In this document: positions 1 to 64,000 of the stretch, piece by piece | Layout of the letters: every line of letters starts with the position of its first letter | Position numbering within the stretch: position 1 is the stretch's first letter | Source: Octopus vulgaris | Taxonomy: Eukaryota | Direction: 5' to 3' | NCBI GenBank assembly: GCA_951406725.2 | Contig: OX597823.1 | Span: 81,344,001 to 81,408,000 of the forward strand | Length of the DNA stretch: 64,000 bases | Translations under genes and position numbers: made by a program | The notes under the pieces: generated by a model | What the model saw: the letters and a program-made list of their open reading frames with translations, nothing else | Told to the model about the DNA's origin: nothing | Database searches by the model: none

Positions 1-665
1 CTTTGTGACTGTGTGTGTATCTATGCATCAGAGTGTGCGTGCATGTATGTGGGTATGTGAGACAGTGTGTGTATTTGTATGTGTGTATATATATATGTGT
101 GTGTGCATGTGTGACTGTATATCTGTACATCTGTAAATGTATGTATGTGTATGTGCGTGTATCTGTGTGTGTACATCTGTGTAACTATGAGTGTTAGTGT
201 GTGCGTGCATGTATAATTACATGTTTGTGCCTTTGTGTACCTGTGCATTTATTGCCTCTGTGTGTGTGTGTATCTGGGCATCAGTGTGTGTGCATGTATG
301 TGTGTGTCTGTGCAACTGTGAGTGTGTATCTATGAATCAGTGTGTGCATGCATGTATGTGGGTATGTGAGGGTGTGTGTATTTGTATGTGTGTATATATA
401 TATGTATGTGTGTTATTGTATATCTGTACACCTGTAAATGTATGTATGTGTATGTGCGTGTATCTGTGTGTGTGTGAGTATCTATGCATCAGTGTATGTA
501 TGCATGTATATATGTATGTGAAAGTGTGTGTATTTGTATGTATGTATATATATATGTGTGCATGTGTGACTGTATATCTGTACATCTGTAAATGTATGTA
601 TGTGTATGTCTGTGTATCTGTGTGTGTGCATCTCTGGAACTGAGTGTGAGTGTGTGTGCGTGCGT
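1..665. repeat. Higher-order ~150-bp TG-rich minisatellite (3 related units at ~17, ~326, ~478)
   Basis: Recurring gtatctatgcatcag...tatatctgtacatctgtaaatgtatgtatgtgtatg. Confidence 0.75.
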
Positions 666-1178
666 GTTTTATTACACCTAATTCCAGTTGCGTCACACCT
701 ATAACTTTGTGAAATTCTTCAATGAATTAATCAAGAAAGTTTGAGAGAATGTAGGACTTCTCACAATCTAGAAATAGGAAATTGGAACCAACAGAAGACA
801 CAGAAATTTAAAGTCATTTCTCTTCTGCTGATTAGGAAAGAGACCTCCTTCTTCACTTAACTCCCACAACTATTTATCTTACTAACACAAATACCATTTT
901 GGAGAGAAATGACCTTTTCCTGGTTGGCACCTGTTCTATGCATCCTACACAGAAATAAAAGCTATATCAAAGGCATAATGATGGCTGTGCTTACCAACCA
1001 CATGGTTTTGAGTTCAGTCCCACAACATGGTACCTTGGTCAAATGTCTTCTATTTTAGCTCCAGGCTGACCAAAGCCTTATGAGTAGATTTGGTAGAAGA
1101 AAATATGAAGAATCCTGTTTTATATATGTATATTACATTTATATGTATATGTGTACATGTGTATGCATGTATATATAT

Positions 1179-1233
<55 letters not shown>

Positions 1234-2030
1234 TCATCATCATCATCATTTAACGTCCGTTTTCCGTGCTAGCATGGGTTGGGCGGTTTGACCGGGTCTG
1301 GGAAGCCAGGAGGCTGCACCAGGCTCCAGTCTGATCTGGCAGTGTTTCTACAGCTGGATGCCCTCCCTAATGCCAACCACTCCGTGAGTGTAGTGGGTGT
1401 TTTTTATGTGCCAGCGGCACAGGTGCCAGAGGAGGCTGACAGTGGCTACATTCGGATGGTGCTTTTTACGTGCCACCGGTACAGGTATCACAACTCCAAT
1501 TTTTCCATTTGATATTTATTTTGATGTTCATGTACTTGACTCAATAGGTCTCCTCAAGCACAGCAGGTCACCCTACTCTTTTACTTGTTTCAGTCATTTG
1601 ACTGCTGCCATGCTGGAGCACTGCCTTTAGTCAAACAAAGGATGTATTCTTTGTAAGCCTAGTACTTATCCTATCAGTCTCTTTTGTCGAGCTTCTAAGT
1701 TTTGGGGACATGAACACACCAACATTGTCAAGCAATGGAGGGGGAACAAACACACACACACCATCCACTGCACAGAGTGTTCTGAGTGCTTTATACAAGG
1801 AACCAGCATGAGTGCTTTATATGCGACAGCAGCACAGGTCTGTGTGTGAGTGTGCATGCACACACACGTGCATGTATGCCTTTGTGCCTGCTCCTACCTC
1901 ACCACTTTATGAACAGTATAGGCTTATTTACATCCCTATCACTTAACAGTTAAGCAGTACACTTTTCCATGCTAGTAGGGGTTAAACAGAATTCATTAAG
2001 GCTGATTTTCTATGGCTAGATGCCCTTTCC

Positions 2031-2089
<59 letters not shown>

Positions 2090-2099
2090 GATATATATG

Positions 2100-2507
2100 A
2101 TTGTGGTAAGTAGCTTGTTTACCAACCACATGGTTCCAGGTTCAGTGCCACTGTGTGGCACCTTGGGCAAGTGTCTTCTACTATAGCCTCGGGCCGACAA
2201 AAGCCTTGTGAGTGGATTTGGTTTACGGAAACTGAAAGAAGCCCGTCGTATATATGTATATATATATATGTGTGTGTGCATGTACATTTGTGTGTCTGTG
2301 TTTGTCCCCCTAGCATTGCTTGACAACCGATGCTGGTGTGTTTATGTCCCCGTCACTTAGCAGTTCGGCAAAAGAGACCGATAGAATAAATACTGGGCTT
2401 ACAAAGAATAAGTCCCGGGGTTGAGTAGCTCGATTAAAGGTGGTGCTCCAGCATGGCTGCAGTCAAATGACTGAAACAAGTAAAAGAGTAAAAGAGTAAA
2501 AGAGAGT
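2100..2507 (+). mobile_element. tRNA-derived CORE-type SINE (OR2-like; family S1)
   Basis: B-box ggttcagtgcc, core ccttgggcaagtgtc, internal (TA/TG)n, tail ggtgctccagcatgg..cagtcaaatgactgaaac(aagtaaaagag)n. Confidence 0.85.
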
Positions 2508-3109
2508 ATATACACAGGACTTAGATTCTCTCAAATGCCCAGGAGGCTCTCTTGATTTGTAGATAGTTTCTGTTACTTAGGTGACAAAATTAGTAATGGT
2601 GAAGGATGCTCTGAAAGTATTGTTTCTAGAATAAGAATAGGGTGGAGGAAGTTCAGGGAGCTATTACTTCTGTTGGCAACAAAAGGGCTATGTCTCTCAG
2701 AGTAAAAGGTAGACTGTATGTGGATGGTGTTCGGAAGGGCATCCAGACGTAGAGAACATGCCTAAACAGACAACTGGACCCTGGTGCTGCTCTCTGGCTT
2801 GCCTACTCCTGTCAAACTGTCCAACCCATGCCAATGGTGGTGGTCACTGCCACCATTATTCTAGATATTTTCCTTCATTATTAGTAACATAATATGCAAG
2901 GTGGTGAGCTGACAAAAGCCTTCGCATGTTGGACAAAAATGCTTTGTGGCATTTCGTCCATCTTTTCTTTCTGAGTTCAAAGTCCACCATGGTTGGCCTT
3001 GCCGTTCATCCTTCTGGGGTCCATGAAACAAGAACCAGTTGAACACTGGGGATGATGTAATTTACTTATCCCCTCCTCCAAAACTTCAGGATTTGTGCCT
3101 ATAGCAGAA

Positions 3110-3360
3110 AGATTATTAATAACATAATCCCATCTGTACAGTAAATCATTGATCTCTTGGTTGTAAAATTCTTCAAATTTCAAAGCAAACAAACATTCAT
3201 TATCATTTCTTAACCTCTTTGCAATAAACTATTTTCTCTTCTGAATAATGTTGCAATGATCTGGAAAGATGACATTCACACGGAACAAGATCAGGAGTGT
3301 AAGTAAGATTAGGCAAAATAATTTAGTGCCATGGGGTATTGCTTTATCCAGATGTATTAT
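3110..3360 (-). mobile_element. Mariner transposase C-terminal remnant
   Basis: YTPDLVPCECHLSRSLQH and FEEFYNQEINDLLYRWDYVINN on the minus strand. Confidence 0.65.
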
Positions 3361-3784
3361 CCACATACCAATAATTACTTATATATATCTAGCCAAAAGA
3401 AATGAATATGTTGTGTTTATTGTTTGTTGTATCATAGTTAATGACTAGGAGATGAAAATCATTAATGTATTTTGAATATTGAAATAAAAAAATATATCTA
3501 TTTCAATATCTTTGTCAATATCTAATGTGTATATCTGTGTATAAGACTTGCCTATTTTTATTCTTAGACGTAAGAAAAAATTGCCGTGTATCTAATGTGA
3601 TGGTTTTATGGATGCTATACTGAGTGTATGAGTGGATGATGAAATATATTAAATTTGTGTCTTTTTTTCTACTTTCAGAAAATATATAATTCTTTTTTTT
3701 CCATAAAAAAGTTGAAGTTTGTCATATGTGTGAGTGTTTTCTTGTATACTGGCAAATATGTTATGTCAGAATCTATCTAACTAT

Positions 3785-4107
3785 ATGCGTGTGTGGGTGT
3801 ATGTATATATATATATAAATATCTACATCTATGTGTGTGTGTGTATATATATACGCACACATAGATATAGATATTTATATATATACGTGTATATATACAT
3901 ACATACATTTGAATATATATATATATACATACATATATATATATGCATGTATATATATGTATATATGTATATATATATATTTATATATACGTACATATAT
4001 ATTTTTATATATATATCTATATATGTATATATATATATTTATATATATGTATATATATATATATTCGTATATATATTTATATATATATATACATATATGT
4101 ATGTGTT

Positions 4108-4138
<31 letters not shown>

Positions 4139-4205
4139 GTATGTATGTATATGTGTGTGTCTGTGTATAAATATATGTATATACACAAAAGATATAGATA
4201 TATAA
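3785..4205. repeat. Compound (TA)/(TG) microsatellite
   Basis: Direct reading. Confidence 0.9.
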
Positions 4206-4986
4206 ATAGATAAATAACAAAAGTTCATATAAGTTGGTTTTATGATTACAGTTTGCACAGGTTTTTCCTTTTTTCTATATTTGGTCATCCCTGAGGTCAT
4301 CTACTATTACCTATTGTTTTCTCCCCCTCTCCCTCTCTCTCTCTCTTTCTCTCTAATTCATATCTAACTTCGTCCTTACACATACTCCTCTTCTTTCCTT
4401 TATTTTCCCAATTTCTCTTGTTTCCATTTTTTTTTCACTTCTATTCTCGAAGTCTCACTCCCCCACAAAATAAAATATAAGTTTGATGGAATTTTATACA
4501 TATATTCTTCTTTCTACTCGAATAATTTACCTGATGCATTCACATGCAAAAGTAATGGATTTCCGCACATCTAACTAATTGTCGACTACCCTGCGTGTTA
4601 CAGTTTCTACAAGATTTGTTTCATTCGTTACATTGCGTGATTTTACCCCCTACCCCTATTGTAATTTGATATTTTTCCACGTCTCTTGTTCATTCTATTG
4701 TTTTCTTTAGTTTTGTCTAGAGATACTTTGCATTGACATCAATAGAACAAAACCTCCCGACATTATTCCACAAGACAATATAAATGTTTTGCAGTGTGAG
4801 GATAAAAGGTTTCTTAGTATTCCTAATGAGTTCCATATAATATATATATATATGTGTGCGCATGTATGCATTTATGTATGTATGTGTGTGTGTATGAATG
4901 TATGTGTGTGTGTATATATATATATATGTATGGATGTATATAAATATATATATTCATATATATACATATACATATAAACATATATA

Positions 4987-5037
<51 letters not shown>

Positions 5038-5104
5038 ATGTATGTGTATATATGATGCGTATGTATGTCTATCTACAGATATACAAATAGAAAGATAGAT
5101 CCAC

Positions 5105-5141
<37 letters not shown>

Positions 5142-5205
5142 ATGATGATGATGATGATGATAAAATATATATGATATATACATATATATATATAATATGT
5201 ATATA

Positions 5206-5268
<63 letters not shown>

Positions 5269-5289
5269 GCATGTGTGTGTGTATGTATG

Positions 5290-5356
<67 letters not shown>

Positions 5357-5533
5357 TCAATATATAAATAAGAAAAATCACTGAATGCCTATAGTTATAT
5401 GAAATCTTATCTGATCTACACATACTGTGATTGTATGGCTCAACTGAGACGTGTTACTGACAATACTTGGTAGCCAACCTACTGAGTCAGTCACCAAAAT
5501 GCCTCCATAGTTTTTGTTTGTGTTTAATTATTA

Positions 5534-5598
<65 letters not shown>

Positions 5599-5884
5599 CT
5601 TTGTATGCTATGCATATGTCTCTTTTTCAGTGTATACCATATATACTTTCTTTCCTTTTTTTATCATTTCATTATATGTAAACCCCCAACACTTATCTGT
5701 TTTTATGTAAACCCCCCACACTTTATGCCTGTCTCATCCTTCACCCTTCTAGCAAATAAATGAAATCATCGTCGTCGTCGTCATTATCATCATTATTGTT
5801 GTTATTATTATTATTATTATTATTGTTAATCATTAAGGCTTGCTACATTGTTAGGAAATCTTTTATATTGTATTTTTTGATGAT

Positions 5885-6235
5885 TGAGAAATTGAGGCAA
5901 CATGCCAGCCTCAAATTTTGCATGAAGCTTTAGAAACATGCTTCCAAGATACTCAAAATGATTTGTCAGGCTTTTGGTAAACATTCTTTAGGTCAAACAC
6001 AAGGTTTTCGAGTTGTGCACACAAATGTGTTGATTCAAGATGCTGTACATTGAGATTGTTGAACCACTTGCCTTCAGCCAGAAAATGGGGAAAAAAAAAA
6101 AAATCTTAATTCTTCGATTAGAATTACCACTGAACCATCTGTTTGCTCTCTCATATGAGTGGAATCAGTTATGGAATCTCATGGAAACCCGAATTATATA
6201 CCATACTGAAGTGAAGTTTGTTCTCTGGTTTTCGA
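5885..6235 (+). mobile_element. Mariner transposase N-terminal (HTH) remnant
   Basis: QHASLKFCMKL*KHASKILKMICQAFG...KFV resembles the mariner QR..IKFCVKLGK...AFG...KFVP pattern. Confidence 0.6.
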
Positions 6236-6268
6236 TACTTGATTAAATGTCATATCTTGACAAGTATG

Positions 6269-6838
6269 TATTGGGTTGTTTGGAAAGTTTGTGTCGAATT
6301 TTAAAGGAAAGAAAAAGGTCAATAAATACTTGCCATTACATTTTTAATCAACCAAATGTGAACCATTTCGTTACACAATGCATCTCCATCTTTCCTTTAA
6401 CTTGAAAATACCCTCTTCCCAGAATTGAGGTGGTTTCATGGCAAAGAATTCATCAAGGTATCGTTTTACGTCATCCAAGGAATTGAAATTTTTACCATTA
6501 GGACTATTCTGCAGAGACCTGAATAAGTGGAAATCCGAAGGAGCAATATCTGGTGAATAAGGAGGGTGGGGTAACACATCCCAGCCGAGCTGCAGCAATT
6601 TTTGTCTGGTTCCTAAAGCATCATGAGCTGAAAATGGACTTTCTTATCTTCCATTTTAAAGGGTTAAAGGATTAACACAGGTTATAGAAACATAAACCCT
6701 CTTCCCTAAAAAGATGGCTTAAACTGTGTTCTAAATGGAGGTGTAGTCAAATCCTATTTTATGAACTCAATCATGTTCTAAAATAAATCGAAATGTAGGC
6801 TACTATAAATCGGCATGAACTTTCTAGACAACCCAATA
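6269..6838 (-). mobile_element. Internally deleted mariner with both TIRs
   Basis: TIRs tattgggttgtttggaaagtttgtgtcga / tcggcatgaactttctagacaacccaata; ORF LGWDVLPHPPYSPDIAPSDFHLFRSLQN. Confidence 0.9.
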
Positions 6839-7536
6839 CTTTGAGCTTTATGAGAACACTAACAATCACCCAATTTTCGTCATTAGAATTAGCCAGGTGA
6901 TGTAAGTTGGGTTGACAGCTTTGATACAGAGACAAACCAGCACTCATTGCAATGAAAGAGCTGGCAGTCAATAAGATCAAAGAAATCATGTTAGGTCTTG
7001 AGTGAAAGGCAAAGTTCATAATTTTCTCCAAGTCAAGGGCATTATTCATTCTGTGAAATGTTTGGTACCAGGAAGGGTATCCGAATGTAAAAAAATGCCA
7101 AAACAGACACAGAAGTATGGTGCAGGCTTCTGCTTGGCCAGCTCCTGTCAAACTATTCAACCCATGTCAGCATGGAAAGAGGATGTTAAACGATGATGAT
7201 GATGATATTTTTTTTCCCTGGCAGTATGATGAATTCTGATATTTGGTGCTATGATTTGAGGTGTTAGAAAGAAACATGTGGATTAAACACATGCACACAC
7301 GCACACACACGCACACACACACACACATACACACAGCTGTGGAGCAAATGCATTTAGCTTCTACCCTCATGACAACACATGCTCATACCACCTTCAAGAT
7401 GATGCAATTTTTGGCAAAGAATGAAATGGAATTCCTTCCACACATTTCATACTTACCTGTCCAACCTGTCTTTGACTTACTTAGGTTTCTAAATGGACAT
7501 GCATACATATGTGTGTGTGTGTGTATGAATAAATAA

Positions 7537-7581
<45 letters not shown>

Positions 7582-7633
7582 GGTGCCCCAGCATGGCCAC
7601 AGCTCATGAGCTGAAACTAGAATCAATCAATCA

Positions 7634-7810
7634 TATTTCTCTCCTTCTTTCTGTGTTTTTCTCTCTCTGTGTATCTTTCTGTTGAAGAGCGTAGGCTCGA
7701 AACGTTAAAGACTTGTTTTATTTATATTTCCTGAGCGCCATACTAATACAATTGTTCGTTTGTTTTCCACCTGCCTTCGTCTTTTGTTTATTTTCATAAA
7801 GCTTCCCGTT
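7634..7810 (+). mobile_element. Penelope-like pLTR remnant with a minimal hammerhead-like motif (family C; motif 7674-7711)
   Basis: TCTTT-CTGTTGA-A-GAGC gtag GCTC-GAAA-CGTT-AAAGA, then cctgagcg..taatac; ends in (TA)n; homologous to 20030-20238. Confidence 0.55.
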
Positions 7811-8103
7811 ATATATATATATATATGTATATATTGATATATCATCATCATCATCGTTTAACACCCATTTTCCATGCTAGCATGGGTTATATATAAATTA
7901 GAAAAAAACCAATACATACAATATGTATATATGTATATGTATGTATATATATATATATATATAATATATATATATACATATATGTGGTTATGCATAAATG
8001 TATACACACACACACACATATACAGATACATTCCTACAAACCTACATACATATGTGTGTGTATAAATGTATATATAATATATATACATATATATGTATAT
8101 ATA

Positions 8104-8153
<50 letters not shown>

Positions 8154-8159
<6 letters not shown>

Positions 8160-9412
8160 GTTGGAAAGAGAGTGTTTTCGGTTTTTTAGTGTGAAATAAA
8201 TCATTTATTTTCATACTAAGAATGAACTTTAATCAATTATATATTTTCCAGTTTGTTTGATGACCTTTTGCCATCTTTCTGGCAACTCCATGAATCTGTG
8301 CTCATAGTACTTCTGGTTCTTATCAGCCAAAATGCTGAAGTAAGTGCAATTTCAGGTTATCATTATTGAAAGTTTTACCATTGAAAGAATTTTGCAAACT
8401 TTGAAATAAATGGTAATCTGATGGTGCAACGTCAGGGCTCTATGGTAGATCTGACATCACTTCCCAATCAAGCTCCAATAATTTTTCACAAGTTAGCAAA
8501 GATGTGCGTGGTCTAGCATTCTTTTATGATTTGCTAATTCTGGCCATTTTTCTTTGATTGCTTTATCCAGTTTCATTAGTTGTTGACAGTAAACATCTGA
8601 ATTGATCGTTTGGTTCCTTGGAAGCTGCTTGAAATACACAACACTGTTGTAATCCTACCACATTGACAGCATGACCTTTTTTTGATGCAATTCAGCTTTT
8701 GATGTAGTTTGTGCTGGTTCATTACATTTGGACCATGGTCATTTTTGATTGATGTTATTGTAGACAATCCATTTTTCTTCCCCAGTGATGATTCGTTTCT
8801 AAAAAGGGTCGATTTCATTGCGTTTGAGATGCATATTGCAAATATTGATTTGTTGTGTTAAGTGAACCCCTTTCAATTTATGTGGAACCCAAATATTGAG
8901 CTTCTTAACGAGTCCAAGACATTTTAAGTGATCTTCAATTGTTGTGTGTGACACATTTAACCACTCTGCAGTTTCTTGCACAGCTATATGACAATCAGAT
9001 TCAAATATGGCTTTGATTCGGTCATCATCAACTTCAGTAGGTTGACCAGAATATTGGTCATCTTTGAGTGAAAAATCTCCAGAACAAATTTTTTTAAACC
9101 ATTTCTAACATGTGTGTTCTGTTAAGCAATCAACACCATAAACTTCCCATATCTCTTTGTGAGCCTCGGCAGTTTTCTTGCCTTTATGGAAATAAAAAAG
9201 CAAAAGAGGTGAAAATGTTCATTTTTGCACTCCATGTTAATATTGACACTGAACTAACAGCTTTTACCAAAATTACATGCAATTTGCTTCTAAAGTGAAC
9301 TAAAAGTAATGGGTATCAAAAGGAAAAAAAAATCATAATATTAACAAAAGTCAAAAAAAAACCATAACTATTTATTTCCGAAAAACGACATTACTTTCTT
9401 GCCAACCCAGTA
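8154..9412 (-). mobile_element. Full-length decayed mariner (Tc1/mariner DD34D) transposon, ~1.26 kb
   Basis: TIRs TA-ttgggttgg..aaag / ctt..gccaacccag-TA; minus-strand WVPHKL and SPDVAPSDYHLF motifs with stops and frameshifts. Confidence 0.9.
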
Positions 9413-9454
9413 TATATATACATATACATTCATACAAACATACATACATATATA

Positions 9455-9494
<40 letters not shown>

Positions 9495-9690
9495 ATACAA
9501 AAATGGGACAAGAATGCAAAACATAAAAATGGAACAACAAAATATACAGATAGATGATACAAAGAAAACAAGGACGGCTCATTTGAAGTTTCCTTTCCTC
9601 AGTCGAGTACCAGATTATCTTCGCAATTTTGACACATATACATTCATACAAACATGCATACATATATATGTGTGTATATATATATGTATA

Positions 9691-9738
<48 letters not shown>

Positions 9739-9879
9739 TACTTTTATATATATTATATATGTATATATTAAGGATGAGATGATGATTCATTGTCAGTATT
9801 CAGTGTTTCTCACTGTGTGCAATCATTCAGGCAACATAAAGACAAATGGGATGGAGGTGGTTTAATATGGTCCAGAGTA

Positions 9880-9915
<36 letters not shown>

Positions 9916-10314
9916 GCATATACACACATTGCTATATATTTATGTAAATAAGATCAGCAATATTTTTATAACTGTGCGGTTTTGAAAACATAACTATGCT
10001 CTATATATCTAAGATAAAGAAATTATTATCATTATTATTATTTGAGTTGACTCAGGATTTGTCTTATACTTGTTTGAATTTATGTGGTGTTGTGAATTTA
10101 TGTGGCTTGTAACCTTAGATATTCATATGATTTCAATAAGCTGTCAAATGCTCAAAATCCATCTGATGATATTTATTATTCTCAAAAAGCAACTCTTTTG
10201 CTGATGTGATACAAGACTTACTATTCTTCCAATCTCCTTTAACCACCACTGCTGCTGCCACCACCACCGCCACCACCGCCACCACTGCCACCACCACCAC
10301 CACCAAATACTTTT

Positions 10315-10530
10315 ATTATTATCATTGCCTTTGCACAGCTTCTAACGCTGGAGGCATACTATGGTGTCAGCTGTTCACTACCAGCAAACTAAGGTAACAC
10401 CTCTTATTTTTCAAGCACCTTCTGGAGTATTCAAACGGTTCCAAGCAGTGCTGTTTTCTGCAAGTGCTCCACCCTTATTACAGCCTTTATTTGTTCCACG
10501 TACTTCTTGAGATTTTTGCTCACTGTTTGT
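10315..10530 (-). mobile_element. 3' end of an R4/Dong-like RLE LINE
   Basis: TVSKNLKKYVEQI..IRVEHLQKTALLGTV*ILQKVL; flanked by TAA/TGA repeats. Confidence 0.65.
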
Positions 10531-10814
10531 TATTATTATTATCATCATCATTATCATCATTATCATCATCATCATCATCATCATCATTATTATCATCACT
10601 ATCTGTTTTCCATTTTGTTTCCATTTCTTGATGATTGTCTTCCTGACACCTAGGGCAGAGAAACGTACTGTATACATTGGTAGGCCATTAAAATAAACAC
10701 ACCAGAATGTTCATTTAGAAAGTCATGTGATAGAAAAAAATGGGGAAGAAAGAAAGAAAAAGTGAGATGACACATATTTTTGATTTCAATCAGTGAATCT
10801 TTATATTTTCTGAA

Positions 10815-11136
10815 TTATTATTATTATCATTCAGTAGTTTTATTTTTATTGCATGCTTTCACTTCACTACCAAGCGCAGCTCTGTGTGCCTTGGGTATGT
10901 GCTGTGATTTGTCTGATGCTCTGATGGTTACTGTATTGAAAGTGTTTTGCATAGGATGTGTGCAGTGCCCAGTAGTGCAATTTTCTGTATGTTATATGTG
11001 TTTGTAAGTCCTGGTGTGTTTGTTATGTATTTGTCTGAATATTTTTTCATCATGCCTAATGCGCCTACTATGATAGGAATTATTTTTAAATTCCACATTC
11101 GAGTTACCTCTACTTCCAGGTCTTTGTATTTTGAAA

Positions 11137-11140
<4 letters not shown>
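10815..11140 (-). mobile_element. 3' end of an R4/Dong-like RLE LINE within (TAA)n
   Basis: KYKDLEVEVTRMWNLKIIPIIVGALGMMKK...IQKIALLGTAHILCKTLS*; (TAA)n on both sides. Confidence 0.75.
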
Positions 11141-11198
<58 letters not shown>

Positions 11199-11234
11199 GA
11201 TGATGATGAGGTAAAATGTTTGGTTATTTTGCAA

Positions 11235-12250
11235 GCCCACGTCATCCTACATTTACCTTCACTGCTGCTCCACGTCATACAATTAAGTCAAATCCCAAAT
11301 CCCAGTTTTTGAGTATAAAACAGATTTGTGCTGACATAGGGGATTACTGGAAACATGCAAGTGCTTTTGTATGTTGTTATGTCAAATGTGGTTATAATGA
11401 ATCATGATAAAAGGAAATTGAAAATAAACATAGCTAAAATTAGCAAGGAAACTCAAACATTCATGCATAATTTTAGCAGCCACAGTAAAATCTGATCAGA
11501 TTCCTTTAGTGATTAACTGGCTCTGAAATTTCATTGGCATTTCAATAGTATTGCATGAGAGTTACCAGCATATTTCAGAAGAATATCCTCATTTCAATCA
11601 AGTATTCCCTCATCCACCTATTGTAACCTTTAGACTCAATAAAAATGTAAGGGAGCTATTAATCACTACCCCTAACCCCAATAAATCTGCCAATAGTCCT
11701 TTGGAATGCTGCATCCCGAAGAACAGCTGCAAGAGAGAAACTCCTGTTCATTGTGCAACAGCATGAATCAAGTCAATTCCATCACAAATTATAACAGAAA
11801 TGTTATGATTTATACAGAAAGTGGGGACATATAAAGATTCCCGTTGGGTGTAACACAGCAGAATACGCCAAACACAACTTGATTTATGCTGGTTGCAAAA
11901 CAGAACAATTAAATAAAAGATTCAATGGGCCGAGGTATGACAACAGGCACTATAACATCAAATGGATATAATTTTGAGGAACACCTGAAAGAGCACATTC
12001 TAAGAAAATATTCCGACTCTACTGCGCTTTCAGTTCTCAAAATGCATGGGGATAAATATATATTTGCAAATTGCTAATGTCATGCCCTAGAGGAATGAAT
12101 AACCATAATGAATAACCAATGACTGGTGAATTTCATCACATTTACACAAAAACTGTCTGACTAAATGTTCTCTTTCCTGTTTCTTTTCTTCTTTCTTTTT
12201 TCCTTTTTCCTTGTTACTTACCTGTGATGAAAAATCCAAAAACTGATGAC
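11235..12250 (+). mobile_element. Decayed Penelope-like element: RT thumb, linker and GIY-YIG remnants
   Basis: Broken frames give PRHTIKSNPKSQFLSIKQICAD..KCGY, VFPHPPIVTFRLNKNVRELLI, NLIYA..QLNKRFNG.RYD and a terminal P.GMN, all typical of PLE ORFs. Confidence 0.7.
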
Positions 12251-12429
12251 ATTATTTTATTTTATCTAAAATGGAATGCTGGATATTCCTGTTCATATTT
12301 TGAATTTCTGTATTCCTACATTTTTTTTTTTGTTTTAAATTTGGAACACAAGAAAGACAGAGAAACTGTGGAAATATTGTTCAGTTCATTCACTTCAATG
12401 GACAGTCAATCTCTATTTATTACAAATCA

Positions 12430-12493
12430 CATCATACTTTTATTGCTTATCGTCATCATCACCACCATCATCACCATCATCATCACCACCATC

Positions 12494-12527
<34 letters not shown>

Positions 12528-12758
12528 CCATCATCGTCACCATCATCATCACCATCATCATCACCACCATCACCACCACCACCACCACCACCATCATCAT
12601 CATCACCACCACCACCACCACCACCACCATCATCATCATCACCATCATCATCACCACCATCATCATCATCATCACCATCATCATCACCATCATCACCACC
12701 ATCATTACAACCACCACCACCACCACCACCATCACCTTCATGATGATGATGATGATGT
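12430..12758. repeat. (CAT)/(CAC)n trinucleotide tract
   Basis: Direct reading. Confidence 0.95.
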
Positions 12759-13217
12759 TGTTATTAAAGTTTTGATGTTCATAATTCCCTGATCACAAGA
12801 TTGATGAATAGCACAAGACACCATTTAGTCACCATGATGCAGCACTGTCTCACCTCGGCACATAATGCTTCTTATGTCTTCTCTGCTCTGTCTTCTCTAC
12901 AAATACCTCCAACCATCAACTGCAGGTGTCATCCATTTATATTATGCATGCTTACATGTTTAACCATCTCTTCTACACGTCTCCGTGTAACATATGCAGT
13001 GTGTAATTGTTCCTACACCTGACTGTTGTTTGTTCTTTCATGAAGATATTAATGTTAGACATCACATGGACTATATTCCAATCAGTTCTACTTGGCTTCA
13101 GGAGAATGTTTGTATTTAGCACCCTATGATACACATATATACCCTCCAGTGAAGGTGGATTGTTTTTTCATTAGGAACAAGTCATTTCCTAGTATGAACT
13201 ATTTAAAGAATTCAAAT

Positions 13218-13258
<41 letters not shown>

Positions 13259-14806
13259 TGTGTGTATGTATGTATGTATATATATTGTTATCAAAATAAG
13301 CAACTTATATAATACCGCACTAAATTCTGGTGCCTCAACTTAAGTAACATATTCATCTGAATCTATATAGTTAGATAGATAGATAGATAGATACACACAT
13401 ACATATACATGTATTTATATATCTTTATGTATACATGTGTATAGATATGTGCATATTTACATATACATATATATGCACATATGCATGTATGTATGTATGT
13501 ATGCATGTATGTATGTATGTATCTATCTATCTATATACATATATATATGCCAGAACCATCTAATTGGCCCTCGTGCCGGTGGCACATAAAAGCACCTACT
13601 ACACTCTCAGAGTGGTTGGCGTTAGGAAGGGCATCCAGCTGTAGAAACTCTGCCAGATCATGATTGAAGCCTGGTGCAGCCATCTGGTTCGCTAGTCCTC
13701 AGTCAAATCTTCCAACCCATGCTAGCATGGAAAGCGGACGTTAAACGATGATGATGATGATGATGAAGATATATAGTAAAGTTTATTTGCCAACATAATG
13801 TGGCAGCCCTATACAAGGACAATGTTATTGTTTTTTAACCCCAGGAAAACATCTTTTCTAGTTGGCTACCGACACAGAGTTTGTACCCATATAGTACATG
13901 CAAGGAAGGTCATTGCTCCCATCTTATGTGATACTCACAGACCTAGGTTTCTGAGTAGTTACCCATCCTCAGTGTGAAGCAATCTCCGGCTAGTAATGGG
14001 AGCTCTCTCCACTTACAAATTCTATATATCTTTTAAGTAACACACAATCGCTGATCTCATAAAGAGAAAAACAACTTGTATATCATCATCATCATCATCA
14101 TCGTTTATCGTCCGTTCTCCATGCTAGCATGGGTTGGACGGTTCGACCGGGGTTCTGGGAAGCCAGAAGGCTGCACCAGGCTCCAGTCTAATCTGGCAAT
14201 GTTTCTACAGCTGGATGCCCTTCCTAATATATATGTATACATATATATATACACACAAGGTTACAAGGTGGTGCCCCGAGCATAGCCGCTGTCTAATTAC
14301 TGAAAGAAGTAAAAGAATACATACATCATTATTATCATCATCATTATCATTTAACATCTGTTTTCCATGCTGGCATTGGTTGGATGGTTTGATAGGGTCT
14401 GGTCAGGCTTCATAGTCTGTTTTGGCAGGGTTTTTACGGCTGACTGCCCTTCCTAACACCAACCACCTTAGAGAGTATATATATATATACACACATACAC
14501 ATAATACATGAATATATGTGTGTGTGTGTGTGTGTGTGTGTATACATAAGCAAACATTGGGACACAGTGCAGTCCACAGCCTTGTGGAACCCACTAAAAC
14601 CAACCCGCTCATGACAGCATAGAAGATGAACTTTAAATGATGATGATGTTGATGATCATACTGATGGTGATGATGTTGATATACACACATGCATATATGT
14701 ATATGTGTGTGTGTGTGTATTTGTATGTATCTGTGTACATATGTATGTAGATATATGCCTATAAGGTACTGTAGTACAAACAATATGCATAGAAATTAAA
14801 ACAAAA

Positions 14807-14871
<65 letters not shown>

Positions 14872-15000
14872 ACTTCTATTTTTAATTGGTAGATGATACA
14901 AAGTGACTCAAGAGCTGAGTGTCTGTGCTTGACATGTATCAAGTTTGAGAATCAAATTATTTTGTACTTTCTGCTGACTAGCAAAAAGATATGTATATGT

Positions 15001-15038
<38 letters not shown>

Positions 15039-15279
15039 TGTATTTACATGTTTGCATGTAGACGTTTATACACACAGACATGTACACACACACACACATA
15101 CATATGTATATAAGTGTGGGTGTGGCTATGTGGTAAGAAGTTTGCATCCCAGCCACATGGTTCTGAGTTCAGTCTCACTGCATGGCATTTTGGACAAGCA
15201 TCTTTTACTATAGACCCAGGCCAACCAAAGCCTTCTGAGTGAATTTGTTAGACAGAAAAATGAAAGAACTCTGTTGTAT

Positions 15280-15313
<34 letters not shown>

Positions 15314-15864
15314 GAATATATATATTTATATATAGCAGGCTAGTCCGTTGCAGAGGTACCGGTTTACAGCTGATTGGACTGGAGCAATATGAAATGAAGT
15401 ATTTTGTTCCAGAACACAATACCCTACCTTGTATGGGAATTAAACTCACAATCTGGCAATTGTGAGTGCAACACCATAACCTCTTGACCATGTGCTTTCA
15501 CACACACACACACACACACATGCATGATGGGATTCCACACAGTATCTGTCTTTCAAATTCGCTCATCAGCCTAGGACCATAATGAAAAACATTTGGCGAA
15601 GGTGCTATATAATGGGATTGAACCTGAAAGTATGTGGTTGTAAAATGATCTTCTTAACCACACAGCCATGTCTGCTTACCAATCTGGCATAAGTTACGAC
15701 TGTGTTGAAGCAATTACATCCTGAAAAAACATATAAATAACTCAAAAAATATGTCTGTTATATTCACTTAATATTTATTTCTTGGAAAATGAATATGACA
15801 GACTTTTTTTAACGCTTTTTGTTTTTCAGTTGGTTAAATGGCTCTTCCACGAGGTAATTGCTAT

Positions 15865-16270
15865 GACATCATCATCATCATCATCATCATCATCGTCATC
15901 ATCATCATTGTCGTCATCATCATCATCATCATCATCATCGTCATTATCATCATCGTTGTCATCATCATTGTCATCGTCATCGTTATCATCATCATCATCA
16001 TCGTCATCATCATCATCTTCATCACCACCACCACCACCACCACCACCATCATCTTCATCATTTCCCGCAGCACTTCCTTCATCATCATCATCATCATCAT
16101 TTTTACCACCAACATCTGCTCCAGTATCAGTACCAGCATCAGCACCACCATGACCACCACCAACACAATGATGATGATCATGATGAATGATGATGACAAT
16201 GATAATGATGACCACCACACCACCACCACCACCACCACCACCACCACCACTGTGATGACAACGACCACCT
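15865..16270. repeat. (CAT)/(CAC)/(GAT)n compound tract
   Basis: Direct reading. Confidence 0.95.
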
Positions 16271-16329
16271 CTATGACTAAGTGTCAAAATGCTGACATCA
16301 TGACTATTGCTCAAGGCTCTGAGACATGA

Positions 16330-16530
16330 CAAAGACATCATGAAAACCAAGTTCCTCCAAACTGTAATAGTCTTTAGGCATGTCCCCAACGGGGGTGATG
16401 TCATGCACCTGATATCTTTGAACAGGACCTTAAACATAGATAGCTATGTGAAGCTGCTGGAGACAGTAGTCAAACCATAGCTGGAGAGGGTTGCTGCTGG
16501 GAGGCCATATGTATGACAGCAGGATTCAAC
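16330..16530 (+). mobile_element. DD37D transposase fragment
   Basis: MKTKFLQTVIVF..GDVM..YVKLLETVVKP*LERVAAGRPYV*QQDS, homologous to 57740-58075. Confidence 0.7.
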
Positions 16531-16534
16531 TCTT

Positions 16535-16651
16535 TGGAGTTCAGTCCTGCTGTGTGACACCTATAGCCCCAGGTTGACCAAAGCCTTGTGAGTGGATTTG
16601 GTTGATGGAAACTGAATGAAACCCATTGTATCTATGTATGTACATATCTAT

Positions 16652-16693
<42 letters not shown>

Positions 16694-16900
16694 CTTTGTG
16701 TCTGTGTTTGTGTCACCCTGCCCCCAACCAGTGCTGGTATGTTTACATCCCAGTAACTTAGTGGTTCTGCAAAAGTGACTGACAGAATAAGCACCAGGTT
16801 TTAAAATAAGTACTGGGGTTGATACATTCAACTAAATATTCTTCAAGGTGGTACCTGCCCCAGCATGGCCACAGTCGAATGACTGACAGAAGTAAAAGAT
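16535..16900 (+). mobile_element. SINE family S1
   Basis: Same body and tail. Confidence 0.8.
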
Positions 16901-17682
16901 AAAATGATAAATATTAATGTAATATATCTTGATGCATAATAAAATTTTATTAACCAAAACAACAATACATTCCTGCCAACAAAAAACAAATCTATACAAC
17001 TTGGAAGCATAAAATTCCAGGGTCTTGAATCCAATAAATTCTATGAAGACATTTTGAGCTGATATTTAGTAGTGAAAGACTTTTTGTAGGAAGTTATTGA
17101 GATACTTAGAAAAAAATGATAGTGAGTCAAAGAACAGTCTGGGAAATAAGTTGGATTTCATCAGTTCATTATGTTGGCATCCTGTGTTTTTTGTTATTTG
17201 CAACCCATCCCTTACATATATATCCTGTATTTTGCCATTAAATATGAGAGGTTATTAGAATGGTCACTTTTGTCAGAAATCTATACTACCTGCCAGGCAA
17301 CCTTATGCTCCAACCATTGTCACTCGACCAAAATCTACCAATGAAAAATTCATAAAAATAAAAAGAATAAATTGAATAAATTAATGCTTTACATTCCTTT
17401 CTAAACAACCATTTATCATTTTGGTGCATTGCCTGAAGGATTGGACATAACAAGGAATAGAAACCCAGAATTGTGATGGAGTGATTCATCAACTTTGAAT
17501 GAATAAATAAGCTTTATCCATCCTATTCACTCACACACACACATTTGTACATATATACATGTGTGTGTGTATGTGTGTGTGTGTGTGTATCAGAACAGTT
17601 TGATTCAAACTGTTCTGATGATCCATATATGTAACTTCCAATAAATGTGTTGATTGTCCTTTTTTGGTTCGTCCACTCACTC

Positions 17683-17718
<36 letters not shown>

Positions 17719-17889
17719 TCATGTATATATATATATATATATAATCTATAAGTTACTGGGATGTAAACATACCAGCACTAATTGGGGGCAGGGTGACACA
17801 AACACAGAAACAAAGACACACACACACACACACTCATAGATATGTACATACATAGATACAATGGGTTTCATTCAGTTTCCATCTACCAA

Positions 17890-17980
<91 letters not shown>

Positions 17981-18013
17981 CATGTATGTATGTGCATGTA
18001 TGTATGTATATAT

Positions 18014-18056
<43 letters not shown>

Positions 18057-18080
18057 CATGTATGTATGTATGTATGTATG

Positions 18081-18124
<44 letters not shown>

Positions 18125-18975
18125 AGTGAGAGAAAAGAGGGGGTTGCCAGAATTTTGGAAAAGGAGTTTTTTTTATTTAGTCTTTAATATGAGTTGTAGT
18201 TTCAAGTGATTTTTGTTGTTGTGTATCAATATGTAGCTCTGCTACAAATTCTTGCTATTTTCTTCTTGTTCATTTCTGTTGTTAAAGCAGCTTGCATATG
18301 AGTATTATTCACAGTTTAATCCGTATTGGGGAAGATTGTATCAAGTTTTGATGTGAGTAAATTCAGCTTTCTAGATATTTCTGTGATGAGTTCCTCTGTG
18401 TTTTTGGCGTCTCTCGGTTGCGAGCTTGATTCTGATCTATTCATTCTGACATCTTGTACATCCAAGTAGCTATGTATAAAGTGTTAAAAGTGATGTACAA
18501 ATATTGAAACTGAGAAAAGACAAGATCGCCAGACTAAATAAATAATGACTGAATAAAAAAATACTTTTTTTCCAAAATTCTGGCGGTCTTGTCTTTCCTA
18601 TGTATTCAATATTTGTACATCACTAAAGTAGTGAGCTGGCAGAAACATTAGCATGCCGGGTGAAGTGCTTAGTGGTATTCGTCTGTCTTTATGTTCTGAG
18701 TTCAAAATTCACCAAGGTTGATGAAGGGAAGAAGGAGAAGGTCGGTAGGAGTGAAGAGAAGAAAGGAGAGTAGGAGTGAGGAGAAGTAGGAGTCGGAGCA
18801 AGAGAGGAGTGGTGGGTGGGAGGATGTAGGTGTGAGGTAGAGAGAGGCGAGGGGATGAGAGTTGAGCCCATGTGGCGCAAAGGAGCGTAGAGAGAAGATT
18901 AATCCCTGTTCACGGTGCAAACGGGAGCCCGGATGGCCCCTGTGCAAGGACAATCCAATATATATATATATATAT

Positions 18976-19198
18976 ATTTCTTTACTACCCACAAGGGGCT
19001 AAACACAGAGAGGACAAACAAGGACAGACAAAGTCGATTATATCGACCCCAGTGCGTTACTGGTACTTAATTTATCGACCCCGAAAGGATGAAAGGCAAA
19101 GTCGACCTCGGCGGAATTTGAACTCGGAACGTAACAGCAGACGAAATACGGCTAAGCATTTTGCCCGGCATGCTAACAATTTTGCCAGCTCGCCGCCT
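18976..19198 (-). mobile_element. tRNA-derived SINE family S2 (central gactttgcctttcatcctttcggggtcgataaa..agtacc block, MetaSINE-like as recalled)
   Basis: ggcggcgagctggc head, gagttcaaattcc B-box; further copies at 2897-3115, 18625-18722, 49595-49780, 52800-52980, 58500-59060 and 59445-59580. Confidence 0.8.
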
Positions 19199-20029
19199 TG
19201 TATATGTATATATATATATACATATACACACTCACATAAACACACACACACACATTTTCATTTTATTATATATGATGGGCTTCTGTACAGCTTCATCTAC
19301 TAGATATTTCATTCACAAGGCACACTGGTTGACTCGAAGCTATAGTAGTAGAAGTCATTGCCTAAGGCTCCATGATATTGCAAAATATGCTTCATAAACT
19401 CACAACTATGGTTGCATCAATATGCACATATATTTGAAAACCATCTTTTCACATTACTTGCAATATAGTTTCTAATGCAGACATAGGTAACTGCATGTTT
19501 CAGTGTAACGTTACAAAAGTATGTACTAAATGCACTCATATTTTTAAAAACGAGAAGAAATGAGTGTGGATTTTCATTGCTTAATCAAATCCAACATTGT
19601 GTGGTTAAAAAGCTTGCTATGTACCCTCATGGCTTCTAGTTCAGTCCCCATGCATTGGGCCTTGACCAAGCGCCTGATCTAGTACTGAATGGACCAGTGT
19701 TCTGTGTGTGAATTAATCTGTCAGGTGGAAACTGTGTGGAAGCTTGTTTTATATATATATATATATATATATATCAAAAGGATGTGTTATAATACTATAC
19801 CACACATACAAAAGCAGCCATATGAACAATCCAACATACCTCCATCATCGGCTGCACCAAAGATATCATTATGGTTTCGACACGTGGGCAGCACCATTCA
19901 ATATGTATATATATATGCATGCATGTATGTATGTATGTATGTATGTATGTATGTATGTATGTATGTATGTATGTATGTATGTATGTCTGTATGTATGTAT
20001 ATATGTATATATGTATGTATGTATGTGTG

Positions 20030-20234
20030 ATCTCTTGAGCACCACCAGCTCAAATATTTTTTCCTCTGTCTTCCCTTCTTGGGATCTTTCCTTCTCCTTG
20101 TTTCCGACGAAGAGCTCCGCTCGAAACGTTAAACCCTCCTTCCCTTCTTTCCTGAGCGTCAATAATACCTTAATTGTTCCACGTCCTCGCGTTGCTGTTT
20201 TTTTCTCTTTTTTTCTGTTTTCTTGTTTGGATTA

Positions 20235-20238
<4 letters not shown>
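20030..20238 (+). mobile_element. Penelope-like pLTR remnant with a minimal hammerhead-like motif (family C; motif 20100-20134)
   Basis: GTTT-CCGACGA-A-GAGC tcc GCTC-GAAA-CGTT-AAAC, then cctgagcgtcaataatac; ends in (TA)n. Confidence 0.55.
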
Positions 20239-20265
<27 letters not shown>

Positions 20266-20434
20266 GTAAATATGAATATATACACAGAGAGGCATAACGG
20301 TGTGGTAAGAAGTTGGCTTCCCAACCACATGGTCCTGGGTTCAGTCCCTTTACATGGCTTCTACTATAGCCCTGGGCTTACCTAAGCCTTGTGAATCATT
20401 TACATACATACATACATATTTACATATATGCATT

Positions 20435-20840
20435 CTTTTATTCTTTTACTTGTTTCAGTCATTTGACAGCAGCCATGCTGGAGCGCTGCCTTAAGTCAAA
20501 CAGATCGCCCCACCGAGCTTATTCTTTGTGAGACTAGTACTTATCCTATCGGTCTCTTTTGCTAAACCACTAGGTTATGGGGAGGTAAACACACCAACAT
20601 CAGTTGTCAAGCGATGGTGGGGGAACAAATACAGACACACAAACACATACACACACATGCACGCATGCACACACACACACACATGACAAGCTTCTTTCAG
20701 TTTCTGTCTGCCAAATCCATTCACAAGGCTTTGATTGGCCTGAGGCTTATAGCAGAAGATACCTGCTCAAGTGGGACTGAACCTGGGACTATGAGGTTGG
20801 GAAGCAAGCTTCTTACCACAGAGCCACTCCTGCTCCTGCA
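20435..20840 (-). mobile_element. SINE family S1
   Basis: Full head-to-tail match. Confidence 0.85.
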
Positions 20841-20984
20841 TGTATATACATACATACATACATACATATATATATATGTATATATCATGTAAAGGATCAT
20901 GGGTAAGGCCAGAACAATGCAAAGTAAATGTTTGGGCCTTACACACGACCCTTTATACAGTATACTCTACACAATGCTTCACAG

Positions 20985-21034
<50 letters not shown>

Positions 21035-21063
21035 TATATATATATACATATATTATATATATA

Positions 21064-21099
<36 letters not shown>

Positions 21100-22216
21100 T
21101 ACATATATACATATATATATGTATGTATGGGAATATGTATGTATGTGTGTCTTTGTGTTGGTTTGTTTACATCCCCATAACTTAGCAATTTAGTAAAGAG
21201 ACCAATAGAATCAATAACAAACTTAAAATAAAAAAGACAAGACAATTTTTCAACTAAAATCCCTTCCTCAAGGTGATGCCCCAGTATGGCTGCTTTCCAA
21301 TGACTGAAACAAGGAAAAGATAAAAAAATAAATAAAAGATACAATATGGAATTGAAACTAAATTATAGTCTTGGCCTGACAGGAGAATTTTTATTTCTAT
21401 CCAAAAAGGAATGCATGCTCTATGTTTAGATAAAGAGATATTCATCTTATTCATACCCCTAATAGCTTTTATTGGTAAATTTGGGTTTTGCTTTTATTGG
21501 TGGGGTTTGGATTACACCCCAGAAAGATAAAGTTTAGCCTAATCCTTTAATAGTACAATCAGTTTGATATGAAGCTTGTTATGATATCGTAGCATCCCTT
21601 GATAAAGCACACTGGAGTTGTTTATTTTTCCATCTCAGGGTGTAGCATAAAATACACACACATACATACACTCACATGTATGTATATATATATATATATA
21701 TATATGTTTCTATGTGTGTATCTATCATCATCATCATCCCCATCATCATCATTGTTATCATCATCATAGTTTTAGCATCCACACTCCTATGCTTGCATGG
21801 GTTGAACATAGTTCTTTGAGGTAGGATGCCTTTCTTATTGCCAGCCTTCATCTATTTCCAAGGAACGTAATATTTCCTCACAGATGAATGCATATCTGTA
21901 CATATACTTATACATACATACATACATACATACATACCTGATACCAGTGCCGGTGGCATGTAAGAAAACCATCCGAACGTGGCCGTTGCCAGCACCACCC
22001 CGACTGGCCTCGTGCTGGTGGCACGTAAAAAGCACCATCTGTTCGTGGCCGTTGCCAGCCTCACCTGGCCCCCGTGCTGGTGGCACGTAAAAAGCACCAT
22101 CCGATCGTGGCTGTTTGCCAGCCTCGTCTGGCACCTGTGCCAGTGGCACGTAAAAAGTAGTCCAGCAGAACAAGAGTTCTTTAGCTTTCATCTTTTACTT
22201 GTTTCAATCATTTGAC

Positions 22217-22405
22217 TGCATGGCACCTTGGGCAAGTGTCTTCTACTATAACCTTGGGCCAACCAAGGCCTTGTGAGTGAATTTGGTAGACAGAAACTGG
22301 AAGAAGCCCGTTGTGTATGTATGTATGTATGTATGTATGTATGTATGTATGTATGTATGTATGTATGTATGTATGTATGTATGTATGTATGTATGTATGT
22401 ATGTA

Positions 22406-22472
<67 letters not shown>

Positions 22473-22730
22473 TTATGTATTTATTTATTTATTTATTTAT
22501 CTATTTATGTGTGAGTGTGTCTTTGTATCTGTGTTGTCGCCTCACCATTGCTTGGCAACCAATGATAGTGTGCTTATGTCTCCATAACTTAGTGGTTCGG
22601 CAAAGAGACCAATAAAATAAGTACTAGGCTGACGAAGAATAAGTCCTGAGGTCGGTATGTTTAACTAAAACCCTTTAAGGCAGTGCTCCAGCATGGTCGT
22701 AGTCAGATAACTGAAAAAGGTGAAGGAATA
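22217..22730 (+). mobile_element. SINE family S1 with expanded internal (TATG)n(TG)n
   Basis: Body and tail match. Confidence 0.8.
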
Positions 22731-22937
22731 TTTTCGTGCTCTTTTTTTCCCTTATTTTAAAAACATTTTACTTGTTTCAATCATTTCCGCATAGTGATCA
22801 TCCCTCTCATATGTATGTAATACAATTTACTGAACCATCAGATTTTAATATGCTAGACAACTGGTTTTAAATTGATGTTAATCAAATTGATATCCAATTT
22901 TTCACCCTCATTTTAAATTTACACACACACATATATA

Positions 22938-23280
22938 TATCAAATGGAAATTGTAGTTATGATGCTTGTGCCGGCGGCACGTAAAAAGCACCATCCGAAC
23001 GTGGCCGCTGACAGTGCCATCTTGACTGGCTTCTGTGCCGGTGGCATGTAAAAAGCACCAACCAATCGTGGCTGCTGCCAGCCTCCCCTGACACCTGTGC
23101 CGGTGGCACGTTAAAAGCACCCACTACACTCACGGGGTGGTTGGTGTTAGGAAGGGCATCCAGCCATAGAAACATTGCCAGATCAGACTGGGCCTGGTGC
23201 AGCCTTCTGGCCTCCCAGACTCCAGTTGAATCGTCCAACCCATGCTAGCATGGAAAGTGACGCTAAACGATGATGATGAT
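22938..23280 (+). mobile_element. Non-autonomous retroposon family S3 (internal gtgccggtggcac tandem modules, (GAT)n tail)
   Basis: gttaggaagggcatccagc..ccaacccatgctagcatggaaag..taaacgatgatgat; other copies at 1235-1575, 7060-7205, 13570-13768, 14085-14228, 21945-22158, 32258-32408, 34508-34865, 39765-39890, 59065-59440 and 62100-62420. Confidence 0.8.
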
Positions 23281-23427
23281 ATATATATATATATATATAA
23301 GCAATTATGCAGGTAAACAAATTGAATATAGAGTACAAACAACAGAAAATTATATATACTTCATTTTTGTACCTGGTTTGCAAGATTCTTTATGGGAATT
23401 CCTGTATTGAAACAAATTTTTTTGTGA

Positions 23428-23616
23428 CTAAGGTGAGTCATTATGGCAATATAATGAACACATGTACTGCTTCTATTCCACTCCTTTATACTCAGTCAAT
23501 TAGTTAAATATCTAATTAACTAATTTAGTTGGATATTTAACCAATTGTCTAATAATAAAGGAGCGGAATTGAACCAGTGCATGTGTTAATTATATTGGCA
23601 TAATGACTCTCCCTAG
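23428..23616. repeat. ~90-bp-arm imperfect hairpin (MITE-like remnant)
   Basis: ctaaggtgagtcattatggcaatataat...ctaattaa versus ttagttgg...attatattggcataatgactctccctag. Confidence 0.75.
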
Positions 23617-23620
23617 AACA

Positions 23621-25500
<1,880 letters not shown>

Positions 25501-25501
25501 G

Positions 25502-25909
25502 CGCACACGGGTGTGTATGTTCTACCTGAGAGGTTCCTGCTGGCACGGAAAGGAAGGTGCAGGCTGCCGCTTTGCACATCGGGGACCCTGCCACAGAGAC
25601 ACGAGGCAGATGGACAAACCATCAACACAAAGAAAAGGGATGGACTACGCACCACCTGCCCCAAAGCGGAGGTACGCAGATGTTGTGCGCGCCACAAACA
25701 GCCAACATGATGTTGTCGAAAGAGCAGCTGCTGAGCAACAATCTTTTTTGTGCATGGCACAAAAGATCGTACAGCAGCTGACCTGGCTTCATCAAACCCA
25801 AGCCCGCAGGTGGGACTACCCACTATATACCAGACCACCACAGCAAACAGACACAGGATGGACACCGCCGGCAACAACAACGTACACCTCACCTCGATAC
25901 TCCTACTGA
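25502..25909 (+). CDS. C-terminal part of LINE ORF1 with a CCCH-type zinc-finger-like motif
   Basis: Open frame [26 protein letters not shown]...RRYADVV..., stop at 25907-25909; overlaps the ORF2 start in another frame; 5' end cut by the TA tract. Confidence 0.7.
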
Positions 25910-28626
25910 ACATCAGAGGACTGCAAACACTCAGTAACAGGACAAAGATCCCGTTCCTGAGAGACTTTGTTGCATGCAATCAAGCCTTATGCATAGCACT
26001 TACAGAAACGCACCTGAAACCGGACATAGCAGATGCGGAGTTACACATACCACAGTATGCTGTACTACGGACCGACAGGAAAGAAAGGAGTCATGGAGGT
26101 GTTGCTATGTACATCCGTGAGGACCTCACACCCCAGGTCCTCTTGTCATACTCAAACTCGGTGTGTGACACACTAATTGTACATATTAGGCAACTTGATG
26201 TAGTTGTGTGTGCTACATATCGCCCTCCAGATGCCCCAAGCCATGTGGGCAAGTTCGAAGACTGCCTTATAAAAATAGAAGAAATTCTAACCACATTAGA
26301 ACAACACATAGGTGTGCTTCTTATGGGAGACTTCAATCTGCCCAATGTCAGATGGCCCGAGGGCCTTTCTCTCCCAGGAATGACAAGATGTGAACGAGGA
26401 CAGGCGAGGTCCCTCCTGAACCTCACCAACACCCTGTACATGGAGCAGGTAATACTCCAACCAACCAGGGCAGGTAACACACTGGATCTCTGCTTCACAA
26501 ATGACATGGATCTCATCCATAATGTGAAAGTGACACCGACACTACTCTCGGATCACAACATGGTAGAGCTGACCATGTATGGGCCAAAAGAGAGCACGGA
26601 CATGCAGCCTACAAGAAACCCTCAAAATCTTTCCAGCTTGAACTACCATAAGGCAAACTGGAAACAAATTGAGAAAGAGATCCTCAAACAAAACTGGCCT
26701 GAATGTCTCTCCTCGCCAGACATCGACGTGAAACTTCAACAATTCATGTCTGTAATGCAAGCCATATGCTACAAATGTGTCCCAGAGAGAAAGGCCACTG
26801 TACACAAGAACAAAATCCCCAGAGAGAGGAAAATTTTAATGAGACGGCGTACGAAATTTTCAAATCGCCTAAACAAACAGATTGAAAGCAGTGAAAAGTC
26901 CCGCCTAAAAATAAAACTGTTGGAAATCGAAAAATGTCTGCAACTCTCCCATGAAAAAGAAAGAGCAGACAAAGAAGCCTGGGCTATAGAAAACATAAAA
27001 TCTAACCCCAGAGCTTTCTACAGGTATGCTAAAGAAACAGCTACAGTGCACTGTAGAATAGGGCCACTCCTCGAAAAGGATGGCACACTTACAGGAAAAC
27101 CAATGAGGGTAAGTGAAATACTGAATGAGCAATTCAAGAGTGTTTTCACTCCACCCCTTGGGCATCTCCAAATCACCAATCCAACTGACTTTTTTACCAC
27201 TGCAGATATAAAATCAGAGGCGGCGACGATAGATTACATCGATATAAATGAAGACGATGTAACCAAGGCTATAGATGAAATGAAAAGAGACTCAGCTACT
27301 GGCCCCGATGGATTCCCGGCAATCCTCCTAAAAGCATGTAAGAGAGTCCTAGCAAGACCACTGCAGTTCCTCTTTCAGAGCTTCCTTGCAGCTGGCAAAC
27401 TTCCAGGAAAACTGAAGGAAGGTAAAATATGCCCCATTCATAAAGGAGGTAGCAGAGCGGAAGCCAAGAACTATAGACCTATCTCTCTGACCTCACACAT
27501 CAGCAAGGTCATGGAACGAATAGTCAGAAGGAAGCTGATCACCTTCCTTGAAGAGAATGACTTGCTGCCCGACACCCAACATGGTTTCCGACCAGGGAGA
27601 AGCTGTTTAACTCAGCTCCTACAACACTATGACTGGGTGCTGAAACGGCTGCTCAACCACTCAAATGTGGAAGTGATATATCTCGACTTTGCAAAGGCCT
27701 TTGATAAAGTCGATCATGGAATGATATGTCACAAACTGCGTGATCTCAACATAGTTGGAAAACTGGGAGAATGGCTTCATGACTTTCTGAAGGATAGAAG
27801 TCAGGTGGTAGTAGCCAATGGGGCCACCTCCATTAACACACAAATAGTGAGCGGTGTTCCGCAGGGCACTGTTCTGGGACCACTACTGTTCATAATGGCC
27901 CTCTCAGACATGCCCTCAGCCACGCAGAGAGCCACGATCACAAGTTATGCAGATGATACAAAAGTTTCACAGGCAATACAGAACCCTGAGGACACTAAAC
28001 ACCTGCAATGTGAGCTAGACGAAATATACAAGTGGGCTGAAAAGAATAGCATGCAGTTCAATGCTGGAAAGTTTCAAGCTTTATACTATCAGCATGCAAA
28101 ACTGAATGCAATACCCAATGAATACACTGGACCCGGAGGGATTGCAATCCCAGAGGCACAATCAGTGCGTGACCTGGGTATTCACATGAGTGATGACGCG
28201 ACCTTTCATGTACATGTTGCTAAACTGACAATGAAATGTAGACGGCTGGCTGGCTGGATTCTTAGAACCTTTAGAACAAGAGAACAAGAAACCATGATGG
28301 TCCTCTGGAAGACACTTGTCCTAAGCCACTTTGACTATTGCTCTCAGCTATGGTCACCATCCAGTGTCAAGTTGATCACAGAACTTGAGGCGATCCAACG
28401 AAGCTACACAAAGAAGATAGCCTCTATGCAGAATGTAAGCTACTGGGAAAGACTCAAGAGATTAAAATTATATTCCCTGGAGCGTAGGCGGGAAAGATAT
28501 GCCATAATATACATCTGGAAGATCCTGGAGGGAAGTGTCCTGAACTTTGGCATCGAGAGTTACGCAAATGCCAGAACTGGGCGCCACTGCGTGGTGCCTA
28601 GGACTAAACCTGCCATCAAGATGTAG
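25858..28626 (+). CDS. LINE ORF2: APE endonuclease plus reverse transcriptase (frame open from 25750; probable start ATG 25858)
   Basis: APE motifs LNIRGL, LTETHL, GGVAMY, YRPP, MGDFN, LDLCF, SDHN; RT motifs [44 protein letters not shown]. Confidence 0.95.
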
Positions 28627-28846
28627 GACAAGATACTGTGATAGCCTGGGCTTCCGAGGCCCACAGCTCTTCAATATCCTCCCGAAGAACCTGAGAGACC
28701 TGCATGGGGTGGATACAGATGTCTTTAAAATGAAGCTGGATCTCTTCCTGTCAGGTGTCCCAGATGAACCAACTTCACGGCAGGAGGGGCAGATGAGGGC
28801 AGCTGCATCGAACTCTCTCATGCATATAGCCACAGTCATAAGCTGA
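28603..28846 (+). pseudogene. Frameshifted C-terminal continuation of ORF2
   Basis: Alternate frame [23 protein letters not shown]...VPDEP...AAASNSL aligns with the in-frame paralog at 41784-42065. Confidence 0.85.
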
Positions 28847-28870
28847 AAGCCAATCCATGAAGTGAAATAG

Positions 28871-29382
<512 letters not shown>

Positions 29383-29399
29383 ATTTATTATATAGAAGG

Positions 29400-29446
29400 A
29401 GCTTCTACAGGACTAACTGTTTCATTCAAGAGAAATCCAGGAAGCT
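29400..29446 (-). ncRNA. Degenerate family-A hammerhead (core CTGGA, 2-nt deletion)
   Basis: Reverse complement agcttc-ctgga-tttctcttgaat-gaaa-cagttagtcctg-ta-gaagct. Confidence 0.6.
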
Positions 29447-29835
29447 ATTTAACAAGAATTGTATTAGCATTTATAATTTAGGCAGGTGGAGTGGTGGTGG
29501 GGGACTTTTTGGGGGTAGGCATAGCGCAAAATATCATACTCAGGGGAGTGGTCAAGGAGTCAGTGGTAAGTTAGATGAAAGAATAGATAAATAAAATATA
29601 TAAAAAAATATAAAAATAAAATAAAAAAATAAAAAAATAAAAAAATAAAAAAATATATATAAAAAATATATATATATATATATAAAATATATATATATAA
29701 ATATATAAAAAAATATAAAAAATATATATATAAAAAAAGGGGGATAGAGTTATAGGTAAATAAGGAGATTCCCACTTATACCTATACACACATGTATACG
29801 TATCTACACACACATACGCACATACACATATATCT

Positions 29836-29894
<59 letters not shown>

Positions 29895-30365
29895 CATACC
29901 TACACATACACACATACATACATACAAATATACATATACATATATATATATATACAATCCAATACAGGCCCATTCCCTAATTTTAATTTTATTATCTTCA
30001 TTTATTACTTTTGTTATCTTTGATCGCTAAGGCTAAGAATCCTGGCAATAGCTGCTTGTCCATTTGTCTGTCTACTAGAAGGCAAGTACTCATTCCCGCA
30101 CGCACACTCATTAGCACGTACATTCACCCATTCGTACACTCATACACATACACGTACGCACGCGTTATATTCATACATACAAACATCTACATACGTTCAC
30201 GTATATACACATACGTACTCGTACCTACAGATTCGTGTCTACACTTTAGGAGGCTAGTCTATACATATACACCAATAAATATACATATATATATATATAT
30301 ACATATATACCCGCATATACATACACACACACACATATATATATACTCCTACATACAGATACATA

Positions 30366-30405
<40 letters not shown>

Positions 30406-30718
30406 TACATATATATATACATACATACACATACATACACATACACACATACACACACATACATACACATATATATACATACACAAACATATATACACAC
30501 ACATATATATACATACACACATACACACATACATACGTATACATACGTATTTTTATTCTTTTATTTTATCTTTTATATTTTTTTATTTTTTATTTTTTTA
30601 TTTTTTTATTACCTTGACCACTCCCCCAAGTATGATATTTTGCGCTATGCCTACCCCCAAAAAGTCCCCCACCACCACTCCTCTAAATGTATAAATGCTA
30701 ATACAATTCTTGTTAAAT

Positions 30719-30769
30719 AGCTTCCTGAAGATTTCTCTTGAATGAAACAGTACTAGTCCTGTAGAAGCT
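30719..30769 (+). ncRNA. Type I hammerhead ribozyme fold (family A)
   Basis: AGCTTC-CTGAAGA-t TTC tctt GAA t-GAAA-CAG tactagtc CTG-TA-GAAGCT; stems I, II and III and the core can be drawn; predicted cleavage after GUA (30763). Confidence 0.8.
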
Positions 30770-30849
30770 CCTTCTATATAATAAATTAATTTTACTCTGC
30801 TATGTATTGAGTACCTTACTTACTGTGGTTAACCCCGAATCAACCCGGG

Positions 30850-32260
<1,411 letters not shown>

Positions 32261-32429
32261 TCATCATCATCATCATCATCGTTTAGCGTCCGCTTTCCAT
32301 GCTAGCATGGGTTGGACGGGTCAACTGGGGTCTGTGAAGCTGGAAGGCTTCGTCAGGCCCAGTCAGATCTGGCAGTGTTTCTACGGCTGGATGCCCTTCC
32401 TAACGCCAATATATATATATATATATAAC

Positions 32430-32479
<50 letters not shown>

Positions 32480-33671
32480 GATATGTAGAAAAATACAAAC
32501 TGAGACAAGAACGCATAAAAACTTAGAAGACGATACAACAAACACAGACAGGACATTCGAAGCCCTCAGTCTTCAGTCAAGAACTGGATCATCGTAGTAA
32601 TTTCGGCTGATTAATCTTGAGAATATATATATATATATATATATATTTCGGCTGATTATACTCGAGATTTGGCCAATCTGGCCAGCCCCAAGGAAAAACT
32701 AAGCTAAAAGCATTAGATTCCTTGGAAGAAAGCAGTGAATGTATACAAAAACAAGGACGGAAAAAACGGACAATGTTACACAAATACAATAAAAATAATA
32801 ACAGGATATAAGAACAAGTGTCTTTCGATTAAGGACAAATTAAATTAAGCTGGCATGTGTGGAAATGAAGCCTTACAGCAAGGATACAAGATTTCACAGG
32901 AACAGAGAGGAATATCGATGTTGCACAGACAATGGCCAGACCAAGAAAGAAAGATCAGGCTTGGCCGAATGCTGGTCACGTGGGAAGAGAAGAGAGAGAG
33001 CATCATCATCATCAGTTAATAGGATTGGATGGTTTGATATGGTTGCTATGGCTGAGTTCCCTTCCTAATGCCAACCACTTTACAGAGTGTACTGGGGAGT
33101 GCTTTTTACATGATACCAGCAGCAGTGAGGTCACTGAATAAGTTACAAGGTGAGACATTTCAAATGGGGGTGTAGTAGTAGCAGTGAAGGGGGTGGCTTT
33201 GTGCCAGGTGATGAGAAGCTAGAATATGAATAGAGGGAGAGAAATAAATGTCTTGCAACGTTATTGAGAGAGTGAAAGAGGAGGAAGAGAGGGAGAGAGA
33301 GAGAGAGATGGGAGGAGAGTGAGGCAAAAGAGAGTAAGGGAGAGAAAGAAGAGATGCACCGACATCTTAAAAGTAAATAGATACCCCTCATTACCAAGAT
33401 TTATTTGTGCGGTTACTACTCATTATTATAATTCTGAAACAATTTAAATCATGAGAAAAATGAACAGGCCATGTCTACTAAATACTAGAGTAAGTATTTA
33501 AATGTATCAAATGACATTATTTTGTTACTAGAAATGAATTTTTAAAAAGTGATGGTATCTATTTGCTTTGTGTATTTATATACATATTTGTATGTGTGTG
33601 TGTGTGTGTGTGTGTGTGAGTGTGTGTGTGTGTGTGTGCATGTGTGTGTGTGTGTGCATGTGTGTGTGAGA

Positions 33672-33868
33672 GAGTGAAAGGCAGATTGTATGATGCCTGT
33701 GCATGAACAGCTATGCTACATGGCAGTGAAACATGGGCCATGACAGCTGAGGACATGCATAGGCTTGAAAGAAATGAATCCAGTATGCTTCTCTGGATGC
33801 GAACATCAGTGTGCATGTACAACAGAATGTAAGCACCTTGAGAGAAAAGTTGGGCTTAAAAGGCAGAT
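33672..33868 (+). mobile_element. RTE-clade LINE fragment (post-RT region)
   Basis: VKGRLYDACA*TAMLHGSETWAMTAEDMHRLERNE..LREKLGLKG. Confidence 0.75.
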
Positions 33869-34169
33869 CTTCCCTGATACCACTTATCTTTCTCACTACC
33901 CCAGAACCATTTCACCTGTTATCTTTCCTCCATGCTCAGCACTATCTTCTCCACCCACATTTTACATTGATTGTGCTACTGAGCCACCAAGTGATCTCTC
34001 CTCCACTACCATATATCTCTCCCCCTCACCATTCACTACACCTGCCCTGTGCTCTTACAACCTATGCAACTGTATCATGACCTTTCTCCCTTTTACTATC
34101 TTTTGTCTGTCTTTGTTTGTCCCCTCTATGTTTAGCCCATTGTGGGCAATAAAGAAATAAGAAATAGAG

Positions 34170-35150
34170 GTAGGATGAATGTAATGGATGCTGACCAAGC
34201 AGAGCTTTTGGCTCATCGTGTCAAACTGTTGAATACCTTCAGAGCATATGGTATCCCATGCACTATTGTAGATGCTATTAACATTCTCTTCGAAGATACT
34301 CTCATTCAAGTTTTATTGTCTAATGCTGGTACAGATTTATTGAGATCCTGACAGGAGTACTACATGGTGACACTCTTATGGCCTTGCTATATATAATGGC
34401 TTTGGACTATTCACTGAATTGCAATATCAAATGCAGAAAAAACAGGTTTTTAAATAATTCCTCCAAAAACCAGATGTGATTTTGCAACTATTGTTACTGT
34501 AACAGATTCATCATCATCATCATCATCATTTAATGTCCATTTTCCATGCTAGCATGGGTTGGACGATTCGACCGGGGTCTGGGAAGCCAGGAGGCTGCAT
34601 CAGGCTCCAGTCTGATCTGGCAGTGTTTCTACAGCTGGATGCCCTTCCTAACGCCAACCATTCCATGAGTGTAGTGGGTGCTTTTTAAGTGCCACTGACA
34701 CAGGTGCCAGACGAGGCTGGCAGTGGCCACGATTGGTTGGTGCTTTTTACGTGCCACTGGCACAGAAGTCAGTCAAGGCGACGTGGGCATCGGCCACGTT
34801 CGGATGGTGCTTTTTATGTGCCACTGGCACAGGTATCACAACTACAATTTCCATTTGATATTCATTTTGAAGTTGATGATATAATTCATAGATTATGCAG
34901 ATGATATAATTCTTACTTCAAATACAATCAAGAAAGCTCAACAGTTTTTTAGAGCAGCAGTAGAATGCATATTGATATATAGATTTGAATGCTGTACACT
35001 TGCTTATGTAACAGAAAGCTTAAAAAGTAGGGTAAAGGGAACATATACAAGGAGGGCAAAGAACGTTTCTTTGAAACAACAGTTATTGAACAGTGTATAG
35101 TATTGAAAAATACCATTATTAACAGAAACCATCAAATAGTATAGACTCTA
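34170..35150 (+). mobile_element. Decayed RTE-like RT fragment interrupted by a SINE (34508-34865)
   Basis: HRVKLLNTFRAYGIP..IVDAI..GVLHGDTL, and DYADD after the SINE. Confidence 0.65.
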
Positions 35151-35431
35151 GGATGTGTAAATGCGTGTGTATACATATATTTTATCTTTATTTGGTTTAG
35201 TCATCAGACTGTAGCCATGCTGGGGCACTGCCTTGAAGAAGTTTTAGTCAAGCTTATTGATTCCAGTACTTATTTTTTTGGTAAAAACTGGTCCTTAGGC
35301 TATCAGTCTCTTTTGCTGAACTGCTAAGTCATGGGGATGTAAACATACCAAAACCAGTTGTCCAAACAGTGGTTAGGGACAAACACAAACACACACACAC
35401 ATACACAGAGGATCGGTTTCTTTTAGTTTCT

Positions 35432-35661
35432 TATTTCTTTATTGCCCACAAGGGGCTAAACATAGAGGGAACAAACAAGGACAGACAAACGGATTAAGTT
35501 GATTACATCGACCCCAGTGTGTAACTGGTATTTAATTTATCGACCCCGAAAGGATGAAAGGCAAAGTCGACTTCGGCGGAATTTGAACTCAGAACGTAAC
35601 GACAGACGAAAACCGCTAAGCATTTCACCTGGCGTGCTAACGTTTCTGCTAGCTTGCCGCC
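35432..35661 (-). mobile_element. SINE family S2 with 15-bp TSD
   Basis: TSD tttcttttagtttct at 35417-35431 and 35664-35678. Confidence 0.85.
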
Positions 35662-35783
35662 ATTTTCTTTTAGTTTCTGCCTACCAAATCCACTTACAAG
35701 GCTTTGGTCAGCCTGAGGCTATTGTAGAAGTCATTTGCCCAAAGTGTTACACTGTGGGACTGAATCCAGAATTGTGTACCTAG

Positions 35784-36034
35784 TTAAGTTACCTTCATGA
35801 GTCACGCTGACTCATAATGGCCAGTTTCCTGGTTTCCACGGCATAAAAATTCCCCACCTGGATGAGACGCTAGTCCAGCACACTGTTACTCATTCTTGCC
35901 AGCTGAGTGGACTGGAGCAACATGAAATGAAATTTTTTGCTCAAGAAAACAATGCGTTGCCTGGTTCAGGAATCGAAACCACAATCTTGCATCCATGAGT
36001 CCAATACCCTAACCACTAAGCCATATGCCTCCAC
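35784..36034 (-). mobile_element. tRNA-derived SINE family S4
   Basis: Head ggaggcatatggcttagtggttaggg..ggtttcgattcc, then cttgagcaa..ttgctccagtccactcagctgg; related pieces at 15335-15500 and 49290-49390. Confidence 0.7.
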
Positions 36035-36194
36035 AACCATGTACTTAGGAAGCAAACTTTTTACCACACAACCATGCTTACACCTGCTATAATTTTGTGG
36101 TCAAAATAAATGAACTGAATTTTAAAAACCCAAACAATCTGGCCATGACCATTCAATCTTATCAGAATGTTTATCTTAGACTAAATTACCCTAT

Positions 36195-36387
36195 ACTCTT
36201 TTACTCTTTTACTTGTTTCAGTCATTTGACTCTGGCCATGCTGGAGCACCGACTTTAGTCAAGCAAATCGACCCCAGGACTTATTCTTTGTAAGCCTATC
36301 GGTCTCTTTTGCCAAACCGCTAAGTTTTGGGGACGTAAACATACCAGCATCAGTTATCAAGTGGGAGACAAACACAGATTCACAAAC

Positions 36388-36418
<31 letters not shown>

Positions 36419-36547
36419 CGACGGGCTTCTTTTCAGTTTCTGTCTACCAAATCCACTCACAAGGCTTTGGTCAGCTCGAGGCTATAGTAGAAGACACTTG
36501 CCCAAGGTGCCACACAGTGGGACTGAACCCGGAACCATGTGGTTGGT
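36195..36547 (-). mobile_element. SINE family S1
   Basis: Tail to B-box match. Confidence 0.85.
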
Positions 36548-37841
36548 ATATATCCTTTTCTTTAAAAAAATAGCTGGTTGAGTATGATTTGAGGGAGATT
36601 TGGCTACTATTTCTAGCTGGTTGAGCAACCATATCAGTTCATACATATTTTGAGTTAATAAAAAATAATGGAATGTCAGATAAAAGATTTATGGTAGTTT
36701 ATTTTCCCAGTTCAGATTCCATTGAGGTTGATGTTTGTTTGATGTTTGTCTTGCATTCTTCCAGAACAGGTAAAAATAAATACCAGTTTTGCTAGCGGTA
36801 AGGACTAACTCTTATCACCTATACTACCCTGCTCTTGATTATTTGTTGCATTGTGCCAAACATAAGAAATTGTTGTATTTCGGTCAGTGATTCAGTTCTA
36901 ATATGTCTTGATTAAAATGGGATTTAGAACCTGCTGTCAGAGAAGCTGACAAAAGATAAGTTTATCTTGATTTATGGATGAGATCAGTTGAATAATGGCC
37001 AGTATACTAATATTTATTCTCTGAAAAAAGAATATACAATAACAGGATACAGAATGCAAATTTCATCTAAAAATACAAAACAGTCCTTAATAGCTACCGG
37101 CATTATTCTTTCAACGTTGATTTTTTATTAAAAAAAAAATGCAACATAAAAGGCAAAGTTATTTTGTAGAATAATATAAATGTGATTTCAAAATATTGAT
37201 TTCTTTTGATTAAGCACAATAGTAATTTTTACTTAGTGTATTGAACTGACCGGAATGTACTACAATGTTTATTTTATATACTTCGGGATGATAAAAAGCA
37301 AGGTTTATAGCAATTTAAGTTATCTGGGCTATGAACTTCATCTTTCATGTTCGATAAAACTACATTTCAGTCGGTCAGATCTACATACATTTTCTGGTTC
37401 CTTATTCCCTACAATAACGTTTTTGGTATTTCTTAATTTTTTAATCATTTTTCGTTTTTGGATTTAGTTTGCAAGATTCTTTATATGAGTTCGTGTGTTG
37501 AAGCATATTCTGTTGTGTCTGGAGGGAGTCATTTTCTTTTTGTGCCTTATAATGTAAAACACTCACCGGTAAAATTTCCAACTTTTTATTCTTATTTTTA
37601 TTTTCCTAAAATTTTCGTTGCATCTTGCAACCTTTTCAATAGTTTTAACTCTCATTCTTTAATCATTCTTTTAGGTAAAGCTGATCTTGGTAGAATTTGA
37701 AAAAACAGTGATGAGATTAAATGCTATAAAGCCTTTAGCACTGCACTTCATAGGAAATGTTTGATTAATTCCCAACCACTCCATACAAAAGTAACAATAC
37801 ATTTGAATATCATCATCATCATCATTTCACATCCATCTTCC

Positions 37842-38066
37842 TATTTCTTTATTGCCCACAAGGGGCTAAACATAGAGGGGACAAACAAAGGACAGACAAA
37901 GGGATTAAGTTGATTAGATTGACCCCAGTGCGTAACTAGTGCTTAATTTATTGACCCCGAAAGGATGGAAGGCAAAGTCGACCTCGGTGGAATTTGAACT
38001 CAGAATGTAACGAAATACTGCTAAGCATTTCGCTCGGCACGCTAACGTTTCTGCCAGCTCGCCGCC
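37842..38066 (-). mobile_element. SINE family S2 with 17-bp TSD
   Basis: TSD tttcacatccatcttcc at 37825-37841 and 38067-38083. Confidence 0.88.
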
Positions 38067-39563
38067 TTTCACATCCATCTTCCATACAGGAATGGGTCAG
38101 ATGGTTTGATGGAAGCTATTGAGCTACAGAACTGCACCAAGCTCTAGTGTCTGCTTTGGCTTGGTTTCTGATGCTGGGTGCCCTTCTTAATGCCAACAAG
38201 TTTACAGAGTGTACTGGGTGCTTTTACAGCGTGTACATAGCACCAGTAGCAGTGAGGTCGCCATGTAGGCCACTTGTGAGACAAGACTCCTCAGCTGAGG
38301 TGGGGAGTAGTATTGAAGGAGGTGGCTTTGTTTCAGGTGATGAGGTATGATAGAGGTGTTTTTCTGTAGAGAGGATACATGGCTACCCCAGTTGAAAAAG
38401 GAGAGAGAGAGGGGGAGAGAGAGAATGAGAGAGAGAGAGGGGGTAGCGAGTGAGAGAGAGACAGAGAGAGAGAGAATGAGAAAGGGAGAGAGAGGGAGAG
38501 TGAGAGAGAGAGAAGGAGGGAGAGAGAGAGAGAGAGAGAGAAAAGATGGTAACAAAAATGCATTGCGGCACATCCTCAAGTTACAGAGTGGGGTATACAA
38601 GTGAAGTAGTACAGAGGATTGGATAGGATAAGTGGGTGGGTAAGTTCACAGGAGTGCGAAAGAAAAGTGGGAAATGGTGGGGAAGTTAATTTTCTAATAA
38701 CCAATTTATTATTTTCTCTAGATGAACAAATTGAACTCCAAAAATAAGCTTTTGACTCAGTGCATAAAATTTCATAAAAATTGAATATGTAGGAAAAAAA
38801 AGACTGCCTACATTGAAATCAACTATGAAAATAATCATTCTTGTGAAAATAAACGGTTAAATATTCTACATATGTAGAATAATAAAGTTCTTGGTGTGTT
38901 TAATAGAATAAAGTTATTTTTGATAGCTAATAATTTTATTCTAAAAAAGGATTTTAATAATGTATATATTTTCCCTTCTGCCACCCAACAGTAAAATATC
39001 ATCTCACACCCACCAGGAGAACCCCAGTTTAAAGACCCCTGCCTTAGTCCAATTTTCAACTGTTTCTGCCAACTTTTTACCTTAAGGAAAAACAAATTAT
39101 TGATTTCTAGCATTGGCACAATGTTTAGTGTGTGGCCAGGATTTTGACAAAAAAAAAAAAAATTCTTGATTATAAAAATGGATTCTCTAGTAACTGTCTT
39201 ATTTGTAAAAAACACAAGGATGCAGGCATGGTTGTGTGGTTAAAAAGTTTTCTTACCAGCCATTTGGTTTCAGGTTCAGTCCCATTACATGGCACCTTAG
39301 GCAAGTATTTTCTACCAAAGCCTTGTGGGTAGATTTGGTAGGCAGAAACTGAAAGCATTTTATATTATATTCTTTTATTTGTTTCAGTGATTAGACTGTG
39401 GCCATGCCTTTAGTTGAACAAATTGATCCCAGTACTTATTCTTTGTAAGCCTAGTATTTATTCTATTGATTACTTTTGTCGAACCGCTAAGTTATGGGGA
39501 TTATAAACACACCAACATTGGTTGTCAAGCGTTCGTAGGGGGACAAACGCAGACACACAAACA

Positions 39564-39571
<8 letters not shown>

Positions 39572-39596
<25 letters not shown>

Positions 39597-39597
39597 G

Positions 39598-39658
<61 letters not shown>

Positions 39659-39688
39659 CAACAACAACAACAATAATAATAATAATAG
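39572..39688. repeat. (TAA)n(CAA)n tract
   Basis: Direct reading. Confidence 0.95.
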
Positions 39689-39892
39689 TAGGGAATATGA
39701 TTCCAAAACTTACAGGGAAAAATTCAATGTAACAATTTAAAATCAAATTTCACAATATATGATATATCATCGTCATCATCATTTAGCGTCCGCTTTCCAT
39801 GCTGGCATGGGTTGGGTGGTGCAACTGGGGTCTGGGAAGCCAGAAGGCTGCACCAGGACCAGTCTGATCTGGCAATGTTTCTACGGCTGGAT

Positions 39893-40334
39893 ATATATAT
39901 AATTTAGAGAAAAACTGCTATTAGACAATTCAATAAAGAAAGATGTTATTCACACCATATAGAAAACATATACTATATAAAAAAAGCCTTATTCTAAAAA
40001 TCAATAAAGTACAATAAATCTACCCACAAGGCTTTGGTAGAAAACTCTTACTTAAGGTGCCATGTAATGGGACTGAATCTGGAACCAAATGGCTGGTAAG
40101 AAAACTTTTTAACCATACAACCATGATAAAAGGAGTGGCTGTGTGGTTAGAAGCTTGCTTCCCAACCACATGGTTCCAGGTTCAGTCCCACTGCATGGCA
40201 CCTTGGACTATTTATTGTACTTTATTGATTTTTAGAAATAAGTTTTATTTTTATAGTATATGTTTTTCTATATGGTGTGAATAACATCTTTCTTTATTGA
40301 ATTGTTTAATAGCGGTTTTTCTCTAAATTATATA
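39893..40334. repeat. ~125-bp inverted arms enclosing two locally copied SINE pieces
   Basis: 39893-40019 is the reverse complement of 40210-40334. Confidence 0.8.
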
Positions 40335-40339
40335 CATAC

Positions 40340-41203
40340 ATACACACACACACATATATTTATATATATATACATATATATGACGGGTTTCTTTCAGTTT
40401 CCATCTACCAAATCCACTCACAAGACTTTGGTTGGCCTGAGGCTATAGTAGAAGACACTAGTCCAAAGTGCCATGCAGTGGGACTGAACCCGGAACCATG
40501 TGGTTGGGAAGCAAGCTTCTAACCACACAGCCACTCCTTTTATCATTTATCTTTTACTTATTTCAGTCATTAGACTGCTGGGGCACTGCCTTGAAGAATT
40601 TTTAGTTGAATGAATCAACCCCAGTGCCTTTTTTTATAGCCTGGTAAATTATTCTATCGGTCTCTTTTGCCAAACTGCTAAGTTACAGGGATATAAACAC
40701 ACCATCATTGGTTGTCAAGTGGTGGTGGGGACAAACACAGACACAAAGACACACACATACACATACACTCACACACACAATGGGCTTCTTTTCAGTTTCC
40801 GTCTACCAAATCCACTCACAAGGCTAAAGCTGTAGCAGAAGATACTTGCCCAAGGTGCCATGCAATTAGACTGAATCCAGAATGATGTGGTTGGGAAGCA
40901 AGCTTTTTAACATACAGCCACACCAACACCTATATATATATATATAAAGAAGCCCGTCGTATATATGTATATAGATGTATGTGTGTGTGTGTTTGTGTGT
41001 CTGCGTTTGTCCCCCCAACATCGCTTGACAACCGATGCTGGTGTGTTTGCATTCTTGTAACCTAGCAGTTCGGCAAAAGAGACCGATAGAATAAGTACTA
41101 GGCTCACAAAGATTAAGTCCTGGGGTCAATTTGCTCGACTAAAGGCAGTGCTCCAGCATGGCCACAGTCAAATGACTGAGACAAGTAAATAGAGTAAAGA
41201 GTA
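40340..41203. mobile_element. Cluster of three S1 SINE copies (-, -, +)
   Basis: 40340-40540 (-), 40550-40930 (-), 40948-41203 (+). Confidence 0.8.
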
Positions 41204-41234
41204 TATATATATATATATTTTATTTTATAGAAGG

Positions 41235-41285
41235 AGCTTGTACAGGACTAGAACTGTTTCATTCAGATGAAATCTTCAGGAAGCT
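41235..41285 (-). ncRNA. Second family-A hammerhead, head-to-head with the + strand copy
   Basis: Reverse complement agcttc-ctgaaga-tttcatctgaat-gaaa-cagttctagtcctg-ta-caagct (one stem I mismatch). Confidence 0.7.
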
Positions 41286-41332
41286 TCCTGAAGATTTCGT
41301 CTGAATGAAACAGTTCTAGTCCTGTAGAAGCT
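41282..41332 (+). ncRNA. Type I hammerhead ribozyme fold (family A)
   Basis: AGCTTC-CTGAAGA-tTTCgtctGAAt-GAAA-CAGttctagtcCTG-TA-GAAGCT; differs from the 30719 copy only in the loops. Confidence 0.8.
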
Positions 41333-41414
41333 CCTTCTATAAAATAAATTACTTTACTCTGCTATGTATTGAGTATCTTATTTACTGTGGTTAACCCTGA
41401 CTCAACCCGGGACC

Positions 41415-42657
<1,243 letters not shown>

Positions 42658-42999
42658 CGCACACACACACATGTATGTATGTATGTTTGTGTCTCCTTGT
42701 CTTGACTTCACACAACAGTAGTAAATAAGCATTACCTTCTTATAAATGGTATAATTTGTTTCTAATCTTCTGTGATGATGATGACTATGATGATGGTGAA
42801 ATTTATATAATGTTAAATAATAATTATATTTATATGGAGCCAGACATGGAGATGGGAATGGAATGAATAACCTTCCTTGATTGATATGTATATGTATATA
42901 TCAGCTCCTGAAAGCTGTTTCCAGTGGCACTTGAATTAAAAATTCAACTAAATATTGACCAGCGTCCGCTACTATCCTATTTCTACCATTCCATCACCC

Positions 43000-45553
43000 T
43001 GAGGATGATAATGAAATATCAATTGTTCTTCAGTAAAAGCAAAAAAAAAAAAAAATTAGTATTTGGAGGAAGAAATTTTTGTCAGAAATGGACATTCATT
43101 GATTGGTATTATAAAACTGTGACATCAATGTACAAGAGGAACTGTTTGAGGGAAAGAAAAGAGAAAAAAGTTGGGGTTGGTTTCTAAAAAAATTTCTTTT
43201 TCTGGAACCAGTGATGGAAAACGCTGAGCAAGAATGCACAGGGGAACAGCGTTCATCTGCTTTTCATCTCACAGGGAGGGAATTTATAGCATCTAACCCC
43301 GTCCCCAACTTCTTCCCACTCTCAGACACCCAAGCAGGCGTCTGCCCCCCTAGTTCCCCAAAACGTATCCCTACCAAAGTCTGGAACCCTTCTGCGACTC
43401 TATCATAATAGGTGGGCTCCGCCAGGAGCTAATCATTAGGTGTATTTACTCCTGGAATGTCAGAGACACCCAACTTTCTCTGCACAATAGCAACGAAAAC
43501 ACAAGATTTTTAGTGGGAGCGAAAGCAGAAAGATGTGACATTTACGTCTTCTCCCGCTGGACAATAGTGATGTAAATAATCTCAGTTATATATTATTGAT
43601 ACTCATTTTATTGATCCTTTCTTGAGAGATAGGCATTTGACATGACATTGAACTCAGAACAGCGATGCACTGAACTTTGAATAGTAGATATAAAAATATT
43701 TGCTCTAACCCTCTGGTAACTCTACTATATTAAAACCAACAAAAACAAATAAGTTTATCTTATCATTCTTATTCATTTTATTTTTGTGTTGCTTTTACTG
43801 GTCGCCGTTCAAATAAATAATTTAACATAGACTGGTAAGAGATAATTTCCTGTCAGCACTGAATATAGATATCATATTTTGGGATCAAACATGCCAACAT
43901 CTCATTAAAATTATATAGATAAATAGATAGGTATCAAAACTGCTTTTTCTCCTTTCGTCTATGGAATTAATATTTTCTGATATCTCACAGATCACATACA
44001 CTTCTCTCTTCTGCTTTTTTTTTTGTAGCCTACATGAAAACGACTATCTTTAGGAAATTCTACCGCTGTATATATTCTATTCCTCAGTTACCAATAAGCT
44101 CTGGCTATAATGACCGACTGCAGAAAAGGGAGTTGCGAAGAGTCGGGTAGCTTAGCTATGTCCCCCCACGCACTCACCAAAATAATGGGCAAAAATGAGG
44201 AGTCGTAGCGGGAAGCCAGGAATCGAATGGGTATAGATAGCGGGTGGGGGTTTATTAAGCAGGAACCGGAGAAGCAGGGTAGAGAGAGACCCTTATGTTA
44301 ATAGTAGTTTTCGAAGAATACGGCAGCAAAATCGAGTGCATTGAATGATGGTGGTAGCGGAATATAACAATCTCTGCTACATCCCACCGACCATCTATAT
44401 ATTACTCAGCGACACCAACATCCCCTTTACTCTCTCCCCTCATATTTACCACTCCCTTACTCGTTCTCTTCTGCTCATGAAACTAGTACAGACCAGGACG
44501 ACGCACTGCTAGTAAGCCTTTAGCGACAGCAGAACAGTGCTACCGGCACCGAATCTAGGTGTATTATAATTCTCAGCAGTAAAAGCTTGCCGTCGAAGAA
44601 AGAAAGAACGAACGATTTTGATAGAAAAAAGAAAGATAGGAAGAAAAGAGAACGAAAAGAATATAATTGAAAAAAAAAAAGAAAAAGAAAAAAATTCATT
44701 TATATGCAAATCGAAGAAAAAAGAAAGGGAGCAAAAAGATAATCAAAAATATTTCATGGAAGAACAATTTTCATTTATTTATTTTTAATTTCAATGTAAA
44801 AAAATAACATAAACAAAGGCAGAGGAAGAAATATATATAATATCTGGCATTGTTAAATTGTTTATTATTTTTGTTAGGTTTTATTAAATTTCTCTGGTGA
44901 TGATGATGAGGTATTTCAGATGAAAATTAAGCATTGTTTGTTGGAGTAACAACTCCCGGCGGGCTGATGAATTAAAAAACTGGTTGCTGAGGCCAGCAGA
45001 CGCCAACATCATCAACTGCACCACCATCATCATCATTATTATTATACTACAAGAATCTCTCTCAGTCTAGCAACAGTTGTTGTGTGTATCAACGACATAT
45101 TATAACATAATATAATATAACATAACAACAACACTTACCAACGAAAAATCTCACGTTCGCTCGGTGTTCGGAGCAGATGAAAAGAAACTCTGCGGTCTTT
45201 ACTCACTAAATTTCAATTTATCGGAGGATAACTTACAATACGGTTTCCCCCACAACCGATTCTTATCGCTTCTTTTACTTCCCGGACTTATTTCTGTAAA
45301 AAAAAGGAAAACAAAATATCATGTGCGCGAATTTTGGTTTATACTGCGCTCTAATTCGACTGGGCCTCTACTCCGTAAGTCCAATTAATTTATTCATTAT
45401 TGTTATTATTATTTATTTATTACTTAACTGTTGTAATTACTATGCTTGCTGTTGTTTTTATTTCTTCCGTCTTCTTTCATTCATTTGTAATATCTGAACA
45501 ATTTGAACAACGTACAAACTATAATAATTATCCCACGCCGAACACAGCCTTGC

Positions 45554-45601
<48 letters not shown>

Positions 45602-45900
45602 GTGTATATATGTATATCACAATCACAGTTATCAGCAACACCCTGACCGATTATTGCTTTTGTTTATTAAAACTAAAAGAAAAGAAAAAAAATGTTGACC
45701 TGTTTTTATTGCAGAATAAGCTTTTACTTATCGGTAGACCACCCTCAGTTTCTCTTGTTCTGTTGTTCTCTTCTTGTGTGAAAACTTTTCGTTTGTATTT
45801 ATTAGTAACGAAAGTAATGCAGGTTGTATAATGTTGGTGCGCGATGGACCCCCGACTCTCCCCACCCCCGCTTATCAACTGAATAATCGAATCCGGAATT
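43000..45900 (+). promoter_or_regulatory. Candidate host promoter, 5' UTR and first-intron start
   Basis: ~3.4 kb free of the SINEs that fill the rest of the window; CpGs retained; purine-rich UTR-like stretch ending at a GTAAGT donor; nearby SINEs also keep CpGs. Confidence 0.4.
45321..45374 (+). CDS. Candidate first coding exon (MCANFGLYCALIRLGLYS), product unknown
   Basis: aaatatcATG context, 18 open codons, phase-0 donor C|GTAAGT; no homology recognised. Confidence 0.3.
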
Positions 45901-45939
45901 ACCTATCACTATATAGTTTGTGTACACACACACACGCGC

Positions 45940-46690
45940 GTGTTTATATATGATGTATGTATGAGTGTGTTTATGCATAATGTATATGTGTTTAAATATA
46001 TATGATGGATGTATGAGTGTGTATATGCATAATGTATGTGTTTATATATGATGTATGTATGTTTTTGTGTGTATTGTATGCGCGTGTGTGGTTATATATG
46101 ACTATGTATGTGTTTATATATGATGTGTGTGTTTATATATGATGTGTGTGTTTATATACAATGTGTGTGTTTATATACGATACTCTTTTACTCTTTCACT
46201 TGTTTCAGTCATTTGACTGCGGCCATGCTGGAGCACCGCCTTTAGTCGAGCAACTCGACCCCGGGACTTATTCTTTTTGTAAGCCCAGTACTTATTCTAT
46301 CGGTCTCTTTTTGCCGAACCTCTAAGTGACGGGGACGTAAACACACCAGCATCGGTTGTCAAGCAATGACGATGTGTGTGTTTGTATACGATGTGTGTGT
46401 TTATTATACGATGTGTGTGTGTTTATATACGATGTGTGTGTGTTTATATATGATGTGTGTTTATATATGATGTATGTGTGTTTACATATATGATATATGT
46501 ATGTGTTTATATACGATGTATGTATGTGTGTTTACATATATATGATGTATGTATTTGTGTTTTCATATATGTGTGTTTATATATGATATATGTATGTGTT
46601 ATATACGATGTATGTGTTTCTATATGATGTATATGTCTTTATATATTACATACGATTGTGTTTATATATGATGTATGTATGTGTGTGTGT
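45940..46690. repeat. ~20-bp minisatellite (tttatatatgatgtatgtgtg) interrupted by an S1 SINE tail (46182-46367)
   Basis: Direct reading. Confidence 0.8.
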
Positions 46691-46989
46691 TTCTCTATGC
46701 TTTAGATTAGATAAGTTGTTAAATAATATTTGATAATTGATATATCAAAGTACTACACCGATGAAACGGAATTGAAAGTAAAGCAAAAAAAAGAAAAAAG
46801 AAAAAGAAACCGATAAAAAAGAAAGACAAAACAACAAACAACGACATCGTCTACGGGAAGCACTCCTTGATCTACTGGATATTCCTGTTGGAAAGTGTTG
46901 GGAAAATAATCATTGATTTGTTTGCTGTATACTTCGTGTGTTTTCTTCTAGTTAAACTTTCACCTCCGTGTATTTTTGTTTATTTCTCT

Positions 46990-47399
46990 ACTCTTTTACT
47001 CTTTTACTTGTTTCAGTCATTTGACTGCGGCCCTGCTGGAGCACCGCTTTTAGTCGAGCAAATCGACCCCAGGACTTATTCTTTTTGTAAGCCTAGTACT
47101 TATTCTATCGGTTCTCTTATGCCGAACCGCTAAGTTACGGGGACGTAAACACACCAGCATCGGTTGTCAAGCGATGTTGGGGGGGCAAACACAGACACAC
47201 AAACATATACACATACATAAATATATATATATACATATATACGATGGGCTTCTTTCAGTTTCCGTCTACCAAATCCACTCACAAGGCTTTGGTCGGCTCG
47301 AGGCTATAGTAAATGACACTTGCCCAAGGTGCGACGCAGTGGGACTGAACCCGGAACCATGTAGTTCGTAAGCAAGCTACTTACCACACAGCCACTCCT
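46990..47399 (-). mobile_element. SINE family S1, young full-length copy
   Basis: CpGs retained; A-box tggctgtgtgg and B-box ggttcagtcc on the minus strand. Confidence 0.9.
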
Positions 47400-48069
47400 C
47401 TATTATTTCAGGACTTCAATTTTGTATGATAATACTTTATATAATAACCTCATCTAAATAATAATTTCTCCAACACGATACATGTTTTCCATTTACAAAT
47501 AATAGCAACTTCTCATTCAAACAGTTGTCTTTTTTCTCTCTTTCTTTTTTTCTTTTGATTGGACACAAAGTAATTTTTCCCTCTTGAGTAAGAGGAATAA
47601 ATTAATTGAAAAGATCCCAGTCATCTCCGACACGTTTTAAATTCTTTCTTTGTATCCAGTTTGGGAGAACAAAAACGAAGTTTACTTCTGCATGATTTAA
47701 AATCAAAATCTGTGAGGTATTGAATTTTTCTATATTGTTAGCAATCACTAACCAACTCTTATAATTAAAAGCGACAAGGCAGACGCAAAGTCCTATCCTT
47801 TTTTTTCTCTTATTGTTATTATGATATAATCGATCGATCGGGTTTTCCAGTATTTTATCGTTTAACTTTATTGATCCCTGCAGGGTTTTATTTCAGAACA
47901 AAGAAAAGCGAGTTTTAGGTACTCGATGCATCGTGTTTGGGTCATCCATGGCTTTGAATGAAAATAACTTGGATGCGTTGTTGTAAAACAATGCAGCACC
48001 CCTCCTAAAACAGGAATGCTTATACTCTTAGAGCAGCTTTAAACGAGGTCGATTCGTGATATCACGCTC

Positions 48070-48484
48070 TCTCTTTTACTTGTTTCAGTCATTTGACTGC
48101 GGCCATGCTGGAGCACCGCCTTTTAGTCGAGCAAACCGACCCCGGGACTTATTCTTTGTAAGCCTAGTACTTATTCTATCGGTCTCTTTTGCCGAACCGC
48201 TAAGTTACGGGGACGTAAACACACCAGCATCGGTTGTCAAGCGATGTTGGAGGGAACAAACACAGACACACAAACATATACACACACGTACACACACACA
48301 CATATATATACATATATATACGACGGGCTTCTTTTAGTTTCCGTCTACCAAATCCACTCACGAAGCTTTGGTCGGCCCGAGGCTATAGTAGAAGACACTT
48401 GCCCAAAGTGCCACGCAGTGGGACTGAACCCGGAACCATGTGGTTGGTAAGCAAGCTACTTACCACACAGCCACTCCTGCGCCT
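48070..48484 (-). mobile_element. SINE family S1, young full-length copy
   Basis: As above; begins ggcgcaggagtggctgtgtgg. Confidence 0.9.
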
Positions 48485-50246
48485 AAATATTATTTTATAC
48501 TTGTTATTTTAGGGGACACTAGTTTCTCTTTCTACGTATTACTATGCAGTTTTCAGAGCTCTTTGAACTAACTTAGAAACAAGAGTTGTTGTTGTTAAGT
48601 GATTGTTTTTCTTTCTTTTTGTTTTGTTTTAATTAGTTATTTACTCTTTTCACTCACTTGAACTCTGTTGATTCATGGGATTAGATTTATCATTGCTGGG
48701 GGTGGTAGAGGATAGAATATCAGAATAGATGCTAACTTCATTCAGTGTTGAATAAAACCTGAGTCATTGACTCAGTTCATTTATGTAATTAATTTACGAC
48801 GGGTGGTGGGGCAACTGTAAAGGTGGCGGTGGTGGAAGCGGAGGGTATCGAACAATTAGTCAAAGCACTGTAAAAACACTCGAAAAAAGATCTATTCGTT
48901 TGAAGAATCCAAAGGGGGGCATTGATTTAATTAGTAAATGTTATATATTGGTAGTAGGGTAGTCAGGTATCTGAGTGTTCCATCATTCCCCATCTGGCGC
49001 CGCCTCAAGCCGGATGCTGACTTACCTTCGTTTTTGATGTTGGAAACTGGAATAAGTACACTTAAGATAATTAGTTGGTATTTAATGGTGTAATAACCAT
49101 TAAAAGCCATTGATTGCGAAGATGTCTGATCTAGTTGTACCTAAACCTTGATTTATCTGACCAGAATAATATTGTTCTGATGATAGCAACATCATTTCAT
49201 TAGATGATCTATTTTTTTTTTGTCTTATAACAATTAATGAAAAATTACTTGACATGAAAAGAAATAAAATAACACTAATCAATAATTTGAGCTGCTGAAG
49301 TTCATATCCTGCCTTGGCATTGCCCTGTGTCTATGACCAGGACACTTTTAACATGCAATTAGCCCAGTCCACCTGGCTGTAAATAAGCTAGGAAGAATTC
49401 ATTGCTCTAAGCAGTATAGCCATAACAACTGGTTCTTTAACTGTTCGTCATTCAGACTACTCTTAACAAATATAAAGCTTATTTATTCACATTGTTTTGA
49501 ATTGATCATGTATTATTTCATAGCTTTGAAATTTCAATGATGTAATGGTTTATTCCTAGAATGGCATTGTAGGGTAAGTGTGACAGGTTAGATCGGGGAA
49601 ATGCGTAGCTGTATTTCGTCTGCCGCTACGGTCTGAGTTCAAATTCCGCCGAGGTCGACTTTGCCTTTCATCCTTTCGGGGTCGATTAAATAAGTACCAG
49701 TTATGCACTGGGGTCGATATAATCGACTTAATCCGTTTGTCTATCCTTATTTGTCCCCTCTGTGGGTAGTAAAAAAAATAGGTTAGATCTGGCTGGTTTG
49801 AACATAAAATAAGTAAAGTATTTCAGCTGGATATGACCAGTTTAAATGCTAAAGGGTTAATTTGCAGTGTTAAGTTTAACTCCTCCTGTGGGCCAGAAGA
49901 AAGTAATAGGAAGTTAATCCAGTCTAATCTGTAGAATTATCTTATAAGGTATCAGTTCTCCAATAGTGCCCAATCACCAACAGAGTTGTAAGACTCTCTA
50001 ATGATGATGATAAATCCATAGAAATCCAAGCTTAGCTGGATCTACTTTTAATTAAAGTTAAGGTCCTTTTTTATTTTCTCATTTACACACCTCATACAGT
50101 CTGGTTAGCAATGATTCATTAACATTTTATCATTACTTTATCTCAGATATTGAAACAAGTCTGGGTAAGGGGGAGGACTCCACCTCAAAAAGAAGAAAAG
50201 TCAAGTTCATTTCTCACTTTTTCATTCTTACAAAACAATATATTAT

Positions 50247-50615
50247 GTGGCTGTGTGGTAAGAAGCTTGCTTCCCAACCACATGGTTCCAGGTTCAGTCT
50301 CACTGTGTGGCACTGTAAGTTACTATAGCCTCAGGCCGACCAAAGCCCTGTCTGTAGATTTGGTAGGCTGAAACTGAAAGAAGCTTGTTGTATATATATA
50401 TACATGTGTGTGTGTGTATGTGTATCCGTGTTCTACTACTGCTTGACAACTGGTGTTGGTGTGTTTGTCTCTGTAACTTAGCGGTTTGGTAAAAGAGACT
50501 GACAGAATAAGTACCAGGTTTAAAAAAAGAAACAATTCATTTGACTAAAATTCTTCAAGGTGTTGCCCCAGCATGGCCACAGTCCAATGACTGAAACAAG
50601 TTAAAAAAAAAAAAA
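50247..50615 (+). mobile_element. SINE family S1
   Basis: Head, body and tail match. Confidence 0.8.
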
Positions 50616-51430
50616 ACGTTGAAATTCTAGTCATACAGTCGTGCGTGTCATGTAGTACAAACAAAAACTGAAATAAAAAAAAAAGAGACACATGCTTTTG
50701 ACACACAAACATTAGCTGCTGAAATTTGAGCGTATGTTACCAAGACTTCTATAATTTGAATATATATTAACAGGATTAATGTACATCCATATAACTACTT
50801 ACAGAAAGCTGCCAATGGCTTAATCGATAGCATACTTGACAAATTAGGAGAAAGACTGGTGTTTGCTATTCTATAGACAGCATCGTGCTGGGTCAATGAT
50901 CAAATCATTTAGCAGCCCTCAACAGTTCAGCTTCACTTAGCTGGAAGTAAGTATGACAGCATGGTTGTAGTTCAGTGCTGTAAGAAGCAGTAATAGCATT
51001 ACAGAACTAACAAATGTTTTATTGGCTGGCAATAGGGAGTTCAAAATCTCAGTGAATGTGGCCTGAAGAGGTGTTGGATTGTAATTGTCTTACCTTAATA
51101 TCTAATGTTATGGGCACAAGCATGGCTGTGTAGTTAAGAAGCATGCTTTGTAACCTTGTGGTTTAGGGTTCAATCCCACTGTATGGTACTTTAGGCAAAT
51201 GTTTTCTGTTATAACCTCAGGGCAATGAAAGCCTTTTGAATGGATTCAGTTGGTTGGGAAGAAAGCTACTTACCACACAGCCACTCCTGTGCCTATATGT
51301 ACATATTAATTTAAATAAATCGAAAAACAGCTTTTCTGATAAGTTTTCCACTTTAATCATTAGATGTTTCTAAGTTTACAAAAGGTGACTCTATTAGGAG
51401 TTTATGTATGTGTGTATATATATAAACACA

Positions 51431-51462
<32 letters not shown>

Positions 51463-51589
51463 TATCTATGAATATATATATATATATATATATAGTATGA
51501 GTGTGTGTATGCATATATGGATATTTACTTATTCATTCTTATGCTTCTTTTCTCATACTGCCATGAGTCAAATGAATATATTATATATC

Positions 51590-52017
51590 TCTTTTACTCT
51601 TTTACTTGTTTTAGTCATTTGATTGTGGCCATGCTTGAGCACTGCCTTTAGTCGAACACATCAACCCAAGGACTTATTCTTTGTAAGCCCAGTACTTATT
51701 TTATCGGTCTCTTTTGCCGAACTGCTAAGTTATGGGGACGTAAATACACCAACATTGGTTGTCAAGCAATGTTGGGGGGACAAAAACACACACACAAACA
51801 CAGACACACAAACACACACACACACACACACACATACACACATACATATATACGACAGGCTTCTTTCAGTTTCCTTCTACCAAATCCACCTTCAAGGGTT
51901 TGGTCGGCCCGGGGCTATAGTAGAAGACACTTGCCCAAGTTGCTACACAATGGGACTGAACCCAGAAGCATGTAGTTCGTAAGCAAGCTACTTACCACAC
52001 AGCCACTCCTACGCCTA
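51590..52017 (-). mobile_element. SINE family S1
   Basis: Full-length match. Confidence 0.85.
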
Positions 52018-52618
52018 TATATATTATTGAAGCATTGAGTGTCATTGCCCTTTCCTATTTGACACTTCTTTTAGATACACAGACACCCACACCCACGCGT
52101 GCACATACACACACACACACACACTCACAAGACAATGATAAAAAGGAAATCCAGACAATTTTTTGAAAAGTGACATTTTGCTCCCCCCCTCCCTTGGGGT
52201 AACCAGCTGCGTTTGTCATTTCTAAAAGCCAAGAATCATTTACTATTGAAAGACTGACCAGCTGCAAAGATATCAACAAATTGTTTTCTTTTTCTTCTTT
52301 CTCTCCTTCTTCTTCCTTTCCTTCTCTTTTTCTTTAACACTTCCTTCAGATACAAACAGACACACACACACACATGCGTATGCTCTCTCTTACCTTCTCC
52401 CCATTCCCCACCCTCTTGTACTATCTTACATCTCTCCCCACCCCTACACACTCAATAATACTATAAAAAGAGTCAAAATTCCTGCAAAAGTTCAATTTGA
52501 CAACTCCACTACAGTGGATGAAAGCTCTAATATATGATATATGATTTATAATAACATGTAACATACTAATAAATATCTGTAAATATAAAACCATCCAGAT
52601 ATCTGAGTACCTCATTTC

Positions 52619-52662
<44 letters not shown>

Positions 52663-53107
52663 TACACACACATATATATATTTTGTTTCCTTGAGGCCTA
52701 GAATTCATACGGCTGGTCACTTGGTTTCCATGGTGTATAAGTGCCTGAGATCATAACACTTCCCCTAAATGGGACACTGGTCTGTTATAGGGTCCAAGGT
52801 CAGCAATTCTGGTGAGAGGGGATAAGTTGATACTGTCGACCCCAGTACTTGACTGGGACTTAATTTAAATCGATCATGAAGGAATGAAAGGCAATGCTGG
52901 GATTTGAACTCAGAATGTAAAGACCTGGAGGAAATGCTGCTAAGCATTTTGTCTGACATGCTAATGATTCTGCCAGATCACTTTTATATATACATCTATA
53001 TCATTATATATCTATATGTATGTATGTATGTATTTGTCTGTCTGTCTATCTGTGTATCTATCTATCTGTCTGTCTGTCTGTCTGCCTGTCTGTCTGTCTA
53101 TGTCTGA

Positions 53108-53184
<77 letters not shown>

Positions 53185-53704
53185 ATCTTTCTACGTACGT
53201 ATCTAATAGCTGATATAAATGTTTGTTGGCTGGTTAGTTGGTAGGTTCTTTCTCCAATCAAGCTTTACATCGTATAGAGAGAGGGGAGAGAGAGAGAGAG
53301 GGAGAGAGAAAGAGTTGCAGGAGGAGTGTCTCATAACTTTCTGAAAATACACATATTTTTATAAAATTTATCAGTGATGGGTTTTCAGTGGAGTAGATTG
53401 TGATGATATTAATAAAATTTAGAAAAACAACGACATATTTTCATTGCAAATATACAAATGAGAATTTTGTTTTGTTTAATCTTATTTTAAGATAATAAAT
53501 ATTTTTGTTCTCAGAATTAGTGTTCTTTTCATCATTTTGTATAAACACCAAGGAATATGATAAAAGTTAAATTCTAATTATTGCAAAAATATACTTCCTA
53601 AGTTACCTGTTACTCAATGGATAACACAAATGTGTTTATGTATGTATATGTGTGTGTGTATTTATATATATGTACACACACACACACATGTGTATACATA
53701 TATG

Positions 53705-53764
<60 letters not shown>

Positions 53765-53772
53765 GTGGCTAT

Positions 53773-54079
53773 AGGCGCAGGTGTGGCTGTGTGGTAAGAA
53801 GCTTGCTTCCCTATCACATGGATCCAGGTGGGTTCAGTCCCACTGCATGGCACCTTGGGCAAGTGTCTTCTATTATAGCCCTGAGCTGACCAAAGCCTTG
53901 TGAGTGGATTTGGTAGACAGAAGCTGAAAGAAGCCTGTCATATATATATATATATATATGTATGTATTTGTGTGTCTGTGTTTGTTCCTCCACCATCACT
54001 TGACAACTGATGCTGGTGTGTTTACGTCTCTGTAACAATGCTTTAGCAAAAGAGACTGATAGAATAAGTACTAGGCTTC
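53773..54079 (+). mobile_element. SINE family S1, 3'-truncated
   Basis: Head and body match. Confidence 0.8.
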
Positions 54080-54210
54080 AGCCCTTGTGTTTCATCTTCC
54101 AAAGACAGGAACATGCATATATATGACACAGGAACATATTTATATATGTGCATACTTTCATACATAGATATACATATCATCATAATTCATAATGGTGATG
54201 CTTGTGTGCA

Positions 54211-54242
<32 letters not shown>

Positions 54243-54374
54243 AATACAGATATGCATACATACGCATACAAACACACTCACACACTTACACATACACTCA
54301 CATACACACATCTGTGTGTGTATATATATACATACACACACACATATATACATACACACACACATGCACATATA

Positions 54375-55265
54375 TGTATTCCCAGGTCATGCACTGATTT
54401 AGGTTCTGGGATTGTAACCCCCACTCTCCTCCAGCCAGTGTATCCTGTAAGTTTTCGCTCAGTTTTGGGTGGTGGTAGCACAGGGATTGGAATTACCCAA
54501 CATTAAACTGCATATTATTGTCCTTAGCCTATCTGTAATTTGTGTCCAAGTCCTGCTGCAGGTTTGCAATATCACTAGGGTTTAGTATTTTCTGTGAGAC
54601 TGTTGTATTTTCTGTGAGACCTTGCATAGCTAGCAAGGGTGGCTATCTAGTCATCTAAGGGCATTTCTGAGAGGCCCACTATGAAAAGCAGTGGTCCCAA
54701 GACAGTGCCCTGTGGAATGCCATTCACTATTTGTGTTTCCTTTGAGGTGGCTCCATTGGCCACTACTGCATGACTTCTGTCTTTCAGAAAGTCATGTAAC
54801 CACTCTCCAAGTTTTCCAGTTTTATCAAAATCGTGCAGTTTGTGGCATATCATACCATGATCACCTTTATCAAAAGCTTTTGTAAAGTCAAGGTATATGT
54901 CGTCCACATTTGAGTTTTCGAGTAACTGCTTCAACATCCAGTCATAGTGCTGTAGGAGCTGTGTCAGGCAGCTCCTACCTGGTTGAAAACCATGCTTTAT
55001 ATCAATCATCAAGTCATTTTCATTAAGGAATTTGATTAGTTTCCGTCTGACTATTCGTTCCATGACTTTGCTGATGTGTGAAGTCAGAGAGGTAAGCCTA
55101 TAATTTTTGGCATCTGTTCTGCTTCCTCCTTTATGGATTGGGCATATTATTCCCTCCTTCAGTTTGCTTGGCAGCTTGCCATTTGTAAGAAAACTCTGGA
55201 AGAGAATCTGTAGTGGTTTCACCAGGGTATGTTTGCACAATTAGAGGAGGGTTGCTGGGAAACCA
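54375..55265 (-). mobile_element. Decayed internal RT fragment of the same CR1/L2-group LINE family
   Basis: 197-aa ORF highly similar to the ORF2 above ([51 protein letters not shown]); YADD region disrupted. Confidence 0.9.
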
Positions 55266-55342
55266 AATCAAAAATAAAGAACCTGCCTAAGGGACATAAT
55301 TTTTATACGATTATTATATTTCTTCATTGTATTTCAAAATAT

Positions 55343-55881
55343 GTTGGAGCACTCTTTTATAGGTATGCCATATGTGTAATATAACAACACAGATAATAAC
55401 GTGTGTGTGGGGAAGGTGTATAACTGTAATATGTTCCATTATTTCGTATTGCAAAAAGTATTACTTAATAAGTATTATTTTACATTCATTCTATATTTAT
55501 ATCGGTAGAAGATCAGTTTTCTTTTTTCATTGCCTACCTTCACAATAGAAACCATAGATCACTTTTATTTTACTCCCTGCATACCTTCAGAATAGAAACC
55601 GTAACTTAGATTTCACTCCAGTATTTTTCCTTTGTATATTTTTCATATGCCACATCAGAATTTATGAGGTCAGCTATCATTTTCCTATTTCACTTCAGTA
55701 TGTTTGTACAACTTTTCATTTGAAAATACCCATTTTCTCTAAACATAGGAAGAAACAAATTTGGTTGGGCACTCTTCTGTAGGCATGCCATATGTTTAAT
55801 ATAACGACAGATGCATAATAACGTGTGTGTGTGTGTGTGTGTGTGTATATAACTGTAATAACCTCTATTACTTTATATTGC
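55343..55881 (+). repeat. ~110-bp direct repeat pair upstream of the Helitron fragment
   Basis: gcactctt..taggYatgccatatgt.taatataac..ataataacgtgtgtgtg..tataactgtaata..tattgc at ~55345 and ~55766. Confidence 0.65.
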
Positions 55882-55884
55882 TAT

Positions 55885-56595
55885 AAGAAAAAGAGGAGCT
55901 GGCATTGAGGGTCATCCAAATATAAAATTATTTGACCCGACAATCAGAAGAGTTGACTCTGTGCATCCAAGTTACTATGGATGTTTCTTTCTGAGGCTGC
56001 TTCTTCATGAGATAAAAGGACCAGCTTCCTTCTCCTTCCTAAGAATGATTGATGGTCAAACTGTTCCTACTTATAGAGAAGCTTGTTTAACCTTAAATTT
56101 GCTAGAAAATGGCAATCAGTGGGATAGAACAATGACTGAGGCTTCAGTGTTACACACACCTATTTCTTTGAGAGATCCTTTTACTATTCTTCTGAATTGT
56201 GAAGTAAGTAATCCATTAGCGCTGTGGAACAAATATAAGAATGATTTATCTGAAGACTACAAATATCAAGCACAATTAAGATTCCTTGAGAGGGAAATAG
56301 CATTCAACGATGACAGATATAATTCTGCATTGGTTGATATTGAAGATTACATTGTCTCAATGGGAGGGAAGGAGCTCAGTAAGTTTGGTTTATCTGAAAC
56401 TCATCAAAATGAGGTGAATAATTTAATCATGGAAGCTTTGTGAGAAACCTCATATGATATTGATTCATTAACAAGATTCCTTGAAGAAAATGTCCCAAAA
56501 CTTTTGCAAGACCAACTTTCATATACAACAATCATTGTCAAGTGACACATAAGGGAAGAGTATTATATTTTTTAGATGCACTAGGAGGATCTGCA
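55885..56595 (+). mobile_element. Helitron RepHel fragment (Rep-helicase linker up to Walker A)
   Basis: VHPS..CFFLRLLLHEIKGPASFSFLRMIDG..PTYREAC..LNLLE..NQW, ending IFFLDALGG (cf. FLDAPGGTGKT). Confidence 0.85.
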
Positions 56596-57482
56596 GTCAT
56601 ATTGGATTGGCTATCTACGTGTATATATATATAATATCTATCTGTGTATATTTATATATATAGCCAGATATGTCTTTGTTTATATACTCACAGTATACTG
56701 CCAATGAATGACAACTGTGAGTTGCTTAAACATGCTGTAAGCTTAATACTAAGCATCCAGCCAATCCTGGCACTGGACATGTTGATACACCCAGATTCTA
56801 ACGAATCCTGCAACTGATATATATATATATATACATCTATATATTAATATTATTTTCAGTGTTATGTATTTCTATGTATATGTGTGTGTGTACATATATG
56901 TATATATGTAATATATATGTCTGTGAATGTGCACACACTCCTACACACACACACATATGTATATCTGAGAAATATCTTATCTATACACACCCTTTTGGGG
57001 CATTTTTTTTCATTACACATAATTGGCAACATTACTGATGAATCATTATTCTCATTCTATGACACATGGATCTCTTTTGTGAGAGAACAATTTCTTAATT
57101 TTGGAACAATTTCTAAACAAACATTGACTTACAAGAAACATAACTTCTGCAAGGGGTTTGAGTCATATTTTGGATGAGATGGTAAATTCTACAACTGGAA
57201 GAATTACTGTGTTGAATATGCATATAACATAGGTCCAGGCGTGGCTGTGTGGTTAAGAAATTTGCTTCTCAAGCATGTGGTCTTGAGTTCAGTCCCACTA
57301 TGCAGCACGTTGGGCAAGCATCTTCAACTATAGCTTCAGGCCACCCAGAGCCTTGTTTGTAAATTTGGCTAATGGAAACTAAAAAAGCTTGTTGTATATA
57401 ACTGTGCATATGTGTGTGTGTGTATATATATGTATACACACACACACACACATACACACACGTGCATGCACACACACACACA

Positions 57483-58376
57483 CAAAGAGTGCGATGGGTA
57501 AATTGTCGCCATTTTATATCTTTAATTTTGCACATACATATTGTTTGTTTTTGATTTTGTCGACTACACAGTATCGTAGGGTAAGTTGAGCACCGTCTGT
57601 GAGAAAAACAGCACCACGATGCAATTTACTCTACCAGAAATTTGCAAATGACTTGCTGTGCTGCTTGGCATTTGCACTGGAAGCTCCAATACAAACATTT
57701 CACAGTGTTTGAGTGTCAATCTGAGGACATGGACTGAGAGTGATAAAAATCAAACATCCAGTCAACATCATGGTGTTGAGAGTGACCACTAGTGATGGCA
57801 ACGTTATGCCTCCATTCATCTTCCGACACAGCCTCACACTCAACACAGAGGCCTACATCATGTGCCTAGAGGCAATAGTGCTGCCCAGGGTCAAGAGGGT
57901 GGCTGGTGGAAGACACTGTGTCTGGCAACAGGACTCAGCACAATACCACACAAACAGGAGAACACAATCATGGCTCTCAGACAATTTCTGTGACAACATC
58001 ACCCCTAACATCTGGCCACCTAACTCCCCAGACTGCTATCCCCTTAATTATTATATGTGGGGTACAGTTAAATGAGAGATCAACAGAACTCCTTGTAATA
58101 CTAAAGATGAACTGAAGGCAAGGATTATGGCAGCATTCACCAACTTAAACAAGGAGACCATCCAGAAGAGTTGCAGGAGATTCTGAATCTGTCTGAAGGC
58201 CATGGTTGAAGCCAATGGTGATTTTATTGAATAAATTTACTGTTTAGTATTTCAAGATATTTTTATGTAATTTTGGTAAATATAAACGATCATGATGATA
58301 TCTGTTAAAATGGGATGTCAGTGTTATTTTCATTTTTGCTTAATTTAGATGACAGTTTATTCACCACACTCTGTAT
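57483..58376 (+). mobile_element. Internally deleted DD37D (maT-like) Tc1/mariner transposon
   Basis: WQQDSA...37 aa...WPPNSPDCYPLNYYMWG (third D mutated to N); degenerate TIRs agagtgcgatgggtaaattgtc / gacagtttattcaccacactct. Confidence 0.8.
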
Positions 58377-60049
58377 ATATGTATATTCAGAAGATACAGG
58401 TTCACATCCCATGGTTACCTTTGACTTTTTCTATCCAAAGAGTTTTTTCAACCCAATATTTACATGCTGTTATTTATAGCATTATCAAAAACTATAAATA
58501 TCAGCTAGCAGAACCATTTGCAAGCTGGGCAAAATACTTAGCAGCATTTATCTGTCTTTACATTTTAAGTTCAAATTCCACCAAGGTCAACTTTGCCTTT
58601 CATCCTTTTGAGGTTGATAAAATAAGTATCAGTCAAGTACTGGGGTCAATGTATTCAATTTACCGCTCCCCTTAAAAACTACAGGCCCTGTGCCTAAATT
58701 TGAAACTCACCCATGGAAGGTGGATGTCAAATGATGATGATGATTACGATGATTATTTATTGTTTTAAGGCAGTGAGCTGGCAGAATTGTTAGCATGCTG
58801 GACAAAATGCCACTGTACCTTCTGTCTCTATGTTCTGAGTTCAAATTCCACCAAGGTTGACTTTGCCCTTCAACCTCTTGGTGTTCATAAAATAAATATA
58901 AGTCAAATATTGGGTCAATGTAATTGACTTTCCCCTTCCCTTAAAAGCTGCTACCCCTGTGCTAAAATTTGAAACCATTATGTTTAAAAAGTGGTCAGCT
59001 GGCAAACTGGCAGAATTGCTAGCATGCCAGACAAAATACTTAATGGCATTTTGTCCATCTTTCCATTCATCATCATCATCATCATCGTTTAACGGCTGCT
59101 TTCCATGCTAGCATGGGTTGGACGGTTCGACTGGGGTTTGGGAAGCCAGGAGGCTGCACCAGGCCCAGTCTGATCTAGCAGTGTTTCTACAGCTGGATGC
59201 CCTTCCTAATGCCAACCACTCCGTGAGTGTAGTGGGTGCTTTTTACGTGCCAGGCGAGGCTGGCAACGGCCACGATAGGTTGGTGCATTTACGTGCCATC
59301 GGCACAGAGGCCAGTCGAGGCGGTGCTGGCAACGACCACATTCGGATGGTTCTTTTATGTGCCACCTGCACTGGTATCACAACTGCAATTTCCATTGATT
59401 TTTGATCGATTTCAATTTCACTTGCCTCAACAGGTCTTTGTAAGCAGAGTTCTGATTTCAAATTCCACTGAGGTTACCATTGCCTTTCATCTTTACAAGG
59501 TTAATGAAATAAATACCATAATCGACTAGCCCATCCCCATCTCCTCAAAATTTCAGACCCTTTGCCTATAGTAAAAAGGATTATTTATATCTTAATGCAC
59601 TTTGAATTCCACAGTTGAAAACGAAATAATTATTACAAATAAATTTTATCCTATTTAGTAACATGATTATTTTCAGATATTACTGAGGTATTAGAAACCA
59701 AGTTAGCTGGTATAATTTTGATAGATTTCCATAGATAAGATTAAAATCTGTATTGAAAACTGAGTTGAATGTATGTCAAATATAGATTTTTGGAATAAAG
59801 TGTCAAAATTCAACCAAATATATATCACACCTTTTGAAGAATTGTGTGTTAGAGTTTAAGACCTGTAACATCTGTAATATTGGTAGAAATTAATTGAATT
59901 GCTTTTAGATGTATAGGTATATAAAAGTAATTATTATGAAAACAGTATAAAATGTAAGTTGATTTATTTTGAGTAGGTAAGATTTTGTATGGAAGAAGAC
60001 TACAACCTATTGGAAGAATTCCCAGTATATTACCCTCTCTCTCTCTCAC

Positions 60050-61070
60050 TTTTTTACTCTTTTACTTGTTTCAGTCAGTTGACTGCAGCCATGCTGGAGC
60101 ACCACCTTTAGTTGAGCAAATCGATCCCAGGACTTATTCTTTGTAAGCCTAGTACTTATCATATTGGTCACTTTTGCCGAACCGCAAATTACGGGGACGT
60201 AAACACACCAGCATCGGTTGTCAAGCGATGTTGGGGGGACAAACACAGACACACAAACACACATACGCATATGTGTGATGGGCTTCTTTCAGTTTCCGTC
60301 TACCAAATCCACTCACAACGCTTTGGTCGGTCCAAGGCTATAGTAGAAGACACTTGCCCAAGGTGACACGCAGTGGGACTGAACCTGGAACCATGTGGTT
60401 GGTAAGTGAGCTACTCACCACACAGCCACTCCTGCGTCTATACTAGTATGTATTTTTATCAATACAGAAGGGTTGAAAAATAAATTCAGTCAGGCATATC
60501 TGTGGGTGAAGGCATGTCTGTTTGGTTAAAAAGTTTGAGTTCAGTCCCACTGCATGGCATCTTGGGCAACTGTTTTCTATTACAGTCCTGAGCTGACCAA
60601 TGCTTTTGTGATTGAATTTGGTAGATGGAAGCTGTGTGGAAAGTCATTGTGTGAGTGTGTGTGTGTGTATGTATATGGGTATGTGGGAGTGGTTGTGTAG
60701 TAAGAAGTTTACTTCCCGACCACATGGTTTTGGGTTCAGTCCCACTGTGTGACACCTTGGGCAAGTGTTTTCTACTGTAGCCTCCGAATATGAAGCCATA
60801 TGAATATGAATAGATATGGTAGATAGAAACTGAAAGAAGGCCATCATATGTGTGTGTGTGGGTCTCTATTTTGTCCCCATTACTGCTTGACAACCAGTGT
60901 AAGTGTGTTTCTGTCCCTGTAACTTAGTGGTTCAGCAAAAGAGACCAATAGAATAAATATGAGTCTTAGAAAAAAAGAAAAATACTGGGGGTTGATTCAT
61001 TCAACAAATATTATTATTCAAGGCAGTGCCCCAACATGGCCATAGTCCAACTACTGAAACAGGTCAAATA
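60050..61070. mobile_element. Cluster of S1 SINEs (60050-60439 -, 60510-60645 +, 60685-61070 +)
   Basis: Head, body and tail matches. Confidence 0.8.
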
Positions 61071-61719
61071 TAAAAAAAATAACTAATGTGTCTGTAAATA
61101 TGAAAAAAAAAACTATAAAAATGATTTGAGTACGAAAATTTCTTATCAGAAATGCTACAATCTAGTGAATGGATCCCAGTATATAACTGGTACTTATTTT
61201 GTCAATACAAAATGGTTGCAGAATAAAGTAAATCTAATTTCTTTTCACCATAAACCGAAAATAATGATTTATATTTCTGTATTTTTAATTCCAGTAAAAT
61301 ACCTTCCAAAAGAATGGGATTATTATGTCAAGAATGGTTTTCAAATCAGAAACTGTTTGAATTATTAGATATGAAGAAAGTAAAGCTACAAATCTGTGGT
61401 ATTATCTAAAAAAAAAGAAAAATATAGGACAATATGTAATATATATTCTTAGTCACAGAAAACTTGATGAAAGTGCAATTACAGAGTAGAATTTTGAAAA
61501 ATGAATACCGATGTTCAGCAAGTCTGTGTTGAGTTTGTGAAATAAAATTTGTGCTAAAATTTCATTAGAAGAGAAATGAAATTTTCATTCTCTCAATTTT
61601 TTAGGTAAGTTAAACTGTATGAGATTATACATGTATAAGTGTATGTGCATATGTATAAATATATATATATATATATATATCTGTGTGTGTATATATATAT
61701 ATATATATGTACATATATG

Positions 61720-61755
<36 letters not shown>

Positions 61756-61801
61756 TATATGTATGTATATATATATATATATATGTACATATATGTATGT
61801 A

Positions 61802-61838
<37 letters not shown>

Positions 61839-62474
61839 ATTATGTACACAGACACACACATACATATAATGTAGGTAGGTAGGGTAAAATCTGAGCCGTT
61901 TCCTCTTGAAGCATATCTGCTTATTCCATTATTACAATCCAATATGTAGATTCTGTTTGTTACTGTATATCTGCCAAGTAGATGCTAAAGTAGAAAATTC
62001 TGGAAATATTGTGTGCAGGGTTATTGTGCAACGGAACAGGAAGTTTAAAAATTAATTTTTATTATTGAAACGTAGTTAACATGTAATCATCAACATCATT
62101 ATCATCATCATCATTGTGATCATCATTTAACATCCGTTGTCCATGCTGGCATGGGTTGGACGGTTTGACCAGGGCTGGCAAGCTGGAAAGCTGCACCAGA
62201 CTCCAGTCTCAATTCTATGCATGGTTTCTACAGCTGGAATATCTTCCTAATACCAACCACTCCGAGAGTATAATGGGTGCTTTTATGTGCCACCGGCATG
62301 GGTGCCATTTGCATGATGCCAGTATCTTCCACGACTATGATTTTACTGTTCTTCTTCTCAAGCATAGCATAATGCCAAAGGTCTCAGTCATCTGTCATTA
62401 CCTCCATAAAACTCTGTAATTTCTATATTATTTATTTATATATATGTGTGTGTGTATGTGTATGTATGTATATA

Positions 62475-62782
62475 TACCAGAGTAAGCACATAAATGTGAA
62501 ATAAGGTGGAAAAATAGTACTCGAATACCAGAGGTAGAGTAATATGCTTTATTAAAAAGCAACCTAAATATCACTAAATCTGTTACTCAGGGCTTTCATG
62601 TTCCTGTTCATCAGACATATGAAAATGGACTACAAATCAGATGAAAGGAAAACAGGACATCAGAGGAATTAAATGTGGAATAAAAATTTGTCAATAATCT
62701 ATTTATCTTTCCAATGAACGGGAAGGTGAAACTCTGAGTAACAGTTTTTGTGATATTTTTGTTGCTTTTTAATAAAGCGTAT
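62475..62782 (-). mobile_element. Hammerhead-bearing inverted-arm element (family B)
   Basis: Arms 62542-62617 and 62711-62782 are inverted; consensus TGT-CTGATGA-ACG GGAA CGT-GAAA-CTC T GAG-TA-ACA; the one-sided tail resembles the family-A tail (TTACTCT..GTATT.GAGTA). Confidence 0.65.
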
Positions 62783-62837
62783 ATATATGTATATATATAT
62801 ATATATATATATACAGAGAGAGAGAGAGAGAGAGAGA

Positions 62838-63247
62838 GGCATAGGCGTGGCTGTGTGGTAAGAAACTTGCTTCCCAACCACATGATTCCAGGTTCAGTCC
62901 CACTGCGTGGCATCTTGGGCAAGTGTCTTCTATAGCTTCAGGCCAACCAAAGCTTTGTGAGTGAATTTCGTCGATGGAAACTGAAAGAAACCTGTCATAT
63001 ATGTGTATGTGTGTGTTTGTGTGTGTCTTTGTGACTGTGTTTGCCCCTCCCCCACTGTCACTGCTTGACAACTGGTATTGGTGTTTACATCCCCGTAACT
63101 TAGTGGTTCAGCAAAAAGAGTCTGATGGAATTAGTACTAGGCTTTAAAAAAGAAGTCCTGGGGTCAATTTGTTTGACTAAAACTCTTTGAGGTGGTACTC
63201 CAGCTTGGCCGCAGTCTAATGACTGAAACAAGTTATAGATTAAAAGA
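62838..63247 (+). mobile_element. SINE family S1
   Basis: Full-length match. Confidence 0.85.
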
Positions 63248-63529
63248 ATATATATATAAGCACATATATTTTTGTTGAGTGGCAAAAGCAGTATTAGTTC
63301 AAAATAACAATCTGTGCATCATACTTAAAACAGATACATCATTGAAAACCTGATAAATTGAGGTATTTTTCTCAAGATAGCATTTCTTTTTGAAGTATAG
63401 TGTTAAAAACCACAGAAATAGCTCATATTTTTCTGTGATAGTTGCAAAGAAGTATTTAGCAGTTTGGATACGTTAAATGAATTCTTTCAAATGCTTGCAT
63501 ATCTCTATAGAAATGGTTGGTGATTTCTC

Positions 63530-63865
63530 TTACACCTTGGTGAGCTGATTGTCAGTATTAGTAAGAACTCTGAAAGTATAGTAACATGAGTGAGAGGTGA
63601 ATGGATAAAGTTTAACTAGGGCTCTGCAAGAAACAATGGGATTCCCTTGCTGAGTGAAGGATAGATTACATGAAGCTTGTGTTGGAAGTGTAGCAATGCT
63701 GGTTGGTAGCAAAACAGGGCCATTGAATGAGGAGAGTATATGAAGAGCAGAAGGAAATGTGCAGATGCACCATTGGATGTGTAAGGTTAGCATGCATAAG
63801 AAAACGGACTACAAATCAGCTGAAGGAAAACAGGACCATCAGAGGAATTAAATGTGGAATAGAAA
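63530..63865 (+). mobile_element. Decayed RTE-clade LINE fragment
   Basis: VKDRLHEACVGSVAML..MRRV..QLKE..IRGIKCG, homologous to 33672-33868. Confidence 0.55.
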
Positions 63866-64000
63866 TTTGTCAATGTTCTGTTTATCTTTTGGTTGGCATT
63901 CTTTTATAGATGGTATTTTAGCTTTATCTTTTACATGTTTTAGTCATTAGACTTGTGCCATGCTGGGGCACCACCTTGAGAAATTTTAGTCGAAGAAAAC

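Follow-up and report, generated by a model that had tools for sequence, protein, structure and literature searches.

Animal Penelope-like elements (PLEs) are known to bear hammerhead ribozymes at their ends, and the truncated copies frequently run into the thousands. In the pseudo-LTRs of EN+ PLEs of animals (Cervera and de la Pena 2014, PMC4209133), these hammerheads have type I topology, a U after A9 that fits CUGANGAH, a G10.1-C11.1 pair, a long helix II, a helix I of 4-5 bp and a helix III of 0-2 bp, and they occur mostly as solo truncated copies or as close pairs on opposite strands. Small palindromic helix III regions have been published for PLE hammerheads, and a long helix III is found in those of fungi and protists (PMC4209133). 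PLE insertions themselves have an inverted 5'-truncated copy beside the direct one, a tail at one end and a bias towards (TA)n (PMC8557442), with overlaps, palindromes and spacers of captured DNA at the head-to-head junctions (PMC3846280). The Poseidon protein of Anolis cuts both strands of AT-rich DNA, and reverse transcription begins, mostly on uncleaved RNA, at a pair of internal sites in an AC-rich stem-loop, with the tail lying between them (PMC11167929). In Octopus vulgaris PLEs are reported to have been active recently, and 30 such Penelope families are listed (PMC13282606).

A 64,000-nucleotide stretch of O. vulgaris DNA, referred to here as the window, contains two loci made of end pieces of a high-copy repeat. 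We consider it probable that this repeat is a PLE pseudo-LTR whose hammerhead is predicted to cleave itself weakly, as a dimer or with the aid of a protein. The cephalopod hammerhead family is apparently previously unreported: searches of the accessible literature found no account of an octopus hammerhead, the family may already stand in repeat databases such as Repbase and Dfam or in paper supplements, and the accessible text of the O. vulgaris repeat paper contains neither 'hammerhead' nor 'ribozyme' (0 occurrences; PMC13282606). The additions to a known kind of element are modest, namely a cephalopod family and an uncommon combination in which helix II is 3 bp and closed by U-U while helix III is 3 bp and has a palindromic 8-nt loop.

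The hammerhead motif and its copies

An intact type I hammerhead layout lies at 30719..30769 (+) in locus A (copy A), and the stems, core, loops and triplet named by the original prediction are all in place there:

30719-24/30764-69, plus strand: stem I, 6 bp
30725-31, plus strand: core C3-A9
30732 and 30743, plus strand: U10.1 opposite U11.1, a U-U instead of G10.1-C11.1
Stem II, plus strand: 3 bp with a 4-nt loop
30744-47, plus strand: G12-A15.1
Stem III, plus strand: 3 bp and the 15.1-16.1 pair, with an 8-nt loop containing CTAG
30761-63, plus strand: GUA triplet, with the predicted cut after 30763

The letters C3-U4-G5-A6-N7-G8-A9, G12-A13-A14-A15.1 and U16.1-H17 are in register, as in other type I hammerheads, and three helices of 6, 3 and 3+1 bp are able to form, of which helix I is open-ended. 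GUA is a natural cleavage triplet (PMC1636495). The U-U at 30732/30743, which had also been read correctly, departs from the typical G10.1-C11.1 pair, and published exceptions to that pair exist. Copy B, at 41282..41332 (+) in locus B, has the same intact layout, with the predicted cut after 41326. Of its 51 positions, four differ from copy A; loop II accounts for three of them and loop III for the fourth, and the claim that it varies solely in its loops is borne out. BLASTN finds two extra copies on the minus strand: 29446-29400 in locus A lacks 2 nt in the core and another 2 nt in loop III, and 41285-41235 in locus B has a broken first pair of stem I. Two of the four copies in the window are intact, and three of the four keep all core letters.

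A strict descriptor, composed after the motif had been seen, matches at two places in the window versus none in 200 local dinucleotide shuffles; with a looser descriptor, the best score equals that of the motif in 4 of 300 shuffles. The motif is real and is improbable as a product of chance.

With the animal PLE hammerheads of PMC4209133 the octopus motif shares the type I topology, the U after A9, a palindromic helix III region, a U-rich flank upstream and an AU-rich flank downstream, and the occurrence mainly as solo truncated copies and as close opposite-strand pairs. It differs in its U-U and 3-bp helix II, where those have G10.1-C11.1 and a long helix II, in a helix III of 3 bp with an 8-nt loop and a helix I of 6 bp, both longer than theirs, and in the lack of a linked ORF. 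Nor does it have the form of the minimal PLE hammerhead (min-HHR), in which helix III is absent or 1-2 bp long and a long helix II is opened by a G-C after an extra base. The axolotl HHR_Amex2, an active animal hammerhead, likewise has a U-U at the base of helix II, a strengthened helix III and a predicted dependence on dimers, but it forms 350-bp head-to-tail arrays, its helix III is 2 bp with a tetraloop, and it has some loop 1-loop 2 contact (PMC7229834). Cleavage and circles have been demonstrated for HHR_Amex2 (PMC7229834); for the octopus motif self-cleavage is a prediction.

Other hammerhead motifs were also seen. A second, unrelated type I candidate is present as a single copy in the window at 13978-13934 (-), with a 6-bp stem I, an intact core, a 5-bp stem II closed by U-A, a palindromic helix III and GUC; 1 of 300 shuffles equals its score, the motif can be enclosed by a distal helix of 8-9 bp, and it has no Rfam match. 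Hammerhead pattern scans turned up 33 loci in metagenomes, 1 in viruses and 22 in prokaryotes, none of which (0 of 56) matches the octopus element by BLASTN; two of the 56 hold a complete hammerhead from an unrelated element, and one is a 5'-cut piece of that element. Locus L021 (1450-1580), as well as L025 and L029, carries a repeat with a type I hammerhead and a U-U-closed stem II downstream of eukaryote-like ORFs, and we read the head of this repeat, which precedes the hammerhead, as tRNA-like from its A- and B-box-like motifs.

Two head-to-head loci in TA arrays

Each locus consists of a direct and an inverted arm of the same repeat. These inverted partners, and the tail that distinguishes the direct arms, are features that identify the element and had gone unmentioned in the original prediction:

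30550..30850, plus strand: direct arm of locus A, with a T-rich tract (30550-30611), a conserved body, the hammerhead, AATAAA and the tail; likely a pseudo-LTR
29380..29635, minus strand: inverted arm of locus A, with the damaged hammerhead 29446-29400 and no tail
29636..30549, unstranded: spacer of locus A, ~0.9 kb, microsatellite-rich, no domain found
30787..30850, plus strand: tail of locus A, 64 nt, of a kind present on direct arms only
41282..41417, plus strand: direct arm of locus B, beginning at the first base of stem I, with the hammerhead at 41282-41332
41218..41285, minus strand: inverted arm of locus B, with a damaged stem I pair and no tail
28871..29394, unstranded: (TA)n array left of locus A
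30850..32258, unstranded: (TA)n array right of locus A
41201..41217, unstranded: short (TA)n run left of locus B
41418..41784, unstranded: (TA)n array right of locus B

Within locus A, the arms are 85% alike over 262 columns, and the spacer between them may be captured host DNA or element interior. At locus B the arms overlap by a 4-bp palindrome (41282-41285) that opens stem I. An assembly artefact is rejected as the source of the locus B palindrome, given that 2 hammerhead positions distinguish the arms and that both arms stop at breakpoints seen across the family. In both loci the inverted arm stops at the equivalent of 30786, right after AATAAA, and is followed by (TA)n. Both direct tails, of which that of locus B is 5 nt longer, also run into (TA)n, and all four outer ends of the two loci abut such repeats. 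The end of the tail is predicted to form a 4-bp stem with an AC-rich loop (30834-30849), 87 nt past the predicted cut. No ATG-started frame passes through the tail; both ATGs hit stops within 5 codons.

This organization matches that of PLE insertions. The hammerhead lies inside a terminal repeat, an inverted 5'-truncated copy is joined head-to-head at both of the two loci, both have a one-sided tail of the kind left by two RT start sites, and the target is AT-rich microsatellite, here (TA)n. Head-to-head arms, an overlap or palindrome at the junction, a tail on one arm, an AT or TA target and an AC-rich stem-loop at the 3' end are shared with the insertions of Adineta Pen2a/Pen3a (PMC3846280), with Naiad/Neptune-type elements (PMC8557442) and with Poseidon (PMC11167929). 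The tail of 64 nt, lacking an ATG-started through-frame, differs from the 30-40 nt of these published insertions, and the RT start of the anole PLE lies 85-92 nt past its cut (calculated from PMC11167929) versus 87 nt here. The original prediction of a type I hammerhead layout in non-coding, TA-embedded, multi-copy elements tied to PLEs is thus supported.

The repeat is likely a PLE-type terminal repeat with a presumed autonomous partner. No Penelope RT or GIY-YIG domain was found among 260 filtered frames of at least 55 aa and 5 others in the window; the RTs of the window are all of LINE type, and the inserts are too short to contain a PLE ORF. A peptide search with the tail covered 1783 candidates with none at E up to 10, a weak search in which 11 of 40 residues are repeat. 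The accessible octopus Naiad supplement gave 0 matches to six element motifs, in a text where line breaks or cut cells could mask one.

The same loci could be stray solo copies of a non-LTR retrozyme, a short non-coding unit in head-to-tail arrays whose monomers are cut by the hammerhead and circularised. The repeat is non-coding and of high copy number, its helix III exceeds the minimal PLE form, its U-U pair is that of the axolotl retrozyme hammerhead, and retrozymes have been proposed to derive from PLE pseudo-LTRs, so that the two readings overlap (bioRxiv 10.64898/2026.07.22.740005). However, none of the four window copies is head-to-tail, as the 150-450-bp units of retrozyme arrays are, and no tandem array extends over the element in the window, no joint looping back within 244 nt is among those listed for the sequencing runs described below, and the tail and inverted arms are the marks of PLE insertion. 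We regard a retrozyme as an improbable source of these loci.

For a PLE, published work suggests the following course of events. A Penelope RT/GIY-YIG protein encoded elsewhere would nick both strands of a TA array, cDNA synthesis would be primed inside the element RNA at two places, which here would be 30786 and about 30850, and the two cDNAs would join at their far ends, at locus B via the 4-bp palindrome at the start of stem I. Since the inserts extend across the cut site, the template RNA would have been uncleaved. The hammerhead would likely have its role in the source element, where unit-length RNA would be cut from longer transcripts, and not in the window copies.

Among the other elements of the window, a LINE at 25502-28870 (+) lies within TA arrays and has an intact 963-codon ORF for AP endonuclease and RT. 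The closest named relative of the LINE protein comes from Argonauta hians, which points to an octopod host, as does a repeat landscape like that of octopus genomes. A short frame upstream of the LINE ORF gives weak CCCH zinc-finger matches. LINE-related fragments are present at 54372-55265 (-) and about 41785-42060 (+). A single TA array separates the intact LINE from locus A behind it, and locus B is followed by a fragment of a related LINE, as might be seen with a SINE-like element mobilised by these neighbouring APE-RT LINEs, themselves found in TA arrays. Against this, BLASTN finds no match between LINE and element, and the LINE fragment beside locus B is just 70% alike to the intact copy. 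Nor are a pair of fixed 3' ends and a head-to-head arrangement of arms known as marks of LINEs or SINEs. A SINE-like origin is thus extremely unlikely, and the proximity to LINEs is put down to the shared TA target. Elsewhere in the window there is a DDE transposase fragment at 57725-58072 (+) and a 193-codon frame at 55862-56440 (+), without a Pfam match, which we take to resemble a piece of a Helitron helicase.

Predicted folding and cleavage

The original prediction described a complete fold with a real stem III, as opposed to the minimal PLE form. The layout stands, but completeness and the reality of stem III were overstated. The hammerhead fold is predicted to account for at most 2.4% of the 37 C ensemble (2.4% for copy A and 0.13% for copy B), its share is not improved at 18-25 C, and the folding energies of the two copies are not unusual (z -0.17 and -0.66). 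Stem III alone is marginal at a predicted -0.2 kcal/mol and its loop is palindromic; stem II, of just 3 bp, is predicted to be able to slip onto G12-A15.1. No distal stem I is predicted. A further hairpin is predicted to compete for the 3' side of the motif:

30761..30777, plus strand: predicted competing hairpin covering the cleavage site and the 3' strand of stem I

This hairpin would bury the cut site after ~10 further bases had been transcribed, and the predicted stem I pairing falls from 1.0 at 51 nt to at most 0.05 at 132 nt of transcript. For a swapped dimer joined through the loop III palindrome the predicted energies are -27.0 and -23.4 kcal/mol, where two monomers reach -17.0 and -19.6; this gain of 4-10 kcal/mol is non-specific in that duplexing gains energy for any hairpin.

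The motif shares its core letters and three-way junction with the hammerheads of Rfam clan CL00010 (Hammerhead_HH9 and relatives). Local covariance-model scans nevertheless gave no match to these models at E up to 10, which is how the check by Rfam proposed with the original prediction came out, and no hammerhead is among the best 150 of 397 Rfam matches for the whole window. The control locus L021, a U-U hammerhead with canonical tertiary motifs, matches Hammerhead_HH9 with E 4.7e-7, below the gathering score. With no Hammerhead_HH9 match, in contrast to L021, and no predicted distal stem I, the octopus motif apparently lacks the canonical loop 1-loop 2 motif of animal hammerheads, though other contacts may exist; such a lack would speak further against a retrozyme. 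Among the four window copies, no stem pair shows a two-sided change.

These predictions bear on whether the motif is a dead or never-active look-alike, with its letters kept by the youth of the family or as a promoter or RT-binding site and its RNA non-cleaving. Such a reading fits a hammerhead fold that is a minor state, masked by the downstream hairpin, and the lack of Rfam support; it also fits the finding that contigs at least 95% alike to the window copy form the majority, so that little variation is sampled, and the report that mutants of the anole PLE hammerhead left insertion in vitro unaffected (PMC11167929). Opposed to it are the core letters, three helices and UH triplet that are in register beyond chance, changes in the intact copies that avoid core and stems, and a place within the repeat that is that of PLE hammerheads. 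The question is one of weak versus zero activity. We judge a look-alike to be highly unlikely.

For activity with a U-U at the base of helix II there is a precedent, in that the HHR_Amex2 monomer was 22% cleaved in 1 h and its dimer did much better (PMC7229834). A point against activity is that of the Xenopus retrozyme dimers tested only 1 of 9 cleaved (2026 preprint, bioRxiv 10.64898/2026.07.22.740005). We put the chance of detectable self-cleavage of the octopus motif, in some form, slightly above even. The window copies themselves are probably inert. Read-through RNA of locus B is predicted to form one long hairpin of -113.5 kcal/mol, within which the ribozyme would be unable to fold.

The repeat family and a candidate transcript start

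The repeat is represented in public sequencing data, with at least half of 20 sampled words present in 20 of the 24 runs listed (9 studies, 3 organism codes). Contigs placed on 30607-30850 from four runs number 2062, 1590, 1128 and 35; the 1128-2062 contigs per DNA-labelled run are a sign of high copy and not a copy number, and the 'RNA' status of the fourth run, X5, is a guess. The family reaches upstream of 30612 in all four. TA-rich loose ends behind 30786 are seen in 12, 12, 14 and 2 contigs of X1, X3, X14 and X5, respectively, and since they occur in all four runs the short end is family-wide.

Variation within the family is low, with 1643 of the 2062 contigs of X1 at least 95% alike to the window copy. 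Five substituted places are listed over 244 nt, of which two are in the hammerhead, at N7 and in loop III. These are the sole listed substitutions within the 51 nt in the three DNA-labelled runs, and both are free positions; in the three large runs the N7 variant makes up 11-19% of summed depth. If the loop II change of copy B is added, three of three events fall on free positions, of which the 51 nt contain 13 (p about 0.02); this count excludes the two inverted arms. Contigs lose rare variants and break at variants, so that a short variant list overstates conservation, and variants that spare core and stems lend modest support to conservation of the hammerhead. The loop III allele of copy A, a 6-nt palindrome at 30752, is at 8-14% of summed depth in X1, X3 and X14 and at 82% in X5, and sites 30717 and 30699 show a similar skew between the large runs and X5; the X5-skewed allele may mark an expressed subfamily.

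A candidate promoter lies just upstream of the hammerhead:

30690..30696, plus strand: TATA-box-like heptamer, 29 nt upstream of the first base of stem I

This spacing, which was spotted after the fact, has a chance of about 0.004 for a 6-nt slot. TATA boxes stand around -30 from the transcription start. Both arms of locus B begin at the first base of stem I, and among the contig pieces listed (32 of 4903) there are six with at least 20 unlike upstream letters, all starting at 30719-30727 and four of them at 30719-30721. Starts at stem I fit a transcription start and equally a homology boundary among related families. Among published PLEs, Penelope of D. virilis has an internal promoter without a TATA box (PMC2377424), and the pseudo-LTRs of Adineta have a putative one (PMC3846280).

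We can further imagine, as a speculative extension that we doubt, that a hammerhead placed at transcript +1 acts as a timed switch, able to fold only during the few nucleotides of synthesis that precede the downstream hairpin or as a dimer via the loop III palindrome, and shedding a 45-nt capped leader. The stubs would then be cDNAs primed internally at both tail sites that ran to the uncut 5' end of RNA escaping cutting, and copies would for that reason start exactly at stem I. If true, this would give the Penelope hammerhead a defined job in self-decapping and in sorting RNA between translation and insertion, and the 4-nt and 6-nt loop palindromes would be a natural variant pair for testing it. 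Being short, young and present in high copy, with sharply defined ends and a candidate start where the ribozyme begins, the repeat offers a test case for the role of PLE hammerheads, which PMC8557442 and PMC11167929 leave as a question.

We also considered a 91-nt intron (30630-30720) whose end would meet the 5' edge of stem I, an arrangement found in Penelope of Drosophila virilis. There is a donor-like site at 30630 and an AG at 30719-20, but hexamers of the donor-like kind turn up 0.85 times per 100 nt, and no spliced joint for 30630-30720 is among the joints listed for the four runs; the intron is unsupported.

Among the variants of the family, we note a ~30-nt palindromic insertion in X1 directly after stem I (30771-30791; 1 and 7 contigs), which on the folding model would disrupt the competing hairpin at 30761-30777.

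What the first reader, a model, noticed from the sequence alone, without database searches (positions are those of the whole stretch)
39893..40334. Inverted arms enclosing two inverted copies of flanking DNA joined by microhomology
Seen: between ~125-bp inverted arms, 40016-40125 is the reverse complement of 39227-39336 and shares its private deletion and variants. 40123-40210 is the reverse complement of 40459-40546, including non-SINE flank (tttatcat). Junctions overlap by AAAT and ATG. Inference: serial template switching to both flanks, the same architecture as 62475-62782, suggesting a recurrent local-capture mechanism (PLE reverse transcriptase switching or polymerase-theta/MMBIR repair at TA sites).
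Basis: partly seen in the sequence, partly recalled or inferred. Interest (0 to 1): 0.7.

Follow-up and report, generated by a model that had tools for sequence, protein, structure and literature searches.

The report
Inverted retroelement ends capturing both neighbours
A 440-base insert consists of two head-to-head copies of a likely Penelope-type retroelement end with inverted copies of the nearest repeat on each side stitched between them, a scar that likely records a growing DNA strand hopping onto nearby DNA while the insertion was closed.

Summary
Observation confirmed. 40016-40125 is the reverse complement of 39227-39336 (103/110, shared 17-nt deletion; next-best SINE copy 83/116). 40123-40210 is the reverse complement of 40459-40546 (86/88; next best 76/89). 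Only 1 of 27 ordinary copies has its closest relative within 1.5 kb. Overlaps are 4, 3 and 1 nt.

Corrections: the 'non-SINE flank' is the tail of the next SINE, and the 62.6-kb filler is a single direct copy.

New points: (1) The two arms stop at the same inner base, as do the other two filler-bearing pairs in the window (within 2 nt). (2) The two donors are inverted homologues, and the central switch lies 10-11 nt from their pairing register (about 1% by chance, post hoc).

Best model (0.42): both broken ends were primed on one element RNA, and one strand then copied serially along the paired donors before joining the other end. PLE identity of these arms is unproven: no hammerhead, mixed homology tests. 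Three other arm pairs in the window do carry hammerhead cores. The ingredients are known; the co-terminal, two-flank form was not found in my searches.

The parts
39891..39901 (.). TA tract at the left edge; the upstream repeat (39755-39892) loses its usual continuation here
39893..40019 (-). left arm; T-rich strand read on minus, 3' end inferred to point outward into the TA tract
   Evidence: orientation inferred from collinear alignment to the hammerhead-bearing 62.5-kb arm
40016..40125 (-). captured piece 1, inverted copy of 39227-39336; 4-nt overlap with left arm
   Evidence: 103/110, shared 17-nt deletion
40123..40210 (+). captured piece 2, inverted copy of 40459-40546; 3-nt overlap with piece 1, 1-nt overlap with right arm
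   Evidence: 86/88
40210..40337 (+). right arm, same inner end as the left arm, ends in a TA/CA microsatellite
39227..39336 (+). donor 1, part of a plus-strand SINE head (39218-39356)
40459..40546 (-). donor 2, minus-strand SINE head plus 8 nt of the next SINE's tail; inverted homologue of donor 1
   Evidence: predicted top-strand pairing 39216-39355 with 40547-40391
62478..62782 (.). comparison locus: inverted arms with hammerhead core on the left arm, one arm longer at its outer end, filler 62616-62710
63795..63889 (+). donor of the 62.6-kb filler (direct orientation, only other hit in the window)
41216..41412 (.). comparison locus: spacer-less palindrome of two hammerhead-bearing ends joined through a self-complementary 4-mer; right arm about 60 nt longer
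18489..18624 (.). comparison locus: 45-nt inverted arms with an inverted copy of 18146-18186 between them
17749..17891 (-). comparison locus: armless inverted copy of 16596-16760 inside a TA tract

Best explanation
The insert is two head-to-head copies of one element end, likely a Penelope-like pLTR 3' end, enclosing inverted copies of the two nearest SINE heads, and it likely formed in one break-closing event at a TA tract. Shown: the copies, their donors, the overlaps, the identical inner ends and the inverted homology of the donors. Inferred steps: (1) Both DNA ends at the cut TA tract were primed on the same element RNA and ran off its 5' end, giving two co-terminal cDNAs that are identical, not complementary, and so could not anneal. 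(2) Donor 1 (exposed top strand on the left) paired with its inverted homologue donor 2, as a hairpin or D-loop. (3) The left cDNA end primed on donor 1 through 4 nt near the inner end of that pairing, copied 110 nt to its outer base, switched through 3 nt to the displaced donor 2 top strand and copied 88 nt back. (4) It was then joined to the right cDNA end with little homology. The copying enzyme (element RT on DNA, or a host MMBIR-type polymerase) is not determined. No function is implied; this is a mutational scar.
For: Donor identity. Co-terminal arms in 3 of 3 filler-bearing pairs in the window (0 nt at 39.9 kb, about 2 nt at 62.6 kb, filler abutting both arms at 18.5 kb). The 41.3-kb and 29-30-kb pairs are one family (115/125 columns) but truncated at different points, so the inner end is set per event. 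The filler-less 41.3-kb pair joins at a self-complementary 4-mer with no spacer, as expected for two identical ends. The predicted fold pairs 39217 with 40546, 10 nt from the end of piece 1; piece 1 lies wholly within the paired stretch 39216-39355. Chance of two ends within 11 nt of an inverted-homologue register: 0.55% for SINE heads, 0.8% for all inverted pairs. The two priming-type junctions have 4 and 3 nt and the last has 1. Arm and capture divergences are indistinguishable (4/126 vs 9/198, p=0.77). A purified PLE protein cuts and extends both strands of AT-rich DNA (PMC11167929). Head-to-head inverted pLTRs, TA targeting and host DNA between pLTRs are described (PMC8557442; PMC3846280).
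Against: The arms carry no hammerhead core, no one-sided tail, and are not found by profiles built from the window's hammerhead-bearing ends. Only the left arm beats background in the pairwise test (44 vs best 39 of 3096 tiles; right arm 35). The register statistic is post hoc, and the observed pair falls just outside the BLAST-delimited set used for the 0.8% figure because that alignment starts 2 nt inside. Pairing of the donors is only a folding prediction at 71% identity. The armless copy at 17749-17891 shows that local templating happens here without any element. The 62.6-kb filler is direct and has no such donor pair shown. Co-terminal arms are equally expected if a finished palindrome later broke at its centre. 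The empty site could not be examined.
Confidence: 0.42

Rival explanations
1. Symmetric two-ended snap-back: after resection each cDNA-capped end folded back onto its own 3' overhang, copied about 100 nt of its own flank, and the two new ends annealed at the 3-nt overlap.
For: Each piece adjoins the arm on its donor's side and uses the strand that resection leaves (chance of that polarity is 1 in 4, my count). Needs only ordinary break biology.
Against: Does not explain why both pieces are inverted homologues meeting 10-11 nt from register (0.55-0.8%). The right-arm junction would be a priming event yet has 1 nt.
Confidence: 0.22
2. Two-step: a spacer-less palindrome formed first (like 41216-41351), later broke at its centre as a cruciform, and host repair filled it from the flanks.
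For: Explains co-terminal arms directly. Spacer-less pairs exist in the window. The armless copy in a TA tract shows host-type local templating. At 62.6 kb the arms (10/69) look older than the filler (7 mismatches in 96 columns), untested and small. The centre-break mechanism is recalled; one search gave a listing only.
Against: At 39.9 kb arms and pieces have the same divergence (p=0.77). No base was lost from either arm. A 62-nt spacer-less palindrome has persisted 1 kb away with 2 mismatches.
Confidence: 0.17
3. RNA templates: the element RT jumped from its own RNA to local nascent RNA, either SINE transcripts of both neighbours or one plus-strand transcript folded at the inverted SINE pair.
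For: Both pieces run antisense toward a SINE 5' end and stop within about 10 nt of it (chance about 0.1% for suitably oriented heads, post hoc). Capture by template jumps on read-through transcripts has been proposed for PLEs (PMC3846280).
Against: Donor 1 has two T4 runs inside the copied part, which can end Pol III transcripts (general knowledge). Only 2 of 9 differences are A-to-G on the top strand against 49 available A, and both restore the family state, so there is no editing signature. Strict use of neighbours among 27 copies fits DNA in cis better.
Confidence: 0.1
4. The arms are terminal inverted repeats of a DNA transposon or MITE, and abortive gap repair after excision replaced the interior with local filler.
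For: Equal-length arms with matching outer ends in TA context; no hammerhead or tail.
Against: No element-internal sequence is left beside either arm. No other copy in the window. The weak homology found is to a hammerhead-bearing end in the matching orientation.
Confidence: 0.08
5. Coincidence, gene conversion of pre-existing SINE fragments, or assembly chimera.
For: The flanks are SINE-dense.
Against: Shared private deletion and locus-specific junction; sister placement in the tree; 1 of 27 background; 2-6% divergence from donors.
Confidence: 0.01

Closest known systems
Inverted (head-to-head) pLTR insertions of Penelope-like elements, including host DNA between solo pLTRs in Adineta vaga (PMC3846280; PMC8557442)
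   Same: Head-to-head truncated ends, TA-rich target, palindromic centres, unrelated DNA between terminal repeats.
   Different: Here the enclosed DNA is traced to both immediate neighbours in inverted orientation and the arms are co-terminal. In the parts read, the rotifer spacers are not traced to adjacent flanks, and palindromes are explained by self-priming on an antisense template. No tail, hammerhead or target-site duplication is visible at this locus.
LINE-1 templated insertions and twin priming (PMC11702581; bioRxiv 10.1101/2024.08.27.596794)
   Same: Local genomic sequence under 250 bp copied into an insertion, microhomology at junctions, both ends extended.
   Different: L1 twin-primed parts abut on the RNA; here both arms copy the same stretch. 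Reported L1 templates lie typically within 15 bp of the site; here donors lie about 120-660 bp from the insert edges.
MMBIR templated insertions (PMC8421209)
   Same: Inverted, multi-template local copies with 2-12 nt microhomology, present as germline variants.
   Different: No element arms; the study's search covered templates within 100 bp.
Polymerase theta templated insertions (PMC7165422)
   Same: Direct and inverted local copies where ends lack microhomology; the stuttered start of the 18.5-kb filler resembles iterative synthesis.
   Different: Primary tracts rarely exceed 10 bp; here 88 and 110 nt.

Membership tests
Penelope-like element pLTR (arms at 39.9 kb) | Linked RT plus GIY-YIG ORF, or homology to the pLTR of such an element | tested here: inconclusive
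   No ORF in the arms. Left arm aligns collinearly to the 62.5-kb hammerhead-bearing end: score 44, 1 of 500 shuffles, 30 comparisons made; above all 3096 background tiles, but right arm 35 and profiles miss both. Five arm motifs absent from published Naiad, Chlamys and Hydra consensus files (exact match, line breaks could hide hits).
Penelope-like element pLTR (arms at 39.9 kb) | Head-to-head inverted 5'-truncated copies | tested here: inconclusive
   Inverted arrangement shown; which end is 3' is inferred only.
Penelope-like element pLTR (arms at 39.9 kb) | AT-rich or (TA)n target | tested here: met
   TA tracts at both outer ends.
Penelope-like element pLTR (arms at 39.9 kb) | Hammerhead ribozyme in the pLTR (absent in Naiads, and lost if truncation is downstream) | tested here: not met
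   No core in either arm. Core plus stems I and III at 30725 and 41288; core only at 62614 and 41279. One further hit at 13972 is unexplained. Rfam listed no hammerhead among the 150 rows shown of 397.
Penelope-like element pLTR (arms at 39.9 kb) | Optional one-sided tail | tested here: not met
   Outer ends equal; about 60-nt one-sided extensions at 62.5, 41.3 and 30.8 kb.
Penelope-like element pLTR (arms at 39.9 kb) | Dispersed multicopy family | not testable with these tools
   No third copy in the window; no eukaryotic genome collection; 0 hits in bacterial and archaeal genomes.
MITE / TIR DNA transposon | Terminal inverted repeats with target-site duplication | tested here: inconclusive
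   Inverted ends present; a duplication cannot be read inside TA tracts.
MITE / TIR DNA transposon | Family of copies sharing ends and interior | not testable with these tools
   Interior is entirely local sequence; no other copy in the window.
Polymerase theta templated insertion | Short (about 10 bp) tracts from close to the break | tested here: not met
   88 and 110 nt, up to 660 bp away vs PMC7165422.
MMBIR templated insertion | Inverted, multi-template copies with 2-12 nt microhomology | tested here: met
   Two templates; 4 and 3 nt at two of three junctions vs PMC8421209.
MMBIR templated insertion | Genetic dependence on break-induced replication factors | not testable with these tools
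   Needs experiments.

The most novel reading that the evidence does not exclude
Penelope-like elements integrate by priming both DNA ends on a single RNA, so the two cDNAs end at the same base. They close either through a self-complementary few bases, giving the known head-to-head palindromes, or by their RT copying about 100 nt of nearby DNA, guided by inverted SINE pairs. This would explain the inverted-pLTR structure and make PLEs a recurrent local sequence shuffler in SINE-dense genomes.
Probability: 0.25. Interest if true: 0.72.

Novelty: new variant of a known kind. Interest (0 to 1): 0.45.

Why it matters
How PLEs make their tandem and inverted structures is stated as unresolved (PMC8557442; PMC11167929). 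If co-terminal arms and flank-derived fillers hold genome-wide, they give a countable test between two-ended priming, self-priming and later palindrome breakage, and the existing in vitro PLE system can test the same predictions. Four local templated copies in one 64-kb window also suggest an active, under-annotated source of rearranged repeats in this genome, though one window cannot give a rate. The insert itself is most likely neutral debris.

Tried and rejected
The repeat finder was swamped by TA tracts. Rfam gave only microsatellite-driven miRNA hits in the rows shown. A 24-nt arm motif had 0 hits in prokaryotic genomes; the second scan was not used. Arm and other-end motifs were absent from the supplement of PMC8557442. 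The held supplement of the Octopus vulgaris repeat paper has 5,371 characters and no hits; its consensus library was not available and could settle the arm family. Exact look-up of the LINE ORF failed and a SINE motif had 0 hits in papers, so the host was not identified by any search; 'octopus' is recalled from the look of the SINE. Profile HMMs did not recover the arms. The retrozyme preprint had no relevant passage and the Chlamydomonas paper's passages showed no flank-templated PLE filler. An idea that the inner end equals a fixed ribozyme cleavage site was dropped as a general rule, since one family is truncated at different points; it stays open for these arms. An early note of a 22-nt deletion was wrong; it is 17 nt. 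A single-strand model in which the right arm is a fold-back copy of the left was set aside: the folded 3' end lies about 30 nt from the arm's inner end and it does not explain co-terminal arms at 62.6 and 18.5 kb. Supplementary figures S9-S10 of PMC11702581, which describe L1 templated insertions, were not read.

Full report
Setting. The window is AT-rich, repeat-dense eukaryotic DNA with long TA tracts, many copies of a tRNA-like SINE and a LINE ORF at 25735-28626 with endonuclease and RT domains. I recall the SINE as an octopus family, but no call confirmed the host (searches were blank).

Observation. The arms align as inverted repeats over 122 of 131 columns. Between them, 40016-40125 is the reverse complement of 39227-39336 (103/110) and 40123-40210 of 40459-40546 (86/88). 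Against 27 ordinary SINE-head copies the next-best matches are 83/116 and 76/89. Piece 1 shares a 17-nt deletion found in no other aligned copy. Piece 2 shares two states found in no other copy plus the junction into the next SINE's tail. In a tree of 26 rows each piece is sister to its neighbour (100/98 and 94/82), whereas 1 of 27 ordinary copies has its closest relative within 1.5 kb. Overlaps are 4, 3 and 1 nt, with chance 0.016, 0.064 and 0.30. No unexplained base remains between the four parts. Arm and capture divergences do not differ (p=0.77). No target-site duplication can be read, and the repeat on the left lacks its usual continuation, so some target DNA may have been lost.

Surroundings. 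A masked self-comparison and follow-up gave five more inverted pairs. At 62.5 kb the arms enclose one direct copy of 63795-63889. At 18.5 kb 45-nt arms enclose an inverted copy of 18146-18186 with a stuttered start. At 41.3 kb two ends join with no spacer through a self-complementary 4-mer. At 23.5 kb an older palindrome has almost no spacer. At 29.4-30.8 kb arms of the 41.3-kb family enclose about 1 kb with no donor found in the window. Hammerhead cores with pairing stems I and III occur at 30725 and 41288, and cores alone at 41279 and 62614. These three pairs also have one arm about 60 nt longer at its outer end. That matches the PLE pLTR and tail pattern in PMC8557442 (passages) and PMC11167929 (parts 1-2 of 4). 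Separately, 17749-17891 is an armless inverted copy of 16596-16760 inside a TA tract.

Are the arms at 39.9 kb a pLTR? Unproven. They have no hammerhead core, no tail and no third copy. The left arm aligns collinearly with the 62.5-kb end just after its predicted cleavage region (score 44, 1 of 500 shuffles, 30 comparisons) and beats all 3096 background tiles, but the right arm scores 35 and profiles find neither. Published Naiad consensus files, which include three TA-targeting Octopus families, hold none of five arm motifs.

Two features bear on mechanism. First, the arms are co-terminal in 3 of 3 filler-bearing pairs, while one family is truncated at different points in different events. 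This points to one template end per event: one RNA copied from both DNA ends, or a palindrome later cut at its centre. Second, the donors are inverted homologues. Folding the presumed pre-insertion top strand pairs 39216-39355 with 40547-40391 and sets 40546, where piece 2 starts, opposite 39217, 10 nt from where piece 1 ends. The chance is 0.55% or 0.8%; both are post hoc, and the observed pair lies just outside the BLAST-delimited set behind the second figure. With the 1-nt third junction, this favours one strand copying down one donor and back along the other, then a final join.

Results against this reading: the armless copy shows that no element is needed for local templating; the donor pairing is only predicted; symmetric snap-back needs fewer assumptions about which strands are exposed; and centre breakage explains co-terminal arms equally well. 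RNA templates would explain why both pieces end near SINE 5' ends, but T4 runs in donor 1 and the lack of an editing excess (2 of 9 differences, 49 A available) weigh against them.

Comparison with the literature. Head-to-head pLTRs, palindromic centres and host DNA between pLTRs are described (PMC3846280, parts 2-4 of 5 and passages). Local templated insertions are described for L1 (passages of PMC11702581 and 10.1101/2024.08.27.596794), MMBIR (passages of PMC8421209) and polymerase theta (passages of PMC7165422). I also saw part 1 of 3 of PMC13282606 and passages of PMC9977147 and the retrozyme preprint. Searches returned no description of co-terminal inverted pLTRs filled with inverted copies of both flanks; the library lacks most subscription papers, so absence from print is not established.

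Verdict. A real, well-supported local templated insertion, probably at a PLE integration. It is a new variant of known kinds, interest 0.45. Its value is the testable pattern it suggests for how inverted pLTRs form.

Noticed in passing
window 41216-41412: Spacer-less palindrome of two hammerhead-bearing ends (2 mismatches in 62), joined at a self-complementary 4-mer, one arm about 60 nt longer; stems I and III pair on the right arm.
   Followed up: yes
window 29380-30850: Inverted pair of the same family enclosing about 1 kb of low-complexity and unique sequence with no donor in the window and no Pfam match in the frame tested.
   Followed up: partly
window 18489-18624: Short inverted arms with an inverted, apparently twice-started copy of 18146-18186; arm family unknown.
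   Followed up: partly
window 17749-17891: Armless inverted copy of 16596-16760 in a TA tract, 4 mismatches apart from a shorter CA run.
   Followed up: partly
window 23428-23616: Older palindrome with 92-nt arms (77/92) next to a TA tract, no hammerhead core.
   Followed up: partly
window 25735-28626 (+): Uninterrupted 963-codon LINE ORF with endonuclease and RT domains between long TA tracts; related fragments near 41790-42000 and 54647-55240.
   Followed up: partly
window 13940-13980 (-): Isolated hammerhead-like core with pairing stems, not tied to any arm pair; may be chance.
   Followed up: no
window 17589-17619: Perfect 15-nt inverted repeat with a 1-nt spacer beside a microsatellite.
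   Followed up: no
window 46201-48490: Three nearby direct SINE-body copies at 93-95% identity; distant copies reach 90-93%, so likely a young subfamily, local duplication not excluded.
   Followed up: partly
window 6371-6643, 8576-9104, 57725-58075: Frames that look like mariner/Tc1 transposase fragments (recalled resemblance, not scanned).
   Followed up: no
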